From contig OZ244141.1 of NCBI GenBank assembly GCA_965216295.1, forward strand, positions 295,671 to 359,670: a stretch of DNA of 64,000 bases, in the 5' to 3' direction. Of the stretch, positions 1 through 64,000 are shown piece after piece. Below the pieces are notes generated by a model. That model did no database searches, had not been told where the DNA came from, and saw only the letters and a list, made by a program, of their open reading frames with translations. The DNA comes from Minisyncoccota bacterium (GTDB lineage: Bacteria; Patescibacteriota; Minisyncoccia; Phycocordibacterales; JABAAK01). Within the stretch, counting starts at the first letter, position 1. Each line of letters opens with the position of its first letter. The translations under genes and the position numbers were made by a program.

Positions 1-995
1 TAGTCTTAGAAGCTGGGATAGAAGAGCCGGGTGATATGGCACGTGTGGTAAAGCTCATACAGCCAGATATGACAGTGCTGACACAACTTGCTGAAACACC
101 AGTTCATGTCGCTCAGTTTGAAAATCGGCAAGCACTCTATGACGAAAAAGAATTATTGATTACAGCAACAAAAGAGAGAGGAACACTTGTGTTTAACATC
201 AATGACTCATATCAACACCCTATGGTAGAACGTGCACACGCAACTATTCGTCGTGTTAGTTTTGGTGGGGAAGAAGGATCGATGGTGCGGTGTGTCAATA
301 GAATGCCGATTGTTGAAGATGGAAAACCCGTTGGTAGTGAAGTGACACTTGCAATACGCGGGACTAACGAGACGTTCTTTATTCCAGGAGCTCTTGGTTT
401 TGGTGTGATGAACTCCCTTATCGCGGCAGTTACCGTAGGAGTTCTCTGTAACGTATCTGTTGAGAGTATGCGTCGTTCTGTTGCATCGTATACAACACCG
501 CCAGGAAGGATGCGTATTGTTCCTGGTGTGCAAGGGAGTACCATTCTTGATGATTCATACAACGCATCGCCCATAGCGGCGGTTTGTGCATTAGAGGAAC
601 TTGGGTTTTTTAAAGAGTCAAAACGGATTGTTGTTTTTGGTGAAATGATTCAGTTAGGTGATGCAACACAGCGAGCGTACACAAGAATTGGTGAAGTTGC
701 CGCAGAGTGTGCTGATATTGTTGTGACAGTAGGAGAAGGTGCCTTTCCCATCGCAGAGAGTGCTGTGACACAGGGGGCAAAGGTATACCGTATGGAAAAC
801 AGTACAGCAGCCAAACAGGTGCTGGATGATATTATTGATGAAAAGACGGTGGTGCTTTTCAAAGGATCACAGGTAGCACGAATGGAAAAACTACTAAAAC
901 ACTACGTTGATAAGCGTATTGATGTGAAAAGAATCTTGGTACGACAGGAGGATCAGTGGCAAAAAACAGATATGGACTTTTTTTTGAAACAATGA
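1..995 (+). CDS. murF: UDP-N-acetylmuramoyl-tripeptide--D-alanyl-D-alanine ligase (MurF), 3' portion; 5' end lies outside the window
   Basis: Reading frame is open from the window edge (first in-frame ATG at 36). The translation has Mur-ligase central and C-terminal domains, including the MurF-typical DDSYNASP motif and the GxxG region FGVMNSLIAA. Confidence 0.8.
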   Translation, partial: VLEAGIEEPGDMARVVKLIQPDMTVLTQLAETPVHVAQFENRQALYDEKELLITATKERGTLVFNINDSYQHPMVERAHATIRRVSFGGEEGSMVRCVNRMPIVEDGKPVGSEVTLAIRGTNETFFIPGALGFGVMNSLIAAVTVGVLCNVSVESMRRSVASYTTPPGRMRIVPGVQGSTILDDSYNASPIAAVCALEELGFFKESKRIVVFGEMIQLGDATQRAYTRIGEVAAECADIVVTVGEGAFPIAESAVTQGAKVYRMENSTAAKQVLDDIIDEKTVVLFKGSQVARMEKLLKHYVDKRIDVKRILVRQEDQWQKTDMDFFLKQ

Positions 996-1007
996 TACGA
1001 TAGGAGC

Positions 1008-1652
1008 ATGAAAGTATTATTTCTCAACTGTACGTTGAAATACGCACCAGATATTTCTAATACAGAAGCACTCATTCTGAAAGCGAAGAAAGAGTATGAA
1101 AAATTTGATGCTGAGTGTGAAATAGTACGTATCAATGATTACAATATTAAGTTTGGCGTTTCTTCAGATGAAGGTGGTGGTGATGAATGGCCAAAAGTGC
1201 TTGAGAAGATAAAGCAGGCTGATATTCTCATTGTAGGAATGCCAATATGGTTTGGTGTGAGAAGTTCGGTAGCACAATTATTGATTGAACGACTTGATGG
1301 TACCTATGATGAGGTAGACAAGACAACAGGGCAGTTCCCACTCTACAACAAGATAGCTGGAGTTATGGTGACTGGTAACGAAGACGGGGCACATGATTGT
1401 TGCGCAACTACGCTATACAACCTTTCTCACCTCGGTTGTGTTGTTCCACCAAATTCTGACTCATACTGGGTTGGCGATGCTGGACCAGGACCAAGTTATA
1501 TTGAAGCAGGTGGTGATAAACACCTCTATACAAACAAAACAACCAAGTTTATGGTTCGAAACACACTTCATATGGCAAAAGTAATGAAGGAAATGCCATT
1601 GAAGATAAATCTTTCAGAGGTTATTGAAGAGGCAAAGAAAGAGTCACGATAA
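1008..1652 (+). CDS. NAD(P)H-dependent FMN reductase / flavodoxin-like fold protein
   Basis: 214-aa ORF with an ATG start. The ILIVGMPIWFG-type segment and overall pattern match the NADPH-dependent FMN reductase (flavodoxin-like) family. Confidence 0.55.
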   Translation: MKVLFLNCTLKYAPDISNTEALILKAKKEYEKFDAECEIVRINDYNIKFGVSSDEGGGDEWPKVLEKIKQADILIVGMPIWFGVRSSVAQLLIERLDGTYDEVDKTTGQFPLYNKIAGVMVTGNEDGAHDCCATTLYNLSHLGCVVPPNSDSYWVGDAGPGPSYIEAGGDKHLYTNKTTKFMVRNTLHMAKVMKEMPLKINLSEVIEEAKKESR

Positions 1653-1667
1653 TGATATACTTAATAT

Positions 1668-2036
1668 ATGGGTAAATATACAGCAGTCCTTCTTATTATT
1701 ACTGTCATTCTTTTGATACTTTACTTTTTTGGTAATAATGGTAATAAAAGAGATGCTCTTGCTAATACCACTCCGCCATCAGAAGTAACAAAGCTTGGTG
1801 CTTGTGCTATAACAGGATGTAATAGTCATTTGTGTGTAGAGAAAGATCAGGCTAATGATATTGTTACAACGTGTGAATTTCTCCCTGTCTATGCTTGTTA
1901 TCAAAATGTTGGTGTGTGTGAGTGGCAGATTGATGACAATGCCTGTGGTTGGACACAGACGGATGAATTGAAACAGTGTATCGTAGAGGTAGAAAAAGAA
2001 GACGCTCTTAATCGTTCTGTTTACGAGGCTATATAG
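1668..2036 (+). CDS. small N-terminally membrane-anchored cysteine-rich protein, hypothetical
   Basis: 122-aa ORF with an N-terminal hydrophobic anchor (AVLLIITVILLILYFF) followed by a soluble part with 9 Cys. No recognisable family. Its stop codon abuts tRNA-Glu. Confidence 0.45.
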   Translation: MGKYTAVLLIITVILLILYFFGNNGNKRDALANTTPPSEVTKLGACAITGCNSHLCVEKDQANDIVTTCEFLPVYACYQNVGVCEWQIDDNACGWTQTDELKQCIVEVEKEDALNRSVYEAI

Positions 2037-2107
2037 GCCCCATCGTCTAGCGGCTAGGACGTAGCCCTCTCACGGCTGAAACCGGGGTTCGATTCCCCGT
2101 GGGGTCA
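2036..2107 (+). tRNA. tRNA-Glu (anticodon CTC)
   Basis: 72-nt cloverleaf read by eye. Acceptor GGCCCCA/TGGGGTC, T-arm GGGGTTCGATTCCCC, anticodon stem TAGCC/GGCTG with loop CTCTCAC, so anticodon CUC. No encoded CCA. Confidence 0.85.
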
Positions 2108-2164
2108 CATACAGATAATTATTTACATCAATAAATTTAAGGTTGAGTTTTTTATACATAACAC

Positions 2165-2190
2165 AGCTTATATTTTTTAAAATATAAGCT
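2165..2190. promoter_or_regulatory. perfect palindrome AGCTTATATTTT-tt-AAAATATAAGCT (12-bp arms) about 15 bp upstream of the methyltransferase start; candidate operator
   Basis: The inverted repeat was read directly. It lies between tRNA-Glu and the ATG at 2205. Confidence 0.4.
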
Positions 2191-2204
2191 ATACTTAACT
2201 TAAT

Positions 2205-3296
2205 ATGAGTAACACAAGGTGGAGCAGGATACCAAAAAATATAAGAAAAAATGTTCATGGAATGTGTAGCTATCTAGCGATGTTTCCACCAAATATTCCA
2301 AACTATTTTATTAAAAAATATACAAAAGAAGGTGATGTTGTTTTAGATCCATTTTCCGGAAGAGGTACTACTATCACAGAGGCTTCCTATCTCAACAGAA
2401 AGGCAATAGGTTCAGATTTAAACCCATTAGCAATAGTTTTATCTCGTGCCAAAGTTAGTGTCCCATCAAGAAATTCTATAATTAGAAGAATAAAAAAAAT
2501 TGAAACAGATTTTAAAAAATCAAAAAAAAATAGTATCATCAATCAAGAAAAAAATATAAAGATGATTTTTAATCCTAGTACACTAAGAGAATTAGTTTTT
2601 CTTCAAGATAATTTAAATTGGAAAAAAAATAGAATTGATAATTACATAACTGCAATGATTCTAGGGATTTTACACGGCGGATCAAAAAATTATCTATCAA
2701 TTCAAATGCCTAATACTTTTTCAATGTCTCCAAACTACATCAAAAGTTATATAAAAAAAGAAGGATTGAAAAAAGAATATAGAAATGTATTTAAATGTCT
2801 TCGTAAAAAATTTGAGAATTGTTATGATAAACCAAATATTGCAGGGAATGTATTTAAACAGAATGCATTAAAGATGAATAAGGTGAAAAAAAATAGCGTA
2901 AATTTGATAATCACATCACCACCATATTTAGACGTAATTAAATACGGACAATATAATTGGATAAGGCTTTGGTTTATAAAAGAGGGTGCGAGAAAGATAG
3001 ATCAAACACTATTTACATCTCAATCTCTAAATAAGTATGTTAATTTTATGAAAGATTTTTTAAACCAATCAAAAAAAGTACTAAAAAGAAACGGAAAAAT
3101 TATACTAATAATAGGTGATGTTAGAGGTTTAAATCTTGCGAAAAAAGTTTGGGAAAATAGCGCGGAACCACTCGGTTATGTAAAAGAATATTTGTTAAAG
3201 GATGAAATTGATGAAAACACAAAAACTACAAAAATATGGAATGAAAGAAAGGGAAAAGCTACGAAAATTGATAGAGTTCTTATTTTGTCAAACTAG
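2205..3296 (+). CDS. DNA amino-methyltransferase (N4-cytosine or N6-adenine), motif I then motif IV order
   Basis: 363 aa. Motif I-like VVLDPFSGRGTTITEA lies near the N-terminus and motif IV LIITSPPYLD about 190 aa later, with a putative target-recognition region between. Very AT-rich coding sequence. The 3' end overlaps the convergent GHKL gene by 9 nt. Confidence 0.75.
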   Translation: MSNTRWSRIPKNIRKNVHGMCSYLAMFPPNIPNYFIKKYTKEGDVVLDPFSGRGTTITEASYLNRKAIGSDLNPLAIVLSRAKVSVPSRNSIIRRIKKIETDFKKSKKNSIINQEKNIKMIFNPSTLRELVFLQDNLNWKKNRIDNYITAMILGILHGGSKNYLSIQMPNTFSMSPNYIKSYIKKEGLKKEYRNVFKCLRKKFENCYDKPNIAGNVFKQNALKMNKVKKNSVNLIITSPPYLDVIKYGQYNWIRLWFIKEGARKIDQTLFTSQSLNKYVNFMKDFLNQSKKVLKRNGKIILIIGDVRGLNLAKKVWENSAEPLGYVKEYLLKDEIDENTKTTKIWNERKGKATKIDRVLILSN

Positions 3297-5522
3297 CTTA
3301 TGAAAAATTAATAATTGTAATATTGTACTACTGGCGACAGAAAGCGCCTCATTTTTAAATTCATTGATTGTAGATTCATCTGCAGATTCACCTTTGTCAC
3401 CAACAAAAAGAGAATCAAGATTTTTTGAATGTTCTAAATTAAAACAGGAGTATGCAAGAAATATAGAATAGTGACTTTTCATCTTTTCAATATTTTTTAT
3501 TTTATTCTTTTTTATAAAAGATTGATAATATTTATTAGAGAGATTTATGAAAATTATAATATTATTTTTTGTTTCTTCATATTTTGCAAAATCTTTCTCA
3601 TTGTTAAAAACCCTTTTCCATATTTCGTAAGTTTTTTTATCATCTTTTGATACAGATTTAATTTCAGGAGAACCACGTAAATTTTTTTTATTACCAGAAT
3701 TCTCCTCAATAATAAATATCACCCTCCCTTCACTTATTAAATCTTTTTTATGCGAATTTAACAAAACATGAACTTTAAAATTTTTACCTATTTTTGCAAC
3801 ATTACTTAGAGCACATCTAATTCTGCTTCTACCGCCAAAGAAATTATCTATTTGTATAGAATCTTTTTTAATATATTTTTTACTTTCGTCAATTAATTTG
3901 AGTTGATAGTATTTTGAGGTCTCATTTGATAAATCAGATTCAATATTTAAAGTTAATATTTTACCTATTTTTGCATTTATAGGAGGTTGGTTTGTTATTT
4001 TTATATATGTAGGAAAATCTTTTGTTTCAATTATTTTTTTCTTTCCACCATCACCCGATCCATTACCACCCGATCCACCATCACCTTCAGTTTTTTCATC
4101 ACCCGAAATACTTATTTGTCCAACAAGTAAATTATTTTTTAACATTTTTGCTAAAATTTCTTGCATTTTTTCAGATCCCTTTTGCATACCTTTTGCTGCT
4201 TCTTCAGAATATTTTCTACTTTGTTCATCCAACAGGATAGGGTCATCAGAGATAAACTTAACTATCTCTTCTTTAATTTTCTGCCTAGATTCATTCGTTA
4301 ATCTTTGTCTATCTGTAATAAATGTCTTTTTTTTGCTTTCATTAGAAATTTTATTGCAGTTAACTTCTATAATTAAATTTTCTTTTAATTGTGGGAGTTT
4401 TGCATTTTCTTCAATTAGGCGTCTTGAAAATTTTCCATGTACTTGTCCATTGAATGTTACTAAAATGGGATTTTTACAATCATGTAAAAAACGATTTACC
4501 TTTTGACTTTCACCATTTTTATCATCCTTTAGATAATAGTATGTCAAAACTATTTCCTCCCCATCATTAAAATATTGAGATACTGTAGTTTTATTAAGTA
4601 TTTTATTTTCTTCAACATTATTTATCAACCTTCTTTTTAAACCTTGCATGTTTTTTACATTCCATTGCTCTGGTTTATCTTTTTTGTCTCTATTAAAATA
4701 CCCTATTTTATATGCAAATGCAGGGTTGAAAAGTATTTCATCACAGACCTTATAAAACTCACGTCCAATTATATTTTTTTCAAATTCAATGTGAAAAACA
4801 AGAGTGCCAAAAAAATCCTTTTTAAATCCTTTGTTAATTTCAGAATTAAAAGTTTCCTTCATTTCATCAAAGGGAATTGTTATTGGTAAATCGTCTTCAG
4901 ATGAAACTAGGTATTCATATTTTCCCTGTTTTGCAAACTCATCATCATCTAAGGAATTAAATCGTATAATTGTAAATGAAAGATTTGTATCTTTAACTGA
5001 ACAAATTATCGTATATTTATTACCACCGCAAACCGTCGATCCACCTTGACCAAAAGACCCCATTGTATATTTTTTTCTAAATTTATTAGAGGCATTTAAA
5101 GATAATATAGTATTTGTCATTTCTTCATTTGTTAAACCCACACCATTGTCCCAAAACAAAAAATTAGTAAATTTTTTTGTTTTATGTATTTCCACAAAAA
5201 TGTCATCTTTATGTATTTCTTCATTTTTTTCTTTTAAAAAATTAATAACATCATAAGGGCTATTAAAATTTTCAAATTCTTTATATTTTTTTGCAAATTT
5301 TTCTATATATGCATCAATTGAATTTGTTATACGTTCTAGAAGTAAACCCACATCAGCATCAGCTGAATGTACTGTTGAATAGTTTGCCTCTCTGTCACCC
5401 AAATCTCTCCATTTCAGTTTATCGTCATCATTCAAAGATGACACTATTTGATCAACTTCAACAGTTTCTATATTTCTTTTTTGCAAAAAGGATTTTATAA
5501 TTTTTCTGATGTCATTTCTCAT
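3288..5522 (-). CDS. MORC/Hsp90-like GHKL ATPase with Gly-rich linker and uncharacterised roughly 250-aa C-terminal domain
   Basis: 744 aa. Bergerat-fold motifs are present: N-box ERITNSIDAY, G1 box WDNGVGLTNEEM, G2 box MGSFGQGGSTVCG. A GDGGSGGNGSGDGGKKK linker precedes a C-terminal region with no recognisable motifs. The start ATG overlaps the stop of the upstream 75-aa ORF (ATGA). Confidence 0.7.
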   Translation of the reverse strand: MRNDIRKIIKSFLQKRNIETVEVDQIVSSLNDDDKLKWRDLGDREANYSTVHSADADVGLLLERITNSIDAYIEKFAKKYKEFENFNSPYDVINFLKEKNEEIHKDDIFVEIHKTKKFTNFLFWDNGVGLTNEEMTNTILSLNASNKFRKKYTMGSFGQGGSTVCGGNKYTIICSVKDTNLSFTIIRFNSLDDDEFAKQGKYEYLVSSEDDLPITIPFDEMKETFNSEINKGFKKDFFGTLVFHIEFEKNIIGREFYKVCDEILFNPAFAYKIGYFNRDKKDKPEQWNVKNMQGLKRRLINNVEENKILNKTTVSQYFNDGEEIVLTYYYLKDDKNGESQKVNRFLHDCKNPILVTFNGQVHGKFSRRLIEENAKLPQLKENLIIEVNCNKISNESKKKTFITDRQRLTNESRQKIKEEIVKFISDDPILLDEQSRKYSEEAAKGMQKGSEKMQEILAKMLKNNLLVGQISISGDEKTEGDGGSGGNGSGDGGKKKIIETKDFPTYIKITNQPPINAKIGKILTLNIESDLSNETSKYYQLKLIDESKKYIKKDSIQIDNFFGGRSRIRCALSNVAKIGKNFKVHVLLNSHKKDLISEGRVIFIIEENSGNKKNLRGSPEIKSVSKDDKKTYEIWKRVFNNEKDFAKYEETKNNIIIFINLSNKYYQSFIKKNKIKNIEKMKSHYSIFLAYSCFNLEHSKNLDSLFVGDKGESADESTINEFKNEALSVASSTILQLLIFHKLV

Positions 5523-5746
5523 AATCTAAACTTTTTATTTCTTTTATAATGAAACTTACTTTTTATATTTTTTACCTCTATTTCTATTTCTTTAAATATT
5601 TTTTGAATTTCCGCTTCATTATATTCATATGCACTTCTGTTAGCGCAATTTCCAAGTATTTTTAGAGACTTAAGAACCATGTTAGTTCTATAGTTAGCTA
5701 ATCTTCTAAATCTATCCCTTTTTTCCTTTGGTTTATTATTTATCAT
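5519..5746 (-). CDS. small basic protein, hypothetical; translationally coupled to the GHKL ATPase
   Basis: 75-aa ORF, Lys/Arg-rich, ATG start. Its stop overlaps the GHKL start codon, and an AT-rich putative promoter region (TATATATAT) lies upstream. Confidence 0.45.
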   Translation of the reverse strand: MINNKPKEKRDRFRRLANYRTNMVLKSLKILGNCANRSAYEYNEAEIQKIFKEIEIEVKNIKSKFHYKRNKKFRL

Positions 5747-5876
5747 AAATACGTAGTGTATTTATATATATATCATATCCTTATGTTATTTGTCAATTAT
5801 AAGGTGTCTTAGTGTTTAATAAAGAAAATTTGTGATTGTAAATATGGAGAAAAGGTATCAAAAAATAAACAAAACT

Positions 5877-6686
5877 CTATTCCTCCAAAATATAGTAGGT
5901 GATAGAAGAATATGAGGTTATCTTATTCTCACCAACACTAATAGGCACATCAGCTACATCTAACGACGAGGATTCTAAACTAACAGATTTGGCACCGTAT
6001 TGTGAAGAGTTTCGATATGGAGAAGCACCACCACCACCTATATTCACACTCATTACCTTACCGAGACGTATACCCGTCTCTTTTGATACCTTTTTCGCTC
6101 TCTCCTTTGCATTTTTCACTGAAAGGACAAGAGCATCATCTTGCAATTCTCGCTGTTTTTCAGGATCAACCAAGAACTGAAGATTACTCACATTTTCAAC
6201 ACCTTTGTCGGAGATAGCAGAGAGGATACCTGCAGCAGCATCTAAATCTCGTATCGTTATCGCAGTAGTATGAGTTACTTCATATCCTTTAAATACTCGT
6301 TTGCGAGTACCTTTTTTAGCAAGTATTTCATACTCATACTTTGGATGTATAGAATAGGTGATTGTTTTAACATCTTCGTCATCAATCTTAGCCTTTTTAT
6401 CCAAATAATTATATATATCAGACACCTTCTCAGAAACCGCAACTCTTGCTTGAGAAACATCATCATTCAATTCTCGAACAGTGAAACTCAACTGTGCTAT
6501 GTCTGGGATAGCGAGTACTTCTCCGTATCCAGTAAAGGTGAGCGTATCTCTCTCATTCAAATTAGCAACTCTATTTTCTCTGTATGTGTAGGATAAGACA
6601 GCAATAGAAATAACGACAAGTAAAACCGTAGCAGAAAGCATGAGTGCTATGAGAGCTTTGGTTTTTTTATCCATATCTGCGAACAT
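5877..6686 (-). CDS. SIMPL-domain (DUF541, YggE-like) periplasmic/membrane-anchored protein
   Basis: 269 aa with an N-terminal TM anchor. The C-terminal region shows the SIMPL-like pattern (ALVLSVKNAKERAKKVSKETGIRLGKVMSVN). Confidence 0.6.
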   Translation of the reverse strand: MFADMDKKTKALIALMLSATVLLVVISIAVLSYTYRENRVANLNERDTLTFTGYGEVLAIPDIAQLSFTVRELNDDVSQARVAVSEKVSDIYNYLDKKAKIDDEDVKTITYSIHPKYEYEILAKKGTRKRVFKGYEVTHTTAITIRDLDAAAGILSAISDKGVENVSNLQFLVDPEKQRELQDDALVLSVKNAKERAKKVSKETGIRLGKVMSVNIGGGGASPYRNSSQYGAKSVSLESSSLDVADVPISVGENKITSYSSITYYILEE

Positions 6687-6700
6687 CAGTATCAGTATAC

Positions 6701-7705
6701 CTATAATGTTTCAGAAGCGTCAACTGATGGAACACTCTCTAAAACAACACCATCATCTTTGTGACTTGTAATAAATGAAAACCACAATTCATAGTAACCA
6801 GGAATGTGCTTCGTGCCATTGTAAGCATTAATAACATCTCCATCTCGTTTCACCGTAACGCTGAGATTATCGTGTGAAAAGATTCTCTCTCCAGGGATGA
6901 TCTGAGAGTATTGAATAGCCGCAAACTGCTCACCAATTGGAATGATGTAGAACAATTCTTTTGCAAAAAATCGTTTATCGGTATGACTCACCGGAAAGAG
7001 TATCCTTTCATCTTGTTCATAGTCTCCGTATGGATAGACGCTGTAGTTTCTTAAGTGCCCAGTCTCTCTACTAACAACAGAGGTATTTGGGAATTTTGTT
7101 TTCACTTCACCAAAAGAGAGTAGTTGCAATGGCAGTAGTGTGAGTTTGGTTCCAGTATATTTTCCAATCACTGCTTCACCCCGTGATTGAGACCACAGTG
7201 ATTCTGTTTTTTTATCATACATGAGTAAGTTTGATTCCAAGAGGAGTCCACTCACACCAAATTCAAAAACCGCATCATCAATGCGCCTGTCGTACACTAT
7301 CCCAGAAGAGCAGAGTGGGCAAAAGGTAACGGCAATTGGTATACCCCCAACGATATCATTAATTATTTCATGCCATACCAAGATAGAGTAGGGATAAAAG
7401 ACACTCTCTCCATTGAGAGAAACATATATTCCTCTGCCATTGTCTTTCTCCTGAGCATCTTCCAGTGAAACACGCTTCGGACTGTAGAGCGCTGGTATGC
7501 CGTCTTTTGAGACTCCACCTGATAAAACGGTATCTATAGCAACAGAGGAGATACTGGTATCTGTCTTTAAACTGTATTTCTGAAAGGCATGAGCGCTAGA
7601 TTCCTCTTGTTTGTCATCATATAAGATTTGTTTTGTCTCGTACGAGGAGAACAGAGTGTAGCCGATAGGGATACTGACAAGAAAAACGAGTATATACCAT
7701 TTCAT
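6701..7705 (-). CDS. secreted/membrane-anchored hypothetical protein (DUF3179-like, TFCPLC motif)
   Basis: 334 aa with an N-terminal hydrophobic segment and a conserved-looking TFCPLCSSG motif. The family call is tentative. Confidence 0.45.
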   Translation of the reverse strand: MKWYILVFLVSIPIGYTLFSSYETKQILYDDKQEESSAHAFQKYSLKTDTSISSVAIDTVLSGGVSKDGIPALYSPKRVSLEDAQEKDNGRGIYVSLNGESVFYPYSILVWHEIINDIVGGIPIAVTFCPLCSSGIVYDRRIDDAVFEFGVSGLLLESNLLMYDKKTESLWSQSRGEAVIGKYTGTKLTLLPLQLLSFGEVKTKFPNTSVVSRETGHLRNYSVYPYGDYEQDERILFPVSHTDKRFFAKELFYIIPIGEQFAAIQYSQIIPGERIFSHDNLSVTVKRDGDVINAYNGTKHIPGYYELWFSFITSHKDDGVVLESVPSVDASETL

Positions 7706-7720
7706 AGTAATCAGTATATG

Positions 7721-8647
7721 CTATCGGTAGTTTAAAAGAGAGAGGAGTGCCATTCGGACGTAGAGGCCATTTTCTGCTTGTTTGAAATACCACGCTCGTT
7801 TGTTATCATCCACATCTACATCAAGTTCATCAACTCGTGGCAAAGGGTGCAATATGATAGCCTCATCTTTCATTGTTTCAGCAAGATCATTATTGAGGAT
7901 AAATCGACCCTTCATCCTTGTATATTCTTCTTCATTAGTGAATCGTTCTTTTTGTATTCTTGTCATGTAGCACACATCAGTGTCTTTGAGAGAGTTTCGT
8001 AGGTCATCTGTCTCTGTGTACGATACATTGTTTTCTTCTAAGAACTCCCGCATACCATCTGCTATTTTTGAATTTTCTGTTGAGACGAAGGTAAACGTAT
8101 TATTAAAACGAGAGAGGAGGTAGAGAAGAGAGTTCACCGTTCTACTCCGCAACAAATCACCAACGATAGTTATCGAAAGCCCTTCTAACCGTCCAAATTT
8201 CTCGTAAATGGTGTACATATCAAGAAGTGTCTGTGTCGGGTGTTGTGCCATACCTGAACCAGCATTGATGATGGGTATTTCTGCAACCCGAATTGCCTTA
8301 TCAGAAGAAGTGTCTTCGGTGTGTCGTATGATAACGGCATCAACATAGTTGTTCAACATCCGTATCGTATCCTCAATTGTTTCATTCTTATACGCAGAAG
8401 AAAAAATTGATGCGTTTTCTGTCCCTATCGTTTTTCCTCCCAATTTAAGAATTGCACTTTCAAATGAAAACTTTGTTCGTGTTGAGGGTTCATAAAAAAG
8501 AATGGCAAATATTTTGCCATTCAAACAGTCAGATTCTTTTTTTTCTTTAAACCGTTTCGTTTTATCAATCAGTGTATCTATATACTCTCGTGTAAATTGT
8601 TTTGTATGTATAATGTGATTTTTTGGACTCAGTGTTTTATAGTTCAT
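7721..8647 (-). CDS. pyrB: aspartate carbamoyltransferase catalytic subunit
   Basis: 308 aa. Carries the STRTKFSFE (STRTR-type) carbamoyl-phosphate motif, HPTQTLLD, and the C-terminal HPLPRVDEL that is typical of ATCase rather than OTCase. Confidence 0.8.
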   Translation of the reverse strand: MNYKTLSPKNHIIHTKQFTREYIDTLIDKTKRFKEKKESDCLNGKIFAILFYEPSTRTKFSFESAILKLGGKTIGTENASIFSSAYKNETIEDTIRMLNNYVDAVIIRHTEDTSSDKAIRVAEIPIINAGSGMAQHPTQTLLDMYTIYEKFGRLEGLSITIVGDLLRSRTVNSLLYLLSRFNNTFTFVSTENSKIADGMREFLEENNVSYTETDDLRNSLKDTDVCYMTRIQKERFTNEEEYTRMKGRFILNNDLAETMKDEAIILHPLPRVDELDVDVDDNKRAWYFKQAENGLYVRMALLSLLNYR

Positions 8648-8724
8648 ACACTGGAGAGGATTGTACCATCAAGAATTTGCTGAAAAAGAAAAAACAGTTC
8701 TCGTGTGGGGATAACACATGACGA

Positions 8725-9024
8725 TTACTGCCTAAATCGGTCATAGTATTCTTTATCAGTGACAAGACCGCCATAGGGAAGTCGACATTCTCCTGATTGT
8801 CCTCCTTGTGCATCTTCAACAATGTTGTAAATACCATTATTCTCATCAACACACCAAACAGCAGCAGGCGCTGCACGTTGCACTGAACCACCATTTTCAG
8901 TTTGATTATCTATCGCAAAATGATCTGCGACAAGCACTACGATGCCGATGACAAAGACAACAACGGCAACTGCTATTATGCTATAGCGCATGGACATAAC
9001 AACTTTACTGTACCGTACCCCCAC
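8725..9024 (-). CDS. small membrane-anchored hypothetical protein
   Basis: 99-aa ORF with a hydrophobic stretch IIAVAVVVFVIGIVVLV. It lies intergenic between pyrB and trxB. The start is uncertain. Confidence 0.3.
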   Translation of the reverse strand: MGVRYSKVVMSMRYSIIAVAVVVFVIGIVVLVADHFAIDNQTENGGSVQRAAPAAVWCVDENNGIYNIVEDAQGGQSGECRLPYGGLVTDKEYYDRFRQ

Positions 9025-9041
9025 AGAGAAAGCAAGAGAAG

Positions 9042-9989
9042 TTACGCACCTCCATGTAATTGCAAATAGGCATGTTCTAACGCTTTCACTGCATCACCAG
9101 CTGCTATATTATTTTGATGAAAGATACCATCGGTACAATCTCCAGCAGCCCAAATACGGGCATGACTTGATTGTTGTGTTTTCGGATCAACAACAACACG
9201 TTGTATACCATCAAGTGTCACGAGATCTTTGAGAAGGGAAGTTTCAGGAATCAACCCTATCTCAACAAATACCCCTTGTACAGAAATTGTTTCTTCTTTA
9301 CCACTCTCTTTGTTGACATAGGTAAGCCCAGAGAGAAGTGTTTTACCAAGTATCTCTTTCGTGTCTACATTACCCAATGCTTTCATGCGCGGATGGGCAC
9401 ATACCTTTTCAACCGTAATAGCATCTGCTTTAAAGGCTGTGTGACGGTGGAGAAGGGTAACACTCTTTGCATATGCCAATAGCTGTGCTGCTGTTTCAAA
9501 TCCAGCGTTACCACCACCGATAACCGCGACATCTTTATCAGCAAATAGTGGTCCATCACACGAGGCGCAGTAGGTAAGTCCTTTATGTTCAAATGTATCA
9601 GCTCCGGGAACATTCAATTTCCGACGAGTCGATCCAGTGGCAAGGAAAATACCTTTTGCAGTAACCTGTGAACCATCTTTCAGGGTGATTGTTAACGTAT
9701 CACCGTTATCAACAATGGCAGTTGCTTTTTGTTTCTGTATTACGAATCGAGCACTTTCGTATGCACGAAGATGTTCTTGAAATGATTTTGCAAGATCACT
9801 ACCACTAATACTCTTTGTCCCTATCCAGTTTTCAATAGCAGGGGAGACAATACTTTGACCACCAAACTCTTCTACAATACAGACGGTATTGAGTTGTTTT
9901 CGTGCCGCGTAAATACCCGCCGCAGTCCCCGCTGGACCGCCACCGATAATCGCAATATCAACTATTTCCATAGGTTTGAAATGTTCCAC
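9042..9989 (-). CDS. trxB: thioredoxin-disulfide reductase
   Basis: 315 aa. FAD motif IIGGGPAGTAA, redox-active CASCDG (CxxC), and NAD(P)H motif VIGGGNAG. Confidence 0.85.
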   Translation of the reverse strand: MEHFKPMEIVDIAIIGGGPAGTAAGIYAARKQLNTVCIVEEFGGQSIVSPAIENWIGTKSISGSDLAKSFQEHLRAYESARFVIQKQKATAIVDNGDTLTITLKDGSQVTAKGIFLATGSTRRKLNVPGADTFEHKGLTYCASCDGPLFADKDVAVIGGGNAGFETAAQLLAYAKSVTLLHRHTAFKADAITVEKVCAHPRMKALGNVDTKEILGKTLLSGLTYVNKESGKEETISVQGVFVEIGLIPETSLLKDLVTLDGIQRVVVDPKTQQSSHARIWAAGDCTDGIFHQNNIAAGDAVKALEHAYLQLHGGA

Positions 9990-11155
9990 TCACTACGATG
10001 ACCGCGAGGCTTTACCTTAACATTTTCATCATGATCGTCATCATCATCAAATGATATATCTTCTTCTGTTTGATTTGGTGTGAACGTATCATCAATGAGT
10101 TCAACATCATCACTTTGGTTTGGCTGTTTTTTCTTGAATGCAGTTGGTATAAGAGAATTTGCCCCGTCTTTGTTTTTTTGAATAACATCAACGTCAGGAA
10201 ATGAAGTGGCAATAACGGTAACACGTATCTCACCTTGACGAAGATTCTTGTCCGTTGATGTTCCAAAGATAATACGAGCATTTGGATCAACAGATTCAGT
10301 AACACCTTGAGCGATAGTTTGGACCTCATCCATACTAATATCACGACGACTTCGTGATGCGATAGAGAAGAGAATGCGTTGCGCACCGCGGATAGAAATA
10401 TCAAGAAGTGGTGAGGAAGTTGCCCTTTGAACAGCGACTTCTGCACGACTTGCTCCTTTTGCCAATCCAATACCCATAAGAGCTGTACCGGAATTCTGCA
10501 TAATAGTTCGCACATCTGCAAAGTCAACGTTAATATCACCTGGATTGGTAATTAAGTCGGTAATCCCACGAACAGCTTTTAAGAGTACATCATCACTCAT
10601 AGCAAAGGCATCTGCCATACTAGTCTTCTTCTCAGATGCTTTCAAAATGTTGTCGTTTGGAATGACAATAATAGCATCACAGTTCTGAGAAAGTTCCGCA
10701 ATTCCTTCTTCGGCAAGTGCTACTCGTTTACCTCCCTCAAAACTAAATGGGCGAGTGATAACAGCAATCGTCAAGACACCGAGTTCTTTTGCTATCTTTG
10801 CAACGATAGGGCCAGCACCAGTACCAGTTCCACCACCCATACCACAGGCAACAAACACAAGATCTGCCCCTTTAATCATTTCAAGAATTTCATCAGACGC
10901 TTCTTCGGCAGCAGTGCGACCAATATTTGCGTTCATTCCTGTTCCGAGTCCTCGAGTGAGTTTGCTTCCGAGGTGTATTTTTTTACCTGCCTTCGATTGT
11001 TCAAGATCTTGAGAATCTGTATTTGCAACAATAAATTCAACACCAGCAATTCCCGACCGTATCATATGATTGGTTGCATTTTTACCAGAACCACCAATAC
11101 CAAACACTCGAATACGTGCAAATGTTTCCTCCTCAGGAAGCCTGATTTTTTTCAT
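9962..11155 (-). CDS. ftsZ: cell division GTPase FtsZ
   Basis: Tubulin signature GMGGGTGTGAGPIVAKIAK. The ORF track starts at a GTG at 11164; ATG (MKKIRL) at 11155 is preferred. Lies downstream of ftsA. Confidence 0.9.
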   Translation of the reverse strand: MKKIRLPEEETFARIRVFGIGGSGKNATNHMIRSGIAGVEFIVANTDSQDLEQSKAGKKIHLGSKLTRGLGTGMNANIGRTAAEEASDEILEMIKGADLVFVACGMGGGTGTGAGPIVAKIAKELGVLTIAVITRPFSFEGGKRVALAEEGIAELSQNCDAIIVIPNDNILKASEKKTSMADAFAMSDDVLLKAVRGITDLITNPGDINVDFADVRTIMQNSGTALMGIGLAKGASRAEVAVQRATSSPLLDISIRGAQRILFSIASRSRRDISMDEVQTIAQGVTESVDPNARIIFGTSTDKNLRQGEIRVTVIATSFPDVDVIQKNKDGANSLIPTAFKKKQPNQSDDVELIDDTFTPNQTEEDISFDDDDDHDENVKVKPRGHRSEWNISNLWK

Positions 11156-11242
11156 ATACACCACTATACCCCATATACCATAATTGTAAAATCGTTCTCA
11201 ATGGAAAAAAAGACACACAAAAATGTGATTTTTAATCACCGA

Positions 11243-12424
11243 TTAACTCACCTCATCGCTCACACGCGAGAGAAACTTCATAAATCGTTGAAAAAAACCA
11301 TCATCTTTCACTACTTTATGTTTTTTATGTGACCCTCCTGCGTCACACATCAGAGCATAACTAGTATTCCATATTGTTGGTGGCGTTGTCGTGTCAGTAA
11401 CAACACGAATATCTTTTTTTATTTTCGTATAGAGACCAACAGTATCAGAGAGTAGCTCAGGAAACTCTGGAAAGAGGCTTCCACCACCAATCAGAGTAAT
11501 GCCACCAGGGAATAGTTTATGAGTATCAATATCTTTCACATATGAAGCGATTTCTCGTGCGATGGAGAGGCGGTAAGTACTGAGCGCTTTTTGCAACGCA
11601 ATCTTGGGAAGTGGAGATTCTTTGTTGATATATTCTCGTTTCAATCGCTCTGCTTCTTGAACATTCACTCGCAGGGCAAGCGCAATGGCATTAGTGATTG
11701 ATGAACCACCAGCAGAGAGTGATCGTGCTCCAATTAAAACACCTCGTCTCCATATTGCTATGTTCGTAACATCAGCTCCGATGTCAACCACAACAGCCCC
11801 TATCTCACAATCCTCTTCAGAGATGAGCGTTTTGGTTGTTAAGGGAGATGGGATAATGGCATGTTCAACAACCAACGGTTCAAGGATTTTTTGGATAGCT
11901 TGAAGAGTTGCATTGGGATAGAGGAGACACCCATACTCTATTTCAATAGAACGTCGTGCTAAAGAGTCTTGGTAGGTGTGAGTTACATCGACACCGTCAA
12001 TGAGGATACTGATTGGTTCAATGGTGACAAAGAAATACTTTGGATAATCTTTCTGCAACTGTTCTTGTATTCTACTAACAAGTTGTTCCATGTAGTTTTC
12101 TCCAAAGACCATTGGTCGTTTGAGGTGGTGCTTCTTTTTTTTCCTGATAAACTGAGTGGCTGGATGACTTATCGACGCATAGATGGAATCAATCGGGGTA
12201 CCAATTTTTCCTTGCGTTACTTGGAGTGCGTGTTCAATTGCTTTTTTCAAAAAAGCTGGTTTTCGAATGGTACTTGCATGCATTCCTTTCGAAGTAACAA
12301 TCGTTCCTTCAAATGTCTCTCGTGCAGATGGTGTGTTTGGTGTGTCAGGTACTTGGTTGACGAGTACTTTGATAAAACCATTACCAATATCAAGTATTGC
12401 TGTTCCATGTTTTACCTTTCCCAT
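11243..12424 (-). CDS. ftsA: cell division protein FtsA (actin-like ATPase)
   Basis: 393 aa with actin-fold phosphate motifs (VVDIGADVTNIAIW, LIGGGS), sitting immediately upstream of ftsZ. Confidence 0.75.
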   Translation of the reverse strand: MGKVKHGTAILDIGNGFIKVLVNQVPDTPNTPSARETFEGTIVTSKGMHASTIRKPAFLKKAIEHALQVTQGKIGTPIDSIYASISHPATQFIRKKKKHHLKRPMVFGENYMEQLVSRIQEQLQKDYPKYFFVTIEPISILIDGVDVTHTYQDSLARRSIEIEYGCLLYPNATLQAIQKILEPLVVEHAIIPSPLTTKTLISEEDCEIGAVVVDIGADVTNIAIWRRGVLIGARSLSAGGSSITNAIALALRVNVQEAERLKREYINKESPLPKIALQKALSTYRLSIAREIASYVKDIDTHKLFPGGITLIGGGSLFPEFPELLSDTVGLYTKIKKDIRVVTDTTTPPTIWNTSYALMCDAGGSHKKHKVVKDDGFFQRFMKFLSRVSDEVS

Positions 12425-12429
12425 ACACG

Positions 12430-12846
12430 TTATAACAAACGAGCGGCATAGTGAGATTCTAGTTTTTCCATCTTCTCTCCATGCTTATAGCCTCGTATAT
12501 GGAGAATACCATGGATGATTAAAAACCCCACGTACCATTTGAGTGACACACCTTGTGTGTGTGCTTCTTTTTTTGCAAGAGGCAGGTTGATAAAAATTTC
12601 CCCAAGAGTACTTTTCTGTGCATTTTTTCCGACAGCCAGTTCATCAAAGGAGAATGTGAGTATGTTTGTTGGTGTGTCTTTCTTCCTATACACTCGGTTG
12701 AGTGTGCGTGAATAGACATCACCGATAAAAATAATGTGGAGAGAGGTTTTGTGTGTGAGCAATGTTGTGCCAAGAGCACGATACGGTACTCGCGGAGTTG
12801 GTTGTTTTGTTGTATTAAACAGCGTAACTGAATTGACCTGTGTCAC
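12430..12846 (-). CDS. ybeY: rRNA maturation endoribonuclease YbeY
   Basis: 138 aa with the HGILHIRGYKH (HxxxHxxGxxH) zinc motif of the UPF0054/YbeY family. Confidence 0.8.
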   Translation of the reverse strand: MTQVNSVTLFNTTKQPTPRVPYRALGTTLLTHKTSLHIIFIGDVYSRTLNRVYRKKDTPTNILTFSFDELAVGKNAQKSTLGEIFINLPLAKKEAHTQGVSLKWYVGFLIIHGILHIRGYKHGEKMEKLESHYAARLL

Positions 12847-12858
12847 AGTGGTAGAAAA

Positions 12859-13161
12859 CTAAAAACGCTTCTGGTTATTCGATGATCGATGAGATGAAAT
12901 ATTTGAAACCTTACCCATGCGGTAGAGAAGTTCATAGTTAGTTTTTCGTCGCAATTTATTGATACAGTTCTTTTTACGCACTGCTTTTGAAGGGAGCCGT
13001 GTACGGAATTTGTTTTGCTTTAATGAAAGGGCAATGCCAGAAATCTTCATTTTCTTTGAAAAACGTCGATAGAGTGAATTAACGTTCTCATCGCTTTTGC
13101 GTTCAACAATAATATTATATTTTCCTTCTCTCATAGATACGCTGAAAAGTGTAACACGCAC
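12859..13161 (-). CDS. rpsU: 30S ribosomal protein bS21 (start probably the internal ATG at 13134)
   Basis: The basic small protein aligns in pattern with bS21 (VERKSDENVNSLYRRFSKKM ... RKKNCINKLRRK). Confidence 0.6.
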   Translation of the reverse strand: MRVTLFSVSMREGKYNIIVERKSDENVNSLYRRFSKKMKISGIALSLKQNKFRTRLPSKAVRKKNCINKLRRKTNYELLYRMGKVSNISSHRSSNNQKRF

Positions 13162-13168
13162 ACAACGA

Positions 13169-14338
13169 TTAGTGCAAATATTTCTTTAATGTATCCAATC
13201 TATTCAATGAGATAGTGGTAAAAGCATGCGTGTCAGTTCGCCGCATACGAATAACACCACTTTCTAATTCTTTTTGACCAAAGATGAGGATAAAAGGATA
13301 CTTTCTCCCATCTTCTTCAAGCTGTTGTTTCATCTGCGTGTAGTGAAGACGGTGGGTCACTGCAATGTCATGTTTGTATAATTCTCCTAATAGTGAGAGT
13401 ACTTTGAAACGTGCCTGTGGTCCTACGTGGATAAAGAATATTTTTGCTGCGGAAGATTTCTTTTTCTTTGGTTGATGTTTTCCAACGGTTTTTTCAGGAA
13501 CAGAAATAGTAACTGAACTAATGGGAATAGTGCGACGGTAAAGTGTCATCGGTAATGTGTCATAGCGCGCACCATGAGCGTGCAACGTTGCATCTTCACT
13601 AACAATTTCAAAAATAGTATGAACCCCTTGATTCGTTTGAGTGACTAACTCAGGGGCAAGATCGTAGGGAATAGGGTAGGCATCAAGGTATTCCAATACT
13701 GATTTAAACTTTGTGTTTGCTGATTCTGATAGGAAACGCAATGTGGTTAATATTTTCTCTTGTAATTCCATGTGATCTTCATCAAAAATTAATCGATGAG
13801 CGTCAACGATAGATTCCCGACACAGACGTGCACACTCATTGGACATAAGGGGGCTGTGTTTTTGAAGTGTTTTGTGGAGAAGAGAGAAGTATTTTTCTGA
13901 GGTATTTCGATCACCCATAGAATTTAATCGAACGAGTATTTCCTTTGAACGCATCTGTTCCATAATCTGATATCCCGTGGTAATGAGAAGTGCATCAACG
14001 AATGGGTCGGTAATACCGATAGCGGTTAGCGTGAAGTGTGCGTCAATACTCCTATGCGGTACGGTAATGACAGGTCGTGTTTCACAATCAACAGTGCTAT
14101 GGAAAATAAAGAGCGGGACTTTTTCAAATTGCAGTCGTCGTTCAAAGTAAAAATGAAGAATAGAAGCGAGTTCTCCAATGGTTCCGCATCGGGGTACGGC
14201 TCCTCGAGAAGCAACAGTGGTATGTGGTATTCCTTTGTACTGTTGTACAACCTCGTGGAGAGGGGAAAACCCACTTGCAAGAGCAATACCACGTCCAGTT
14301 TCAAAAAGTTGTACTGCTGAGTGTTGTGTGCGAGACAT
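13169..14338 (-). CDS. hisS: histidine--tRNA ligase (class II), divergent N-terminus
   Basis: Carries the HisRS-specific GARYD motif, a HisA-region pattern (AIGITDPFVDALLI ... RLNSMGD), and a C-terminal anticodon-binding-like domain (IFGQKELESGVIRMRR). Confidence 0.65.
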   Translation of the reverse strand: MSRTQHSAVQLFETGRGIALASGFSPLHEVVQQYKGIPHTTVASRGAVPRCGTIGELASILHFYFERRLQFEKVPLFIFHSTVDCETRPVITVPHRSIDAHFTLTAIGITDPFVDALLITTGYQIMEQMRSKEILVRLNSMGDRNTSEKYFSLLHKTLQKHSPLMSNECARLCRESIVDAHRLIFDEDHMELQEKILTTLRFLSESANTKFKSVLEYLDAYPIPYDLAPELVTQTNQGVHTIFEIVSEDATLHAHGARYDTLPMTLYRRTIPISSVTISVPEKTVGKHQPKKKKSSAAKIFFIHVGPQARFKVLSLLGELYKHDIAVTHRLHYTQMKQQLEEDGRKYPFILIFGQKELESGVIRMRRTDTHAFTTISLNRLDTLKKYLH

Positions 14339-14343
14339 AGAGG

Positions 14344-14991
14344 CTATGGGTTGTTGACTGAAAAAGAGTGGGATCCAGGATAGACACCAATCTCAGAGAA
14401 TGGGTAGAGGCGTAAAAAGACCTTGCCAATGATAGCTTCTTGCGTTATTGTTCCCCAGAAACGAGAATCAAAACTGTTATTCCGATTGTCACCGAGCAAG
14501 AAATACTCTGTTGCATCGAGTGTTACTTTCAATGGTGTGTAGGTGAGCACTTCACTGCTCTTGAGGTAGGGTTCTTCAAGTTGGAAAACTTCTCCTCCAC
14601 TTGGAGTGATATAGATAGCATTGTTGGTGAAGCGGAGTGTGTCACCAGGTATCCCGATGATGCGCTTCAAGAGATATTTTGCAGTTCCTTTTTGTGGTGG
14701 TGGAGAGAATATGACGACGTCACCACGATGTGGTTCATTAAATCGATATCGTAAAAGTTCAACAACAAGATAGTCACCAACGACTGAGTCATTTTTATTA
14801 AACGTGGGATACATAGAACTTCCCTCAACGATGAATGGTCGTGCGATGAAACCCCATACCAATAGTGCAACGATGATACCGATGAGAATTGGGGAGAATT
14901 GTTTTATAAAAGAAACAAAAAAAATAGATTTCTTGTCAAGAGATACTGTCGTTTCTTCTTTCAATGTCTCTGTAGTATGTGTTGTGTCCAT
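14344..14991 (-). CDS. lepB: signal peptidase I
   Basis: 215 aa with an N-terminal TM, the catalytic Ser box GSSMYPTF, and the C-terminal GDNRNNSFDSRFWG box. Confidence 0.85.
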   Translation of the reverse strand: MDTTHTTETLKEETTVSLDKKSIFFVSFIKQFSPILIGIIVALLVWGFIARPFIVEGSSMYPTFNKNDSVVGDYLVVELLRYRFNEPHRGDVVIFSPPPQKGTAKYLLKRIIGIPGDTLRFTNNAIYITPSGGEVFQLEEPYLKSSEVLTYTPLKVTLDATEYFLLGDNRNNSFDSRFWGTITQEAIIGKVFLRLYPFSEIGVYPGSHSFSVNNP

Positions 14992-15069
14992 GTTTCATTA
15001 CCATACCACAGAGACTATGGTTTTTCAAATGAAATAATGTCACAACACCACAGAAGGTATACTGTCTAC

Positions 15070-15636
15070 ATGACACATCTCGTTCTTCTTGGTCTTGGTA
15101 ATCCAGATGAGTATCGTTGTACCCGTCACAATATTGGAAAAGACTTTGTGGAAGCAATGGGAGTTTGTGCGGGGATAACATGGCAAGACATTGGTAAGGG
15201 AAAAATTGGTTCCACAGAAGAAATTGATGCAAAAAAAAGAAAACGAGAAGTTACCTTTGTTGTTTCCACTGGCTTTATGAACAACACTGGCAGAGATGTA
15301 GCCAACATACTCAATACTGTATCGCTTGAAAAGCTTTTTGTCGTGCACGATGATGCCGATTTACCAGTAGGAACGGTACGTTTATCAGTTGGTGGGAGTG
15401 CTGGTGGTCACAAGGGAGTACAATCAATCATTGATTTTATCGGAACAGAAGATTTTACTCGCTTACGAGTTGGTATTGGTAGGGGAACACCTATGGAAAA
15501 ATTTGTCTTAGAGCGTTTTACGCACGATGAGTTTTTATGTATCACACAAGCACTGCAAGAGAAGGTGGCCGAGACCTTTTCCGAGTACATCACTTGTGGT
15601 GTGCAACGAGCAATGACGTGGTGCAATACGAAGTAA
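15070..15636 (+). CDS. pth: peptidyl-tRNA hydrolase
   Basis: Begins MTHLVLLGLGNPDEYRCTRHNIG, the Pth signature. The longer upstream TTG-initiated extension in the ORF track is rejected. Confidence 0.85.
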   Translation: MTHLVLLGLGNPDEYRCTRHNIGKDFVEAMGVCAGITWQDIGKGKIGSTEEIDAKKRKREVTFVVSTGFMNNTGRDVANILNTVSLEKLFVVHDDADLPVGTVRLSVGGSAGGHKGVQSIIDFIGTEDFTRLRVGIGRGTPMEKFVLERFTHDEFLCITQALQEKVAETFSEYITCGVQRAMTWCNTK

Positions 15637-16866
15637 CTACTTTTCGACACTTGCGCTACTTTCAGCAAAGGCAGATTTCGTTGTCTTATCGTTTTTATCC
15701 TTCAGCGTAAGGGTCAGTTTTTGCATTCCTGGATCAAAGTTTAGAATGACAAATTGATAACTCTTACCAATCTCTAAGTTTTCACGAAGATGTTCTTCAT
15801 CATCGTAACAAGAAACATGGATTAATCCAGTGACACCTGCTTCGATAGAAGCAAAAGCACCAAATGAACCACATTTAATGATGACTCCTGAGACGGCGTC
15901 ACCAACTTTATATCGAGTGCCGGCATCTTCCCACGGATTTGTATGCAATGCCTTAATAGAAAGTGAGTACTTACCATCTTGAACGTCAATAATTTTTACC
16001 ATCACCTGATCGCCAACGTTGTAGAAACGACGAGGATCATCAACTAAGCCCCAGTCCATTTCAGAGATGTGGACGAGTCCTTCAACAGCATCATCAATTC
16101 TGATAAAGACACCAAAATCAACGACACCGGTGACGACTCCTGGTTTCACATCACTCACCTTGTAGACTGTTTTTGTTTCTTTATCGTCTCCTTCTTCACC
16201 ATCGGCACCGCTAGCTTTTTGTTTGTGTTCGGAGAAGATAAGGTCATCATTCTTTATATCAATACTCATAATAACCACAGAGAGTTTCTTGGTAATGAGT
16301 TTTTTCAATTCATTCAAGATTGCATCCTTATTCGCATTCAATACCTTTGGATAATGTTTTTCTGAGAGTTGTGAAGCGGGGAGGAATCCTCGAATACCAT
16401 TCCATTCCATGATAAGGCCACCACGGTTTGCATTTTTCACAGTCACTTCGTATGTTCTACCATCTGCCATTGATCGTTCTGCTTCACTCCATATGAGAGC
16501 CTTGCGTGCTTCTTTCAAAGATAAATCAATATATCCCTCGTCTGTTTCTAGTGCGATAATCTTTGCAGAGATACTATCTCCCACTTTTATCTTACGCAAA
16601 ATCTCTTTTGCTAACAGGAATTCCCGCCCATAGATAACTCCCGTTCCAATAGGTGAGAGGTCAATGTAGACTGCTGAGCGATCAATGTTCACGACAGCAC
16701 CTTCAACGACGTCACCGACGCGATAGTATGGTACCAAGGTATCTTCAGCACCCTCAGCATTTTCAACGTTCTTAGTGTTTTCAATGTTTTCAGCACCATC
16801 AGCATTCTCAGTACCTTCAGTATTTTCAGTGTTTTCTTGTTGTTCTTGTATTTCTTCTACTTGCAT
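15637..16866 (-). CDS. rpsA: 30S ribosomal protein bS1 (multi-S1-domain) with acidic repetitive N-terminus
   Basis: 409 aa with several S1/OB domains (GDVVEGAVVNIDRSAVYID..., GDAVSGVIIKCGSFGAFASI...). The N-terminal ENTENTEGTENADGAEN low-complexity region is encoded by repetitive DNA. Confidence 0.75.
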   Translation of the reverse strand: MQVEEIQEQQENTENTEGTENADGAENIENTKNVENAEGAEDTLVPYYRVGDVVEGAVVNIDRSAVYIDLSPIGTGVIYGREFLLAKEILRKIKVGDSISAKIIALETDEGYIDLSLKEARKALIWSEAERSMADGRTYEVTVKNANRGGLIMEWNGIRGFLPASQLSEKHYPKVLNANKDAILNELKKLITKKLSVVIMSIDIKNDDLIFSEHKQKASGADGEEGDDKETKTVYKVSDVKPGVVTGVVDFGVFIRIDDAVEGLVHISEMDWGLVDDPRRFYNVGDQVMVKIIDVQDGKYSLSIKALHTNPWEDAGTRYKVGDAVSGVIIKCGSFGAFASIEAGVTGLIHVSCYDDEEHLRENLEIGKSYQFVILNFDPGMQKLTLTLKDKNDKTTKSAFAESSASVEK

Positions 16867-17046
16867 TGTTGTTTTTTGGGATGTAGACGGAAGCTACTGC
16901 AAAAATTGCAGGGATTACTCCACCGCCACAAAACATGAATAATAAATAGTGTCGCATATGGTGCGAATACTATTACCATTCCAGTATATCTCTATATCGG
17001 AGGTATTTGCAAATGATGGTACTGTGGGTTTACACTCTATATACAT

Positions 17047-17631
17047 ATGGAATTTCGTGCGCTGAAAAATTTTTCTCTCTTCTACAAGCATGCCGATAGT
17101 ATTGTCCTTTTCAATCCTGCAAAAAATGAGATTAAAAAAAAGGACGAAACGATATCCCTTTTTTCTTTTTCTGTTCCAGTGTCAGGATGGGGTGAGGGGC
17201 ACACTACGGAAACATTTTGTGTGAATAGCCCTGGTGAGTATGAATATCATTCAACCACTATTCGTGGTTACGGCTCAATGACAACCATCAACGGTACACC
17301 ACTGCAAGTAACTACCTATTTGGTAAACAACGACCTCTTTCAAATTCTCTTTCTCGCTCCTCTCCAAGAGAAAGCAGTCACTGATGAATTGAGCAAACGC
17401 ATTACCACCGCTGATATTGTTGCTGTTCCGGTTGGTGCAAATGTTCTTTCTTTTGCTGATGCAACACAATTCGCTTCAAATGTGTCTGCAAAGCTGTTAC
17501 TGCCATACGGCAACGTCCTTGATGATAAGCAGATAGCAAAAGAGGTCGGTGAACGAAAAGCGGTAAGTAAGCATACCGTAAAACGACAGGATTTAGCGAC
17601 TGACACCTTGCAAACCATTGTCTTGTCGTAG
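17047..17631 (+). CDS. hypothetical protein
   Basis: 194-aa ORF with an ATG start, divergent from rpsA. No confident family call. Confidence 0.4.
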   Translation: MEFRALKNFSLFYKHADSIVLFNPAKNEIKKKDETISLFSFSVPVSGWGEGHTTETFCVNSPGEYEYHSTTIRGYGSMTTINGTPLQVTTYLVNNDLFQILFLAPLQEKAVTDELSKRITTADIVAVPVGANVLSFADATQFASNVSAKLLLPYGNVLDDKQIAKEVGERKAVSKHTVKRQDLATDTLQTIVLS

Positions 17632-17632
17632 T

Positions 17633-17902
17633 ATGTTTTTTCAAACAAAAAGAGATACAGTTTTATTTGTAAAAATTTTACTGTTTCTTGGAATACCGTG
17701 GTTTATTTTTTTCATCATTACCACTTCCTCACGGGAAACAAGTACAACGTCTGGTGAGGCAATCTTTTTTGAAGCATTGCAGGAAGCTGGAGAGTCTTTA
17801 CGAGATGACGCACAAAAGGTGCAGGCAGAGTTTGCAGAGATCATTGAACAACTACCAGAAGAAGAAATCCTGGAAGCGACAAAAAGTGAGGAAACTCCTT
17901 GA
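17633..17902 (+). CDS. small membrane protein, hypothetical
   Basis: ATG at 17633 (MFFQTKRD...). One TM (ILLFLGIPWFIFFIITT) and an acidic C-terminus. The ORF track begins at an upstream TTG. Confidence 0.35.
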   Translation: MFFQTKRDTVLFVKILLFLGIPWFIFFIITTSSRETSTTSGEAIFFEALQEAGESLRDDAQKVQAEFAEIIEQLPEEEILEATKSEETP

Positions 17903-17937
17903 TAGACGAGCCGTGATATACTGGAGATGTTACTACT

Positions 17938-20388
17938 ATGGCTAAAAAAGACGACATACAGAAACAACCACAAGGAGTAGTCCAAGAAGATATAAGCACT
18001 GAGATGCGTAAAGCATATCTCGACTATGCGATGTCCGTCATTACCACCCGAGCGCTCCCAGATATTCGAGATGGTCTTAAGCCAGTGAATCGTCGCATCC
18101 TCTACGCTATGCATGGTATGGGATTACGATCAACGGTGAAGACAAGAAAATCTGCAGCAGTAACTGGTGAGGTACTTGGTAAATTTCACCCTCACGGTGA
18201 CAGTGCGGTATATGAAGCAATGGTCAAGTTAGTGCAACCATTTACCACTCGGTATCCCCTCGTTATCGGACAAGGAAACTTTGGATCAATTGATGGTGAT
18301 AACGCTGCTGCTGCTCGATACACTGAGGTGAAACTATCAAAAATAGCAGAAGAGATGGTGGTTGCGATTGATAAAGAGACCGTACCGTTTCGTCCAAACT
18401 ATGAAAACACACTGAAGGAGCCTGTGGTATTACCTGCAATACCACCGTTGCTACTGCTCAACGGAACGCTTGGTATTGCCGTTGGAATGGCAACAAACAT
18501 TCCACCTCATAATCTACGAGAAATCTGTGAAGCGACACTGTATCTCATTGAACACCCACAAGCAACCACAGAAGATATCATGCAATTCGTACAAGGTCCT
18601 GACTTTCCACTCGGTGCTGTTGCGTACGATACTAATGCTATGAAACAAGTGTATGCCACAGGGCGAGGCGGTATTATCGTTCGTGGAGAATCAGAAATAG
18701 TGGAGACACCCAAAGGCACTGCCATCATCATTACTTCAATTCCATACCGAGTGAATAAGTCTGAGTTAATTGGAAAGATAGGCACATTGGTGCGTGATAG
18801 AAAGATAGAAGGAGCAAAAGATTTGCGAGATGAATCGACTGAAGATATTCGCATTGTATTGGAATTGAAAGGATCGGCACAGCCATACCGTATTCAAAAT
18901 ATACTCTACAAGCACACACAACTGGAAGATGTTTTTCACTACAATATGGTGGCACTCATTGATGGGGTTCCACAAACAGTCAACTTACAGACACTCCTAC
19001 AAAGCTACATTGGTCACCGTCGTATTGTGGTGGAACGTCGCTTTACCTTTGAATTGAATCGCGCAAAAGAACAAGAACATATATTCAGTGGATTAAAAAA
19101 AGCACTTGATCACATTGATGCCATTATCTCTCTCATACGAGGATCAAAAGATGTTGCAACTGCACGGAAAGCATTAATGAAGAAATTTTCATTTTCTGAG
19201 AAGCAGACACAAGCTATTCTTGAGATGAAGTTGCAGAAGCTGGCTGGTCTTGAGCGAAAGAAAGTGGAAGATGAATTGAAACAATTGCAAAAAACAATAG
19301 CAACTATTGAAGCAATATTGAAGAGCAGTAAAAAGATTGATGCAGAAGTTTCTAAAGAAATAGTTCATCTTCGCGATACGTATGGTGATGATCGTCGTAC
19401 TAAAATTGTTCAACAAGCACCAGGAACTATTGCCCACGATGACCTTATCCCTGAAACATTGTGTATGCTCATGATTACTGAAGGGGGATATATCAAAAAG
19501 ACAGCATACGATGCCTATAAAAAACAAAAAAGAGGTGGTATTGGTACCAAAGGTGCTGAATTGAAAGCAGAAGATTTCACTACAATATCGCTGAGTGCTC
19601 ATTCACACGACACTCTCTTCTTCTTTACCGATCGTGGCAAGGTGTACAAGTTAAAGACGTATGATATTCCAGAAGGGAAGCGTACTTCGAAAGGTCGTGC
19701 TTTAGTTAATTTCATTGGTATTGATACTGATGAGCGAGTAACATCAATTGTTCCTGTTTCAAAATCCATTGAAAAAAAAGGATACCTTTTGTTTGTCACG
19801 AAAAAAGGGGTGGTAAAAAAAGTTGCGGTAAAGCAGTTTGATAACATTCGTAAAACTGGCATCATTGCAATTTCACTTGAATCAAAAGATCAACTCGTTA
19901 GTGTGAATTTACTCTCAAGTGAGGATGATGTTTTTCTCGCAACTGGCAAGGGAAAATCTATTCGTTTCAAAGGAAGTGATGTTCGTGCAACGGGAAGGGG
20001 TGCAAAAGGAGTGCGGGGCATTATGTTACAAAAAGACGATACAATCATTGGCGGATTAATACTTCCCAAAGAGGTCAAAGAGAATGTTAAGATTTTAATT
20101 GTTTCTGCCAAGGGATATGGGAAACAAACTAAAAATAATGCGTTTAAAGTGCAGAAACGCGGTGGTTCTGGTATTAAGGTCGCAGACATTACAGAGAAAA
20201 CGGGGCGACTCATTAGCGCACACATGGTCGATGATGCAGGTGCCGATATGGTTGCCATGTCACGAAAAGGGCAGATAGTGCGTTTCAGTACCAACGAAGT
20301 GCCAACACAAGGAAGGCAAACCCAAGGGGTGCGCATCATGCGTTTGCGAGGTGATGATACTGTGACATCTTCAAACAAGTTACAATAA
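17938..20388 (+). CDS. gyrA: DNA gyrase subunit A
   Basis: 816 aa. N-terminal [28 protein letters not shown] with the catalytic Tyr region, and C-terminal beta-pinwheel repeats. Confidence 0.9.
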
Positions 20389-20394
20389 TTGTGT

Positions 20395-21696
20395 ATGGCT
20401 CAAAAAAATACATTTAGCATTGTTTTAACAGCTATTTTTGGCGTCCTCTTACTTGTTGGTTTTGCTAGCTTTGCTCTCTTTGGAAAAGTTAATCCTCCTG
20501 ATGCAGCAGGAGATAGTATTCTCTATCGAGTGCATGTTTGGGGAACACTGCCAGAGTATGTTTTAGAACCAATTATTGAAATATTAAATAGTCAGGAAGG
20601 AGCTAGTTATAGCGAAATTGTTTATTCTCAAAAAAACCCCAAAACGTTTATAGAAGAATATGTTCGTGCCATTGCTATTGGCAAAGGACCATCACTTGTT
20701 TTACTTCCACATGAAGTATTGTTGCAAAATCAGGATGTTTTACAATTAATACCGTACAATTCGGTGGTACCGAGATCTGAATATGAGAATCTATTTATCT
20801 CTGCGGCAGATGTTTTTTGGAAAGACAAAGGTGCTCTTGCCATACCATTTCTTACTGATCCACTTATTCTGTACTATAACGAGAATATTAGAATTAAGAG
20901 TCGTATTCCAGATATCACAGAATATACATGGGAGATGTTTACTGCTGATTCTGTGTTCAAAAATGCGATACAGCGCGTTGGCACATCGGTACATCAAGCG
21001 TTATTTCCATTCGGTGTGGCAGGTAACTATGCTAACGTTGCCGACGTGTTCACGACATTGATATTGCAGGTACAATCAACTCAGTCAAGAACAGGAATTT
21101 CAGATGTTTTCTCATTTTTTGAAACATTCGCTAATCCAAAAAGTCCATTGTATACCTGGAACGCATCACTTCCTGAGGCGCGAAACATGTTCATCTCTGA
21201 GAAATTACTTTTTTATATTGGTTTTGCGAGTGAGTATGAGAGTATTCGAAGGCAAAACCCCAATCTTGTCTTTCGGGTTGCGGTAGTGCCACAGATAGCT
21301 GAAGGGGCTACTCGTCCAAGTACCTTCACTCGTCTCCATGCATTTGCCTTACCAAACAGAGTACAGATACCTGATGCAGCACTTCAAGCAGCATACGACA
21401 TACTTCGTTCTGTACTTACTTCAGCAAGAGGTGGCAAGGCACTTGAAGAAGAGCGGAAGCAGATAACGGCATTTTTTTCTATACCACCGGCGGTACGTGA
21501 TTTTACTCCGCCAGCAGACGCACCGTATTACTGGAATATTTTTGCACGGTCTGCACAAATTGGAGAAACTTGGTATGACACACAGCATATCCAAAGTAAG
21601 GAAGAGATTATTAATGCTATTAATGCTTTTAACAAAGGAGCAGCATCAATTGGTGAAGCGGAAAGATTACTACCTAAAGGATTAGTTAATAGGTAA
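20395..21696 (+). CDS. membrane-anchored extracellular protein, possibly solute-binding-protein-like; hypothetical
   Basis: About 433 aa with an N-terminal TM anchor, starting 7 nt after the gyrA stop. Weak resemblance to periplasmic binding proteins. No ABC transporter partners are nearby. Confidence 0.4.
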   Translation: MAQKNTFSIVLTAIFGVLLLVGFASFALFGKVNPPDAAGDSILYRVHVWGTLPEYVLEPIIEILNSQEGASYSEIVYSQKNPKTFIEEYVRAIAIGKGPSLVLLPHEVLLQNQDVLQLIPYNSVVPRSEYENLFISAADVFWKDKGALAIPFLTDPLILYYNENIRIKSRIPDITEYTWEMFTADSVFKNAIQRVGTSVHQALFPFGVAGNYANVADVFTTLILQVQSTQSRTGISDVFSFFETFANPKSPLYTWNASLPEARNMFISEKLLFYIGFASEYESIRRQNPNLVFRVAVVPQIAEGATRPSTFTRLHAFALPNRVQIPDAALQAAYDILRSVLTSARGGKALEEERKQITAFFSIPPAVRDFTPPADAPYYWNIFARSAQIGETWYDTQHIQSKEEIINAINAFNKGAASIGEAERLLPKGLVNR

Positions 21697-21732
21697 TGAA
21701 ATGTAACATACATACTATATACTGCAGGTATT

Positions 21733-22083
21733 ATGATTGAGATTTATGCACATGGAGCAACGGTAAACAATCCAATACAGGCGAGTAGTTTTGAGAGTTT
21801 AACGTTGAAAATCCTTGATGGAGTGGTTGACGTTCTAATTCCTTTTATGATTTTAGCGGTTGTGTGGACAGGCACACTACTGGTCTTTTCGATAGGAAAA
21901 CCAGAAGCTATGGTTCGCAGTCGTAATCATTTACTCTGGACATTGATTGGTTTCATTATTGTACTTGCGGCAAAGGGTATTCTCAAAGTTGTTGAAACAA
22001 CAGTGAAAGATGTGCAAGAAATAGCGGTTGTTTATATCAATGAAACAGTAGTACCGCATACATTACAAAACAGGTATGTATAA
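21733..22083 (+). CDS. small two-TM protein (first member of the tandem paralog array)
   Basis: 116 aa with two hydrophobic helices separated by the charged loop SIGKPEAMVRSRNH. Confidence 0.5.
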   Translation: MIEIYAHGATVNNPIQASSFESLTLKILDGVVDVLIPFMILAVVWTGTLLVFSIGKPEAMVRSRNHLLWTLIGFIIVLAAKGILKVVETTVKDVQEIAVVYINETVVPHTLQNRYV

Positions 22084-22399
22084 TATATTTCATAATCGAT
22101 TTATCATTTGTTGTTCAGGTTTGTTTTTTTTTGTGATGAGCACGGTGTTGGCTTTTGCACAACCAACACTCCAAGGCATTGCTGACACGATAACCGGTCT
22201 TTTTGCGTTTGGATTGATACCTCTCGCAATGGCACTTCTTTTCCTTTTCTTTTTCTGGAATATAGCGGTCTTTTTGTTTAGAGAGGGAGACTACAAAAAA
22301 CGAGCAAAAGAAAGACTCTTATGGTCAATTGTTTGGGTATTTATGCTATTTTCACTATATGGGTTTGTTATCGTTTTACGCATTTTATTCACTTATTAA
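22076..22399 (+). CDS. small secreted two-TM protein, VirB2/TrbC-pilin-like topology (paralog 2)
   Basis: 107 aa. Sec-type signal peptide ending AFAQ, then two TM helices (LIPLAMALLFLFFFWNIAVFLF; LLWSIVWVFMLFSLYGFVIV) separated by REGDYKKRAKER. Confidence 0.6.
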   Translation: MYNIFHNRFIICCSGLFFFVMSTVLAFAQPTLQGIADTITGLFAFGLIPLAMALLFLFFFWNIAVFLFREGDYKKRAKERLLWSIVWVFMLFSLYGFVIVLRILFTY

Positions 22400-22533
22400 T
22401 GACGCATATACAGTATGGTTAGAGTATGGATTTTAGAATTCCACACTCTCTATCTCTCTTCTAGATCTACCTGGTATACTATAAGTATTGATTGGTTAGG
22501 TGTGTTTATTAGATTTACGTAGTTACTATAATT

Positions 22534-22947
22534 ATGAAAGTTGGTGTATTTACTATTAAAAAAGATAGTTTAATCTATTCTTTATTCTTTACAATTCTCT
22601 TGTTTGTATTGCAAGTGAGTTTTGTGTTTGCACAAGGTGAACTTGATCGTTTTCAAGAGACTCTTGAAGATGTATCAAATCTTGTTAATACCTCGTCATT
22701 TATTGCTATCGGTCTCGCCTTTCTTTTCTTCTTTTGGAATTTAGCAACGTTTATTCTTTCGGCTGATACTGAAGCCAAAGAAACAGCGAAGGGGAAAATG
22801 GGTTGGGCTATTATTGCAATCTTTGTTATAACTGCCATTTGGGGAATTGTTGCTTTCATCGGTGGTGCACTTGGAATAGATCCTGAAGAAAAAGCGAACG
22901 TATTCGACTTACCTGCCTATGGAGCATCTAGCGTCCTTGGAAATTGA
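22534..22947 (+). CDS. small secreted two-TM protein (paralog 3)
   Basis: 137 aa. Signal peptide ...SFVFAQG and core SSFIAIGLAFLFFFWNLATFILSADTEAKETAKGKMGWAIIAIFVITAIWGIVAFIGG. Confidence 0.65.
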   Translation: MKVGVFTIKKDSLIYSLFFTILLFVLQVSFVFAQGELDRFQETLEDVSNLVNTSSFIAIGLAFLFFFWNLATFILSADTEAKETAKGKMGWAIIAIFVITAIWGIVAFIGGALGIDPEEKANVFDLPAYGASSVLGN

Positions 22948-23116
22948 TATCTTATTCTGTATTTATGCTCGTTTGTTGAATGGGTGGGTGTAGTGAATTT
23001 TGAGAATCTGGTTGGGAGAGAGGGGTGTAGGTAGCATTTTTCATGTTTTGATTTTTACTACCCCTCTTTCATCCCTGAGAGGGTGTGGTCACCATTGTGT
23101 GCCGTATAATGAATAT

Positions 23117-23662
23117 ATGCTAGCGAGTTGTGTTTATACAAAAAATAGAGTAATAGTGATTGTTGCTGTATCTGTGAGTATATTTTTATATTTTCTTGCT
23201 AACATGGTCAGCGCTGCTCCGGCACCACCACCAACGGCAGTTGACGAAGTTACTAGAATAACGGATGTTGTACGAGGGATTATAGTTTTGGTTAATATTC
23301 TTTCTTTTATAGCAATTGGTTTAGCTTTTTTATATTTCTTTTACAACCTAGCAACCTCAATATTGCAATCAGATTCTATTGAAAAAAGGGCAGAAGCATA
23401 CAGGAGAACGGTATGGGGCATTATCGCAATATTTATTCTTGTGAGTATATGGGGAATTATGCAATTTCTAGGAAGCCTTATATTTGGAAGTAATGTTTCT
23501 GGAGTATCCTTTGTAATACCGATACCTGAAACAATAAAGACCAAACAAACCCTACGATCAGGGACCGGTACTGATATGAAAGTAGTTAAAGAGGACGGTA
23601 CTGATATGAAAATAGTTAAAGAGGGCGGTACTGATATGTCAGTATCACCAGGTGGTAATTAA
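23117..23662 (+). CDS. small secreted two-TM protein with C-terminal GTDMK(V/I)VKE tandem repeats (paralog 4)
   Basis: Start chosen at the internal ATG at 23117, which gives a signal peptide. The core SFIAIGLAFLYFFYNLATSILQSD...WGIIAIFILVSIWGIMQFLG is near-identical in pattern to paralog 3. Confidence 0.6.
   Translation: MLASCVYTKNRVIVIVAVSVSIFLYFLANMVSAAPAPPPTAVDEVTRITDVVRGIIVLVNILSFIAIGLAFLYFFYNLATSILQSDSIEKRAEAYRRTVWGIIAIFILVSIWGIMQFLGSLIFGSNVSGVSFVIPIPETIKTKQTLRSGTGTDMKVVKEDGTDMKIVKEGGTDMSVSPGGN
23566..23645 (+). repeat. 33-bp coding tandem repeat (about 2.5 copies) encoding GTDMK(V/I)VKE(D/G)
   Basis: ggtactgatatgaaaRtagttaaagaggRc is repeated head-to-tail inside the 23117..23662 gene. 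Confidence 0.75.
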
Positions 23663-23700
23663 TAGCTATACAATAGACTGATGATAGATAATAAAATAAT

Positions 23701-23967
23701 ATGTTAGTATTTTCTCAGAGTTTGACAGTTAATGGTTTTGTTGATAACGTATTTACTCATGTCGTTAACCCTGTTATCATTATTCTTTTTTACTTAGCAC
23801 TTTTTTGGTTCGTATGGCATTTAGCACTATATTTACTAAATTCAGAAGATGCTGGAAAAAGAAAGGAGAATCTAAAGCACATACTCTACGGATCAATAGG
23901 TTTGTTTATTATTGTTTCTATACAAACTATTTTCCTTTTCCTTAATAGGCTAGCCGAAGTGGGATGA
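23701..23967 (+). CDS. small two-TM protein (paralog 5)
   Basis: 88 aa. Two TM helices (IIILFYLALFWFVWHLALYLL; ILYGSIGLFIIVSIQTIFLFL) separated by NSEDAGKRKENLKH. Confidence 0.5.
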   Translation: MLVFSQSLTVNGFVDNVFTHVVNPVIIILFYLALFWFVWHLALYLLNSEDAGKRKENLKHILYGSIGLFIIVSIQTIFLFLNRLAEVG

Positions 23968-23997
23968 TATAAATATTTAATTTTATGTCGTAATGAA

Positions 23998-24084
23998 TGG
24001 TGCCGAGGAGAGGACTTGAACCTCCACGGGATTAATCCCACTTGCTCCTAAGGCAAGCGCGTCTACCAATTTCGCCACCTCGGC
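23998..24084 (-). tRNA. tRNA-Leu (anticodon TAG), long variable arm, CCA encoded
   Basis: Reverse complement gives GCCGAGGTGGCGAAATTGGTAGACGCG ... CTTGC-CTTAGGA-GCAAG ... GGTTCAAGTCC ... CCTCGGCACCA, 87 nt. Confidence 0.85.
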
Positions 24085-24094
24085 TTTTTGCATG

Positions 24095-24167
24095 TCCGCC
24101 CACTAGGATTCGAACCTAGGACCTACCGGTTAAGAGCCGGTTGCTCTACCAGCTGAGCTATGAGCGG
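24095..24167 (-). tRNA. tRNA-Lys (anticodon CTT)
   Basis: Reverse complement gives CCGCTCA-TA-GCTCAGCTGGTAGAGC-A-ACCGG-CTCTTAA-CCGGT-AGGTC-CTAGGTTCGAATCCTAG-TGGGCGG-A. The 5' end is C1:G72. Confidence 0.75.
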
Positions 24168-24206
24168 TCTGTGTCCATACCGCTTTTGTATAGTAACACC
24201 ATCTAG

Positions 24207-24292
24207 TGCCGGAGGTGGGAATTGAACCCACACACTCGTATTTGAGTACACGATTTTAAGTCGTGCGCGTCTACCAATTTCGCCACTCCGGC
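24207..24292 (-). tRNA. tRNA-Leu (anticodon TAA), long variable arm
   Basis: Reverse complement gives GCCGGAGTGGCGAAATTGGTAGACGCG-CACGA-CTTAAAA-TCGTG ... GGTTCAATTCC ... CTCCGGC-A, 86 nt. No encoded CCA. Confidence 0.85.
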
Positions 24293-24300
24293 AACACTTG

Positions 24301-24660
<360 letters not shown>

Positions 24661-24668
24661 AGCTATCT

Positions 24669-26210
24669 TTACGTTTTTGTTGTAGTGTTTGTGACTGCGT
24701 CTGGTAATCCAATCACAGTGTCTTGCAATTGAGGTACGGTATCACCTTTGAATTTTGCCGCAAATTGCTCTTTTTCACCTGTGACAGAATCTTGTTTTTT
24801 ACTATGCTGTTCGATGGTTTCAATGGTGTATTCACCAATGGTACGATTCCCTCGCTGAGTGAGTACCTTCTGTCCAGTATGGAAGGTCCCGTACACTACC
24901 TGCATACCACAGATAGAGACACCTTGGTTTTCTTGTTGTTGAAAGAGGCGTATAACGGTTGCTTCGCCTGTTCTTTGTTGTAGTTTAGATTTTCGCAACA
25001 CTTGTTGGCAAATTTCTTGAGACCACTTTGCTACCTCATAAACAGTGGAGAATATGACACAGACAACGTTCAGCCGTTCTATAGTTGCTTTTACTTTTGC
25101 ATCAATGGTGGTATGGAATCCAATAATGTAGGCATGCTCATGCGTCCCTGCGAAGGTAATGTCGTCTTCGGTGATTGGACCGACACCTGTTTTAATGACT
25201 CGAAAGTGTACCTCTGGGTGTGATGTTTTTTCTATGTACTGCATAACGGAGGTTAATCCTCCCGCCGTGTCTGCTTTTAAGATGACGGGTAAGATGCATC
25301 CGGTTTTTCTTTCACCCTCTTTTATTTTTTGTGTATTATTTTTTTCCTCTTCCCATGCTACTTTTTTTGCCACAGCGTCTCGTTTACTATCAAAAAGAAA
25401 AGCCGCTTCACCAATTGGAGGAATAGTATCAAAACCAATAATGCGAATTGGTGTTGATGGGTATGCTTCTTGTATATCTTCACCTTTGTCATTTTGCATC
25501 ATACGAGTTGGTGCCACAGATCCACCAACCACCACAAATTGTTTTTTCGCAATTCTTCCTTGTTGCACAATGACTGTTGCTGCAATACCACTTTTTGCAT
25601 CAATGTCTGCTTCAATAGTCACGCCAATTGGTGATTTTTCAGTAATAACTCCTTTTTGTTTTGTAACCTCATAGAGGTCAGCGGTGAGAAGCACAACTTC
25701 TAAGAGAGAAGCGATACCATCTCGAGTGATTGCTGAAACGCCAACCCATGGAATTGTTCCACCAAGTGATTCAAGAAGTATGTCATGATCAAGAACATCT
25801 TTTTTTACTCGCTCAATGTCTGCGTTTGCTGTATCAGTTTTTGTGAAAACAACAAGAAATGGAATGTCTGCTTCACGAATGGCTCGGTATGCTTCACTTG
25901 TTTGTTCTTTCCAACCCTCCTCTGCAGATATGACTAGTAACGCAATGTCTGCAATACTAATGCCATTTTCTCGTATGTGAGCAAACGCCGCATGACCTGG
26001 AGTATCAATGAGGGTAATGGCACGCATATTGCCTTCGTGAGAGACGGTTATCTCATACGCACCAATGTGCTGAGTGATGTCTCCTGCCTCCTGGAGGGTC
26101 AAATCTGCCTCTCGCAGTGCTTGGAGAAGGGTTGACTTCCCATGATTGATGTGTCCAACGATAGTGACAATAGGTGGTCGGTTGGTTGTTTTGGTTGTAT
26201 GTTGTTCCAT
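24669..26210 (-). CDS. infB: translation initiation factor IF-2 (short form, no long N-terminal extension)
   Basis: 513 aa with the GTPase G1 motif VGHINHGKSTLL, DTPGH, and NKTD-like FTKTD. The downstream beta-barrel and C-terminal domains are present. Confidence 0.85.
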   Translation of the reverse strand: MEQHTTKTTNRPPIVTIVGHINHGKSTLLQALREADLTLQEAGDITQHIGAYEITVSHEGNMRAITLIDTPGHAAFAHIRENGISIADIALLVISAEEGWKEQTSEAYRAIREADIPFLVVFTKTDTANADIERVKKDVLDHDILLESLGGTIPWVGVSAITRDGIASLLEVVLLTADLYEVTKQKGVITEKSPIGVTIEADIDAKSGIAATVIVQQGRIAKKQFVVVGGSVAPTRMMQNDKGEDIQEAYPSTPIRIIGFDTIPPIGEAAFLFDSKRDAVAKKVAWEEEKNNTQKIKEGERKTGCILPVILKADTAGGLTSVMQYIEKTSHPEVHFRVIKTGVGPITEDDITFAGTHEHAYIIGFHTTIDAKVKATIERLNVVCVIFSTVYEVAKWSQEICQQVLRKSKLQQRTGEATVIRLFQQQENQGVSICGMQVVYGTFHTGQKVLTQRGNRTIGEYTIETIEQHSKKQDSVTGEKEQFAAKFKGDTVPQLQDTVIGLPDAVTNTTTKT

Positions 26211-26302
26211 TTGATAAGTATATCTCTCCCATGCCGTTTATACAAACAGATAGTGTTGTAGAGAGGTGTCGTATTCAGAGAATAGTGAGATATACTGGCA
26301 CT

Positions 26303-27490
26303 ATGTTTGGCGGTAGCTATGTGTACCTTGATTCTGGTTCATACACACCAATTGCTCACAAAGTATACAAAAGAATGCAGGAGGTGTTGAAGTTGCAACA
26401 AGGAACAAAGATTGCAAATCCAATCGCTGTTCATACAGCAGGACGAGCGGCAAAGAAAATTGTTGATGATGCCGCTGTTGCGATAGGGTATGGGCTTGGT
26501 GTTTCTGCTGAAAACGTTTTTTTTACTTCCGGTGCGACTGAGGCAAATGATCTTATTATACGAATAGCAATGAGTACAGCGATTAGTAAAGGGATTGATA
26601 CTTCTACAGCACAGGTGGTGGTGAACAGTACAGAGCACGAATCGGTTATTCGTACTGCACGTTCCTGCGCTCACATGTTTGGTAGCAAAGTATGTTTTGT
26701 TGAACCAGATAGTAATGGCTACATACAACCTGAAGCACTTCGTCGAGTACTCAATGACAAAACAGTGTGTGTCAGCATTCAGTATGTCAATAGTGAAACA
26801 GGAGTAGTTCAACCAATTACCAAACTCACTGAAGTGTGTCGGAATTACAATAGCAATATCATATTTCACACCGATGCCGCACAAGCAGGCATCTACTATC
26901 CTTACACACTTTCTGGATTACACGTTGATGCTATTACCTTAGATGGTACTAAAGTATTTGGTCCTCAGGGCATTGGAGTACTTGCGTTTCAAAAACACAC
27001 ACAATACACTGGCAAATCTGGTGAATCAGTTGGATGGGATAAACGACCTGGAACACCATCAGTCGCTTTAATTGCAGGTCTTTCTGTTGCATTCACTCAC
27101 GGTCACAAAAACCGAAAAGTGTTGGTAAAACGATTACAAGAAAAACGTTGGCAGTTAGTTGAGACGCTCGCTTCAGTAACACCAGATGCAATGGTTTCTG
27201 GTACAAAAAGACGTGTTGCAGAGGTACGACAAAATCACTTACAAAATATAGCACCACACATTCTTGCCATTTCATTTCCTCATGTGAATCATGAGTATCT
27301 ACTAACATTACTAGATCAAGAAGGATATGCCGTGAGTGGTTGGTCTGCGTGTGCTCGTAAAGATATTCATTACAAGAAAGCAGAAAGTATTCGTGTGTCA
27401 ATTCTTCCGACAACAACGAAACAACACATTCGTGGTTTTGGCAAGGCACTTATTCGTGTATTGCCACTAGCACAAAAAGGTACCATTTGA
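26303..27490 (+). CDS. cysteine desulfurase (class V aminotransferase, IscS/NifS-like)
   Basis: Shows the PLP-fold pattern (FTSGATEANDLIIR, ...HTDAAQA..., ITLDGTKVFGPQGIGVL). The start is taken at the internal ATG at 26303, where similarity begins; the ORF-track start is a GTG. Confidence 0.7.
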   Translation: MFGGSYVYLDSGSYTPIAHKVYKRMQEVLKLQQGTKIANPIAVHTAGRAAKKIVDDAAVAIGYGLGVSAENVFFTSGATEANDLIIRIAMSTAISKGIDTSTAQVVVNSTEHESVIRTARSCAHMFGSKVCFVEPDSNGYIQPEALRRVLNDKTVCVSIQYVNSETGVVQPITKLTEVCRNYNSNIIFHTDAAQAGIYYPYTLSGLHVDAITLDGTKVFGPQGIGVLAFQKHTQYTGKSGESVGWDKRPGTPSVALIAGLSVAFTHGHKNRKVLVKRLQEKRWQLVETLASVTPDAMVSGTKRRVAEVRQNHLQNIAPHILAISFPHVNHEYLLTLLDQEGYAVSGWSACARKDIHYKKAESIRVSILPTTTKQHIRGFGKALIRVLPLAQKGTI

Positions 27491-27524
27491 AAAACTGTCA
27501 ATCTCACTATATACTGAATACAGT

Positions 27525-28316
27525 ATGTCTTTAGATGAACTGAATAATTCACAGATTGCACTGTTATCCCTGTTGATTTCCTTTGTGGTTGGGGCTGCTA
27601 TGGCTGTTGCCGTATTGGCAGTTTTGATTGATGATATCGTACCCAAAGAAGAACCACAAGGTCAAACGGTTATTAAACAGACAGTTAACCGTATCATTGA
27701 GCGAACAACAACAACTCCAGCATCAGTTGTCGTTGATACGGAGGAGGAGAAAGTTACATTAACAGAGAGAGATTCGCTTTCTCAGACAACAGATCGATTA
27801 AAAAAAGCATTGATACCAATTTCATATAGAGGGTCAAGTGAAACTGTTGGTATTTTTCTTTCTCCCACAGGCGTCATACTCGTACCCAAAACACTTTCAA
27901 TAAACAGAAAGTACACTATTTCTGTGGGAGATACCACACACGAATATGCGGTTACACAAACCACTCCCCAATACTCACTCATAGAGTCAGTTGAACCACT
28001 TGCCGTGGCGGTGTATCTTTCACCTCAAGATGAGGAGGTGTTGCTTGGTATGCCACTTCTTCTGTACGGTGGTATTGATGATGATGAACGACTCTTCTTT
28101 TCAACAGTTTCTCAGGTTGAAGGAGGGAAAGAAGGAGTTACCCGATTCCGTGTTGATGTTCACAATCCATACATCGCCATCCCATCAGTTGTTGTTATCA
28201 ACGGCAAGGTCAGTGGCTTTTTAACAAATGAGAAAATGCAGTGGGTACAGAGCATACCGAAAGAATTTTTTGAAACCATCACATCACTGACAGCTCCACC
28301 AATAGGACAAACATAA
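27525..28316 (+). CDS. membrane-anchored hypothetical protein
   Basis: 263 aa with an N-terminal TM ([25 protein letters not shown]), immediately upstream of clpB. Confidence 0.4.
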
Positions 28317-28317
28317 T

Positions 28318-31023
28318 ATGTTACCATTTAACCAATTTACTACAAAAGCCCAAGAGGTGTTTCGTATTGCTCAGGGATACGCTTTGGATAACGGCCATCA
28401 GAGTTTAAATACTATTCATCTTTTTGCCGCACTCGTTGGGCAAGAAGATAGCCCTGTGCAGGCGATACTCTACAAGTTAGATATCGATCCTTCCAATCTC
28501 CAAGAACAGATTTTAAACTTACTCACCATTCGTGAGGGCAATGTGACGTATGACACTGGTCCAGTGACACAGCTCTACATCACACCAGAGTTAGCGCAGG
28601 TGGTTGAAAAAGCAGGAAAGGTGGCAGAACGACTAAAAGAGTCATACATATCGACAGAGCATCTCTTCCTTGCGGTTCTTGAGAAACCTGGTTCACTTCA
28701 AAGCATCATGGATCGGTACCAGTTAACTATTAAAAGCGCAACACAAGTTCTTGCTAATCGTCGTCCAACGACAGCGGGTGGTAAAAAACAATCTGATGCA
28801 AAAAATTTAGAAAAGTATGGTAGAAATCTTACGAAGCTTGCACGAGAAAACAAACTAGATCCAGTCATCGGAAGGGAAGAAGAAATGAATCGTGTCATAC
28901 AGATACTGTCTCGAAGAACAAAAAATAACCCAATATTGATTGGTGAGGCAGGAACGGGAAAGACAGCAGTTGCCGAAGGGTTAGCACAAAGAATTATCAC
29001 CAACGACATTCCTGAATCCATGCGAGGTAAGGAGTTGGTAACGTTGGATCTTGGTTCAATGCTTGCAGGAACAAAGTTTCGTGGTGAATTTGAAGACCGT
29101 CTTAAAAAAGTGGTGAACGAAATTGAATCATCTTCAGGGAAGTATATTCTTTTCATTGATGAGTTACATACATTGGTTGGTGCTGGTAGTGCAGAGGGCG
29201 GACTTGATGCCTCTAATCTATTAAAACCTGCACTTGCACGTGGTGAAATGCGAGTCATTGGCGCAACAACACTCCGTGATTATCAACAGCACATTGAAAA
29301 AGATATGGCACTGACACGTCGTTTCCAACCTATTTATGTGACTGAACCAACTATTGAAGATGCCATTTCTATTCTTCGTGGATTACGAGAGAAATATGAA
29401 CTGTTTCATGGAGTACGCATTGCAGACACTTCCCTTATCGCCGCCGTAAATCTCAGTAGTCGATACATCACTGATCGATTCTTGCCTGACAAAGCAATAG
29501 ACTTGATTGATGAAGCAGCCTCTTCCATGCGAGTGGCATTGGAGAATAAACCAGAGGAGTTAGACAAAGCACATCGTCGTTCTATGCAATTAGAGATAGA
29601 ACTTGAGGCGTTGAAAAAAGAACTAGAAACAAAAAAAGATCGTGCTCTTAATCAACGCATTAAAGCGATAGAAAAAGAAATTGCGGATTTGCAAGAAAAT
29701 ACACGTCAACTAGAGACACGCTGGAAGAATGAAAAGAATACTATTGAAAAAATAAAAAAAGTGCAGGGAGATATAGAACAGAATCGTATTGCTGGTGATG
29801 AGGCGGAGAGTAAGGCTGATTTTACAAGAGCAGCAGAGATACGCTACGTTACTATCCCAAAATTAGAAGAATCATTTAAAAAAGCACAGGCAAATTTGAA
29901 GAAACTGCAACGAACTCGTCGTATCTTGCGGGAGGAAGTGACAGAAGAGGATATTGCTGTTGTTGTTTCTCGTTGGACTGGCATTCCTGTTTCCAAGATG
30001 CTTGAAGGAGAATTGAAGAAGCTTGCTCGTATGGAACAAGAATTGAAGCGGTATGTTATTGGTCAAAGCGAAGCAATTCAATTAGTCACTGCCGCTATTC
30101 AGCGTTCTCGTGTCGGTATCGCAGATCCAGATAGACCTATTGGCTCATTTCTTTTCTTGGGTCCAACGGGTGTCGGGAAAACCGAATTGACCAAACAGTT
30201 AGCGCAATACCTTTTTGATGATGAGAAGGCGTTAATACGATTTGATATGTCAGAGTACATGGAACGTCACACCGTCTCAAAACTTATCGGAGCACCACCA
30301 GGATATGTTGGGTATGAAGAGTCAGGGAAACTAACAGAATCAGTTCGTCACCGACCGTATTCGGTAATACTGTTTGATGAAGTAGAAAAGGCACATCCTG
30401 ATATTTTTAATTTGTTACTTCAAGTACTTGATGATGGACGTCTCACCGATGCGAAGGGGAGAGTTATTAATTTTAAAAACGCCATTATCGTTTTAACATC
30501 AAATGTTGGTTCAGAGTTTCTTACATCTATTAATATGATTGGTTTTGGTGAAGAAGATGAGAACAAAACAGCGAATGAAGCATATCAAGAGGTAAAGCTT
30601 AAAATCAATGACATTTTACAAAAAACATTTCGTCCTGAATTTTTGAATCGTCTTGATGAAGTTGTTGTCTTTCGACCATTGAGTAGAACGGTTATTAAAA
30701 AAATTGTTGTGCAACAACTACAAGGTGTTATAAAGCGATTGAGTGAAAAGTTCATTGATCTTTCAGCAACAAAAGAAGTTGCTGATAAATTGACTAAGGA
30801 TGGTTACAATTCAAAATTTGGTGCTCGACCCTTACGACGACTCATTCAAACTGATATACTTAATCCACTTGCATCAACGATCGTTAATGAGGGGATAGGA
30901 AAATCTGCAAAGATTAATGTTGGTGTAAATAAAGAGGGGGAGTATGCATTTAAAATTTTAAAACGAGGTGCTGTCAAAAAAAGTGTTCTCAAGAGGCAAT
31001 TAAAAAAAACAGTGAAAGCATAG
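28318..31023 (+). CDS. clpB: ATP-dependent chaperone ClpB
   Basis: 901 aa. Clp N-domain repeats, two AAA modules ([15 protein letters not shown]; [16 protein letters not shown]), and a long coiled-coil middle domain between them, which marks ClpB rather than ClpA/C. Confidence 0.9.
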
Positions 31024-31076
31024 GATATTAATCTCTTAAGTTTAGAATGATGTGCTATACTTCTTCTCGTACAAAA

Positions 31077-31159
31077 GCGTCGATGGCAGAGTGGTCAAAT
31101 GCAACGGACTGTAAATCCGTCGCCGAAAGGCTCCGCAGGTTCGAATCCTGCTCGGCGCA
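31077..31159 (+). tRNA. tRNA-Tyr (anticodon GTA), long variable arm
   Basis: GCGTCGA-TG-GCAGAGTGGTCAAATGC-A-ACGGA-CTGTAAA-TCCGT-CGCCGAAAGGCTCCGC-AGGTTCGAATCCTGC-TCGGCGC-A. Confidence 0.8.
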
Positions 31160-31205
31160 CCTTTGAGAGGGTGGTAATAAACAAAAGGGTAATAGGAGGG
31201 GTGTT

Positions 31206-31586
31206 GTGTCAAGTACTTGCGGTACAATACTAGTGATGTTACTTCATGAAATCGCATTGATTGCGTATGCACAAGGGAAAAAAGGAATCGCAGTTGATTG
31301 CGATTACGTTAACTGTACGTTTGATAGTTTCGCAGAACTATTTAATAATCTTCTTGAATTTTTTATTACTATTGCTATTATTCTTGCTACTTTTGGTGTA
31401 GTTATGGTTGGTATTAATTATGTAGTTGCAGCATTTGGTGGAGGCTCAGCTTCCGCACACGCAAAGGTTCGAGAATTGGTTAAATCAGTTCTCTTAGGAT
31501 TAATTTTGGTACTTTGTGCATACCTTGTCGTGAAATTAGTATTTACTACGCTTGGGTATACAGGAGGAGATCCATTTACTTTTTAA
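31206..31586 (+). CDS. small secreted two-TM protein, distant paralog of the 22-24 kb array
   Basis: GTG start 6 nt after an AGGAGGG ribosome-binding site. Has an ...IAYAQG signal-like segment, then FFITIAIILATFGVVMVGINYVV and VLLGLILVLCAYLVVKLVF helices. Flanked by tRNA-Tyr and tRNA-Trp. Confidence 0.5.
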   Translation: MSSTCGTILVMLLHEIALIAYAQGKKGIAVDCDYVNCTFDSFAELFNNLLEFFITIAIILATFGVVMVGINYVVAAFGGGSASAHAKVRELVKSVLLGLILVLCAYLVVKLVFTTLGYTGGDPFTF

Positions 31587-31605
31587 TTGTGCGTATAATA
31601 TCTTG

Positions 31606-31677
31606 CGGGTCCACCAGGACTTGAACCTGGAACAACGGTTTTGGAGACCGTCATTTTACCAATTAAACTATAGACCC
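31606..31677 (-). tRNA. tRNA-Trp (anticodon CCA), G73 discriminator
   Basis: Reverse complement gives GGGTCTA-TA-GTTTAATTGGTAAAAT-G-ACGGT-CTCCAAA-ACCGT-TGTTC-CAGGTTCAAGTCCTG-GTGGACC-CG. Confidence 0.85.
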
Positions 31678-31880
31678 CTGTTATTTCCCCGTTTCTTTGT
31701 ATACCGTATGTTTGCGGAGTTTCGCATTGTATTTTCGTAATTCTAACTTATCAGGGTTTTGTTTACGATTTTTTCTTGTGACGTAGTCAATACAACCCGT
31801 CTCTTTGCATTTTAACCTAATAACGTGGTCTTGTGACATATAGAGTAAGTATACAGAATGGAGTGTTCATAACGCAACAC

Positions 31881-32771
31881 TCATATCAGGGATTTTTCAA
31901 GATGGGTATATATCTCGTCTCGGTTCGTTGGGGAAAACCAGGCAATACCGTGCATTTTTGTAAACCAGGTCATTTGTCGTTTTGCGTACTTTTGAATATC
32001 TTGTATCAGTATTTTTTTCGTTTGTTCTTCATCGCACCCAGAGAAAAGAGATGCGATTGCGGTATATTCTAATCCCAGTCCTTCTAACCACTGTGGTGAA
32101 ACACCATCTTTGATAAGTTGCTCACCTTCATGTTTGATACCTTCCCATCGACTCTCCACTCGTTCTGCAATGTGTGCATTGAGTGTTTCACGAGGAAGTT
32201 GGAGTCCAATGCCGATATATGGATAGCGTGGGATTGGTGTTCGTTGTGGTATGTGGCCTTCCGTTTCGTATATTTCAAGAGCCCGGATGAGACGGGTTTT
32301 ATTTGTTTTTCCAATGGTATGTGCTCGTGATACATCTTTTGTCAGAAGCATTTTGTAGAGTGCATCACTAGTCATGTTCATTACACGACGACGAAAGATA
32401 GGGTTTTGTTTAATTGGAGCGTAAGTATTTTTAAACACAAGTGCGTTCACGTAGAACCCAGTCCCACCAACGATGATAGGTTGTTTGTTTTGTTGAAAGA
32501 TCCTATTGAGTATAGGTACGGCTTGAGTTTCAAATTCATGAACACTGTAGTGTTCTCCTGCAGCAGCAACATCAAGCATGTGATGGGGAACACCATCCAT
32601 TTCTTTGTGAGACACTTTACCAGAACCACTATCTAAACCACGATACACTTGTCGTGAATCTGCTGAGACTATTTCACCGCTGTATCGTTTTGCAATTGTA
32701 ATACCAAGCGCACTTTTTCCTACCGCTGTAGGACCTACGATGAGGATAACTGTTGTGTTTGCTGCTGACAT
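31881..32771 (-). CDS. miaA: tRNA dimethylallyltransferase
   Basis: P-loop IVGPTAVGKSALGITIAKRYSGEIVSADSRQVYRGLD matches the MiaA N-terminus. The start is taken at the internal ATG at 32771, because the longer ORF-track extension would run through the tRNA-Leu gene. Confidence 0.8.
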   Translation of the reverse strand: MSAANTTVILIVGPTAVGKSALGITIAKRYSGEIVSADSRQVYRGLDSGSGKVSHKEMDGVPHHMLDVAAAGEHYSVHEFETQAVPILNRIFQQNKQPIIVGGTGFYVNALVFKNTYAPIKQNPIFRRRVMNMTSDALYKMLLTKDVSRAHTIGKTNKTRLIRALEIYETEGHIPQRTPIPRYPYIGIGLQLPRETLNAHIAERVESRWEGIKHEGEQLIKDGVSPQWLEGLGLEYTAIASLFSGCDEEQTKKILIQDIQKYAKRQMTWFTKMHGIAWFSPTNRDEIYTHLEKSLI

Positions 32772-32855
32772 GGTGCCGAAGGTGGGACTTGAACCCACAC
32801 ACCCAAAGGTACACGATTTTGAGTCGTGCGCGTCTACCAATTCCGCCACTTCGGC
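32771..32855 (-). tRNA. tRNA-Leu (anticodon CAA), long variable arm, CCA encoded
   Basis: Reverse complement gives GCCGAAGTGGCGGAATTGGTAGACGCG-CACGA-CTCAAAA-TCGTG ... GGTTCAAGTCC ... CCTTCGGCACCA. The final A of CCA is the A of the miaA ATG. Confidence 0.85.
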
Positions 32856-32922
32856 AATATGCGTAGTGTATAGCACTATTGAATCAATATCAACAAAAAG
32901 TCAGCAATGGTATACTACGGTT

Positions 32923-33918
32923 ATGGATACGAAACCATCACTCAGTATTTTTTGGGTTTCAGTTGATAAGGTGCACCCTAACCCACTGCAACCAAGGCAC
33001 GAGTTTGATAGCAACAAACTCAAAGATTTGTCGGCATCTATTCATCAGTACGGTGTTTTGCAACCACTTGTTGTTACCAAGAAAGATTTGATGAATGAAT
33101 CGGGAGATATGCAGATACAGTATGAACTTATCGCTGGTGAACGACGATTACGTGCTTCAAAAATGGCTGGATTGCGAGAAGTTCCTGTCCTCATTCGTTC
33201 TGGTGAGGAAGAAAGGCACATGAAACTAGAACTTGCTATTGTTGAAAATTTACAACGGGAGGATCTCAATCCAGTTGATCGAGCAAAAGCATTTAATCAG
33301 TTAGCAGATGAATTTTCATTAAAACAATCAGAGATTGCTCGACGATTTGGTAAAAGTAGGGAATACATTGCAAATAGCATTCGCCTTCTCTCTCTTCCAG
33401 AAAGTATGATAACAGCATTGCACGATGGAAAAATCTCAGAAGGGCACGCTCGATCCCTTTTAATGCTCTGTGACAAGCCAGAAGAACAAGAAACACTTTT
33501 CAATGATGTTGTGTTTCGACGACTCACCGTTCGTGAAGCAGAGCGATGTGCACGAAAGATAGCGATACACAAAGTGAGAAAACAAACGAGAGACCTATCA
33601 CCAGACATCATAGCGTTGGAAGAAAAAATGGAACACTCACTTGGAGCAAATGTTCATATTGAGAAACGAGGATTAGTTGGTGGTAGAATCACCATTGATT
33701 TTAACAATGAAGAAGACTTACAGAATATTATTCAACGCGTTTCGTCACAGACATCAGATTCCAAAGACGGTGACATTGAGTATGTTGAGACGAATGAAAA
33801 TCCTCTCGGCGAAGAAAAGGTGGTGACACCACAAAAAGAAGATTATACAGATGATGCTGATACAACTCCAGCAAAAAAGAAGGATGATTTATATACGTTC
33901 AAGAATTTTTCCTTATAA
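32923..33918 (+). CDS. parB: chromosome partitioning protein ParB (no adjacent parA)
   Basis: ParB box IAGERRLRASKMAG and an HTH region. The start is the ATG at 32923 (MDTKPSL...); the upstream ORF-track extension overlaps tRNA-Leu and is rejected. Confidence 0.8.
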   Translation: MDTKPSLSIFWVSVDKVHPNPLQPRHEFDSNKLKDLSASIHQYGVLQPLVVTKKDLMNESGDMQIQYELIAGERRLRASKMAGLREVPVLIRSGEEERHMKLELAIVENLQREDLNPVDRAKAFNQLADEFSLKQSEIARRFGKSREYIANSIRLLSLPESMITALHDGKISEGHARSLLMLCDKPEEQETLFNDVVFRRLTVREAERCARKIAIHKVRKQTRDLSPDIIALEEKMEHSLGANVHIEKRGLVGGRITIDFNNEEDLQNIIQRVSSQTSDSKDGDIEYVETNENPLGEEKVVTPQKEDYTDDADTTPAKKKDDLYTFKNFSL

Positions 33919-35374
33919 ACTGTCGAATGAGAGAACGGGCATGAACTGTCTTTACCCAATCAAGCCATTTTTCAGTAACAGTTGGTTTTTTACCCATCTC
34001 TATTTTCACCACGTCACCGTTATGAAGTTTTCTGTGGAGAGAGACATATTTTCCATTCACAAACGCACCTTTTGCATAGATACCAACATCGCTATGAATA
34101 GCAAATGCAAAATCAGTAACGGTTGAGCCTAGTGGAAGATCTACTACTTCGTGCATTGGAGTGAAAATAAACATACGTTCCTTGAGGAAGTCATTTTCTA
34201 TATTTTCAACAAACATATTTTCATCCAATTTTTTCTCACTTATTTGTGCCATTTGTTCAAACCAGTTGAGTTTTTTACCGTTTGTCGCGTGCATGAGTAA
34301 TTTTTCAAACCATAACAGATCAATACCTTTAATATCGTGACGTTTATCTTTATACGAAAAGTGAGATGCTAAACCAAACTGCGCATTCTGATACATCTCT
34401 TCTGTGAGAATTTGTATTTCAATAATTTGTTCATAGACAGTAATACTTGTGTGGAGGGCACGGTAGCCGTTTGGTTTTGGCACTGCTATGTAGTCTTTTA
34501 CTTTTTTTGGTAACGGTTGCCATTTGCCGTGGAGAATACCAAACACTAAGTAGGCAGTTGGTATATCACGAACAATAATGCGAAATGCGGAAATATCATG
34601 CAAGTCTTGGAGAGTACAATTTCGATCTTCTTTTTTCTTATAAATACTATATATACTTTTGAGACGTGAGGAGATAGTGTGTTCTCCAATATTCTTTTTT
34701 TGTAACTCTTCGGTCAGTGCTACTTTAAATTTTTCATGAACATCAAGGTGAACGGTAGATTCCAATTCTTTTTGTAATTTGGCATATATTTTCGGTTCAA
34801 GAAATTTAAATGCAATGTCTTCTAATTCTGCTTTTACCTTACCCATACCCAACCGATCAGCAATCGGTGCATATATTTTTTTTGTTTCTAAGGCAATTCT
34901 TGTATGTTTTTCTACAGGAACATATTGTAACGTACGCATGTTATCAAGTCGATCCATCAGTCGGATGATGATGACACGTATATCTTTTGAGGTTGCAACA
35001 AACAGTTTTTGTAGTGATTTCACTCGTATTTCAAGTCCGTGATAGCGCACATCACCGAGGTTGGTGACCGCATCAACAAAAAAAGCAACAGTCGTGCCAA
35101 AGATATCTTGTATCTCATCTATGGTAACGTCAGTGTCTTCAATGGTGTCATGGAGGATACCTGCAATAATGACTTCTTTCGGCATGGATAATTCAGCAAG
35201 GAGTCTGCCAACTGCGTACGGGTGTGTATAGTAAGGAGCTCCAGAGTATCGTTTCTGATCTCCGTGTTTTTCTTTTGCATACAAACATGCTTTTTTTACC
35301 AACTGCTTATCTTTTTCTGAAAGGGTATTACAGGCGAGAAGAATATCTTCCATGCTGGTTATTTGATAATCCAT
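33899..35374 (-). CDS. rel: bifunctional (p)ppGpp synthetase/hydrolase, RelA/SpoT family (short, HD + synthetase + TGS)
   Basis: HD motif GILHDTIEDT, synthetase region GYRALHTSI, and a C-terminal TGS-like segment (FTPMHEVVDLPLGSTVTDFAFAIHSDVG). Confidence 0.85.
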   Translation of the reverse strand: MDYQITSMEDILLACNTLSEKDKQLVKKACLYAKEKHGDQKRYSGAPYYTHPYAVGRLLAELSMPKEVIIAGILHDTIEDTDVTIDEIQDIFGTTVAFFVDAVTNLGDVRYHGLEIRVKSLQKLFVATSKDIRVIIIRLMDRLDNMRTLQYVPVEKHTRIALETKKIYAPIADRLGMGKVKAELEDIAFKFLEPKIYAKLQKELESTVHLDVHEKFKVALTEELQKKNIGEHTISSRLKSIYSIYKKKEDRNCTLQDLHDISAFRIIVRDIPTAYLVFGILHGKWQPLPKKVKDYIAVPKPNGYRALHTSITVYEQIIEIQILTEEMYQNAQFGLASHFSYKDKRHDIKGIDLLWFEKLLMHATNGKKLNWFEQMAQISEKKLDENMFVENIENDFLKERMFIFTPMHEVVDLPLGSTVTDFAFAIHSDVGIYAKGAFVNGKYVSLHRKLHNGDVVKIEMGKKPTVTEKWLDWVKTVHARSLIRQFIRKNS

Positions 35375-35384
35375 AAAAAGTAAG

Positions 35385-37547
35385 TTAGTGTTTTAATTTA
35401 TGTGGATTGTGGTATGGACATGTTTTAGAAGAGCATCGTGTGGGAATTGTCTTTGTTCCTTCCATCATCAAAGAGCCACATTCCGTACAAGTAGTTCCGG
35501 TTGGTTTTGCTCGCATGGTGTACTTGCATGTCGGATAGTCAGAGCAGCCATAGAACGGTCCAAATCGCCCCTGTCGTTCGACAATGGTACCTTTCTTACA
35601 CGTAACACAGGTAACCTGTGTATCTCGCTTTGCTTTTGTTTCAGGATCTTCTTCAATATACTTACATTTCGGATAGCGGTTACATGAGATAAAGTCACCA
35701 AATCTGCCACTTCGTAACACAAGTGCTCCGTCTCGACACTTTGGACAATCTTTACCAATTTCTTTTGGTTCTTTTATGAGTTCACCATCTTTTTTTCGTG
35801 CACCAGTACAGGTAGGGAAGTTTGCACAACTCAAAAAAGTATCAGTCTTGGAAAGTTTATATACCATCTTACCTTTACATTTTGGACAGGGATGTTCAGG
35901 AGGTCCATCACGCAGTGTTGTTAATTTTTCAATATCTTCTTTTGCATCAACTTCTTTTTTAAATTCTGTATAAAAATCTTTGAGGAGTGTTTTGTACTTA
36001 CCTTTTCCAACAGCGAGGGTATCAAGAGCATCTTCCATATCTGAGGTAAATGCGTCAGCGACATAGTGAGAGAAATGTTTTTCTAAAAAAGAGCTGACCA
36101 CATCACCAAGATCTGTTGGAACGAGTGATCGGCTTTCTTTTACCACATAGTTTCTTTCAACAAGTGTTCGTATGGTGCTTGCGTAGGTTGATGGTCTCCC
36201 AATACCACGTGCTTCAAGTTCTTTCACCAATCCTGCTTCAGAGTATCGTGGCGGTGGTGTTGTTTCTTTCTCTGTTGGTTGTATGTGGTTGCAAGTAACT
36301 GGTTCACCCTCTGTCAGCACAGGGAGGTGCACCTCTTTGTTTTTTGCATAGTCGTCACAAGCAAGCCATCCTTCCTGAATGATACGAACACCACGGAGGA
36401 GAAAGGTAGGCATTCCTGTTGCAGTAAATGATACAACGGTTCGTTCTAATTCTGCTGGAATCATTTGGCTTGCAAGTGTGCGTCGATAAATGATTGTATA
36501 GAGGGAGCGCTCCTCTTGTGAACTTCCCATTCCTTCATGTGCCATGACAGTTGGTCGTATTGCCTCATGCGCCTCCTGTGCTGCCTTGCTTTTTGTTTTG
36601 TAGTGTGTCTGATGGTACTGTTCTTTTCCGTATGTTTCGGTAATCACTTTTTTTATTTGTTCATGTGCCTGTTTTGAAAGATTGGTAGAGTCAGTGCGCA
36701 TATAGGTAATGTGTCCTCTTTCATACAATCGTTGTGCAACACGCATTGTGTTTGCAGGAGACCACCCGAGTACGGTGTTTGCTGCTTGTTGGAGTGTTGA
36801 GGTGATAAACGGTGCACGAGGAAGTCGTTTCTGGAGTGTCTTTTTTATTTTCCCAATTGACCATTCTGCTTTTTTTGCTTTTTTTAATATGGCATCCACT
36901 TCCTTTTTATCGTCAAAGGTTTTCTCACACTCTGTAATATATTCAGACGCATCTTTTCTTTGAAAGGTTGCTTGGAGTTCCCAATACACTTTTGTTGTAA
37001 ACGCTCGTATCTTTCGTTCCTGTTCCATGATGATGCGCAGAGCAGGTGATTGAACACGACCAGCAGAGAGACCGTACCGTACTTTTTTCCAAATAAGTTT
37101 ACTCAAACTATATCCAAAGAGCCTATCAAGCACTCTCCTTGCCTCTTGTGCTATTCGTAAATCTTGATCAATGAGACGAATGTGTTTCAATGATTCTAAT
37201 ATTGCTTCTTTCGTAATTTCATGGAAAACAATTCGCTTTGGGTTTTTCAACGCTACTGCTTGTTGTATGTGCCAAGCAATCGCTTCACCTTCACGATCTG
37301 GGTCAGTTGCCAAAAGTACTTCATCTGCTTTTGCCGCTTCTTTCTGTATTTGATTAATAATTTTTTGCTTATCAGGAATCACTTCGTAGTGAGGAACAAA
37401 ACCTCCTTTTATATCAATCGCATCTTTATCACTCTTGGGTAAGTTGCGTATGTGACCGACTGAAGAAACGACTTTAAATTCTTTGCCAAGATATTTTTCA
37501 ATTGTTTTTGCCTTGGCGGGGGATTCAACAATGACGAGTGTTCTCAT
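35385..37547 (-). CDS. topA: DNA topoisomerase I with C-terminal Cys4 zinc ribbons
   Basis: Toprim N-terminus MRTLVIVESPAKAKTI, the active-site Tyr region, and four CxxC...CxxC repeats at the C-terminus. Confidence 0.9.
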   Translation of the reverse strand: MRTLVIVESPAKAKTIEKYLGKEFKVVSSVGHIRNLPKSDKDAIDIKGGFVPHYEVIPDKQKIINQIQKEAAKADEVLLATDPDREGEAIAWHIQQAVALKNPKRIVFHEITKEAILESLKHIRLIDQDLRIAQEARRVLDRLFGYSLSKLIWKKVRYGLSAGRVQSPALRIIMEQERKIRAFTTKVYWELQATFQRKDASEYITECEKTFDDKKEVDAILKKAKKAEWSIGKIKKTLQKRLPRAPFITSTLQQAANTVLGWSPANTMRVAQRLYERGHITYMRTDSTNLSKQAHEQIKKVITETYGKEQYHQTHYKTKSKAAQEAHEAIRPTVMAHEGMGSSQEERSLYTIIYRRTLASQMIPAELERTVVSFTATGMPTFLLRGVRIIQEGWLACDDYAKNKEVHLPVLTEGEPVTCNHIQPTEKETTPPPRYSEAGLVKELEARGIGRPSTYASTIRTLVERNYVVKESRSLVPTDLGDVVSSFLEKHFSHYVADAFTSDMEDALDTLAVGKGKYKTLLKDFYTEFKKEVDAKEDIEKLTTLRDGPPEHPCPKCKGKMVYKLSKTDTFLSCANFPTCTGARKKDGELIKEPKEIGKDCPKCRDGALVLRSGRFGDFISCNRYPKCKYIEEDPETKAKRDTQVTCVTCKKGTIVERQGRFGPFYGCSDYPTCKYTMRAKPTGTTCTECGSLMMEGTKTIPTRCSSKTCPYHNPHKLKH

Positions 37548-37720
37548 ATGACACTAACAATAGTATCTCATTTGCCATATGTCAACATATGGTATGCCAT
37601 GAGAGGTCATCGAGTATATTCTATTACCTTTTTAAGAGTGACCTGAGAAACAGTATGTTTTCCCACAGAAGACCCTTTATTTTCACCATTTTTTCTCTTT
37701 TTTTGGTATACTGAAGGTAC

Positions 37721-39790
37721 ATGTCTGTGGGGAAAAAAGCATCAAAAAAGAGTACGTCTGGTGGTGGGAAAACAAAAGGTTACGGCGCTGATGATATTGT
37801 CGTTTTGGAGGGATTAGAAGCCGTACAACGGCGACCAGGTATGTACATCGGTACAACTGGAATAGATGGTCTCTATCACCTTGTGTGGGAAGTATTTGAT
37901 AACTCACTTGATGAAGCAATGGGAGGGCATGCTCACGAAATTGAAATCACACTACTTCCTGATGATGTGGTACGCGTTGCAGATAACGGAAGAGGTATTC
38001 CAGTTGATACACATGCAAAAACAAAAGTTTCAGCGCTTGAAACTATTATGACAACACTCCACGCGGGAGGAAAATTTGGTAACGCTGGTTACAAGGTTTC
38101 AGGCGGACTCCACGGTGTTGGTGTTTCTGTCGTCAATGCACTATCAACAACCATATCGGCACTTGTGCATCGTGATGGCTCTATTTACTTTCAAGAGTAT
38201 CACTACGGCAAGGTGGATAAGAAGATAAAGGTTGTTGGGAAAACAAAAGAGAGCGGTACAGTGATTACATTTCATCCAGATCCAAAAATATTTAAAGAAA
38301 TTACTTTTACCGGAAAGACATTTGAATTAGAACGTATTGCTGAACATGTTCGTGATCAGGCGTTTCTTGTAAAACAACTCCGTATTCGTGTTGTTGATCT
38401 TCGTCAACATGAAAAAAAGATTCCTGATGATGTTCTCTTTGTTTCACACACACTTCCAAACGTTCCATCGTATACATTTTACTTTGATGGAGGTCTTTCT
38501 TCTTTTATCCGTCATCACAACGCTGATCAAAAACCTATCCACCAGGATATCTTTTCAGTTGACAAGGAAGTTGGAACAACAAGGGTAACCATTGCTCTCC
38601 AGTATGTCAATGATATCTCATCACGAATTTTTGGATTTGGAAACAATATTAGAAATATAGAAGGGGGAACTCATATCACTGGTTTGAAAACAGCACTCAC
38701 TCGTTCTATGAACAGTTATGCAAAAGGAAAAAAGTTAGTGAAGGAAGGGGAGACATTTTCTGGTGAAGATGTTCTTGAAGGACTCACAGCAATTGTTGCG
38801 GTGCAGTTACCTGATATTCAATTTGAGGGACAAACCAAAGCAAAATTAGGAAGCGTTGAAGCACGAAGTGCCGTTGAGACAATCTTTAATGAAGCGTTTG
38901 GCGTCTTTTTAGAAGAAAATCCTACTACCGCAAAAGTAATCATTGCCAAGGTATCATTGGCGTATCAAGCACGCAAAGCGGCTCGTGCTGCAAAGGATAG
39001 TATTTTGCGTAAAGGTGCCCTCGAGGGTATGACACTTCCTGGTAAATTAGGTGACTGTCAGACAAAAAATTCAGATGAAGCAGAGCTTTTTATCGTTGAG
39101 GGTGATTCTGCAGGTGGTACGGCAAAGCAAGGGAGAGATCGTCGAACACAAGCGGTGTTACCACTTCGAGGAAAAATTTTAAATGTTGAGCGTGCCAGAC
39201 TTGATCGAGCATTAACATCAGACAGTATTAAATCAGTTGTCATCGCACTCGGTACTGCAATTGGTGATGCGTTTAATATTGAGAAACTTCGGTATGGCAA
39301 AGTCATTATTACCACAGACGCTGATGTTGATGGAGCTCACATTCGAACACTTCTTTTAACACTCTTCTATCGCTTTTTTCGTGACCTTGTAGAAAATGGC
39401 AATATCTATTTTGCACAACCACCGCTGTACAAGGTAAAGAAGGGAAAAGAGATACGATTTGCTTTTTCAGATGCAGAGCGTGATGTCTACATTACTGAAC
39501 TACAGAAAGGCACCAAAGAAACACCTGATGAAAAAGGTGACGAGAAAAGTGATGAAGGAGTTGTAAAGACAAAAGGTATTTTAGTACAACGATATAAAGG
39601 ATTGGGTGAAATGAATCACGGTGAACTGTGGGAGACAACAATGGATCCAGAAAAAAGAACACTCAAGCAAGTAACCATTGCAGATGCTGCAGAGGCTGAC
39701 AAGACGTTTGATATTCTTATGGGTGCAGAAGTGGCACCACGTCGTGCTTTCATTCAAACAAATGCTAAGTACGCAACACTAGATATTTAG
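37721..39790 (+). CDS. gyrB: type IIA topoisomerase B subunit (DNA gyrase subunit B most likely)
   Basis: GHKL ATPase domain (EVFDNSLDEAMGG..., ADNGRGIP), Toprim domain (EGDSAGG), and the C-terminal PLRGKILNVERA region. It sits apart from gyrA, so assignment as ParE cannot be excluded from the sequence alone. Confidence 0.8.
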   Translation: MSVGKKASKKSTSGGGKTKGYGADDIVVLEGLEAVQRRPGMYIGTTGIDGLYHLVWEVFDNSLDEAMGGHAHEIEITLLPDDVVRVADNGRGIPVDTHAKTKVSALETIMTTLHAGGKFGNAGYKVSGGLHGVGVSVVNALSTTISALVHRDGSIYFQEYHYGKVDKKIKVVGKTKESGTVITFHPDPKIFKEITFTGKTFELERIAEHVRDQAFLVKQLRIRVVDLRQHEKKIPDDVLFVSHTLPNVPSYTFYFDGGLSSFIRHHNADQKPIHQDIFSVDKEVGTTRVTIALQYVNDISSRIFGFGNNIRNIEGGTHITGLKTALTRSMNSYAKGKKLVKEGETFSGEDVLEGLTAIVAVQLPDIQFEGQTKAKLGSVEARSAVETIFNEAFGVFLEENPTTAKVIIAKVSLAYQARKAARAAKDSILRKGALEGMTLPGKLGDCQTKNSDEAELFIVEGDSAGGTAKQGRDRRTQAVLPLRGKILNVERARLDRALTSDSIKSVVIALGTAIGDAFNIEKLRYGKVIITTDADVDGAHIRTLLLTLFYRFFRDLVENGNIYFAQPPLYKVKKGKEIRFAFSDAERDVYITELQKGTKETPDEKGDEKSDEGVVKTKGILVQRYKGLGEMNHGELWETTMDPEKRTLKQVTIADAAEADKTFDILMGAEVAPRRAFIQTNAKYATLDI

Positions 39791-41359
39791 TGTATAGTAA
39801 GGGTCATTTTCTTTTGCAAGACGTTGTACACACTCTTTGATAGATAGTGATGTTTTGTTGCCATCACGATCTTCAAGAGCAACTGTTGTATTTGCCTCTT
39901 CGGCACTACCCACGACGATGTAGTAAGGGAGTAAATCGTTTTTTGCTTGATAGATTTTTTTACCAATGGTGTCACTTGCTATATCTATCTCAGCACGAAT
40001 CCCTTGTGCAATGAGATCAGCATGAATCCCTCGTGCGTACGGGAGATGTTTTTCATGGAGAGGAATAACGCGTATTTGAACAGGAGCAAGCCAGAAGGGA
40101 AACGCACCTTTGTATTTTTCGATAAGGAAGGCGAGAACTCGTTCAATAGCACCGATTGAAGAGCGGTGTATGACAATTGGTCTGTATGTCTTGCCATCGT
40201 CACCTATGTATGAAAGATCAAATCGCTCTGGCATAACAAAGTCGTATTGGACGGTAAATGCTGTTTCTTCTTTTCCGGTGACTGTTTTCATTTGTATATC
40301 AATTTTTGGACCATAGAAGGCTGCTTCGTTTGGTGCTTCAACAAACGGTGCGTCGCGTTCTTGTAACACTTCTCGTAATATTTTTTCTGACTCATCCCAT
40401 GCCTTCTTGTTATCTGAATATTTTTTTGTATTGTTTCGATCACCTAAAGAGAGACGGTACTGATAATCTTCTTTGAGGGTAAATCCAAGGAGCCCATTGA
40501 TGTCTTCGATAAACTGTAACACTGAGGCGAGTTCTTCTTTTGCTTGTTTTGTATCTGTACAGATAATGTGTGCATCAGAGAGACAGAAGCTGCGGACTCG
40601 TGTGAGACCAAGAAGTTCACCAGATTTTTCATAACGATACAGTTTAGATAACTCAGCAATACGGATAGGGAGTTCTCGGTAACTGTGTGGCTTGCTGAGG
40701 TAGAGTTCAAAGTGATGAGGGCACGTCATCGGACGAAGCATAAACTGTTCATCATCAATATCAATAGGTGCGTACATTGAATCTCGATAGTGTTCAAGGT
40801 GACCTGACTTTTCATACAAGGCAACGTTTGTTAAATCTGGCGTTGAAACATGTTGGTAGCCACGTTTAATTTCTTCATCAACAACTAATCGTTCCAACAC
40901 TCGCTTTATCGCCGCTCCTTTCTCTGTGTAGAGAGGAAGTCCTTTGCCAACGGTGTTTGAGAAGGTAAAGAGTCCCAGTTTCTTTCCTAAGGTGCGGTGA
41001 TCAGCAGTTGCGCTCTCTGCTTTCTCTTCAAGGAGTGTCTTCAATTCTTTTGGAGTAGGCGCTCCCCATCCACGGATACGGGTTAGCATTGCTTCATTCT
41101 CATCTCCTTTTCGGTATGCACCTGAGATGGAAAAAAGAGTAAAGGCATCTGGATGGAGGTTGGGAGCTTTCATCAAAGCCTGCATTGTTTTTGCCAGTGT
41201 GGAAAGGTCTTTATCGCTCAACGTTGCATCGGTATCAACAAAAAAGGACTGATCGGGGAGAACCCCTTCTTTTTCTGTTGTTGCGTCAGGGTACTGTTTC
41301 TGTACAGCGGCTCTTAAAAGAGACGCATACCCGCGACGGCACTCATCAAGACCACTCAT
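39779..41359 (-). CDS. thrS: threonine--tRNA ligase, lacking the N-terminal TGS/editing domains
   Basis: Class II core with DHRTLGKKLGLF and RPMTCPHH motifs plus a C-terminal anticodon-binding domain. Only about 120 aa precede the catalytic core. Confidence 0.8.
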   Translation of the reverse strand: MSGLDECRRGYASLLRAAVQKQYPDATTEKEGVLPDQSFFVDTDATLSDKDLSTLAKTMQALMKAPNLHPDAFTLFSISGAYRKGDENEAMLTRIRGWGAPTPKELKTLLEEKAESATADHRTLGKKLGLFTFSNTVGKGLPLYTEKGAAIKRVLERLVVDEEIKRGYQHVSTPDLTNVALYEKSGHLEHYRDSMYAPIDIDDEQFMLRPMTCPHHFELYLSKPHSYRELPIRIAELSKLYRYEKSGELLGLTRVRSFCLSDAHIICTDTKQAKEELASVLQFIEDINGLLGFTLKEDYQYRLSLGDRNNTKKYSDNKKAWDESEKILREVLQERDAPFVEAPNEAAFYGPKIDIQMKTVTGKEETAFTVQYDFVMPERFDLSYIGDDGKTYRPIVIHRSSIGAIERVLAFLIEKYKGAFPFWLAPVQIRVIPLHEKHLPYARGIHADLIAQGIRAEIDIASDTIGKKIYQAKNDLLPYYIVVGSAEEANTTVALEDRDGNKTSLSIKECVQRLAKENDPYYTLNI

Positions 41360-41383
41360 ATAAACCAGTATATCATAGCGATG

Positions 41384-44300
41384 TTACTGAGGATCTGATA
41401 CCTCTTGGATACGAAGAGTGACCTCATTGTTTCTGGTAGAGGTTTTGCCACGCAGTTTCACTGTTCTTGTTGGTACCAACATCTCTTCATACCGCTGTAC
41501 TGCATCAGAAAAACACACCGCATCAAGTGTTTCGTTATTATCATCCTCAAGGGTAATGAAGTACATGAGGTTACCATCTTTTGTTCTTGTCGGACGAAGT
41601 TTTGTGATAACACCCATAACATTGATATCTTTGTTATCACCAAGTGATTGAACATCACAGAGCGGTATTCCAACACGTTTAAAGCTATGCAGTGGATGTC
41701 CGGTGACATAGAAACCGAGAAGATCTTTTTCCCACGCAAGTCCCTGTACCTCCGTTACTGAATCAGCGGGTTTCAAGTGAAGCGAAGAACCAGACAAATC
41801 ATCATCGGCAAAGAGCATTCCTTGATCTTCTTTACTATTCCGCACTTCTTTGAGAAGTACCAACAAGGTATCCAAGTTATGCAACAAGACACTACGTTCA
41901 GAAAACGCATTGAGGCAACCTACTTTAATTAATGCTTCAAGTGCCTGTTTGTTTACCCCAACACAACCTCGTTGCAAAAAATCTTCTAAGTTTTCAAATG
42001 GTTTTTGTTTTCTGTGTTCTAAGATAGTTTCAACAATTCCCGCTCCAACATGACGGACTGTTTCTAAACCAACACGGATACCAGTTTCCGTCACGTTACC
42101 ATCGGTATGTTCTTCAGTGGTAAATTCTCTGCTACTTTTTTGTATATCGGTAGGGAATATCTTGATACCAAGTCGTTTTGATTCAAAAATTAAATCAGCA
42201 ATACGTTCAAGATTTCCTATCTCCGCCGTTAAGTGAGCAGCCATATATTCAGCAAGGTAGTGAGTTTTAATGTATGCCGTCTGATATGACACTTTTGCAT
42301 AGCTCATTGCGTGTGCTTTGTTAAATCCATACCCTTTGAATGGATCAAATAAGTTCCATAACCTATCTGCCTGTCCTTTTGTCATGTTTGAATGTTTCAT
42401 AACTCTTGCCTTGAACAATTTTTCTTGCTGTGCCATCAACTCTGGTATCTTTTTACCAACTGCTTTACGGAATACATCTACCTCTTTCCAGTTATAGTTA
42501 GCAAGGTTGAGTGCGGTATAGAGGAGGTCTTCCTGGTACACAAACACACCGTAGGATTGTTTCAGGTATTCTTCCATCTTTGGGTGCAGGTAGGTTGTTG
42601 GTGTTTCTCCATGTTTTCGTTTGATGTACTCATCAATGTTTTTCATTGGTCCAGGACGATAGAGGGCAATACATGCGGCAAGGTCATGGATGGAGTTTGG
42701 TTTCATGCGTTTCAAGACACTCGTCATACCGTAGCTACCAAGTTGAAAAATCCCTTTCGTGTAACCATCTGAAATAAAGGTAAACACTTTTTGATCGTCG
42801 AGTGGTATGGTATCAATATCAATTTTTTTACCGTATCGTTTTTCAATACGTTTCAATGCATCAGCAAGAATAGCAAGGTTCGTTAATCCAAGAAGATCAA
42901 ACTTGAGTAACCCCGCATCTTCTACGGCATGCATGTTGTATTGCGTGATTGGTCGCCCTGTTCCTTTCGGTTCATTTTCAAGAGGAGTGTATTCAACAAT
43001 ATCATTTGGTGCGATAACGATACCAGCGGCATGAACAGAGATGTGTCGTGCATTTCCTTCAATCTTTTTTGCTGTATTAATGATGTGACGCACATCTTCT
43101 TCTTGTGTATGTAAAGCACGAAGTTCAGGTACTTCATGCATTGCTCTTTGAATAGTCATTGGCTGTCCTTGCAAACCGAGAGGAATTAATCGTGCAATGC
43201 GGTTTCCAGTGATGTATGAATAACCAAGTGCTCGTGCCGTATCACGAACAGCAGCGCGAGCCATCATTGTTCCAAACGTTCCTATCTGTGCTACTTTCTC
43301 TTTACCGTACTTCTGTATGATGTATTCAACAATATCAGAACGACGGTTGTCACTGACATCAATATCAACATCAGGTGGTGAAGGACGAAACGGATTGAGA
43401 AATCGTTCAAAAGGAAGTCTATACTCAAGTGGGTTCACATTGGTAATACGGGTAAGGTAACTAACTAAGGAACCTGCGGCAGATCCTCGTGTTGAGGTTA
43501 GTATGTTGTTTTTGTGCATGAAACGCACTAAGTCAATCATGGTTAGAAAGTAGGGAACATACTTTTTTTCTTCAATAACTGAGAGTTCATAGCGAATACG
43601 CTCATCAACCTCTTTGGTTCTCTCCATACCTCGTTCTTGTAACCCATCTGCAACATACTGTTTCAACAGAACCGTTTGTTCACTTTCAGTCCCACCAACA
43701 GGTGGTTTGGGAAATACCCATTCACCAATACGTAATTGAATATCAATACTATCAACCAACTGTGCCAGATTGTCATATAACTGGGGTGTTTTTTCAGCTT
43801 TTTCTGCTATTTCATCCCTGGAGGGGAGTTTCAGTGAAATGTTTTCAAAAACATCTTCTTCAATGTCTGAGAGTCGTGTTGGCTGTATGCGAAGCAATAC
43901 CTTTCGTGCTTCCATGTCTTCATCATCTAAGTAGTAGGTAGGTTCCATGGGAACACACGGTATGCCTGCTTGTGTGACAAGATCTTCTATTTTTTTAATT
44001 GGAAGTGTGTCTAGTTTTTGGTGAGGGATGCCTGCGTAGAGTGCGTTGGGAAATATTGTTTGCAATGTCGTGAGCATCTTTTGTGCCATCGACATGTTTC
44101 CTAATCGGACTGCCGTAGTTACCGGACTATTAAAAGGAGGGAGTATTGCTATGAGATTTTGAGAAAATTTTTGTAAATCATCAAATTGTATTGACGGTGG
44201 TTTTGTTTTTGCAGTGACTTGATGAAATGTTACCAACCGCATGAGTGTTTTGTACCCATCAACGTTTTTTGCTAAAAAAACAAGACGAGAAAGTGTCTCT

Positions 44301-44578
44301 GTATTGGTATTAACATACAGTGTTACGCCAATGAGTGGTTTTATATTATGTTTGTGACACGCTTTATAGAAAGGGAGTGCGCCGTAGAGGTTTGATGTGT
44401 CGGTTAATGCTAATGCATCACACCCACGTTCCTTTGCAACCTTCACGAGTGCGCCAATCTTTGGTATACCCCGTAAAAAAGAGTAGTGGCTGTGTGTATT
44501 AAGCGGTGCGTAGTACCTCACAAAGTTCAGTATACAATGATTGGGCAATGGCGAATGTGGATAGGCGGTGTACAACAA
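41384..44578 (-). CDS. dnaE: DNA polymerase III alpha subunit
   Basis: 1064 aa. N-terminal PHP domain (HSHYSFLRG...), polymerase core, and OB fold. Confidence 0.9.
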   Translation of the reverse strand: MLYTAYPHSPLPNHCILNFVRYYAPLNTHSHYSFLRGIPKIGALVKVAKERGCDALALTDTSNLYGALPFYKACHKHNIKPLIGVTLYVNTNTETLSRLVFLAKNVDGYKTLMRLVTFHQVTAKTKPPSIQFDDLQKFSQNLIAILPPFNSPVTTAVRLGNMSMAQKMLTTLQTIFPNALYAGIPHQKLDTLPIKKIEDLVTQAGIPCVPMEPTYYLDDEDMEARKVLLRIQPTRLSDIEEDVFENISLKLPSRDEIAEKAEKTPQLYDNLAQLVDSIDIQLRIGEWVFPKPPVGGTESEQTVLLKQYVADGLQERGMERTKEVDERIRYELSVIEEKKYVPYFLTMIDLVRFMHKNNILTSTRGSAAGSLVSYLTRITNVNPLEYRLPFERFLNPFRPSPPDVDIDVSDNRRSDIVEYIIQKYGKEKVAQIGTFGTMMARAAVRDTARALGYSYITGNRIARLIPLGLQGQPMTIQRAMHEVPELRALHTQEEDVRHIINTAKKIEGNARHISVHAAGIVIAPNDIVEYTPLENEPKGTGRPITQYNMHAVEDAGLLKFDLLGLTNLAILADALKRIEKRYGKKIDIDTIPLDDQKVFTFISDGYTKGIFQLGSYGMTSVLKRMKPNSIHDLAACIALYRPGPMKNIDEYIKRKHGETPTTYLHPKMEEYLKQSYGVFVYQEDLLYTALNLANYNWKEVDVFRKAVGKKIPELMAQQEKLFKARVMKHSNMTKGQADRLWNLFDPFKGYGFNKAHAMSYAKVSYQTAYIKTHYLAEYMAAHLTAEIGNLERIADLIFESKRLGIKIFPTDIQKSSREFTTEEHTDGNVTETGIRVGLETVRHVGAGIVETILEHRKQKPFENLEDFLQRGCVGVNKQALEALIKVGCLNAFSERSVLLHNLDTLLVLLKEVRNSKEDQGMLFADDDLSGSSLHLKPADSVTEVQGLAWEKDLLGFYVTGHPLHSFKRVGIPLCDVQSLGDNKDINVMGVITKLRPTRTKDGNLMYFITLEDDNNETLDAVCFSDAVQRYEEMLVPTRTVKLRGKTSTRNNEVTLRIQEVSDPQ

Positions 44579-45204
44579 CGAACACTGTTCAGATAAAACG
44601 ATATGTTGCGGGTATTGACGAGGTGGGGAGAGGACCTCTTGCAGGACCAGTGAGTGTTGGTCTTGTTATGTGGCTTGACACAACACACGATCCACACACA
44701 CTTCTCTCTGGTATACGAGATTCAAAACAACTTTCTTCTAGCAAGCGAGTGTGGTGGGTAGAAAAACTACAACAGCTTGTAAAAGAACAAATACTCTGGA
44801 CAACAGTCGTATCAACGAAACCAGAAGTCATTGATGAGAAGGGAATTATGGTCGCACTTGCACAGGCAGCAGAGAAGGCACTTGCACAGGGGAAAAAACA
44901 AATAGGTTTTTCCGAACAGAACGTCTCTCTCTTGAGTGACTACGGACTACCGACACCACAATCATATACAACACAGCACATCATTAAGGGTGATGAGAAA
45001 GAACCACTCATTGCTGCTGCATCAATTGTCGCAAAAGTGTGGCGGGATGCACGCATGGAACACTACCACACCATATATCCGCACTACGCACTCAATACGA
45101 ACAAAGGGTACGGTACTGCATTTCATCGCAAAGCGCTGAGAGATCATGGACCAACCGTTATACACCGTCGTTCGTTCTTGAAAAATATAGAGTTGTTCAA
45201 ATAG
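44548..45204 (+). CDS. rnhB: ribonuclease HII
   Basis: VAGIDEVGRGPLAGPV catalytic motif. The start is the ATG at 44548; the ORF-track start is an upstream GTG that overlaps the dnaE start. Confidence 0.8.
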   Translation: MANVDRRCTTTNTVQIKRYVAGIDEVGRGPLAGPVSVGLVMWLDTTHDPHTLLSGIRDSKQLSSSKRVWWVEKLQQLVKEQILWTTVVSTKPEVIDEKGIMVALAQAAEKALAQGKKQIGFSEQNVSLLSDYGLPTPQSYTTQHIIKGDEKEPLIAAASIVAKVWRDARMEHYHTIYPHYALNTNKGYGTAFHRKALRDHGPTVIHRRSFLKNIELFK

Positions 45205-45230
45205 GTGGAGTAGTGGTAGAGTGGGCATAT

Positions 45231-45518
45231 ATGGTGGTACGAATGAGAACTACAAAAGGAAGGCGGAATAACCGTCGTTCCCATCACGTTATAGCGTCTA
45301 CTACAGTTACCACTGATGAGGGTGGTGTTTCTCACGTACGTCACCGTGCAAGTAGAGATACAGGGACGTATCGAGGAAGAATGGTCTTACCCCGTGTGGT
45401 AAAGCGAGAAGAACGAAGAAAATCAAAGCTACAAGCACGAAAGGAGACAGAAGAGCCACAAGAGGAGAAAAAGACAACAGAAAGTGCAAGTATCCCACCA
45501 ACAGAAGAAAACAAGTAA
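45231..45518 (+). CDS. rpmF: 50S ribosomal protein bL32 with long charged C-terminal extension
   Basis: RRSHHVIASTTVTTDEGGVSHVRHRASRDTGTYRGRMV matches the bL32 core (RRSH...H..H....G.YRGR). The upstream in-frame extension overlapping rnhB is rejected. The alternative ATG at 45243 has better GGTGG spacing. Confidence 0.65.
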   Translation: MVVRMRTTKGRRNNRRSHHVIASTTVTTDEGGVSHVRHRASRDTGTYRGRMVLPRVVKREERRKSKLQARKETEEPQEEKKTTESASIPPTEENK

Positions 45519-45577
45519 TTAATACAATATACATACCGTTAGGCGATAAATAGTGATAGAATAGAAGTAGAAACAAT

Positions 45578-46477
45578 ATGGCCTCAACGCGACACGAGAT
45601 ACGTACATTGGTGGTGCAATCATTATATGCATCTGATTTTGGTGGCACGCTAAGAGATAAGGATTCTGTACTGGGGACATTTAATACATTAGCAACAGAA
45701 GCTTCTCCAGAACTGATCAATAATCAATTTGCTGAAACAATCATCTCCGGGATTGTTGGTAAGCTTGATGAATTAGATAGTATTATCGAACGAGTTGCTC
45801 CTAATTGGCCATTGGATAAATTGGGGGTAGTTGAAAGAAATGTTATTCGTATGGGTATCTTTGAGTTACTCTTTGGGAAAACATTGAATGTTCCTGGTCG
45901 TGTTGCTATTAACGAAGCTATTGAATTAGCAAAGTCATTTGCTGGTGAAGGAGGGAGTAAGTTTGTCAACGGCGTTTTGGGTACTATTTTTCGTGAGATA
46001 GGTGGTGATACTGAAACGGTTGTTGTTAAAAAGACACGACGAGTTGTTAAATCAACTGGTGGTCTCGTGTATCACGTTGATGATTCTGGTGAAATTCGAT
46101 TTGCATTGATTAAAGATATTTTTGGTAAGTGGACTCTTTCAAAGGGAAAACTTCAACAAAAAGAAACAGCACAACGTGGTGTTACACGAGTGATACAAGA
46201 GGAACTTGGACTTGCCACGACCATTGATGAGGAAATTGGTTTTAATTCATATATCTCGTACCCACCAGAGGGACCATTGCGAAAAGAAGTGGTGTACTTT
46301 TTGGTGAGAGCACGAGAGAACACTATTACACTAGAAAAGAAAGATGGGTTGGTAGATGCACAGTGGTTTACGAAAGACGAAGTCTCTAAACTCAAACTCT
46401 ATAAAGATATACAAGAAATGATATTTGATGCAATGTTGAAAATATCATCAGAGGTAGCACGAGCAGTAAAAAAATAA
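45578..46477 (+). CDS. nusB: NusB-like antitermination domain fused to a C-terminal NUDIX hydrolase domain
   Basis: The N-terminal roughly 150 aa are NusB-like (HEIRTLVVQSLYASDF..., VVERNVIRMGIFELLF). The C-terminal half has a near-canonical Nudix box, GKLQQKETAQRGVTRVIQEELGL. Confidence 0.65.
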   Translation: MASTRHEIRTLVVQSLYASDFGGTLRDKDSVLGTFNTLATEASPELINNQFAETIISGIVGKLDELDSIIERVAPNWPLDKLGVVERNVIRMGIFELLFGKTLNVPGRVAINEAIELAKSFAGEGGSKFVNGVLGTIFREIGGDTETVVVKKTRRVVKSTGGLVYHVDDSGEIRFALIKDIFGKWTLSKGKLQQKETAQRGVTRVIQEELGLATTIDEEIGFNSYISYPPEGPLRKEVVYFLVRARENTITLEKKDGLVDAQWFTKDEVSKLKLYKDIQEMIFDAMLKISSEVARAVKK

Positions 46478-46482
46478 ACACC

Positions 46483-47157
46483 ATGAAGGGTATTGAAAAA
46501 CGTATCGGGTACACGTTTACGGATCAAGCATACCTTTCTCGTGCCCTCACACACCGTTCCTACACGAATGAAAACCGTGGGAAAGAGGATAACGAAACAC
46601 TTGAGTTTCTTGGTGATGCGGTTCTTCAGTTTATCGCCACCAAACATATCTGTGCCCGCTATCCTGATAAAAAGGAGGGACAGTTAAGTGTGTACCGTGC
46701 GACGTTGGTTAGTACTGAAGCATTGGTTGCCGTTGCCGATACATTAGCATTAGCATCATGTGTTCGGGTTTCTGTTGGGCAAAAAAATACGATGGGTACA
46801 AAAGGGATACATCTGCATGCTGATGCTGTTGAAGCACTCATTGGTGCGCTCTACCTTGATGGTGGCCTTGCGGTTGCTGAGAAGTTTATAGAACAATTCG
46901 TACTCTCTCGGCTTGACACTGTTGTGCAGAAAGATCTCTGGAAAGAACCCAAGACACAACTCCAAGAGATTGCTCAGAAAAAATTAGGAATAACACCACA
47001 CTATGAGGTGATTGAAACAGAAGGCCCTGCCCATGATATGGTTTTTACCGTTGCTGTTTTTTTTGATACAGAACGTATTGCCTCTGGAACAGGGACATCA
47101 CGGCAAGAAGCAGAGAAAAATGCGGCAGAGAAGGGGTTGCTCAAGAAGAAATGGTAA
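46483..47157 (+). CDS. rnc: ribonuclease III
   Basis: Signature NETLEFLGDAVL and a C-terminal dsRBD. Confidence 0.9.
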   Translation: MKGIEKRIGYTFTDQAYLSRALTHRSYTNENRGKEDNETLEFLGDAVLQFIATKHICARYPDKKEGQLSVYRATLVSTEALVAVADTLALASCVRVSVGQKNTMGTKGIHLHADAVEALIGALYLDGGLAVAEKFIEQFVLSRLDTVVQKDLWKEPKTQLQEIAQKKLGITPHYEVIETEGPAHDMVFTVAVFFDTERIASGTGTSRQEAEKNAAEKGLLKKKW

Positions 47158-47160
47158 ACT

Positions 47161-49332
47161 ATGTATTTAAAAGAAGTAACACTCAAAGGATTTAAATCAT
47201 TTGCTTCAGCGTTAACATTGAAGTTTCCCACACAGATAACGGCGATTGTAGGACCAAATGGTTCTGGGAAATCAAACATTACTGAGGCATTTCGATTTGT
47301 GTTAGGTGAACAATCTATGAAAATGCTCCGGAGTCGACGAGGTGGTGACCTTATCTTCAATGGTGGTGTTGGACGAACAAAGAGTAGTAAGGCAGAAGTT
47401 ACCATGGTGTTTGATAACTCAAACAACTTATTTGGTGATACGTTTCGTGAGGTTATTCTCAAACGAATTGTTCATCGAGATGGGAGTAATGAGTACTACA
47501 ACAACGATACGCAGGTACGGCACCGTGATGTGGTTGAATTGCTTGCAAAGGCAAATATTGGGGCAACTGGGCACCATATTATCTCGCAAGGGCAGGCAGA
47601 CCGTATTTTGAATGCAACACTTGAAGAAAGGCGAGAGATGATTGAAGACGGGTTAGGGCTGAAGTTACTACAGTACTGTAAAGGAGAGGCGGAAAAGAAA
47701 ATACAAAAAACAGAGAGAAATCTGGAACGGGTTGAATCACTCCAGCGGGAACTTGCTCCTCATATGAAATACTTGAAGAGGCAGTCTGATCAGTATGAGA
47801 AGGCACAAACACTTCGAGATTCTTTGACTAAAGAGTATGCGGTGTATTTGGCACATGAACAGGCACGATTGGTTGCAGGGAAGAGTGTGGTTGAAAAAGA
47901 AGCGAAAGCATTACAAGCAAAGATTGCTAGTGTTGATAGTGCGATTGATACAGAAAAACAGGGTACGAAAGATAGTACACGGGCAAAAACCTTTAAAGAT
48001 AACGCGACGTCTATTCGTGATGCATTAGCTGATATTGTTGCGAAGAAAGATGAACTCTCTCGTGCTGTTGGAAGAATTGAAGGGCAGCGTGATGCACATG
48101 AAGTGCGAGGAGACAGTGGTGATGGTGGTGTTCCTAAACATGAACTTCAAAAACTCTACACAAACATACAAGAGCGGTTTCATATGGCTGAAACGATTGA
48201 TGAGTATAAAGGGATTGTGACGGCGGTATTAGATCGTTTACAGAAGGTGTTGAGTGGTAGTGGTACTGCACCGCAATCATCTGAGTCAATAGAGAAGGAG
48301 TATGAGAAAAAGAAAGAAGAACTTGATGCGGTGGTAGCGCAAGAGAAAGAGTATATTCAAAAACAGGAAGCACTTCTCCAGGAGCAAGAGGTAATCATTC
48401 AATCGGCAAAGACATCTGAGCAGGCGTTGTTGAAATTGGTGACTGAAAAGAATGGGTTTGAACAAGCACTCGCAGAGGTACGGCATACAACGGAATTGTT
48501 TCAGCAAGATACTGAAGAGTTGCAACGGGAGATTACTGAAGGAAAAGCCCTTATCGGCAACCGTGTCAATGATTACAAAGAGATGTCTGTTACGATAACC
48601 GGTGATGTTACAGCGGTGAGGAAAGAACAACGAGAACGACGCCGAGATTTAGAACGAAAGAAAATTCAGTTAGAATCATTAGAAGGGACGGGGTGTAACC
48701 AAGGGGTGTACAAGGAGTATGAACGTCTCCAAGAACGAGATGCATTTTTACAAAAAGAAAAAGATGATATTCGAAAGGGTATTGCAGATTTAGAAGATAC
48801 TATTAAAACACTCCAGAGAGATATTGATACTCGCTTTAAAAGTGGTATGCGAGCAATTAATACTGAGTTTGGGAAATTCTATAAGACACTCTTTGGTGGG
48901 GGAAAGGCACGGGTTGAAACGGTGACGATAGAGCCACGGAAAGTGGCTGATGACGATGATACAGAGGTAGAAAAGGCTGTTGGTGTTGATATTCGTGTTT
49001 CACTGCCACATAAAAAGATAACTGATCTTGAACAACTCTCAGGTGGTGAACGGGCACTTATCTCCATTGCACTCCTCTTTGCTATCTCACAGGTAACACC
49101 ACCACCATTTTTGATACTTGATGAGACTGATGCAGCACTTGATGAGTCAAACTCACGACGGTATGGAGAGATGATCAAGGCACTATCAAAGAAATCACAG
49201 TTGATTCTCATTACCCACAATCGTGAGACTATGTATGCAGCAGGAGCACTCTATGGTATTACTATGGACTCTATGGGTGCTTCAACCATTCTCTCTATCA
49301 AATTCGATGAAGCAGTACAAGTGGCAAAGTAA
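47161..49332 (+). CDS. smc: SMC-family chromosome segregation ATPase, unusually short (723 aa), no recognisable hinge
   Basis: N-terminus LKGFKSFASALTLKFPTQITAIVGPNGSGKSNITEAFRFVLGEQS, ABC signature LSGGERALISIALLFAI, and Walker B LILDETDAALD. Coiled-coil-like middle. Starts 4 nt after rnc. Confidence 0.75.
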   Translation: MYLKEVTLKGFKSFASALTLKFPTQITAIVGPNGSGKSNITEAFRFVLGEQSMKMLRSRRGGDLIFNGGVGRTKSSKAEVTMVFDNSNNLFGDTFREVILKRIVHRDGSNEYYNNDTQVRHRDVVELLAKANIGATGHHIISQGQADRILNATLEERREMIEDGLGLKLLQYCKGEAEKKIQKTERNLERVESLQRELAPHMKYLKRQSDQYEKAQTLRDSLTKEYAVYLAHEQARLVAGKSVVEKEAKALQAKIASVDSAIDTEKQGTKDSTRAKTFKDNATSIRDALADIVAKKDELSRAVGRIEGQRDAHEVRGDSGDGGVPKHELQKLYTNIQERFHMAETIDEYKGIVTAVLDRLQKVLSGSGTAPQSSESIEKEYEKKKEELDAVVAQEKEYIQKQEALLQEQEVIIQSAKTSEQALLKLVTEKNGFEQALAEVRHTTELFQQDTEELQREITEGKALIGNRVNDYKEMSVTITGDVTAVRKEQRERRRDLERKKIQLESLEGTGCNQGVYKEYERLQERDAFLQKEKDDIRKGIADLEDTIKTLQRDIDTRFKSGMRAINTEFGKFYKTLFGGGKARVETVTIEPRKVADDDDTEVEKAVGVDIRVSLPHKKITDLEQLSGGERALISIALLFAISQVTPPPFLILDETDAALDESNSRRYGEMIKALSKKSQLILITHNRETMYAAGALYGITMDSMGASTILSIKFDEAVQVAK

Positions 49333-49334
49333 CT

Positions 49335-49742
49335 ATGAAACAAAAGGTACGGAAAAGTAAGTATGACGTACGGATTGGTCGCTCTGCGAGTGGGCAGGGT
49401 CTATTTACAAAAGCACCTATTCGAAAAGGGGACTTTGTGATTGAATACCATGGACCTATTATTTCACGTGAACGGGCAGATGCGATGGGAGGGCGGTATC
49501 TCTTTGAAGTGAGTGAACGGAAGGTTATCAATGGTTCGGTGAGGTACAACCTAGCACGCTATATCAATCATTCCTGTCGTCCAAACTGTGAGACTGATGT
49601 GGTGCGTGGGAAGGTGTATATCTATGCGAGACGCAATATTCGTATGGATGAGGAGTTACACTACGATTACGGTAAAGAGTACTTTGAAGAGTTTATTGAG
49701 CCTGCTGGGTGTCAGTGTGAGAAGTGTGCGGGTCGTCGGTAA
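49335..49742 (+). CDS. SET-domain protein (putative protein lysine methyltransferase)
   Basis: 135 aa with RYINHSCRPNCE (the NHSCxPN motif), DEELHYDYG (the ELxxDY motif), and a Cys-rich post-SET CQCEKCAG. Starts 3 nt after the smc stop. Confidence 0.75.
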   Translation: MKQKVRKSKYDVRIGRSASGQGLFTKAPIRKGDFVIEYHGPIISRERADAMGGRYLFEVSERKVINGSVRYNLARYINHSCRPNCETDVVRGKVYIYARRNIRMDEELHYDYGKEYFEEFIEPAGCQCEKCAGRR

Positions 49743-51132
49743 GGAGGTCTGTTTTATAAATTTCTTTTTGTGTTACATATTCTTTGAAAACTTTAAAAAA
49801 ACTTTTTGCCATCTGTTCGTAATAATTTTTGTCATATAAATTTTCATATTCATATTCTTTAGGAAAAGATTCACAGTATTCTCTAGACAAGACATCTTCT
49901 TGTTTTTTTAGTACAGAATCGTTTGATTGATTTTTTTGAAGTTGAAAGGTTTCATGCAACATGTAAGCACCGATATTTTCTAAATTGTGTATAGCATAAA
50001 AATTTTTATGACAAAGCACTGTTTTTTCTATTAAATATTTTTCTGCTGAATCAATAGCAGCAAGGAATTTTTCTTTATCATTATTAAAGATATGCAATAA
50101 AATTTCCATCATGAGATCAATGTTTGTTTTATTTGTTGCTTCTTGTGTGTTATGTTGCAAGACGTTAAGACTGAATGAAGGAAATTTTTGAAGTGTAAAA
50201 AGGTTTCTTAGATTTATTACTTTCATAGGAATAGCAGATTTTACAAAAAGAGCAATTATAAATTGAACTTCGTCATTCAATGGCTGTGGCGTTTGATTCA
50301 TTATTTCGGTATTACAATGTCCTAATACTATCTCTTGAAGTTTATTTAATACTTCTTTTTCTATATTGTATTGATATGGTTCTTTGGAGAAAAATTTATT
50401 TATATATCCATTAAAATCAGTTTCATTTCCATATATATGATGATAGACTTTTTCAAGATTATTAAAATCACCAACGAATATCACTCTATCAAAACCAAAT
50501 TTATTCTTTTCATCATCTTGCAAAGGAGAAAAGGCATTTAGTATTTTAAACGCATGTTTTGGTTCAAGGCGATCTAAATCATCTAATATCAAAATGTTTT
50601 CTTTAGCAAGATCCATTTTATCTTCTCTACCATCTTTTACTTCTTTCAATGCTTCAGAGATGAAATTTTCCAAACAACTATTATGTATTTTTTTTACAGT
50701 ACTTTGGACTTCTGAGTTTTCTCCATTTAAAAGTTTTTTAATGGTTTCAATAGTTTGTGATTTAATACCAACCAAAGATCCAAAACATTTTATTATAAGA
50801 TCTTTTGCATTTTTTAATTTTATTTTTCCATTTTCATCTTTTAAGAATTTATTAATGATAGGCTCGTGTTGCTCTGCTAGTTGTACAAATAAATCAGCTG
50901 CTATAACTTCTAGTATATCAACATCATTGTGTACTTGATATTTAACTGGGTATAAATGAAATGTATTATATTTTTCAGAATTAGCTCTAAAAAATTCATT
51001 TAAAAAGTATGTTTTTCCCATACCAAACGATGCACTAAAGAATATTCTTTTATTACTTTTTAATTCAATAAAAGTATTAAATCCCTCATTTTTAGTTTCT
51101 GTAGATATTATTGTTTTATCCATGTGTAGCAT
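49693..51132 (-). CDS. KAP-like P-loop NTPase, hypothetical
   Basis: 479 aa with Walker A FFSASFGMGKTYFL and Walker B ILILDDLDRL (the hhhhDDLDR type typical of KAP NTPases). The C-terminal 16 codons run through the left direct repeat into the antisense strand of the SET 3' end. Confidence 0.5.
   Translation of the reverse strand: MLHMDKTIISTETKNEGFNTFIELKSNKRIFFSASFGMGKTYFLNEFFRANSEKYNTFHLYPVKYQVHNDVDILEVIAADLFVQLAEQHEPIINKFLKDENGKIKLKNAKDLIIKCFGSLVGIKSQTIETIKKLLNGENSEVQSTVKKIHNSCLENFISEALKEVKDGREDKMDLAKENILILDDLDRLEPKHAFKILNAFSPLQDDEKNKFGFDRVIFVGDFNNLEKVYHHIYGNETDFNGYINKFFSKEPYQYNIEKEVLNKLQEIVLGHCNTEIMNQTPQPLNDEVQFIIALFVKSAIPMKVINLRNLFTLQKFPSFSLNVLQHNTQEATNKTNIDLMMEILLHIFNNDKEKFLAAIDSAEKYLIEKTVLCHKNFYAIHNLENIGAYMLHETFQLQKNQSNDSVLKKQEDVLSREYCESFPKEYEYENLYDKNYYEQMAKSFFKVFKEYVTQKEIYKTDLLTDDPHTSHTDTQQAQ
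49725..49741. repeat. direct repeat copy 1 (TGTGCGGGTCGTCGGTA) at the 3' end of the SET gene; att-like
   Basis: The identical 17-mer recurs at 52986..53002. Flanking similarity extends to about 22 bp with 2 mismatches. Confidence 0.85.
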
Positions 51133-51230
51133 TCTAACATATTAATGAAAAAATAAAATTATCATGAAGAAGGATAAAACTAAGGTTTTAAAACGTTACA
51201 AACAAATAGTTTGTAAAAATTTACTTAAGA

Positions 51231-52010
51231 TTGTATAATAAAAAGATGAACAAAAATAAAACTTTATTTTTCTCCAATCAATGGTTGAATTTTTCTAAAT
51301 TTATTTATGATGTTTTCTCAAAAACACTATTAATTGCGGCATTTATTACACTTATATATTTTCTATTTAAAGGATATTGGATAGAAGTCGGATTATTATT
51401 ATTATTTTCAATATTGATAGCACCAATTATTGAATTTCTGTTAGAAGAAATATTTCGTGTTACATTTTTTACTAAGAAAGAAAGGGTTCTTATGACTAAT
51501 TTTTCTAAGGATAATAACCTAAATGTTGATTCTGTAATGAGTCTTTATGCATCAGGAGCAAAAGACGACATGAAAACATTTTCTGAAAAAACTCAATTAT
51601 TTAAAATGCTATCTCCAGAAAAAAAAGGACTTTCGGCAGTGTTTGGTATTGCGCCTACGATGCTTATTAGTTTATTTGCATATGCAGGATTACTTAGTTA
51701 TTTTTCTACAGGGAATATATATAGTGGAATAGACATCAATTATTTAAACTACGCTTCAATATTGATATTATATCTTGCAGTCGATGTTAGAATTTTACTT
51801 GTTGAAATATATTTTTCCCGACAGCTTAGTGTAACTCCATATGAACAATTTATATTGCCTTTTAAAATAATTACAATACTGCTTTTATGTCTTTTTTTAT
51901 TTTTAAACATTAACTTATCTTATACATTAATATTCAGTGTCGGATTACCATTAATTTTTATATTTTCTATAATAATGTTTTATGGTATTGCGAAAAAGAA
52001 AGATTTGTAA
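51231..52010 (+). CDS. polytopic membrane protein, hypothetical
   Basis: 259 aa with several hydrophobic helices. AT-rich, inside the repeat-bounded segment. Confidence 0.45.
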   Translation: MYNKKMNKNKTLFFSNQWLNFSKFIYDVFSKTLLIAAFITLIYFLFKGYWIEVGLLLLFSILIAPIIEFLLEEIFRVTFFTKKERVLMTNFSKDNNLNVDSVMSLYASGAKDDMKTFSEKTQLFKMLSPEKKGLSAVFGIAPTMLISLFAYAGLLSYFSTGNIYSGIDINYLNYASILILYLAVDVRILLVEIYFSRQLSVTPYEQFILPFKIITILLLCLFLFLNINLSYTLIFSVGLPLIFIFSIIMFYGIAKKKDL

Positions 52011-52309
52011 GTAAGGGTGGAAAATTTATCAAGTGACGCACGGAAAACGAGAAAATCGTTTTTTAAAGTTTTATTCTGTATCTTTGTTGTTAAGTATTAT
52101 ATATTATTTTATATTTTTAACTACGAAGTAGTAGGGAAGAGCATCAAAGAAATTTTTTACTGTTTTTATTTTTGAAAGAGAATGAGGATATAGGTAGAAA
52201 ATCTTTACTAAACATAGTCAACATCGTATCACCTTTTTAATAATCAGTAAAAGGGTAATGAAAACAAATATTAAATCTGATACTAAAATAAGAAATGACA
52301 ATAATATTA

Positions 52310-52954
52310 TTATTTTTTATTTAAATATAAATCTCTTAAATATATGCCACCTATTTCAACAAATTCATTAGCAAAATCATACATTCCATTTTCATATGCG
52401 TAATTTTTCAGTAACACAATAACCTCACTATTACTTTGTATGAATTCTTTCATTGTTTTGAAAGAGCATTCCTGTATATCATATTTACTATCAAAATGTT
52501 GCCCTTCAAATTGTTTAAATAAGAAATCTTTTTCTTTCAATATCATTTTTTTAAGACCACTATTTTCTAATTTAGTTAACCCCAATTCTGTAAGAGCGGA
52601 AGGGGATTGTGATTTAACATTTATTGGAAACTTATCTTCTAAAACTCCTTGTGCTTTTATAATGCTACATCGTGAATCTTCAGGCAAAATACCGACATTT
52701 TTATTAGTTAATGCCTTACATATTAGTTTCAATGGGGAACTCAAATTTTCTCCCAATGATTGAAGATCTTTAGGTGTATCAAGTAATTTTTTAATTTTTT
52801 TCCCAACACCCGAAAAAAGACCTAAAACAATCCCCAAGGCAATTATCGTGGTAGATATGGTAGAAACAATATTAAGAATTTCTATCCAATTCATATTCAT
52901 AAGTATTATAACAAAATTAATAATATTTTGCAAAATCACTACTATTTCTATCAT
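52310..52954 (-). CDS. membrane-anchored hypothetical protein
   Basis: 214 aa. One or two N-terminal TM helices, then a soluble domain with no recognisable motifs. Confidence 0.4.
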   Translation of the reverse strand: MIEIVVILQNIINFVIILMNMNWIEILNIVSTISTTIIALGIVLGLFSGVGKKIKKLLDTPKDLQSLGENLSSPLKLICKALTNKNVGILPEDSRCSIIKAQGVLEDKFPINVKSQSPSALTELGLTKLENSGLKKMILKEKDFLFKQFEGQHFDSKYDIQECSFKTMKEFIQSNSEVIVLLKNYAYENGMYDFANEFVEIGGIYLRDLYLNKK

Positions 52955-52985
52955 ATCTGCAATATATCAATCAAAATACTATAAT

Positions 52986-53002
52986 TGTGCGGGTCGTCGG
53001 TA
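52986..53002. repeat. direct repeat copy 2 (TGTGCGGGTCGTCGGTA)
   Basis: Identical to 49725..49741. In-frame it reads C-A-G-R-R-stop, as does the SET gene end. Confidence 0.85.
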
Positions 53003-53072
53003 GGGATGAAAGTAAAAAATTATTAAAATCCACAAAAAGAAAAATAGAGAAGGAAATAGAAAACGCACAGCA

Positions 53073-53104
53073 GTAGAAAGAATCGAACTCTCGTTTCGTG
53101 CTTG
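53073..53104 (-). repeat. partial tRNA-Gly copy (T-arm to anticodon-stem segment), 29 of 32 identities to the tRNA-Gly gene at 54035..54066
   Basis: gtagaaagaatcgaactctcgtttcgtgcttg here versus gtagggagaatcgaactcccgtttcgtgcttg in the gene. Same orientation. Lacks the acceptor 3' end. Confidence 0.7.
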
Positions 53105-53152
53105 ATTTGTACACATTGATATTTTTAATATCATAAATTATAATAACTACAT

Positions 53153-53359
53153 ATGAATAACTACTTTGAAATGTATTTCAACAGGATGTTTAAGAAAAAA
53201 AATCTATTGAAAGTATGGTTTGATAGTGGTAGTTTTTGGAAAAAAGTTTTTGCTGTTATTGGGCTTTTTGCATGTTATACATCATATGTACTCTTTGCGC
53301 TCTTTATAGTCTATAAAGTATCATATTGGATATCAGTGTACATATATTCACGATATTAA
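53153..53359 (+). CDS. small membrane protein, hypothetical
   Basis: 68 aa with one TM (VFAVIGLFACYTSYVLFALFIV). AT-rich. Confidence 0.3.
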   Translation: MNNYFEMYFNRMFKKKNLLKVWFDSGSFWKKVFAVIGLFACYTSYVLFALFIVYKVSYWISVYIYSRY

Positions 53360-53443
53360 GGTGGAGCAAAATACGGAAAGTGTGTAGAGATTGATAGGGT
53401 AGTGAGAATATATTTTTAAAATAAAAATCTTATTTTATTTCAA

Positions 53444-53986
53444 TTATGGAAAAATATTGAAAAATACAAGAACCAAAAGTAGCGAAGGGGATAGTAAAAG
53501 AGAGGTAAATAGAAAGTCTTTACTCAACAAGGTGGTAAAAAAATTTGAATCTTTCGCGAGTGGTTCACCATATTTATTTTTATCTGCATCACCTTTTTTA
53601 AAACATAACCAAAGAATAAAAAGAATATATATTATACATGAACTTGAATAAATTAAACTAGTAAAAGGAACCTCTATTTCATGAAATCTATTTTCCTGAA
53701 TTATAGCCAGTGGCAATTCTAAGACGATATACATTGGTAAAAAGATTAATATCCACCAACCACTTGCATTAAAATCATGCAATCTTTTAACCATAAAGAT
53801 TGTTAAAATAAAAGCTATAATGAATACGAAAAAATAGTCTAAAAAATAGTCTAAAACACTAGGAGGTTGAAAAAATTGACGACCGTACAAGTTTAATAAA
53901 AAAGGAACAGAAAAAAATATCATTAAAGACATCCCGATCCCAAAAATATAAAATTTTCTATTTATTCTATCATTAATTTTTTCCAT
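53444..53986 (-). CDS. DUF805-family inner membrane protein
   Basis: 180 aa with the RLHDFNASGWWIL motif characteristic of DUF805 (YhaH-like) proteins, and multiple TM helices. Confidence 0.6.
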   Translation of the reverse strand: MEKINDRINRKFYIFGIGMSLMIFFSVPFLLNLYGRQFFQPPSVLDYFLDYFFVFIIAFILTIFMVKRLHDFNASGWWILIFLPMYIVLELPLAIIQENRFHEIEVPFTSLIYSSSCIIYILFILWLCFKKGDADKNKYGEPLAKDSNFFTTLLSKDFLFTSLLLSPSLLLVLVFFNIFP

Positions 53987-54026
53987 ATAACGTTATTACT
54001 ATTATACCTATCGTTTAATTTCTAAA

Positions 54027-54100
54027 TGGTGCGGGTAGGGAGAATCGAACTCCCGTTTCGTGCTTGGGAAGCACGCGTCATACCACTAAACTATACCCGC
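54027..54100 (-). tRNA. tRNA-Gly (anticodon CCC), CCA encoded
   Basis: Reverse complement gives GCGGGTA-TA-GTTTAGTGGTATGAC-G-CGTGC-TTCCCAA-GCACG-AAAC-GGGAGTTCGATTCTCCC-TACCCGC-A-CCA. Confidence 0.8.
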
Positions 54101-54166
54101 AGATACTGAATCAGACATGTCGCACAATATACCTTTTGCGACATATATGCTCATATCATTTAGACA

Positions 54167-54904
54167 CTACAATGTGTACTTACACAAACGAGTATCCATA
54201 ACACCAAGACGATCAATGTGTCGTTCTGCTTCTTCTGCTTTGTCAAAGATGGTAACTAATGAAAGATCTCGTGGACTAATCGTTTTATGCTTCTTTGCAA
54301 ATTCTTCTTCCAAAATAGCGTAGATAGGATCCCAGTACTCTTTACCCATCAAGATAATAGGAACAATCTCTGCTTGTTTAGTTTGAATTAAGGTTAATAG
54401 CTCAAAGAGTTCATCAAGTGTCCCAAAACCACCCGGGAAGAATATATATACCTCTGAGGCACACGATAAGATGGTTTTACGAATAAAAAAATGATCAAAA
54501 GTAATACTTCTATTAACAAACTTGTTCACTTCCTGTTCCTCTGGAAGAAGGATGTTGACACCAGCAGAATCACCTTGGACGAGATAGGCACCACGATTAG
54601 CCGCCCGCATAATGCCTCCAGCACCTCCGGTAATAATGGAAAACCCCTTTTTGGCAAGCATTGCTGCCAACTTCTCTGCTTCTTCATAGTAACGGTTATC
54701 TAAGGACTCACGAGCTGATCCAAAAAATGACGCTGAGAGTTCATAACGGCGTAGAAAAAGAAGACCACGGAAAAATTCAAAAAAGACAAAAAGGGAAATT
54801 TTCATAACACGGAAAAAACTAATACTCGGTGGCCTAGAAAAACCAATTTTCTTTTTTCCATATTGTGGGGGTGTCTCATTAAAATGTTTTGTGGGTAGAG
54901 ACAT
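54167..54904 (-). CDS. LOG-family protein (cytokinin riboside 5'-monophosphate phosphoribohydrolase-like); true start probably internal, near 54805
   Basis: GGAGGIMRAANRGA and PGGFGTLDELFE motifs of the LOG/TIGR00730 family. The N-terminal extension in the ORF track is hydrophobic and dubious. Confidence 0.65.
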   Translation of the reverse strand: MSLPTKHFNETPPQYGKKKIGFSRPPSISFFRVMKISLFVFFEFFRGLLFLRRYELSASFFGSARESLDNRYYEEAEKLAAMLAKKGFSIITGGAGGIMRAANRGAYLVQGDSAGVNILLPEEQEVNKFVNRSITFDHFFIRKTILSCASEVYIFFPGGFGTLDELFELLTLIQTKQAEIVPIILMGKEYWDPIYAILEEEFAKKHKTISPRDLSLVTIFDKAEEAERHIDRLGVMDTRLCKYTL

Positions 54905-54962
54905 ATGCTAGTTAAATGAACCAAACAGTAACAGTAGCAGTATAGCAAAGATTTTACTCCTT

Positions 54963-55271
54963 TTATAAACAACTTTTCGCAATTGTGTACCCCGCTTCCT
55001 TTGCTATATCTGCCGTATCAAACCATATCTTGTTCTCTTCAATAATGCGCGATCCTGCCTCACACCACCATGGATAGTACCGTGTTCCGTTTTTAGAGAC
55101 ATAAACACGATTTGTGACCTCATATTCAACGGTAATTGGCTCAAGTGTTACATCTGCTGTTTTTTCAACAGGAGTTAAGAGTGCAAACGTAAATAATCCT
55201 CCAAGAAAGAAACCACCAATTCCTGCTGTTGCTATCGCAAACGCTGCATATGTCTTGACCTTGAAAACCAT
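54963..55271 (-). CDS. membrane-anchored protein with Ada-like Zn-binding-domain pattern, hypothetical
   Basis: 102 aa with an N-terminal TM. The pattern [21 protein letters not shown]...[18 protein letters not shown] resembles the Ada metal-binding domain. Weak call. Confidence 0.35.
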
Positions 55272-55298
55272 ACGTATCTACTATATACTAATCATACT

Positions 55299-55583
55299 AT
55301 GGCACATAGAAAGGCTGGTGGTTCAGCAAAAAGTTTACGAGACTCAAAACCAAAATATCTTGGGGTTAAAAAAGGTAATGGTCAACCAGTACAAACTGGT
55401 CAAATCATTGTTCGACAACGAGGAACCAAGCAAATGGCAGGAGAAGGTGTTGGAGTAGGAAAAGATCACACTCTCTTTTCTCGTGTTAATGGAACAGTTG
55501 TTGTTACCCAGAAAAGAAAAACAGACTTTACTGGTAAAACAAGAAACCGCGTATTTGTCAGTGTCAAAAAGCAAAATGGCTAG
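55299..55583 (+). CDS. rpmA: 50S ribosomal protein bL27
   Basis: [44 protein letters not shown]...GKDHTLFS is the canonical bL27 pattern. Confidence 0.9.
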
Positions 55584-56097
55584 TGACACACCACTGACTG
55601 GTGGCAACCACATTAAAGATACTATCTGTTCCCTACTGAAAGATGCAGGAATGTGGTATGACTATTTTGAACACGATGAGGTCATAACTGCAGAAGCTGC
55701 TTCTCAAATCAGAGAAAACTATACCCTCGCAGAAGGATCCAAAGCACTCATACTCCGCCTTGGCAATGCCGATGAAAAACGGTACATCCAAGTTGTTGTT
55801 CCTGGTAATACAAAGTTCTCAAACGCAAAGGTACGAAAACTACTTGGTGAAAAAAATATACAACTTGTTTCTCCAGATATACTCAAAACACTCACTGGAG
55901 GCATTCTTCCTGGCGGTGTTCCACCGTTTGGTACTCTTTTCAACATACCAGTCTATGTTGACACCAACGTTATTAATAAAGAAAAAATGGTTTTTAACTG
56001 TGGATTGCGATCGGCAAGTATTGGTATGAAAACAGAAGATTACGTAACACTCGTGAAACCAATTATTGCTGACCTTTCTGTTGCGGCAACCTCGTAA
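55576..56097 (+). CDS. YbaK/ProX-like aminoacyl-tRNA trans-editing deacylase domain protein
   Basis: Start at the ATG at 55576, overlapping the rpmA stop. Shows the YbaK-like pattern ([20 protein letters not shown]). Confidence 0.55.
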
Positions 56098-57094
56098 GTG
56101 CCCTACTATTTCTCTCGACAGTATTTAAAAAAACTCTTTTTGCGTCTTGCACTTTCGCGACATCTCCTCCCCATGTCTCAAGTGCCTCTTGTTGGAGTGC
56201 TCGACCGTATGAAAATGTTATAGGAATATCGTAGTGCCTTATCCGAGCCAAAGCGATAGTGTGAGCAAGGCATGAGGTTGCAGCCATTGGTGAGAGGCCA
56301 CCAGAGAGAAAAACAATACCAGCAAATTGATTCTCTTCTGCGCTAGCATCACGAACTGTTTCAAGTGCATCAATTGTTGATGCTGCAACCCCCTCTGCAT
56401 CTACCTGTGAACTGCTATTGCCATGCACTGCAAATGAAGTTTTCAGAATACAATCTCGTGGTGACACCTTAGCATCGATAAGTGCTTGAATTAGATTTCG
56501 AAGAACAAGGGTGAGTGTTTCCTGTGACTCTTGCATAGAGTGATTCCCTTGCAGAAGCACCTCAGGTTCAATAATAGGGACCATACCTGCGTTTAAGACC
56601 ATTTTTGCATAGAGAGCTAAGTCAGAACTCACTTTCTTTAAAAATGCTGGTGTATGACCTCGTACAGGAATCACTGAACGCCATTTGGTAAAGACAATCT
56701 GTTTATCCATTGCAATAACACTCTGGAGCAATAGTGGTAGTGCTGTTAGTCCTTTGGTGATAGAGAGTGTGTCACTACCCTCAAAAGGGATTAATCCGTT
56801 GTCTACCTTTAAACCAAGCATAATATCTTTATTGACAAAGAATGCATGCAACGGAATACCATTGACCTGTTGCTCTTCTAATGTATCAAGAGAGAGGATA
56901 ATGCCACTGATATACGCTTCAAGGCGTGCTGTACTGAAAAGCATATCACGATACTGACTTCGTGTTTCAGGACCATCAGAAATACCCAGTGCAAGTAGTC
57001 GTGCGTCCATTGTTTTTGGACGTTCATCTGCAGCAAGTATTCCTTTCTGTGTAGCAAAAATATTTTGTATAATTTTTCCTTTATTGTTTTTCAT
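56063..57094 (-). CDS. fructose-bisphosphate aldolase, class I
   Basis: KGILAADE signature, Schiff-base Lys region, and IVFLSGGLS. Confidence 0.8.
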   Translation of the reverse strand: MKNNKGKIIQNIFATQKGILAADERPKTMDARLLALGISDGPETRSQYRDMLFSTARLEAYISGIILSLDTLEEQQVNGIPLHAFFVNKDIMLGLKVDNGLIPFEGSDTLSITKGLTALPLLLQSVIAMDKQIVFTKWRSVIPVRGHTPAFLKKVSSDLALYAKMVLNAGMVPIIEPEVLLQGNHSMQESQETLTLVLRNLIQALIDAKVSPRDCILKTSFAVHGNSSSQVDAEGVAASTIDALETVRDASAEENQFAGIVFLSGGLSPMAATSCLAHTIALARIRHYDIPITFSYGRALQQEALETWGGDVAKVQDAKRVFLNTVERNSRALTRLPQQKGQQ

Positions 57095-57518
57095 TAATCT
57101 GTATCGTTACATTTCCAGTATATTCCTTGTATTGCATCGGTATGGTATATGTCCCTACTTTTTTAATCGGATCAAAGGTAAACACTTCTTCTGGTAGTGT
57201 ATGCCCCGCAGTATTCAACGCTTCTGCAACAATTTTTGGAGTGACCGCACGAAACAGAACTCCTTGTGCATTTGCCGCACACGGTATGGTGATGGTCTCT
57301 GGAAGCTTTTGTAATTCCTGAAGTATCTCTGCATCATTGCGGTGCAGTCGGTCTTCTTGTTCTTCCACGTGATGAGCGATGGTTTTTCCAAGAGAACTCT
57401 TCATCTCTGCTGCTAATTTTTTAGGCAACAAAAAGTTAATCGCATATCCATCGGTGACTGTAATCATACTTCCCTCTCGACCAACACCCTTTATGTCTTT
57501 CAACAAGACTACCTGCAT
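57081..57518 (-). CDS. rplI: 50S ribosomal protein bL9
   Basis: MQVVLLKDIKGVGREGSMITVTDGYAINFLLPKKLA is the bL9 N-domain pattern. Confidence 0.85.
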   Translation of the reverse strand: MQVVLLKDIKGVGREGSMITVTDGYAINFLLPKKLAAEMKSSLGKTIAHHVEEQEDRLHRNDAEILQELQKLPETITIPCAANAQGVLFRAVTPKIVAEALNTAGHTLPEEVFTFDPIKKVGTYTIPMQYKEYTGNVTIQINEKQ

Positions 57519-57519
57519 A

Positions 57520-59049
57520 CTATTTTTTCTGTAATTCTTCTATCGCTCTATCTAATTCGTACTGTTCAATATCAAGATCTTCTTCTTCGGTTTGTCGTAT
57601 ATAATTTCTCCTCCCTTTTGTGATGTCAATCGTTGGTTTAAAACCACCATCAGAGAGTGATTTTTTTGCAGGCGTTAACCAATGAGCAATAGTAATTTTA
57701 AGTAATCCACCAGTTGCAACATTTGAGAGTGACTGTACGGATCCTTTACCAAACGTTGGTACTCCAACAACTGTTGCAACGTTGTAGTGCGCTAATGCCG
57801 CAGCGATAATCTCTGCAGATGATGCGGTACCACGATCAACCAAAACAACCATTGGTGGTTGCACAGGACCTAAGAGAGGGCCAGTTGTTGAACGGTACCG
57901 TCGAACAACCTCTGTTCCATCATACTCATGTAACACAACGGACTTCTTTGGTAGAAATAATCCTGCAATGTAGACGGCAGCTTCAAGGACACCTCCTGGG
58001 TTACCTCGGAGATCAAGCAAAATGCGATCTGTTTCTGGGTTGGTGACGAATTCTTTCAGGGCAAGTTGAAATGCTCTTGGTGTCTTGTTATTCACCGTCA
58101 GGAGACGAATGACAAGTATATTCTCAAGAGTTTCTGTTTCAACCGAAGGAACAATAACTCTGTCTCGTTCAACAGAAACACTAAACTTTTTATCAGTAGA
58201 ACCTCGGTAGATATCTAAGACAACACTACTTCCTTTAACACCTCGTATATTATCAGTTGCTTCAATTAAATTAAGATGATCAATTTTCTCACCATCTATT
58301 TTCAAAATAATATCTTCCTTCTGTAATCCTGCTTGATGTGCTGGACCGTTGGTTATAGGTCGAATGATGGTCAAAATACCGTTTGGTTTACCGATATAGG
58401 CACCGATGCCTTGTATTTCACCGTCAACGATTTCGTCAGTAAATTCATCAGCATCAGTTTGCTCAAGAAAGATAGTGTGTCGATCCTTTGTTGCGTAGGT
58501 TAATCCATTAATAGCACCTTGAACAAATTCTTCACGAGTTGGTCTCTGTACTGTCTCTTCATCTTCGTTTGGTGGTGGGATATGGCTTTTCTCAAGGATG
58601 CGCCATACTTCCCAGAATGTCGTAAGGTCAATGTCTGAGAAATCCTCAGGATGGTCTGGCGTTTGTATGGTAGAGACAGTGATGTTCGGCAAAACTTCAT
58701 GGATGGGTACGCTGTCAATTAAAGCCAACTGATCTTTGTCCACTCCTACCACAAGGTAAGCACCGATAGTACCAACAGCAATACCAAGGAGTAAAATACC
58801 TGCTCGTTTTGAACGTTCTCTTTGAGGAGGTTGTATAAATCCCATCTCATCAATATCAAGATGTTTCTCTTCCCTACTCCCTTTCTTTGGGGTAACAGGT
58901 TCAACAATTTCATCAAGAACCGTTTCTTTCACAATCGCAACCTTCTTACTCTTTCTTGTTGATGCAGTGCGGGATTTAGTAGCACCCTTTTTCACAGGTA
59001 CCTTTTTTACCGCAGAGCGTTTGCGTGCTGTTTTTTTACTAGCAACCAT
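57520..59049 (-). CDS. ctpA: C-terminal processing peptidase (S41 family) with PDZ domain, membrane-anchored
   Basis: LLDLRGNPGGVLEAAVYIAGLF, the S41 catalytic Ser region, plus PDZ. Lys-rich N-terminus with a TM. Confidence 0.8.
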   Translation of the reverse strand: MVASKKTARKRSAVKKVPVKKGATKSRTASTRKSKKVAIVKETVLDEIVEPVTPKKGSREEKHLDIDEMGFIQPPQRERSKRAGILLLGIAVGTIGAYLVVGVDKDQLALIDSVPIHEVLPNITVSTIQTPDHPEDFSDIDLTTFWEVWRILEKSHIPPPNEDEETVQRPTREEFVQGAINGLTYATKDRHTIFLEQTDADEFTDEIVDGEIQGIGAYIGKPNGILTIIRPITNGPAHQAGLQKEDIILKIDGEKIDHLNLIEATDNIRGVKGSSVVLDIYRGSTDKKFSVSVERDRVIVPSVETETLENILVIRLLTVNNKTPRAFQLALKEFVTNPETDRILLDLRGNPGGVLEAAVYIAGLFLPKKSVVLHEYDGTEVVRRYRSTTGPLLGPVQPPMVVLVDRGTASSAEIIAAALAHYNVATVVGVPTFGKGSVQSLSNVATGGLLKITIAHWLTPAKKSLSDGGFKPTIDITKGRRNYIRQTEEEDLDIEQYELDRAIEELQKK

Positions 59050-59078
59050 AGATAACTATAATAGTGACATAGTAACAT

Positions 59079-60503
59079 ATGCTATACTCACTGTTGAACG
59101 GTATGTTTAGAAAACCATCTCCCTTTCTCGTATACGATACGGCACAAAGAAAACTAGTGGCACTGCAACCACGACAAACTCCATCAGTTCGTATATATAC
59201 CTGTGGTCCAACTCTCTACAAACCACCTCACATTGGTAACCTCCGTGCGTATGTTTTTGCCGACACACTCAATCGAGCACTCCGTCTTTTTGGATATCGA
59301 CCAAACCATGTCATTAATCTAACCGATGTTGGTCACTTAACCGATGATGCTGACGGTGGTGAGGATAAAGTGGAAAAACAAGCAAAGAAAGAAAACCGTA
59401 AGGTCTCTAATATAATTACTGTTTTACAGAATCATTTTTTCCAAGATTTAAAACATTTGAACATACCACTCCGGGCATACACATTTCCAAAAGCAACAGA
59501 GTATATTCGTGAACAAATTGCCCTTGCCAAACGACTTGAAGAAAAAGGCTACGCGTATACCATAGCGGATGGCCTTTACTTTGATACCACCAAGTTTCCC
59601 ACCTATGGACGCTTGGGACGCTTTCACGAGGCAGACAAACAGGCTGGTGCACGGGTTGCTGTTGTTGCAGGAAAACGCAATCCAAATGACTTTGCGCTTT
59701 GGAAAAAGACTCTTGAAGGTGTTAAACGGCAACAAGAATGGGATTCACCGTGGGGGCGTGGATTTCCTGGGTGGCACCTTGAATGCTCCACCATGGCAAT
59801 GCAAGTACTAGGAGAAACACTTGATATTCATACTGGTGGTATTGATCATATAGCAATTCATCACAACAATGAAATTGCTCAGAGTGAAGCAGTAACAGGA
59901 AAACCGTTTGCAACTACTTGGATGCACTGCGCATTTTTGAAACATAACAATGAGAAGTTCTCAAAATCACTGAACAACACGTACACCATACAAGATTTAA
60001 TTGATCGAGGATTCCATCCATTAGCACTGCGATATTTCTTTTTAACTGCAAGTTACCGTTCCCCACTATCATTTTCATTTGAAGCTCTCTCTGGTATGCA
60101 AACAGCAGTGACACGATTGAATTATGAATATGCACAACTACCCCGTTCCCTTTTTGCAAAAGTTGATCCACGAACAAAAAAATGGTTTGATGAAGCGTTC
60201 TCAACTGATATCAATACCCCAACAGCAATTGCACTTCTCTGGGGACTTTTAAAAGAAAAACATATATCTCCTGCCGTGAAACGAAAAACAGTACAGTATG
60301 CCGATCGAGTACTTGGTATTCTTTCACCTGAACTACAAAAGAAAATCACGGTGCCAAAAGAATTGCAAACACTTTTGAAAAAAAGAAATGAGGCACGGAA
60401 AATAAAAAACTACGATGAGGCAGATACCATACGAAGACAAATTGAACACGCCGGTTATGTCATCGAGGATACTTCAGAAGGAAGTCGTCTGGTTAAACAG
60501 TGA
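59079..60503 (+). CDS. cysS: cysteine--tRNA ligase
   Basis: HIGH motif CGPTLYKPPHIGNLRAY, KMSKS-type EKFSKSLNN, and Zn-binding Cys residues. Confidence 0.9.
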   Translation: MLYSLLNGMFRKPSPFLVYDTAQRKLVALQPRQTPSVRIYTCGPTLYKPPHIGNLRAYVFADTLNRALRLFGYRPNHVINLTDVGHLTDDADGGEDKVEKQAKKENRKVSNIITVLQNHFFQDLKHLNIPLRAYTFPKATEYIREQIALAKRLEEKGYAYTIADGLYFDTTKFPTYGRLGRFHEADKQAGARVAVVAGKRNPNDFALWKKTLEGVKRQQEWDSPWGRGFPGWHLECSTMAMQVLGETLDIHTGGIDHIAIHHNNEIAQSEAVTGKPFATTWMHCAFLKHNNEKFSKSLNNTYTIQDLIDRGFHPLALRYFFLTASYRSPLSFSFEALSGMQTAVTRLNYEYAQLPRSLFAKVDPRTKKWFDEAFSTDINTPTAIALLWGLLKEKHISPAVKRKTVQYADRVLGILSPELQKKITVPKELQTLLKKRNEARKIKNYDEADTIRRQIEHAGYVIEDTSEGSRLVKQ

Positions 60504-60614
60504 GTTTTTTTCAAACATTCCACAGACTTCATCTTGTACTATCTACTCCAAAGAGAAGTAAGGGTGATTTTTCCACAATATCTTCCAGCGAGAGTTCATT
60601 CATAATGAATACAT

Positions 60615-62030
60615 ATGGATCTTGCAGTACAGAGTAACGCTATTGATGCGGCACAAAAAACACCACCACATGATTCCTCTGTTGAACAATCACTCTTGGG
60701 TGCGCTACTCGTTAACAGCAAATCGTTTTTAGAATTGACAGACATTCTCACTCCCGCATCATTTTATATACCAAAACATACTATTATCTTTGAAACAATG
60801 ATAGAGATTATTGGCAAGGGTGATGCTATTGATGCTGTGACAGTTGGTGCTCATCTACAGGCAAAAGATGACCTTGAAAGAATTGGTGGCAATGCTTACC
60901 TCGCTGAACTCATTGAAGGTGCTCCGACAACGACGAATATAGTGAGTTATGCAAGAATCATACAAGAAAAATTTGTGAGACGAAGGTTGGTGAATGCTGG
61001 TTCCGCTATCGTTGATTGTAGTTACCAAGAAGATCAACCTATTGAGAAAGTTATTGATGCGTCAGAAAAGAAACTATTTGATGTTACTCATAAACACGTC
61101 TCTGTTGGTTACCGGAGTGTTGATGAAGGAGTTGGTGAAATTGTTACGAGTATCATCGCACTCGCTGAAAAAGGTGATCAAAAGAAGTATCGTGGTGTAC
61201 CAACTGGATTTAATCTTTTAAACGATGCTCTCTCTGGATTTCAACCCTCTGACCTCGTTATCCTCGCTGCACGACCATCTATGGGAAAAACAACGCTGGC
61301 ATTGGATATTGCCCGTTTGACAGGTATTAACCATCAAACTCCTATTGGTATCTTTTCCCTTGAAATGAGTGAAGGACAGCTATTAGAACGAATGCTTGCT
61401 GCAGAAGCACAGCTTCATGCTTGGAAGCTACGAACTGGCCGTCTACGTGATGAGGGTTCTCTGAGTGCCTTGACTGAGGCGGTTGATAGGCTCTCAAAGA
61501 CCTCTATCTACATTGATGATCATCCAGGGGCAACAACACTCCATATTCGTTCAACTGCACGACGAATGAAACGTGAGCATAACATTCAAATGATTATCGT
61601 CGATTACCTCCAACTCATCACAGCATATGAGACGAGAAGGAGTGATTCTTTGGTACAGCAGGTAACTGAAATATCACGCACATTGAAGTTAATAGCACGA
61701 GAACTCCAAATACCAGTCATTGCCCTCTCCCAGCTCTCTCGAGATATTGAGAAACGAGCAGGTCGTCCACGACTCTCAGACCTTCGTGATTCTGGTTCTA
61801 TTGAACAAGACGCTGATGTTGTTATGTTCCTTCACCGCAAACACCGTGCTAATGCCGAAGAAGAAGGTGATATTATACGAACTGAACTTATCATTGAAAA
61901 ACACCGTAATGGACCAACGGGTGCTGTTGAACTTCTCTTTGACAAGAAACACGTAACGTTTAGAGAAGAAGCGAGCGAACAGTATCAAGAAATTGCCGAA
62001 GGAATGCCTCCTGAAGAGTATGAGGTGTAA
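60615..62030 (+). CDS. dnaB: replicative DNA helicase DnaB
   Basis: Walker A LAARPSMGKTTLALDIA, the RecA-like C-domain, and the N-terminal DnaB domain. Confidence 0.9.
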   Translation: MDLAVQSNAIDAAQKTPPHDSSVEQSLLGALLVNSKSFLELTDILTPASFYIPKHTIIFETMIEIIGKGDAIDAVTVGAHLQAKDDLERIGGNAYLAELIEGAPTTTNIVSYARIIQEKFVRRRLVNAGSAIVDCSYQEDQPIEKVIDASEKKLFDVTHKHVSVGYRSVDEGVGEIVTSIIALAEKGDQKKYRGVPTGFNLLNDALSGFQPSDLVILAARPSMGKTTLALDIARLTGINHQTPIGIFSLEMSEGQLLERMLAAEAQLHAWKLRTGRLRDEGSLSALTEAVDRLSKTSIYIDDHPGATTLHIRSTARRMKREHNIQMIIVDYLQLITAYETRRSDSLVQQVTEISRTLKLIARELQIPVIALSQLSRDIEKRAGRPRLSDLRDSGSIEQDADVVMFLHRKHRANAEEEGDIIRTELIIEKHRNGPTGAVELLFDKKHVTFREEASEQYQEIAEGMPPEEYEV

Positions 62031-62059
62031 GGTAGTTTTGGTATGCTGTCTCTATATCT

Positions 62060-62680
62060 ATGAAACTCTCTCGCGAACACTTTCAGACCTTGATTACTCT
62101 ATTTAGTAAATTCCCTGGTATCGGTTCTCGACAGGCAGAACGATTTGTTTACTTCTTAGCCAGAAGTGATGCCCTGTTTATAACACAGTTACAAAACGGC
62201 ATTGCCACCTTTACCAAAAACGTTAAACAATGCCCTTCTTGCTATATCTACCATGATGGGGAAAATGCTTCGTGTGAAATCTGCACTAGTGATAGTCGTT
62301 CACAAGAGACATTGGTGGTGATAGAGAAAGATGTTGACCAGAGTTCACTGGAAGACGCTGGAGTGACCACTGGTCGATACTTTGTATTAGGTGGTCTCCT
62401 CCCTATCGCTTCACCTGTTCCTCCTTTTATTCGTCTTGCACAACTGAAAGAAAAGGTAACAAGAGAAAAACCAAAAGAAATTGTTCTTGCGTTCTCTGCT
62501 CATCCCGATGCCAATCACACTGCAATATTTCTCATACAGACAATGAAGGAGGTAGCACCGAAAATAACAGTGACTATCCTTGGTCGTGGACTCTCAACAG
62601 GTTCTGAATTAGAATACGTAGATCAAACAACGTTGAAAAATGCATTTCGGAATAGGAGGGATACCACAGTTGAACTATGA
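62060..62680 (+). CDS. recR: recombination protein RecR
   Basis: HhH region LFSKFPGIGSRQAERFVYFL, a C4 zinc finger (CPSCYIY...CEIC), and a Toprim domain. Confidence 0.9.
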   Translation: MKLSREHFQTLITLFSKFPGIGSRQAERFVYFLARSDALFITQLQNGIATFTKNVKQCPSCYIYHDGENASCEICTSDSRSQETLVVIEKDVDQSSLEDAGVTTGRYFVLGGLLPIASPVPPFIRLAQLKEKVTREKPKEIVLAFSAHPDANHTAIFLIQTMKEVAPKITVTILGRGLSTGSELEYVDQTTLKNAFRNRRDTTVEL

Positions 62681-63010
62681 TACTGCTATTTCTTTAATGC
62701 GAATAGTACAAAATGGTTGACGATGACCGTAGTTTCTTGAATAATTTGATTTTGCACGAAACCGTATAACTGAAATCTTTTTATCTCTCCCTGTTTTTTC
62801 AATGACACCAGAGACCTGTGCTCCTTTGACGTATGGGAGACCGAAAGTACTTTCTCCTGAATCGGTATCAACGAGAAGTACTTTATCAAAAGAGATAGGG
62901 TCACCTTCTTTGGCATTATTGGGAATTGCGTGCAGACGTACCAAGTCTCCTACCGTTGCCCAATGTTGTTCACCTCCTGCTTCAAAGACAGCGGCTGTTT
63001 GTTGTTCCAT
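62675..63010 (-). CDS. rplU: 50S ribosomal protein bL21
   Basis: MEQQTAAVFEAGGEQHWATVGDLVRL ... KISVIRFRAKSNYSRNYGHRQPF matches the bL21 pattern. Confidence 0.85.
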   Translation of the reverse strand: MEQQTAAVFEAGGEQHWATVGDLVRLHAIPNNAKEGDPISFDKVLLVDTDSGESTFGLPYVKGAQVSGVIEKTGRDKKISVIRFRAKSNYSRNYGHRQPFCTIRIKEIAVS

Positions 63011-63050
63011 ATATGGTTAGTGTATCCTCTCTTTGTGGTAAAGACAAGTG

Positions 63051-64000
63051 CTATACAGCATCCTGTGATTTCTCATCATCCTGAGTATCGAGTGGCTTGT
63101 CAATCCCTGTTACTTGAAATGCTGCAGGCTTTCTACCCTGTCGCTTTGTCTTTGTTGTCTCGGAAATTTTTAATACATCAGTATCAATCATCTTGTATTG
63201 CTGTTGGGCGGTATTGTAATGGCTCACCGTTGTTCCGATTGATTTACCAACCTTGGTAAAGTACTTTTCATAACGATTGAGGTGTTTGTCTAGTCCTTGA
63301 ACCCGTTTCAGTATCTCCTGTGCCTGTTCTTCAATCTTCAATGAGCGGAGACCCATGTAGACCGTTTGAAGGTATGCAACAAGGGTGGTTGGTGAGATGA
63401 TAATGACTTTGTGCTGTCTGAATGCAAACTCAATCAAGTTTTCTTGATCATCTCCAATACGATTGGTGAGAAAATCATAGTAGAGCGCTTCTGAGGGAAG
63501 AAACATAAAAGCAAAATCAAGGGTATCTTCTTCAGGAAGAATGTACTTTGCTGTTTCTTTCACTCGTGCTTTCAAGTTCTCTTTCAATCCTCTCATCACT
63601 TTGTCGGTATCATCCACATCCCCACTTAACAGTGCACTATATGCACTTAAAGAAAACTTCGCATCAACAGCTACTTTCTTGTTTTCTTGAAGAAAGATAA
63701 CAGCATCAGCACGAGAACCATTCTTGAATGTGTATTGGGTTTGGTATGTTTCTGGAGGAAGTACATTGGCAAGGACCTGTTCTAAAATATGTTCACCGAG
63801 TGCACCTCGCCCTTGTGGGTTCTTGAGAATTTGTTCTAATTGTTGCAGTTGTTCGGTAAAAGAGAGGACTTGCTTCCCTGTTTCTTTCACTTCAGTTAAC
63901 TCACGGGTAATATCAGTGATGAGCCGTTTTGAATCTTGCATTTGTTCTCGCATGGAAGTAAACATACGATCAGTGTTTTTCTCTAACTTAGTATCCAATG
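63051..64000 (-). CDS. rmuC: DNA recombination protein RmuC (N-terminus outside window)
   Basis: RmuC pattern KNPQGRGALGEHILEQVL, a coiled-coil N-region, and a C-terminal nuclease-like domain. The ORF runs to the window edge. Confidence 0.7.
   Translation of the reverse strand, partial: LDTKLEKNTDRMFTSMREQMQDSKRLITDITRELTEVKETGKQVLSFTEQLQQLEQILKNPQGRGALGEHILEQVLANVLPPETYQTQYTFKNGSRADAVIFLQENKKVAVDAKFSLSAYSALLSGDVDDTDKVMRGLKENLKARVKETAKYILPEEDTLDFAFMFLPSEALYYDFLTNRIGDDQENLIEFAFRQHKVIIISPTTLVAYLQTVYMGLRSLKIEEQAQEILKRVQGLDKHLNRYEKYFTKVGKSIGTTVSHYNTAQQQYKMIDTDVLKISETTKTKRQGRKPAAFQVTGIDKPLDTQDDEKSQDAV

What the first reader, a model, noticed from the sequence alone, without database searches (positions are those of the whole stretch)
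49725..53002. 3.26-kb AT-rich insertion bounded by a perfect 17-bp direct repeat that reconstitutes the 3' end of the SET-domain gene; cargo is a KAP-like NTPase plus membrane proteins
TGTGCGGGTCGTCGGTA occurs at 49725..49741, covering the last codons and stop of the SET gene, and again at 52986..53002. About 22 bp match with 2 mismatches when the flanks are included. A GC-rich 17-mer recurring by chance inside a 64-kb AT-biased sequence is very unlikely. Both copies read C-A-G-R-R-stop in the SET frame. That matches site-specific integration into the 3' end of a protein gene with duplication of the target end (attL/attR). The enclosed segment is AT-rich and encodes a P-loop NTPase with Walker A GMGKT and a DDLDR-type Walker B (KAP-like), a polytopic membrane protein and a membrane-anchored protein. 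This resembles a small defence or abortive-infection cargo. No integrase is present, so this is either a decayed integrative element, a satellite mobilised in trans, or a cassette.
Basis: partly seen in the sequence, partly recalled or inferred. Interest (0 to 1): 0.75.

Follow-up and report, generated by a model that had tools for sequence, protein, structure and literature searches.

The report
tRNA-Gly-anchored defence-cassette island beside SET
The 17-bp repeat is real, but it is a worn copy of a tRNA-Gly gene end that marks the joints of a 4.3-kb patchwork of recombinase-less, probably anti-phage gene cassettes wedged between tRNA-Gly and the SET gene of a tiny CPR bacterium, which makes it a fairly ordinary kind of genomic island.

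Summary
TGTGCGGGTCGTCGGTA occurs exactly twice (49725-49741 and 52986-53002; none expected by chance). It encloses ~25% GC DNA in a ~41% GC genome, with a KAP-family NTPase, two membrane proteins and no recombinase.

- The foreign tract runs 1 kb further, to tRNA-Gly(CCC) at 54027-54100.
- That extra 1 kb has its own repeat pair: the tRNA 3' half is copied at 53073-53104.
- A sister-strain contig (99% identical flank) carries different cassettes at this locus.
- In that strain a related KAP gene ends in ctcccTACCGACCCGCACCAtttagaa. This repeats the tRNA-Gly 3' end (ctcccTACCCGCACCAtttagaa) and bounds a 4.4-kb cassette missing from the window.
- On that strand the 17-mer reads TACCGACGACCCGCACA, the same core with a longer expansion.
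- The 3.26-kb segment is itself a mosaic, with a truncated DUF805 gene end inside.

Best reading: a compound tRNA-Gly-anchored variable island of integrase-less cassettes joined at tRNA-derived att-like cores, not one element targeting SET. The most distal core overlaps SET's last five codons. The cargo is probably anti-phage. The recombination enzyme is unknown. This is a new member of a known kind, of moderate interest.

The parts
49335..49742 (+). SET-domain gene (135 aa). Its last conserved Cys codon, the 4-residue tail AGRR and the stop codon lie inside core copy 1.
   Evidence: Pfam SET E 4.3e-22. C131 is invariant and the tail after it is variable in 23 homologues. NusB-RNaseIII-SMC-SET synteny is conserved in L001-L003 and L006.
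49725..49741 (.). att-like core copy 1 (the 17-mer). It is the distal boundary of the island. On the minus strand it reads TACCGACGACCCGCACA, at the 3' end of the KAP ORF.
   Evidence: D7, 24 nt at 92%. Homologous to the L104 KAP1-end core and to the tRNA-Gly 3' end.
49693..51132 (-). Soluble KAP-family P-loop NTPase (479 aa). The ORF reads through the core into SET antisense. The folded protein ends near residue 459.
   Evidence: Pfam PF07693 at 29.2 bits (cutoff 20). PADLOC PDC-S20 E 9e-10 over 36-449. No TM segment. AF2 pLDDT 76, with residues 460-479 below 50. Best PDB folds are RdrA and BrxC. Homologues sit in defence neighbourhoods.
51231..52010 (+). Polytopic membrane protein (259 aa; the source calls it at 254 aa). 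Near-ORFan, antisense to KAP.
   Evidence: About 5-6 hydrophobic spans. Only one homologue (44% identity) in 1.8 billion representatives. That homologue lies in an accessory block with SocA_Panacea and without KAP.
52090..52218 (-). Scar: a truncated DUF805 3' end plus a promoter-like intergenic repeat shared with the sister strain's cassettes.
   Evidence: 81-85% identical to L104 9749-9906, and also similar to L104 7779-7833.
52310..52954 (-). N-terminally membrane-anchored protein (214 aa ORF; the source calls it at 194 aa). ORFan.
   Evidence: The only database hit is itself. TM span(s) within residues 1-54. No Pfam or PADLOC match.
52986..53002 (.). att-like core copy 2 (the 17-mer). It is an internal joint between cassette A and the tRNA-proximal module. 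On the minus strand it is preceded by ttcatccc, which resembles the tRNA T-stem and acceptor region.
53003..53072 (.). 70-bp AT-rich spacer between core copy 2 and the tRNA-Gly half-copy.
   Evidence: No homology to L104.
53073..53104 (-). Pseudo-tRNA: a copy of the tRNA-Gly 3' half (anticodon loop to the start of the acceptor stem). It occupies the same position as the full-length decayed tRNA-Gly #2 of L104.
   Evidence: 29 of 32 identical to 54035-54066, with 0 expected by chance. Positional match to L104 7310-7382. Below detection by Rfam.
53153..53359 (+). 68-aa hydrophobic small ORF, 100% identical in the sister strain.
53444..53986 (-). DUF805 membrane protein (180 aa). It stands alone directly after tRNA-Gly here, but lies immediately downstream of KAP1 in the sister strain.
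   Evidence: Pfam PF05656 E 3.5e-14. 98.3% aa and 98.4% nt identity to L104 6373-7310. The KAP->DUF805 pair occurs twice in L104.
54027..54100 (-). tRNA-Gly(CCC), the anchor of the island. Its 3' end faces the island.
   Evidence: ARAGORN. Rfam tRNA 68.2 bits. The GC step falls at about 54000.

Best explanation
The 17-bp repeat is one of several att-like joints in a compound, strain-variable genomic island of 4.3 kb (49742-54026). The island lies between the 3' end of tRNA-Gly(CCC) and the 3' end of SET.

The joints are all derivatives of the tRNA-Gly 3' end:
- the genuine tRNA end, TACC|CGCACCA;
- a 32-nt tRNA-half copy at 53073-53104;
- two copies of an expanded version, TACC-GACGACC-CGCACA, which is the 17-mer.

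The cassettes between the joints encode no recombinase. The distal cassette (cassette A, 49742-52985) carries a soluble KAP-family NTPase whose ORF runs through the joint, plus two near-ORFan membrane proteins and the scar of an older KAP/DUF805 cassette. The tRNA-proximal module carries a DUF805 membrane protein and a 68-aa ORF.

Inferred mechanism:
- Cassettes were gained, lost and possibly moved by recombination at these tRNA-derived cores. The most likely agent is a site-specific (tyrosine-type) recombinase supplied in trans by another element or encoded elsewhere in the genome. This would resemble accretion of integrase-less, cis-mobilisable elements.
- SET is only the distal neighbour. 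Its variable tail overlaps the last core.
- The functional cargo is most likely anti-phage. The KAP NTPase would act as a nucleotide-dependent switch or sensor. Membrane proteins (DUF805 in the sister strain's operons) are its possible effector or partner.

Shown: the repeats, their homology series, the strain polymorphism at the cores, the mosaic content and the KAP family assignment.

Inferred: the recombinase acting in trans, the direction of events and the defence function.
For: - Both repeat pairs are exact or near-exact, with none expected by chance.
- The low-GC tract spans both pairs and ends at tRNA-Gly.
- Sister strain L104 is 99.1% identical over 1977 nt of flank and 98.4% over the DUF805-sORF68 module. 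Between tRNA-Gly and DUF805 it has a 4421-bp block (MORN-like, RelA_SpoT, 94-aa and 64-aa ORFs, KAP1) that is absent from the window.
- That block is bounded by ctcccTACCCGCACCAtttagaa and ctcccTACCGACCCGCACCAtttagaa. This is a precise presence/absence polymorphism at a tRNA-derived core attached to a KAP 3' end.
- The window's KAP 3' end is homologous to that junction (aaagaaatttataaaacagaYctccYTACCGAC...) and carries the 17-mer there.
- Homology between the two strains breaks again exactly at the pseudo-tRNA (53104 / L104 7310).
- KAP2 in L104 and all 7 KAP homologues read in other genomes lack the core, so it is not an intrinsic part of KAP genes.
- The read-through tail (residues 460-479) is predicted to be disordered.
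- The segment contains a DUF805 3' scar and a shared promoter-like repeat.
- No recombinase is present in the window or in L104.
- Defence role: KAP matches PADLOC PDC-S20. Its homologues sit among R-M, GmrSD, Abi_alpha, SocA_Panacea, DUF4411/M78, reverse-transcriptase and AAA_15/21 genes in low-GC patches. KAP NTPases with C-terminal regions of unknown function were shown experimentally to be Walker-B-dependent antiphage proteins (PMC13552941).
- Distant relatives have normal-GC DNA and no island after SET.
Against: - No recombinase was found, so site-specific recombination is inferred only from junction anatomy.
- An empty site on the SET side was not observed, because L104 ends before SET and no other sister contig exists.
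- The direction of the L104/window difference is unresolved. It could be a gain in L104 or a deletion in the window between 23-nt repeats. A deletion would need no integrase.
- The 17-mer differs from the tRNA end by a 7-nt expansion. Its tRNA ancestry therefore rests on the L104 intermediate and on position, not on direct identity.
- The exact 17-mer finds only chance hits in unrelated GC-rich contigs from metagenomes and viromes. No free attP or second occupied site was seen.
- The defence function rests on homology and gene neighbourhood only. This KAP lacks the TM insert of classical KAPs. The KAP-DUF805 pairing is seen only in this species.
Confidence: 0.6

Rival explanations
1. A single 3.26-kb integrative element, decayed or mobilised in trans, inserted site-specifically into a native attB at the 3' end of the SET gene and duplicated the 17-bp target. 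The adjacent 1-kb tRNA-Gly module is an unrelated older insertion.
For: - The 17-bp direct repeat is perfect, and both copies complete the SET reading frame.
- There is a sharp GC step at 49742.
- KAP lies at the edge of the segment, as expected for a gene next to attP.
- A Campbell-type insertion of cassette A at a core next to SET is fully compatible with the data, and could be the last step within the compound-island model.
Against: - The core is homologous to the tRNA-Gly-derived core at the sister strain's KAP1 end, and through it to the tRNA-Gly 3' end. The target was therefore a tRNA-like att relic and not a SET-specific sequence.
- The SET tail is variable in homologues and carries no independent sign of being native.
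- The 70 bp beyond copy 2 is AT-rich island-type DNA followed by a tRNA-half copy, not host-type DNA.
- The segment is a mosaic.
- No cognate integrase or free attP was found.
Confidence: 0.2
2. No site-specific recombination is involved. The locus is a hypervariable defence hotspot that turns over by homologous or short-homology recombination. Whole blocks would be exchanged through the conserved flanks (LOG/tRNA-Gly and SMC/SET) after DNA uptake. The short repeats would be by-products or substrates of slipped or illegitimate recombination between related KAP-DUF805 cassettes, for example deletion of the MORN-to-KAP1 block between 23-nt repeats.
For: - No recombinase is present in either strain's locus.
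- The cassettes are related to each other: there are three KAP paralogues, two DUF805 types and a shared promoter-like repeat. These provide dispersed homology.
- The orphan DUF805 next to tRNA-Gly in the window is most simply explained by deletion of an upstream KAP.
- The repeat in L104 extends 7 nt beyond the tRNA into the local trailer (tttagaa), which suggests the sequence was copied locally.
Against: - Three independent strain-level breakpoints all fall on tRNA-Gly-like sequences. Such precision is typical of att-site recombination.
- Repeats of 17-23 nt are short for RecA-dependent exchange.
- tRNA 3'-half duplication starting in the anticodon loop (53073-53104) is the classic footprint of integrase-mediated insertion. 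This last point is established knowledge and was not tested here.
Confidence: 0.18
3. The repeat is a chance recurrence or an assembly artefact.
For: None beyond the fact that the source is a metagenome-assembled contig (511,782 bp).
Against: - No shuffle gave a match.
- The repeat sits exactly at a GC step and at a position homologous to a core in an independently assembled sister-strain contig.
- 17 nt is shorter than the usual assembly k-mers.
Confidence: 0.02

Closest known systems
tRNA-anchored genomic islands with tandem accretion of integrase-less, att-flanked elements (cis-mobilisable elements, CIMEs, and mobilisable islands that use an integrase supplied in trans). Comparison recalled from my own knowledge, not tested against a database.
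   Same: - Lies at the 3' end of a tRNA gene and has foreign base composition.
- Successive modules are separated by partial copies of the tRNA end.
- No recombinase is encoded inside the modules.
- Presence/absence differs between strains exactly at the repeats.
   Different: - No integrase-bearing partner element is seen in either strain.
- The cores carry 4-nt and 7-nt expansions relative to the tRNA end.
- The distal core overlaps the coding end of a housekeeping-type gene (SET), and the KAP ORF reads through it.
- The modules are very small (1-4 kb).
- The host is a CPR/Paceibacterota genome of about 0.5 Mb.
Defence islands and hotspots, including genomic islands enriched in defence genes in Patescibacteria (PMC12455944)
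   Same: Low-GC accessory DNA carrying defence-type genes at a fixed chromosomal position, with different content in a sister strain. KAP homologues elsewhere are embedded among R-M, Abi and other defence genes.
   Different: Here the joints between cassettes are recognisable tRNA-derived repeats. This is a level of structure not usually reported for defence hotspots.
KAP P-loop NTPase antiphage proteins (EF_KAP and relatives, PMC13552941; PifA of the F plasmid; PADLOC candidate PDC-S20)
   Same: - N-terminal KAP NTPase with Walker A GxxxxGKT and Walker B DDLDR.
- An all-helical C-terminal region of about 190 aa with no known domain.
- Full-length match to the PDC-S20 model.
   Different: - No transmembrane helix, either at the N-terminus or inserted in the NTPase domain.
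- In the sister strain the gene is followed, in operon-like fashion, by a DUF805 membrane protein. That pairing is not described for known KAP defences.
- No function was tested.
Integron cassette arrays
   Same: An array of promoter-poor, recombinase-less cassettes separated by short recombination-site-like repeats, with strain-specific cassette content.
   Different: - No IntI or attI is present.
- The cores have no hairpin potential (z-scores -0.25 to +0.95), so they are not attC-like.
- The cores derive from a tRNA end.

Membership tests
KAP family P-loop NTPase (Pfam PF07693) | Profile match above the curated gathering score | tested here: met
   29.2 bits against a cutoff of 20; E 6.9e-7; residues 33-286. 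Most homologues are also annotated PF07693.
KAP family P-loop NTPase (Pfam PF07693) | Walker A GxxxxGK[ST] and Walker B hhhhDDLDR | tested here: met
   SFGMGKT at residues 35-41 and ILILDDLDR at 180-188. G37, G39, K40, T41, D184, D185 and R188 are invariant in 31 homologues.
KAP family P-loop NTPase (Pfam PF07693) | Two or four transmembrane helices inserted in the NTPase domain (the classical definition, recalled from Aravind et al. 2004) | tested here: not met
   A Kyte-Doolittle scan finds no hydrophobic span. The insert between Walker A and Walker B is modelled as soluble helices.
PADLOC defence candidate PDC-S20 | Near full-length match to the PDC-S20 model | tested here: inconclusive
   E 9e-10, 36.5 bits, residues 36-449 aligned to profile positions 42-446 of 450. 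There is no curated cutoff, and the candidate system itself has not been validated.
Integrase-mediated tRNA-targeting integrative element / genomic island | Located at the 3' end of a tRNA gene, with a partial tRNA copy at the far boundary | tested here: met
   tRNA-Gly(CCC) at 54027-54100 with its 3' end facing the island. There is a 32-nt 3'-half copy at 53073-53104, and tRNA-end-derived cores at 52986-53002 and 49725-49741.
Integrase-mediated tRNA-targeting integrative element / genomic island | Encodes its own integrase or recombinase | tested here: not met
   No recombinase domain in any island ORF or in the other unassigned ORFs of the window. None among the called genes of L104.
Integrase-mediated tRNA-targeting integrative element / genomic island | Presence/absence polymorphism with precise junctions in related strains | tested here: met
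   This was met for a sibling cassette. The 4421-bp block ending in KAP1 is present in L104 and absent from the window, bounded by the tRNA end and its copy. It was not testable for the 17-mer-bounded cassette itself.
Integrase-mediated tRNA-targeting integrative element / genomic island | Excised circular form or attP junction detectable | not testable with these tools
   No reads are available. Scans for the exact 17-mer in metagenome and viral contigs gave only unrelated chance hits.
   No strain-level relative with the SET side is available. The tail after C131 is variable in homologues. The core is homologous to a tRNA-Gly-derived core, which argues against SET specificity.
Integron | IntI integrase, attI and hairpin-forming attC sites | tested here: not met
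   No integrase. The cores show no secondary-structure signal as ssDNA.
Transposon or casposon with target-site duplication | Terminal inverted repeats just inside the direct repeats, and a transposase or casposase | tested here: not met
   No inverted repeat is positioned symmetrically at the two ends (sequences). No transposase or Cas1.
DUF805 (PF05656) membrane protein | Profile match above the gathering score | tested here: met
   53.6 bits against a cutoff of 25.7 for 53444-53986(-). It has 4-5 hydrophobic spans.

The most novel reading that the evidence does not exclude
CPR bacteria of this lineage may maintain an integron-like cassette platform built on tRNA-Gly-derived att cores. Under this reading, small recombinase-less defence cassettes are excised, re-inserted and shuffled between cores by a single trans-acting recombinase encoded elsewhere. 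Such cassettes would typically be a soluble KAP NTPase whose ORF ends in the att core, paired with a DUF805 membrane effector. The soluble KAP plus DUF805 pair would be a new two-component anti-phage system, in which the membrane module of classical KAP proteins is supplied as a separate protein.
Probability: 0.15. Interest if true: 0.7.

Novelty: new member of a known kind. Interest (0 to 1): 0.4.

Why it matters
CPR/Patescibacteria have tiny genomes, mostly lack CRISPR, and are thought to rely on a few innate defences. How they gain and turn over such genes is poorly documented.

This locus gives a base-pair-resolved example. Two strains that are 99% identical in their flanks carry different sets of small KAP-NTPase cassettes at one tRNA-Gly, and the joints between cassettes are recognisable tRNA-end relics.

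It also nominates a soluble KAP NTPase, possibly working with a DUF805 membrane protein, as a defence candidate in a phylum where none has been tested.

The general phenomenon, a tRNA-anchored variable island of integrase-less cassettes, is well known in other bacteria. The value here is as a clean case and a source of testable candidates, not as a new principle.

Tried and rejected
- **Exact-protein look-ups of SET and KAP:** nothing on record.
- **SET relatives in GTDB genomes:** the closest are only 64-66% identical. Synteny upstream (NusB-RNaseIII-SMC-SET) is conserved, but downstream differs and there is no tRNA-Gly, so they are useless as empty sites.
- **Exact 17-mer scans:** 59 hits in metagenome contigs and 4 in viral contigs. 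All lie in unrelated, mostly GC-rich contigs with no flank or cargo similarity. The 17-mer is therefore not a common repeat, but no free attP was found either.
- **Cluster look-up:** only one sister-strain contig exists, and it lacks the SET side.
- **Phage databases:** no DNA or protein match to the island or to KAP, so a prophage or satellite origin has no support.
- **Rfam scan:** only the genuine tRNA-Gly is detected. The half-copy falls below threshold.
- **Terminator and promoter scans:** uninformative in this AT-rich DNA.
- **Split-operon idea:** I considered that the whole 4.3 kb is a single element whose attP lies between KAP and DUF805. I rejected it as the primary model. KAP2-DUF805-2 in L104 has no core between the two genes, and the window has internal cores, a tRNA half-copy and a DUF805 scar.
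- **MEM259 as a discrete insertion between a shared promoter repeat and KAP:** the window's KAP upstream region does not align with the region upstream of KAP2, so this is not supported.
- **Integron attC-like folding of the cores:** rejected.
- **tRNA-derived repeats at other islands:** none at the tRNA-Glu island, and none at the tRNA-Met-adjacent KAP islet of L106.
- **PDB sequence search with the KAP profile:** no hit.

Full report
**1. The observation**

The 17-mer TGTGCGGGTCGTCGGTA occurs exactly twice in the 64-kb window, at 49725-49741 and 52986-53002 on the + strand. No further site appears even with 2 mismatches, and no match appeared in 100 dinucleotide-preserving shuffles. With flanks, the repeat is 24 nt with two mismatches (D7).

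Both copies read Cys-Ala-Gly-Arg-Arg-stop in the frame of the SET gene at 49335-49742. SET matches Pfam with E 4.3e-22.

The enclosed DNA is 24-27% GC against 40-43% in the surrounding housekeeping genes. The cargo is as described:

| ORF | Description | Evidence |
|---|---|---|
| 49693-51132(-), 479 aa | P-loop protein above the Pfam KAP_NTPase gathering score, with Walker A GMGKT and Walker B DDLDR | |
| 51231-52010(+), 259 aa | about 5-6 hydrophobic spans | |
| 52310-52954(-), 214 aa | N-terminal membrane anchor | |

No recombinase is present.

**2.

The low-GC tract does not end at the second repeat copy. It continues for another kilobase and stops at about 54026, at a tRNA-Gly(CCC) gene on the minus strand (54027-54100) whose 3' end faces the island. 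ARAGORN and Rfam (68.2 bits) both find this tRNA.

This extra kilobase encodes a DUF805 membrane protein (53444-53986, minus strand; Pfam E 3.5e-14) and a 68-aa hydrophobic ORF.

It has its own boundary repeat. The 3' half of the tRNA, from the anticodon loop to the start of the acceptor stem, is copied at 53073-53104. The copy is 29 of 32 identical, with none expected by chance. It lies only 70 bp from the second 17-mer.

The foreign tract is therefore 4.3 kb (49742-54026), anchored on tRNA-Gly, and divided by internal repeats.

**3. A sister strain**

No identical or near-identical SET or SMC is on record. The best SET relatives are 64-66% identical, from Paceibacterota/Kaiserbacteria MAGs.

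Tracing the nearest KAP homologue (P0122, 49% identical) led to a 10.7-kb ENA contig, L104. It is a strain of the same species:
- L104 1-1977 is 99.1% identical in DNA to window 55993-54017, covering YbaK, L27, a 102-aa gene, LOG and tRNA-Gly.
- L104 6373-7310 is 98.4% identical to window 54042-53110, covering DUF805 and the 68-aa ORF.

The island content otherwise differs. In the direction of the tRNA, L104 reads as follows:
- tRNA-Gly #1
- MORN-like gene, RelA_SpoT-domain gene, 94-aa ORF, 64-aa ORF, KAP1
- DUF805 and the 68-aa ORF
- a decayed full-length tRNA-Gly #2
- 110-aa ORF, KAP2, DUF805-2, 230-aa ORF, then the end of the contig

KAP is thus followed immediately by DUF805 twice in that strain.

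**4. The joints**

On the tRNA strand the junction sequences form a series:

| Site | Sequence |
|---|---|
| tRNA-Gly 3' end and trailer (both strains) | gattctcccTACC-CGCACCA-tttagaa |
| End of L104 KAP1 | acagatctcccTACC-GACC-CGCACCA-tttagaa-actaaacg, then DUF805 |
| Window 17-mer copy 2 | ttcatcccTACC-GACGACC-CGCACA-attatag |
| Window 17-mer copy 1 (end of the window's KAP) | acagacctcctTACC-GACGACC-CGCACA-cttctcac, then SET antisense |

In the window, the tRNA-Gly trailer continues tttagaa-attaaacg into DUF805. This is exactly the sequence that follows the KAP1-end core in L104.

Relative to the window, L104 therefore has a 4421-bp block, ending in KAP1, between tRNA-Gly and DUF805. That block is bounded by a 23-nt direct repeat of the tRNA end plus trailer, with a 4-nt expansion in one copy. 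This is a genuine filled-versus-empty pair for a sibling of the window's KAP cassette.

The last ~45 nt of the window's KAP and of KAP1 are nearly identical, and both place the core at the same position. The 17-mer is therefore the same joint with a 7-nt rather than a 4-nt expansion.

The core is not part of KAP genes in general. KAP2 and all seven homologues inspected in other genomes end near ...YxEKE(I/V)YK with no such sequence. The 20 residues of the window's KAP that are encoded by the core and SET antisense are predicted to be disordered.

A third strain-level breakpoint lies exactly at the pseudo-tRNA. Identity between the strains falls from 98.4% to no detectable homology at window 53104 / L104 7310.

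**5. The 17-mer-bounded segment is a mosaic**

Window 52218-52090 (minus strand) is 81-85% identical to the last codons of L104 DUF805-2 (...LFSKDFL...) plus the intergenic promoter-like repeat that precedes both KAP2 and the 230-aa gene in L104. This is the scar of an older KAP/DUF805 cassette.

The 214-aa protein is an ORFan. The 259-aa protein has a single 44%-identical homologue among 1.8 billion representatives. That homologue lies in an unrelated accessory block, next to a SocA_Panacea gene and without KAP, in another CPR genome. Neither membrane gene is a conserved partner of KAP.

**6. SET**

The TGT that opens the 17-mer encodes Cys131, the last invariant residue of the post-SET CxCxxC cluster. 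The residues after it vary in length and sequence among 23 homologues. In distant syntenic relatives SET ends 2-3 residues after this Cys and is followed by DNA of normal GC content.

The AGRR tail cannot be shown to be native, and it cannot be shown to have come from a cassette. What can be said is that the distal att-like core overlaps SET's last five codons, and both junction variants preserve the essential Cys. The KAP ORF overlaps SET by 50 nt in antisense.

**7. Function of the cargo**

The KAP protein matches the PADLOC candidate PDC-S20 almost end to end (E 9e-10) and weakly matches PifA.

An AlphaFold model built on 31 homologues has pLDDT 76 and pTM 0.73. It shows an N-terminal P-loop domain and an all-helical C-terminal half. 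The best solved matches are the defence ATPases RdrA (RADAR) and BrxC (BREX), at low TM-scores of about 0.35. A profile search of PDB sequences found nothing.

Its closest homologues (38-49% identical) in other CPR genomes lie in low-GC patches among defence-type genes:
- restriction-modification genes and GmrSD
- Abi_alpha and SocA_Panacea
- DUF4411/M78 and DUF5677
- a reverse transcriptase and AAA_15/21 ATPases

One such patch lies directly after a tRNA-Met.

Unlike classical KAPs, this protein has no transmembrane segment. The repeated KAP->DUF805 arrangement in the sister strain suggests the membrane component may be supplied separately. That is an inference from two gene pairs in one species. 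No paper in the held library links KAP NTPases with DUF805; the one paper containing both terms is a Dickeya genomics study that I did not open.

The island has no similarity to known phages.

**8. Mechanism and rivals**

The best-supported reading is a compound tRNA-Gly-anchored island. Its integrase-less cassettes are joined at tRNA-end-derived cores and are gained and lost precisely at those cores.

The enzyme is unknown. A tyrosine-type recombinase acting in trans is the most likely agent. The reasons are that breakpoints coincide with tRNA-like sequences three times, and that a tRNA 3'-half duplication starting in the anticodon loop is the classic integrase footprint (established knowledge, not tested here).

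Rivals:
- **Short-homology recombination or deletion.** Exchange between the repeats, with block exchange through the conserved flanks, cannot be excluded. It would explain the orphan DUF805 without any integrase.
This survives only in a weakened form. Cassette A may have entered by a Campbell-type event at the core next to SET, but that core is a tRNA-like att relic and not a SET-specific site.
- **Integron-like attC structure.** The cores do not fold.
- **Transposon-type ends.** These are absent.
- **Chance or misassembly.** This is excluded for practical purposes.

**9. Comparison with known systems, and verdict**

The closest known category is the tRNA-anchored genomic or defence island built by accretion of att-flanked, integrase-less (cis-mobilisable) elements. 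Genomic islands enriched in defence genes have been reported in Patescibacteria (PMC12455944).

This instance is new in three respects: its host, its very small modules, and its cores that carry short expansions and overlap two coding ends.

The KAP protein meets the family's sequence criteria but lacks the classical TM insert. Its defence role is inferred. I rate the finding a new member of a known kind, with moderate interest (0.4).

The most novel reading still open is an integron-like cassette platform on tRNA-derived cores, combined with a new soluble-KAP plus DUF805 defence pair. I give it about 15% probability.

Noticed in passing
window 2036-5880: A second low-GC island (25-30% GC) begins directly after tRNA-Glu(CTC) at 2036-2108(+). 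It carries a type II N4/N6 DNA methyltransferase (2205-3296, +), a 744-aa GHKL/HATPase_c_3 protein (3288-5522, -) and a 75-aa ORF (5519-5746, -). It has no integrase and no tRNA-Glu-derived repeat at its far end. It may be an R-M-like or other defence module.
   Followed up: partly
L104 2121-4661: The sister strain's extra cassette encodes a RelA_SpoT-domain protein (343 aa), a MORN-like membrane-anchored protein (278 aa) and two small ORFs. This could be a toxic small-alarmone-synthetase (toxSAS-type) module sitting next to KAP1.
   Followed up: no
L104 9879-10704: A 230-aa protein with an N-terminal TM span and an OmpA/MotB-like C-terminus (judged by eye from the translation, not scanned against Pfam) is followed by a TM-rich ORF cut off by the contig end. 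This may be a MotAB/Zorya-like pair downstream of KAP2-DUF805-2.
   Followed up: no
L104 7310-7382: There is a second, full-length tRNA-Gly(CCC) copy, 93% identical to the real one, with a broken acceptor stem (5' ATAGGTA against 3' TACCCGC). It is a decayed displaced tRNA sitting where the window has only the 3' half.
   Followed up: partly
window 52090-52141(-); L104 7775-7833 and 9815-9870: A promoter-like repeat of about 55 nt (CTCTTCCCTAYTAC..GTAsTTAAAAATAyAAAATAAyATATAATA) recurs between cassette genes in both strains. It may be a cassette promoter or a recombination substrate.
   Followed up: partly
window 49693-49742: The KAP ORF and the SET ORF overlap convergently by 50 nt. KAP's last 16 codons are encoded by the core plus SET antisense and are predicted to be disordered.
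   Followed up: yes
L106 9844-11305: In a ~58% GC CPR genome, a KAP homologue forms a ~1.5-kb islet of ~35% GC immediately 3' of tRNA-Met. No tRNA-derived repeat of 11 nt or more was found.
   Followed up: partly
L114 4248-11219: The only homologue of the 259-aa membrane protein lies in an accessory block (with SocA_Panacea, a MORN-like gene and MurB) that interrupts the ribosomal-protein operon between L5 and S14 in another CPR genome (GCA_028817035.1).
   Followed up: no
window 4041-4085: Three tandem 15-nt units lie inside the 744-aa GHKL gene and encode a Gly/Ser/Asp-rich linker (GGSGGNGSGDGG).
   Followed up: no

Follow-up and report, generated by a model that had tools for sequence, protein, structure and literature searches.

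The 64,000-nucleotide stretch of DNA analysed here (the window), from a member of the Paceibacterota (CPR), carries at the distal, outer edge of a small island an ORF, KAP479, that is best read, with moderate confidence, as a soluble anti-phage KAP NTPase lying in an integrase-free mosaic of tRNA-Gly repeats, its C-terminal tail being a by-product of the recombination junction. The features of the region are collected in Table 1.

The sequence-only reading had called the protein KAP-like, and comparison with the PF07693 (KAP_NTPase) profile agrees: KAP479 scores 29.2 bits (E 6.9e-7, with residues 33-286 aligned to positions 26-253 of the 293 in the profile), above the Pfam gathering cut-off of 20 bits, its paralogue KAP481 scores 32.4 bits, and among the matches listed a precomputed PF07693 match is found on most of the at least 120 homologues. 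KAP479 is a further member of an already known kind of protein and falls in a compact subfamily, which numbers about 1,900 clusters of proteins 460-510 aa long, mainly from Parcubacteria and Bacteroidota. Against PF20693 (YobI-ATPase) it gave no match at E<=1; some of its homologues have weak or faint matches to that profile. The 479-aa ORF with its two nucleotide-binding motifs is as claimed, both motif strings being present and intact: FFSASFGMGKTYFL covers residues 31-44 and contains Walker A, and ILILDDLDRL covers residues 180-189. An alignment of 18 sequences shows no variation at G37, G39, K40 and T41, and in one of 118 each is conserved at 90% or more; L181, D185 and R188 are invariant across all 118. 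Alignment of the homologues makes Met4 (ATG at 51121-51123) the probable start, giving a protein of 476 aa.

The AF2 model of KAP479 (pLDDT 83.2, pTM 0.82) is soluble throughout. The insertion between the Walker motifs is built of amphipathic, soluble helices (residues 73-88, 90-98, 100-117, 125-136 and 150-167), and the C-terminal helical domain holds a conserved NLR motif with R309, a residue that all 18 aligned sequences share and that is conserved at 90% or more in the 118. No transmembrane segment is predicted, the highest Kyte-Doolittle 19-residue score being 1.49 against a threshold of 1.6, which together with the model bears out the suggestion that the P-loop domain lacks obvious transmembrane insertions. 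A recognisable effector domain was not found in KAP479, and a structure search gave no specific match for its C-terminal helical domain. Searching PDB sequences with the profile of the family gave no match below E 0.03, NCBIfam gave no match, PHROGs nothing significant (best E 0.03) and the BFVD viral fold search only weak, generic AAA+ matches.

Table 1. Features of the island and its borders, in window coordinates.
Feature	Position	Strand	Basis
Host SET-domain gene	49335..49742	+	PF00856 E 4e-22
KAP479, KAP-family P-loop NTPase ORF, 479 aa	49693..51132	-	ORF list, PF07693, PADLOC, AF2
KAP479 disordered C-terminal tail, residues 456-479 and stop	49693..49767	-	codon map, AF2
Repeat L, tRNA-Gly 3'-end-like core with 7-nt insertion	49722..49745		sequence comparison, shuffles
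KAP479 C-terminal all-helical domain, residues 287-455	49768..50274	-	AF2
KAP479 Walker B ILILDDLDR, residues 180-188	50569..50595	-	read from sequence
KAP479 soluble alpha-helical insertion between Walker A and B, residues 73-167	50632..50916	-	AF2, hydropathy
KAP479 Walker A ASFGMGKT, residues 34-41	51010..51033	-	read from sequence
ORF259, polytopic membrane protein, divergent from KAP479	51231..52010	+	hydropathy, at least 5 transmembrane segments
DUF805 gene 3'-end remnant and downstream spacer	52091..52218	-	85% identical to L001 9749-9871
ORF214, protein with two N-terminal transmembrane segments	52310..52954	-	ORF list, hydropathy
Repeat R, second core copy (17/17 exact, 22/24)	52983..53006		sequence comparison, shuffles
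Decayed 3' half of second tRNA-Gly copy	53060..53104	-	sequence comparison
DUF805 membrane protein (DUF805-180)	53444..53986	-	PF05656 E 3.5e-14
26-bp core, tRNA-Gly end and 3' flank; empty site in window	54017..54042		BLAST
Intact tRNA-Gly(CCC), proximal anchor of island	54027..54100	-	ARAGORN; Rfam tRNA 68.2 bits

The island is 4.3 kb long and AT-rich (26% GC against about 42% in the flanks), and lies between the SET gene and tRNA-Gly(CCC). Repeats L and R match at 22 of 24 positions and share the exact 17-mer TGTGCGGGTCGTCGGTA. When up to three mismatches are allowed this 17-mer occurs twice in the window, where 0.04 occurrences would be expected, and a count of two or more was reached in none of 100 shuffles. 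Repeat R has further similarity to the DNA next to the tRNA 3' end, and local alignment beside it shows no similarity past the core that would mark a KAP coding remnant. Pfam, PHROGs and NCBIfam searches of all ORFs in the window island, and of those in the insert of the sister strain described below, found no recombinase or integrase domain. The left repeat had been read as att-like. The repeat itself is real, but it is a variant of the tRNA-Gly(CCC) 3' end rather than an arbitrary att site, and since no integrase is present 'att' is used here only as an analogy. The 3' end of SET carries the same 7-nt-insertion variant of the core, which a simple single integration does not explain. An Rfam scan returned tRNA only, promoter-like matches did not exceed chance, and a search for terminators gave none, including between KAP479 and SET. 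Next to tRNA-Glu, elsewhere in the window, is another AT-rich block, which carries defence-type genes (DNA methylase, GHKL ATPase).

Two strains of the species were compared, that of the window and its sister L001, whose flanks are 98-99% identical. The two BLAST matches between them (99.1% and 98.4%) overlap by exactly the 26-bp tRNA-Gly core, and exactly at this core L001 has an inserted 4.4-kb segment, missing from the window, that ends in KAP470 (P0002), the closest homologue of KAP479. The presence/absence polymorphism was observed for this KAP470 module; for island A, the 3.26-kb segment at 49746-52982, the searches turned up no other strain that covers it. The second tRNA-Gly copy, of which the window retains the decayed half, is a full-length pseudo-tRNA in L001 (7310-7382). 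Inserted DNA is bounded by direct repeats from the tRNA 3' end, namely repeats L and R, the decayed tRNA fragment and the 26-bp core around the L001 insert. Exact-protein look-ups with KAP479 (P0001) and SET gave no contig on record, and an L27 look-up re-found only the L001 contig.

Restriction-modification, Abi, toxin-antitoxin, reverse-transcriptase and AAA_15/21 genes are nearby in six of the eight homologue loci inspected, in keeping with the recurrence in defence islands that the sequence-only reading had put forward, and no neighbour gene is conserved across the eight. We infer a defensive role, KAP479 being probably a soluble protein that acts alone against phage. The protein, with an N-terminal AAA+/STAND-like ATPase core that holds the helical insertion and, after this core, a conserved all-helical domain, is predicted to be functional; by analogy, its helical parts may sense a phage component, upon which the NTPase would oligomerise, hydrolyse ATP and block infection. 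The island itself is read as a mosaic of modules separated by repeats derived from the tRNA-Gly 3' end, in which KAP genes of this lineage sit at a module end, facing outwards, and reach the recombination core without having met a stop codon. The KAP479 ORF therefore crosses the core (LLTDDPH) and ends at the first stop beyond, 10 SET-antisense codons on. For recombination at the core, too, the direction and enzymology are inferred.

A soluble KAP NTPase might instead work together with DUF805 or another membrane protein of the island, as a two-gene equivalent of the transmembrane NTPases of the Tmn/YobI type. Tmn is a membrane-anchored P-loop NTPase able to defend by ion export (PMC13001434), every island ORF besides KAP479 is by hydropathy a predicted membrane protein, and the window island has one DUF805 gene as well as the DUF805 3' remnant. 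In L001 both KAP paralogues directly precede DUF805 paralogues, KAP481 and DUF805-172 overlapping by 17 nt and KAP470 being followed directly by a DUF805-180 that is 98% identical at the protein level. In the window, however, the same DUF805-180 gene adjoins the tRNA without a KAP gene, the adjacency differing between the strains because of the 4.4-kb indel, and DUF805 is beside the KAP gene in none of the seven other family loci inspected. On this reading the partner once next to KAP479 would have been lost at the SET junction, leaving the protein to rely on a DUF805 gene at a distance of 2.3 kb. Such a split system is regarded as unlikely. ORF259 and ORF214 were rejected as conserved KAP partners, since no homologue of either occurs in the other KAP loci; ORF259 also drew no match in Pfam, PADLOC, PHROGs or NCBIfam.

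It could also be that KAP479 is non-defence or decaying cargo, left over from degraded modules and without a current role. The remnants that make up the island (half a tRNA, a DUF805 fragment, repeat scars) and the lack of a native stop codon in the KAP479 gene would fit, but the catalytic and family-invariant residues are all intact over 479 codons at 26% GC, where stops arise easily, and the AF2 model is confident, making decay distinctly improbable.

The C-terminal tail is where the soluble NTPase meets the recombination junction. As had been claimed, the reading frame of KAP479 runs through the left repeat into the antisense strand of the convergent SET gene, the two genes overlapping by 50 nt (49693-49742). 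By the codon map, L463-Q479 and the stop (49693-49746) come from the junction, the repeat encoding L463 to part of T470 and the SET antisense strand S471-Q479, which gives 17 sense codons where the earlier count was 16. On the opposite strand the same repeat encodes the SET C-terminus, CAGRR followed by the stop. The junction-encoded tail has a GC content of 55.6% against 26.0% in the ORF body, and reads ...LLTDDPHTSHTDTQQAQ. Across the family the tail has a median length of 6 aa (118 members, range 0-24 aa); in KAP479 it is 20 aa. The repeat-encoded LLTDDPH is matched only by LPTDPH in KAP470, whose ORF also reads out through the core, and the last 10 residues, TSHTDTQQAQ, are unique and specific to the SET context. 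If the overlap were ancestral the homologues should have the same C-terminal residues; one of 117 shares about six of them and none the remainder. The proposal that insertion created or altered the C-terminus holds in so far as a recombination junction has shaped it, but LLTDDPH was not newly created here: it is common to KAP470, whose core is the junction of the sister-strain indel, and is therefore the element's own recombination arm.

Residues 456-479 are coil in the AF2 model, with pLDDT below 50 at 465-467 and 470-479. Given this predicted disorder, neutrality is the most likely reading of the tail, which we regard as probably a by-product of the recombination junction. A functional tail would mean either that a C-terminus dependent on the integration state alters stability or activity, or that the antisense overlap with SET regulates one of the two genes. 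The frame across the core is indeed preserved between KAP470, with a 4-nt insertion, and KAP479, with 7 nt, and the convergent genes overlap without a predicted terminator. The 3-nt difference is nevertheless a GAC repeat, easily produced by slippage, the conservation extends to a single homologue, and tails vary freely in length across the family, so that a function for this one seems very unlikely. The run-through of the ORF into SET is accordingly an annotation caveat that follows from the position at a module edge, and not new biology.

The SET gene, for its part, ends in CxCxxC and a 4-aa tail, which is the family norm (median), and the idea that it is truncated or damaged was rejected on this basis. 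The NusB-RNaseIII-SMC-SET synteny is kept in four relatives. A whole-database search found no SET orthologue more than 90% identical besides SET itself, the next best being 66%, and none of the 12 closest GTDB SET loci scanned has tRNA-Gly downstream of SET. Pattern scans of JGI metagenome contigs and IMG/VR found neither the junction of KAP tail and core nor the 3' end of SET.

Little credence is given to the proposal that integrase-free modules move at the tRNA-Gly core with the overlapping KAP ATPase serving in mobility or target selection, as TnsC or MuB do, or with the KAP C-terminus or activity switched by the integration state. Less still attaches to a KAP-type AAA+ ATPase that is simply part of the island's mobility machinery, selecting targets or regulating recombination like those two proteins, even though this would account for the overlap of KAP479 with the core and for the missing integrase.

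Little is known of the anti-phage repertoire of the CPR/Patescibacteria, whose genomes are tiny. A compact soluble KAP NTPase subfamily of this size recurs in their variable, defence-type regions, and with other KAP NTPases having proved anti-phage it is a reasonable candidate for defence testing. The two-strain comparison gives a clean view of gene gain and loss at a 26-bp core that derives from a tRNA and has no integrase beside it.

The PF07693 family includes Kidins220/ARMS and PifA, and two or four transmembrane helices with or within the NTPase domain are typical of its members, though not universal. RdrA of RADAR, of about 800 aa, and QatA of qatABCD are soluble KAP-like ATPases in defence operons. 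Pfam and PADLOC found no RdrB deaminase and no QatBCD gene near KAP479, and the TM-scores of RdrA and QatA with KAP479 are only about 0.3. KAP479 has in common with the family the Walker A GxGKT, the Walker B hhhhDDLDR and the long stretch inserted between them, but where most KAP proteins have transmembrane helices it has none. In this it is like PifA, which is also without them (PMC13001434) but much longer, the PADLOC PifA profile having 720 positions and giving KAP479 only a local match (E 2e-4). Nearer in length is PDC-S20, with profiles of 446-464 aa, a candidate single-gene system which like KAP479 has no conserved partner gene and for which no mention in the literature was found. It gives the best PADLOC match of KAP479 (E 9e-10 and 36.5 bits, with residues 36-449 aligned to positions 42-446 of the 450 in the profile), a remote one without a curated threshold, and PDC-S20 models are also the best match for eight of ten homologues, again remotely (E 1e-5 to 2e-11); KAP470 had no match.

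EF_KAP requires both its Walker B and its C-terminal region for defence (PLoS Biol 2026, PMC13552941). Like KAP479, with which it is compared here by description, EF_KAP, one of a set of related KAP-NTPase fusion defence proteins, is a single polypeptide of a KAP NTPase domain and a C-terminal region without a recognised fold; EF_KAP has two transmembrane helices and a C-terminal region of 322 aa, whereas in the soluble KAP479 the helical domain measures about 170 aa. Tmn has a transmembrane hairpin inside the P-loop domain which KAP479 lacks, and Tmn-like ion export is for this reason impossible for KAP479 alone. The residues that Tmn needs for function are D276/R279, N297, K325/F326 and R374 (PMC13001434), and the family-invariant D185/R188, N199, K246/F247 and R309 of KAP479 parallel them by order only, without an alignment. 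For the island the nearest comparison is the tycheposon model from Prochlorococcus (bioRxiv 10.1101/2020.12.28.424599). The modules here differ from that model in having no integrase or replication module, and in distal repeats into which, compared with the tRNA, 4 or 7 nt are inserted; as in the model, the island adjoins a tRNA, its modules are separated by partial tRNA copies, degenerate remnants are present and variability between strains is highest beside the tRNA.

KAP479, an ORF of 479 codons on the minus strand, has Walker A at residues 31-44 (FFSASFGMGKTYFL) and Walker B at residues 180-189 (ILILDDLDRL), as the sequence-only reading had stated. The true start is probably Met4 (ATG 51121-51123) rather than the ATG at 51132, giving a protein of 476 residues, because homologues align from Met4. 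Its assignment as a KAP-like NTPase is borne out by Pfam KAP_NTPase, which scores 29.2 bits against a curated cut-off of 20 over residues 33-286. The top PADLOC match is the candidate single-gene defence system PDC-S20 (E 9e-10), whose 450-position profile aligns over nearly its full length (positions 42-446) with residues 36-449, and PDC-S20 models are also the top PADLOC match for 8 of 10 homologues. The PADLOC profile for PifA matches weakly and locally, NCBIfam gave no match and PHROGs nothing significant (E 0.03). A word-indexed search returned 143 relatives, the nearest non-self being 49% identical, with named matches in Parcubacteria and Bacteroidota. In an exhaustive profile search of 1.84 billion cluster representatives there were 1,881 matches, of which 1,405 reach E<=1e-30; the best 150 of the 1,881 are mostly of 460-510 aa and align over almost the whole profile. 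These counts, lengths and coverage make this a compact, uniform subfamily rather than the broad KAP superfamily. The Walker residues, R188, P191, N199, N225, G235, Y243, K246 and R309 are invariant or nearly so in the alignments. The order of family-invariant D185/R188, N199, K246/F247 and R309 (residues 185-309, window 49747-51132) parallels, in residue order only, D276/R279, N297, K325/F326 and R374 of Tmn (YobI family), which are reportedly essential; this order alone hints at a common nucleotide-pocket layout.

AlphaFold2, run with 118 sequences, gives a confident model (pLDDT 83.2, pTM 0.82). In it, five soluble helices (residues 73-167) are inserted into the P-loop core between the two Walker motifs; an all-helical C-terminal domain (287-455) and then coil follow. 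Hydropathy likewise gives no transmembrane segment (maximum 1.49), in line with the earlier claim that obvious transmembrane insertions are lacking. No specific match was found for the C-terminal domain, and the family profile retrieved nothing from PDB sequences.

The KAP479 gene lies in an AT-rich block (49746 to ~54026; 26% GC versus 41-42% on either side) with the SET gene at one edge and an intact tRNA-Gly(CCC) at the other. SET is a core gene: the order NusB-RNaseIII-SMC-SET is kept in four Paceibacterota or Kaiserbacteria relatives. The att-like repeat noted earlier is a real direct repeat: 22 of 24 positions match between 49722-49745 and 52983-53006, including the exact 17-mer TGTGCGGGTCGTCGGTA. 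With up to 3 mismatches allowed, the 64 kb contain the 17-mer at just these 2 sites, where chance predicts 0.04. All the other island ORFs (51231-53986), namely ORF259, ORF214, ORF68 and the DUF805 gene, are predicted membrane proteins, none with a recognisable function. The stretch between ORF259 and ORF214 is the leftover of a lost DUF805 gene. A second tRNA-Gly copy is present as a half in the window and as a near full-length pseudo-tRNA at L001:7310-7382; it marks an older module boundary within the island.

Features of the window and of the sister-strain contig L001, with block contents in order from SET to tRNA
Feature	Coordinates	Strand	Remarks
Second AT-rich block	2001-6500		Minimum 25% GC; begins right after tRNA-Glu(CTC)
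tRNA-Glu(CTC)	2036-2108		
N6_N4 DNA methylase	2205..3296	+	
HATPase_c_3 (GHKL) protein	3288..5522	-	744 aa
ORF	within 2001-6500		75 aa
SET-domain gene	49335..49742	+	PF00856, E 4e-22
1. KAP479	49693..51132	-	
2. ORF259		+	Polytopic membrane protein
3. Remnant of DUF805 3' end and downstream spacer	52091-52218		128 nt; 85% identical to L001 9749-9871 (DUF805-172)
4. ORF214			Two N-terminal transmembrane segments
5. Repeat R	52983-53006		
6. Decayed 3' half of second tRNA-Gly copy	53060-53104		
7. ORF68			Membrane ORF, 68 aa
8. DUF805 gene			
tRNA-Gly(CCC), intact	54027-54100	-	
Strain-specific module, 4.4 kb	L001:1978-6372		At tRNA-Gly(CCC) 3' end; absent from window, flanks 98-99% identical

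The closest homologue, KAP470 (P0002), is encoded on contig L001 (ENA ERZ25071281 ctg39632), whose genome is nearly identical; the comparison of the two strains is the central evidence. Window 54017-55993 matches L001 1977-1 with 99.1% identity and window 53110-54042 matches L001 7310-6373 with 98.4%, and the two matches overlap in the window by exactly 26 bp, the end of tRNA-Gly and its 3' flank. Compared with the window, L001 thus carries 4.4 kb more, placed between two core copies, and the window is the empty site of this module. The module encodes KAP470, at the far end and oriented outwards, together with a MORN_2 repeat protein, two small ORFs and a 343-aa protein with a RelA_SpoT domain; the last resembles a small alarmone synthetase and may be a toxSAS-type toxin. 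Both KAP paralogues of L001, KAP470 and KAP481, lie directly upstream of DUF805 paralogues (L001:5001-6971 and L001:7849-9796), suggesting that a KAP protein and DUF805 could form a split membrane system; such pairing was seen in none of seven other family loci, however, and is not general. KAP481 ends KEVYKDDRFN without the core and overlaps its DUF805 gene (DUF805-172) by 17 nt. A part for the KAP ATPase in mobility of the module is suggested only by generic similarity to the TnsC/MuB fold and by the missing integrase; domain searches found no recombinase domain in any block ORF.

How the two tails are encoded can be read from the junction sequences. KAP470 ends EIYKTD-LPTDPHHLETKRWV, encoded by TCTCCCTACC[GACC]CGCACCATTTAGAA, in which 4 nt are inserted into the tRNA 3' end and the flank found upstream of the window DUF805 gene comes next. 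KAP479 ends EIYKTD-LLTDDPH-TSHTDTQQAQ, encoded by TCCTTACC[GACGACC]CGCACA, where that core has 7 inserted nt (the repeat of the sequence-only reading), and then by SET antisense. The codon map agrees that the C-terminal end is repeat- and SET-encoded: the repeat supplies L463 through part of T470, and SET antisense supplies S471-Q479. The last 54 nt of the ORF have 55.6% GC versus 26.0% in the remainder. Among 118 family members the tail after the conserved E-I-Y position has a median of 6 residues (range 0-24; 20 in KAP479). The same 16 C-terminal residues do not recur in homologues, because tails vary and TD(D)PH is restricted to KAP479 and KAP470, the sole homologue sharing the repeat-encoded tail, which sits at an equivalent junction. 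The proposal that insertion made the C-terminus thus holds in part: dependence on SET context is limited to the last 10 residues, while the repeat-encoded part, common to KAP470, is part of the module's recombination arm. Residues 456-479 are modelled as coil, with pLDDT <50 at 465-467 and 470-479. The tail is most economically read as a neutral extension produced by read-through, and the ORF running through the repeat is a junction by-product; there is little support for a regulatory tail or a decaying gene.

The SET gene, convergent with KAP479 and overlapping it by 50 nt, is unharmed: its end, CQCEKC-AGRR, retains the CxCxxC motif (present in 115 of the 120 best homologues) and the 4-aa tail equals their median. 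AGRR may be either native or core-supplied. The SET end and repeat R carry the same 7-nt-insertion variant, possibly through tandem integrations, later deletions or an earlier scar.

Eight other homologue loci were inspected. Their neighbours include R-M methylases, GmrSD/HNH and AAA_15/21 (L002), NERD (L003), SocA_Panacea, M78/DUF4411 and Abi_alpha (L004), an EcoRV R-M system with an IS110 element (L045), Fic (L046), zeta toxin (L048), AAA_15/21, reverse transcriptase, MTase-HNH and SocA (L050) and the RelA_SpoT-domain protein (L001). No conserved partner gene was found across the eight, and homologues of ORF259 and ORF214 are absent from them. At two independent loci a DUF5677 gene (L002:10436-11206, L004:10476-11390) lies ~1 kb downstream of the KAP homologue with small opposite-strand ORFs between. 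A tRNA-Met (L003:7844-7918) lies ~80 nt upstream of homologue P0004 and a tRNA-Ala (L004:11478-11554) ~2 kb downstream of P0013, which suggests that the subfamily often resides in tRNA-proximal islands. The second AT-rich block also seems to be a tRNA-proximal cluster of defence-type genes; it contains no integrase, and no second copy of the tRNA-Glu 3' end occurs within the 64-kb window.

In Enterococcus, KAP NTPases that carry fused, uncharacterised C-terminal regions confer phage protection, which depends on Walker B as well as on the fused region (PMC13552941), and QatA is a soluble, DNA-binding KAP NTPase forming hepta- or octamers (PMC13279940). From this literature and the homologue neighbourhoods we infer that KAP479 is a stand-alone anti-phage NTPase, in which the helical parts would sense and NTP-dependent oligomerisation would be the mode of action.

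The two strains provide a useful natural experiment, and the CPR context is useful as well. The block fits the additive, tRNA-proximal islands described for streamlined genomes (bioRxiv 10.1101/2020.12.28.424599), except that an integrase is absent. KAP479 is a member of neither YobI/Tmn nor RADAR; it is remotely related to the candidate system PDC-S20 and belongs to the KAP family, to the kind without transmembrane helices that is exemplified by PifA (PMC13001434).

Follow-up and report, generated by a model that had tools for sequence, protein, structure and literature searches.

Introduction

Defence islands and hotspots that lie between conserved core genes are often adjacent to tRNA genes. 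In the tDNA islands catalogued by Islander, crossovers fall into two classes, one centred on the anticodon and one in the T-stem, and the definition of such an island requires an integrase gene (PMC4383910). A second kind of structure is the CIME, described in PMC5704250, after Pavlovic et al. 2004, as a remnant that lacks integration and transfer genes, is bracketed by att sites and accumulates by tandem accretion. The same text gives the 3' end of a protein gene, fda in Streptococcus thermophilus, as a target.

The locus described here lies in a window of 64,000 nucleotides, the whole stretch of DNA that we analysed, from the genome of a Paceibacterota-like CPR bacterium. As in Islander islands, a regenerated tRNA gene stands at one end and a displaced 3' fragment of the cognate gene, in direct orientation, at the other; the base composition is foreign, and the window fragment has its boundary at the anticodon loop, while for a block found only in a sister strain, L044, the boundary is at the T-stem/3' end. 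The locus differs from those islands in having no integrase gene and one very small block (0.92 kb), in a window fragment that is degraded at its acceptor end, and in the nearly whole tRNA copy carried by L044. Like the CIME arrays of PMC5704250, it contains blocks that have no integration or transfer genes and still lie between att-like repeats. Several of them follow one another in tandem where a target gene ends, separated by internal att copies, and besides the tRNA gene a protein gene is targeted at its 3' end, namely SET in this genome and fda in Streptococcus thermophilus. Unlike those arrays, it belongs to an uncultivated CPR bacterium from a lineage with no known functional parent element or integrase, and its repeats are partly eroded, so that mobilisation in cis at the present day is doubtful. 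It resembles defence hotspots in its conserved flanks, its strain-variable content and its cargo, which matches ZorB2, PDC-S33 and KAP/PDC-S20, defence or candidate defence families (PADLOC families served as a proxy for defence cargo). It departs from them in that the window cargo is a weak candidate match (PDC-S20) and that no function is known for DUF805 or the small ORFs. Our literature search found no relevant paper on tRNA islands in CPR bacteria. We propose that this island is probably a decayed tandem array of integrase-less, CIME-like remnants, in which the displaced tRNA fragment marks the distal junction of one block.

Results

A foreign island between the LOG and SET genes

The 4.3 kb from 49743 to 54026 have a G+C content of 0.262, compared to 0.400 in the rest of the window. 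The fall from about 0.42 to about 0.26 coincides exactly with the stretch from the SET stop (49742) to the tRNA gene (54027), and the low-G+C segment occupies the conserved interval that the convergent genes LOG and SET enclose (Table 1). The same is seen in L044, where island and core have G+C contents of 0.254 and 0.393. We conclude that 49.7-54.0 kb is a single compositionally foreign island. The initial annotation had called this region a composite insertion hotspot, which both its composition and an extra 4.4 kb at the tRNA 3' end of L044 bear out.

Within the island, blocks A and B are each bracketed by att-like direct repeats and carry no recombinase, as is typical of CIMEs. Pfam searches of every island ORF in the window and L044 (about 13 kb) identified no recombinase, integrase or excisionase domain, and the tyrosine integrase that defines an Islander island was likewise missing from all of these ORFs. 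Because the island DNA of both strains lacks a recombinase gene, we infer an integrative element from its traces rather than observe one. The earlier proposal of a tRNA-targeted integrative element therefore stands in part: a tRNA-derived fragment does lie at the far border of the tRNA-adjacent block, but about 13 kb of island DNA contains no enzyme to go with it.

Table 1. Features of the island and its flanks, in window coordinates
Feature	Position	Strand	Remarks
SET gene	49335-49742	+	last codons and stop inside first repeat copy
KAP-family P-loop NTPase gene, 479-aa ORF	49693-51132	-	Pfam PF07693; PADLOC PDC-S20, E = 9e-10 (weak)
First SET-3'-end repeat copy	49722-49745	+	17 exact at 49725-49741; reverse complement abuts KAP 3' end
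Block A, 3.2 kb, G+C 0.26	49743-52985		bounded by two SET-end copies
Membrane ORF, 259 aa	51231-52010	+	block A
DUF805#2-like gene remnant, 3' end and downstream region	52091-52218	-	repeat D13; tblastn
ORF, 214 aa	52310-52954	-	block A
Block A end sequence AATTATAG	52985 side		block A
Second SET-3'-end copy	52983-53006	+	17 exact at 52986-53002; family D6
AT-rich spacer, 70 bp, G+C 0.286, begins GGATGAAAG	53003-53072		second SET-end copy to tRNA fragment
Partial tRNA-Gly copy, gene positions 35-66	53073-53104	-	repeat family D3
Block B, 0.92 kb, G+C 0.26	53105-54026		DUF805 gene and 68-aa ORF; 98.4% identical to L044 6373-7310
Block B edge sequence GTGTACAAAT	53105 side		fragment-proximal end
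Strong promoter-like site for 68-aa ORF, 11/12 match	53116-53144	+	adjoins tRNA fragment
Hydrophobic 68-aa ORF	53153-53359	+	protein 100% identical in L044
DUF805 membrane protein gene, 180 aa	53444-53986	-	Pfam PF05656, E = 3.5e-14
Flank, tRNA 3' end to DUF805 start	53987-54026	-	alignment with L044
Block B edge sequence ATTAAACGATAGG	54019 side		tRNA-proximal end
Intact tRNA-Gly(CCC), CCA encoded	54027-54100	-	ARAGORN; Rfam tRNA 68.2 bits; equals L044 tRNA#1
LOG/TIGR00730-type gene, conserved core flank on tRNA side	54167-54904	-	Pfam; 99% identical in L044

A remnant of the tRNA-Gly gene marks an old junction

ARAGORN identified one tRNA-Gly(CCC) gene at the locus. It lies on the minus strand, so its 3' end faces lower coordinates, toward the fragment and the island. 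This intact gene, which Rfam also recognises, stands at one end of the island as in Islander islands, and it acts as the regenerated target gene on the attL side. At the other side of block B, 53073-53104 (GTAGAAAGAATCGAACTCTCGTTTCGTGCTTG) is identical to 54035-54066 at 29 of 32 positions, in direct orientation and with 962 bp from start to start, just as the initial annotation had reported for a match running from the T arm to the anticodon stem. The fragment takes in the last base of the anticodon and the 3' strand of the anticodon stem, continues through the variable region and the T arm in full, and reaches 3 nt into the 3' strand of the acceptor stem. This piece of cognate tDNA, directly oriented, thus stands at the opposite end, past the tRNA 3' end, and its identity begins at the third anticodon base, an anticodon-centred boundary like those in the Islander catalogue. 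A start at the anticodon loop and a direct orientation toward the tRNA 3' end match the anticodon-centred site class (PMC4383910) and argue for a decayed array of inserted blocks.

Such a short match, 32 bp, might be a coincidence with no biological meaning, an explanation to which we assign next to no probability. No match with three or fewer mismatches appeared in 100 dinucleotide-preserving shuffles of the window, the real window holds only two copies at that threshold, the orientation and position are correct for a displaced fragment, and a nearly full-length tRNA-Gly copy occupies the orthologous place in L044. On these grounds we rejected chance similarity.

The three differences between fragment and gene, G48A, C61T and C62T, all fall in the T stem, where pairing is nevertheless kept: G48:C62 has become A:U by a two-sided change, and G49:C61 has become G:U. 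Under a simple model of AT-directed mutation, with three AT-directed transitions over 17 G/C positions, a pairing-preserving outcome has P ~0.018. This pattern is suggestive evidence against random decay of a copy of the present gene. Judged from its base pairs, the fragment may once have been part of a functional, slightly different tRNA allele, as expected of a displaced host fragment. Past the 32 bp, the acceptor 3' strand is degraded beyond recognition, and an Rfam search (E<=10) did not detect the fragment. We conclude that the 32-bp stretch is a genuine tRNA-Gly gene remnant that marks an old junction in a foreign AT-rich block.

Between the remnant and the gene lie only the 68-aa ORF and the DUF805 gene, confirming the gene content first assigned to this interval from ORFs and now from Pfam. 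The DUF805 domain scores 53.6 bits, above the gathering cut-off of 25.7, and the protein is 98% identical to L044 DUF805#1 and 49% identical to DUF805#2. Beyond L044 and the source genome, no other carrier of the 68-aa protein was found. In the flank between the DUF805 gene and the tRNA 3' end, 53987-54012 is homologous to the KAP#2/DUF805#2 junction of L044, and TTTAGAA (54020-54026) is part of the direct repeat that borders the 4.4-kb block of that strain. No empty site for block B was found in the window and L044, because the sister strain carries the block too (98.4%).

A sister strain differs by an indel at tRNA-derived repeats

L044, a 10.7-kb contig found in the protein database through a LOG protein 99% identical to that of the window, is the one close relative compared, giving two genomes in all at strain level. 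By blastn, L044 1-1977 corresponds to window 55993-54017 at 99.1% identity and carries LOG and an identical tRNA-Gly, while L044 6373-7310 corresponds to window 54042-53110 at 98.4%, covering the DUF805 gene and the 68-aa ORF. The intervening 1978-6372 is an extra 4.4 kb directly after the tRNA, without counterpart at this position of the window. This L044-only block encodes a MORN protein, a RelA/SpoT-like protein (PDC-S33, E = 1e-53), two small ORFs and a KAP NTPase, KAP#1, whose gene is about 70% identical at the DNA level to the window KAP gene (49.7-51.1 kb). Its left border is the tRNA 3' end plus seven bases (TCTCCCTACCCGCACCATTTAGAA) and its right border is TCTCCCTACCGACCCGCACCATTTAGAA; together they form a direct repeat of the tRNA 3' end (25 of 28 nt), and the short repeat begins at the 3' strand of the T stem. 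With respect to this block, the window represents the empty site. Presence or absence with junctions at the repeats is thus seen for the 4.4-kb block, and block B is present in both strains. This exact indel at a tRNA 3'-end repeat, together with the regeneration of both target genes, speaks for serial insertion.

In place of the 32-bp fragment, L044 carries a degenerate tRNA-Gly copy of nearly full length, pseudo-tRNA#2 (7310-7382). It matches tRNA-Gly in register over positions 4-73 and scores 38.7 bits in Rfam, compared to 68.2 for the functional gene. It opens with ATA where the gene has GCG, which breaks pairs 1:72 and 3:70. Because this copy is nearly full length, the truncation of the window fragment at the anticodon loop may be secondary and not the original att boundary. 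The initial annotation had described the fragment as an old, eroded att without the acceptor 3' end. We agree that it is eroded, but its acceptor strand is degraded rather than simply missing, and its other limit may have arisen later. Left of both relics the sequence is shared (...ATCAATGTGTA); it then continues with CAAAT and the 3' half in the window and with the whole copy in L044. Downstream of the relics, local alignment detected no significant homology between the strains. This also counts against the favoured reading: the relics diverge far more from each other than does the adjoining 98.4% block, too far for simple orthologues, and the sequences beyond them are not homologous, so the history includes replacement events beyond the resolution of two genomes.

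Along L044, tRNA-derived sequence occurs three times in direct order, first as tRNA#1, next as the short 3'-end repeat and last as pseudo-tRNA#2. The 4.4-kb block lies between the first two and block B between the second and third, with more cargo after pseudo-tRNA#2, an arrangement like that of tandem accretion (PMC5704250). That cargo comprises a 110-aa ORF, an overlapping KAP#2-DUF805#2 pair, a ZorB2-like gene (E = 2e-56) and more to the contig end.

The length of pseudo-tRNA#2 counts against an integrase-made junction, since homology over positions 4-73 is longer than the identity block that att sites usually share, and other mechanisms would fit it too. Independently of any integrase, a circular element or imported DNA with its own tRNA-Gly could have entered by RecA-type Campbell insertion, after which the distal copy decayed and the window lost the 5' half. 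The roughly 13 kb of island DNA that contain no integrase agree with this account, and homologous or illegitimate recombination could also make use of the 15-28-nt repeats found at the other junctions. We nonetheless regard it as unlikely, if a contender. The window fragment starts at the anticodon loop and a short T-stem/3'-end repeat bounds the L044-only block, which are the two canonical integrase crossover classes; 70 nt of homology is a poor substrate for RecA-dependent insertion, and the duplication of the SET end is only 17-24 bp long.

A second duplicated gene end brackets block A

The neighbouring 17-bp repeat that had been noted in the first description is real. TGTGCGGGTCGTCGGTA occurs exactly at 49725-49741 and 52986-53002, the match extends to 22 of 24 nt, and both copies read in frame as Cys-Ala-Gly-Arg-Arg-stop, the end of the SET protein. 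The KAP ORF runs through the first copy into the antisense strand of SET, and its conserved C-terminus stops at ...KEIYK. The KAP domain (PF07693) scores 29.2 bits in the window and 41.9 bits in L044 KAP#1, above the cut-off of 20. Further into block A, the DUF805#2-like remnant at 52091-52218 is 85% identical to L044 9749-9871.

In the middle of the island, duplicated 3' ends of SET (plus strand) and tRNA-Gly (minus strand) stand 70 bp apart. Two back-to-back insertions into the 3' ends of their targets would be expected to leave this arrangement, and the spacer, which has no homolog in L044, may be what is left of the DNA that originally lay between SET and the tRNA gene. SET homologs have variable tails past the last Cys, so the SET gene would tolerate an exchanged end.

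Defence-like cargo and a tRNA-like motif at KAP gene ends

KAP/PDC-S20 (E = 9e-10) is the only match to a candidate defence family in the window, and it is weak; ZorB2 and PDC-S33 are matched in L044. By these family assignments the cargo resembles defence genes, with a KAP NTPase in both strains and the ZorB2-like and PDC-S33/RelA-SpoT-like genes in L044. Four KAP homologs elsewhere (L045, L046, L047 and L054) also sit in defence-like islands, alongside restriction-modification, GmrSD, NERD, Fic and AAA_15/21 genes. One of these homologs directly follows a tRNA-Met.

DUF805 had been raised as a possible typical cargo of tRNA-adjacent segments. It is not: in L044 the gene is partnered with a KAP NTPase gene and lies downstream of it, and none of the four KAP homologs elsewhere is followed by DUF805 or has the tRNA-like motif. 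A general KAP-DUF805 pairing is accordingly rejected (0/4), and a literature search found no paper that pairs the two. Since KAP homologs elsewhere lack DUF805, it is a lineage-specific KAP partner rather than a general tRNA-adjacent cargo.

The KAP proteins of the window and L044 are 42-49% identical, and the conserved C-terminus of all three ends in ...KE(I/V)YK. KAP#2 then overlaps DUF805#2 directly, and the window KAP and KAP#1 continue past this point with ACAGAYCTCCYTACCGAC(GAC)CCGCAC. In the window, where it is the 17-bp repeat in reverse complement, the motif leads into the SET stop region; the L044 motif leads into ...CCGCACCATTTAGAAAC and then DUF805#1. It is similar to the tRNA 3' end (CTCCCTACCCGCACCA) with an insert of 4 nt in L044 (CGAC) and 7 nt in the window (CGACGAC). 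The motif would be compatible with related KAP elements that target either the tRNA-Gly 3' end or a look-alike SET 3' end.

Taken further, the motif could reflect small integrase-less KAP-NTPase/DUF805 elements of CPR bacteria, with an att at the KAP 3' end or the KAP-DUF805 joint (CTCCYTACCGAC(GAC)CCGCAC), moved in trans by an unseen recombinase into the tRNA-Gly or SET 3' end, with the CGAC site of L044 as a target-switch hybrid. We hold this to be improbable. A still less likely arrangement, in our estimation, is one circularly permuted element with its att between KAP and DUF805, so that DUF805 lands by the tRNA and KAP by SET, and the internal copies are later scars. The insert of about 40 nt between KAP#1 and DUF805#1 of L044 does equal two junctions of the window, KAP/SET at the left side and tRNA/DUF805 at the right, and KAP#2 and DUF805#2 overlap without such an insert. 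However, the window KAP is 49% identical to KAP#1 while the DUF805 proteins are 98% identical, and the tRNA-proximal end of the L044-only block lacks DUF805. Moreover, the succession of tRNA fragment, spacer and SET end looks chromosomal rather than internal to an element, and KAP homologs elsewhere are not followed by DUF805.

The LOG-SET interval varies among relatives

The closest SET genes in the genome collection (64-66% identical) come from Paceibacterota/Kaiserbacteria MAGs. A scan of genome contigs with the SET protein gave 40 loci, the best 66% identical, and tRNA-Gly lay beside SET in none of the 40. The best match in a LOG scan of metagenome contigs, at 48% identity, was not a close relative, and no exact-protein matches were found for the window LOG, SET, 214-aa protein and P0121. 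One further locus considered as an empty site (L001, SET 64% identical) was unusable, its region being rearranged.

Two more distant relatives, L052 (LOG 59% identical) and L053 (55%), keep the gene order ybaK-L27-p102-LOG convergent with SET-smc-rnc-nusB. The interval that separates LOG and SET measures 1.1 kb (L053) and 2.2 kb (L052) in these relatives, compared to 4.4 kb in the window and >8.8 kb in L044, with unrelated contents. In L052 and L053 we found neither tRNA-Gly nor homologs of the island proteins in this interval, which holds unrelated small genes instead; that of L053 carries a tRNA-Pro. Therefore, the island is not ancestral in the clade, in line with its first interpretation as an insertion, and the LOG/SET interval is a variable spot. 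Conserved flanks around variable content among relatives are what characterises a hotspot.

We also recorded a second AT-rich island, after a tRNA-Glu, that has no tRNA repeat. It fits an account in which the tRNA pieces come from an old local duplication of tRNA-Gly and the cargo was swapped between strains not by insertion at the tRNA gene but by homologous recombination in the conserved LOG/tRNA and SET/smc flanks and within shared island genes. So do the conserved LOG and SET flanks with their variable content, the abrupt change at block borders from 98.4% identity to no homology, and the mosaic of paralogs (the 42-49% identical KAPs and the DUF805 remnant at 52091-52218). Such an exchange would leave unexplained the 4.4-kb indel that ends exactly in a direct repeat of the tRNA 3' end, the SET stop duplication that brackets block A, and the att-like orientation and boundary of the fragment. 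We think it a poor prospect as the origin of the island.

Viral contigs yielded no match to the tRNA half, one weak KAP match and two weak DUF805 matches, and no parent element was found among them. With weak matches only, a phage parent is therefore unsupported.

Discussion

The history that we favour is serial site-specific insertion, in which block B would have entered the 3' part of tRNA-Gly and block A the 3' end of SET. Each insertion would have regenerated its target gene and left behind a displaced copy of the target 3' end. Through later deletion and recombination, the recombinase genes may then have been lost, the tRNA copy shortened and the cargo reshuffled. We infer both a tyrosine integrase as the maker of the junctions and the order of these events. 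Support for the hotspot reading is good; repeats, foreign composition, conserved flanks and an indel between strains exactly at tRNA-derived repeats are all present in the DNA. The integrative-element reading is plausible and rests on scars.

The locus is a further example of a decayed tRNA-associated island, an ordinary scar of an insertion hotspot with no new mechanism. Its sole lead toward novelty is the recurrent tRNA-like motif at KAP gene ends and the SET stop region. An ultra-small CPR genome is thus seen to have a variable, tRNA-linked island that turns over between strains and carries defence-like cargo, and whose junction scars resemble those of classical integrative elements although the recombinase is gone. 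Such scars can be of use in annotating CPR genomes and in locating their accessory and defence genes.

A DUF805 gene remnant and the junctions of block A

Block A, the 3.2-kb segment between the two copies of the SET 3' end, contains a remnant of a DUF805 gene that resembles a region of the sister strain contig L044 (Table). The remnant shows that block A formerly carried a module like the KAP#2-DUF805#2 gene pair of L044.

On the opposite strand, the SET stop-region repeat (window 49722-49770 and 52983-53010) reads CCCTACCGACGACCCGCAC, which is similar to the 3' end of tRNA-Gly, CCCTACCCGCAC, apart from 7 inserted nucleotides. The motif recurs at the junction in L044 (6350-6390), where 4 nucleotides are inserted and the flanks are of the tRNA type; these sequences form a graded series. 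The KAP ORF overlaps the SET gene antisense over approximately 50 nt (window 49693-49742). The extra tail that results, TDLLTDDPHTSHTDTQQAQ, extends past the conserved C-terminus of KAP and probably has no significance.

The locus in relatives

In the distant relative L053, tRNA-Pro(CGG) (11370-11443) takes the place of tRNA-Gly between LOG and SET; the interval varies in its tRNA content too. The complete Paceibacterota genome OY764332.1 (locus L001, 10388-16163) has 4.7 kb between its SET and L27/ybaK neighborhoods, with the L27 side inverted and neither LOG nor tRNA-Gly present; the region has therefore been rearranged in this lineage. On another contig, L046, a KAP homolog (9844-11305; 46% identity) starts 83 bp downstream of tRNA-Met, making it one more KAP adjoining a tRNA, and the region also has NERD and further accessory genes.

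A second AT-rich island and defense-like genes

Another AT-rich island in the window immediately follows tRNA-Glu(CTC). Within it we saw neither a repeat of tRNA-Glu nor an integrase, and its 744-aa ORF had no match in PADLOC.

Accessory features of the window and L044
Feature	Location	Strand	Remarks
tRNA-Glu(CTC)	window 2036-2108		adjoins second island
Second AT-rich island	window 2109-5870		G+C 0.25-0.30
Type II DNA methyltransferase	window 2205-3296		PADLOC MTase_II, E = 1.8e-43
744-aa ORF	window 3288-5522	minus	inside second island
75-aa ORF			inside second island
DUF805 remnant, 3' end and downstream region	window 52091-52218		85% identity to L044 9749-9871
RelA/SpoT-like gene	L044 3056-4087		PDC-S33 match, E = 1e-53
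ZorB2-like gene, then membrane ORF	L044 9879-10704		E = 2e-56

L044 stops before the completeness of the system can be assessed; its ZorB2-like and PDC-S33-matching genes represent defense genes of the Zorya type and defense candidates from a CPR genome.
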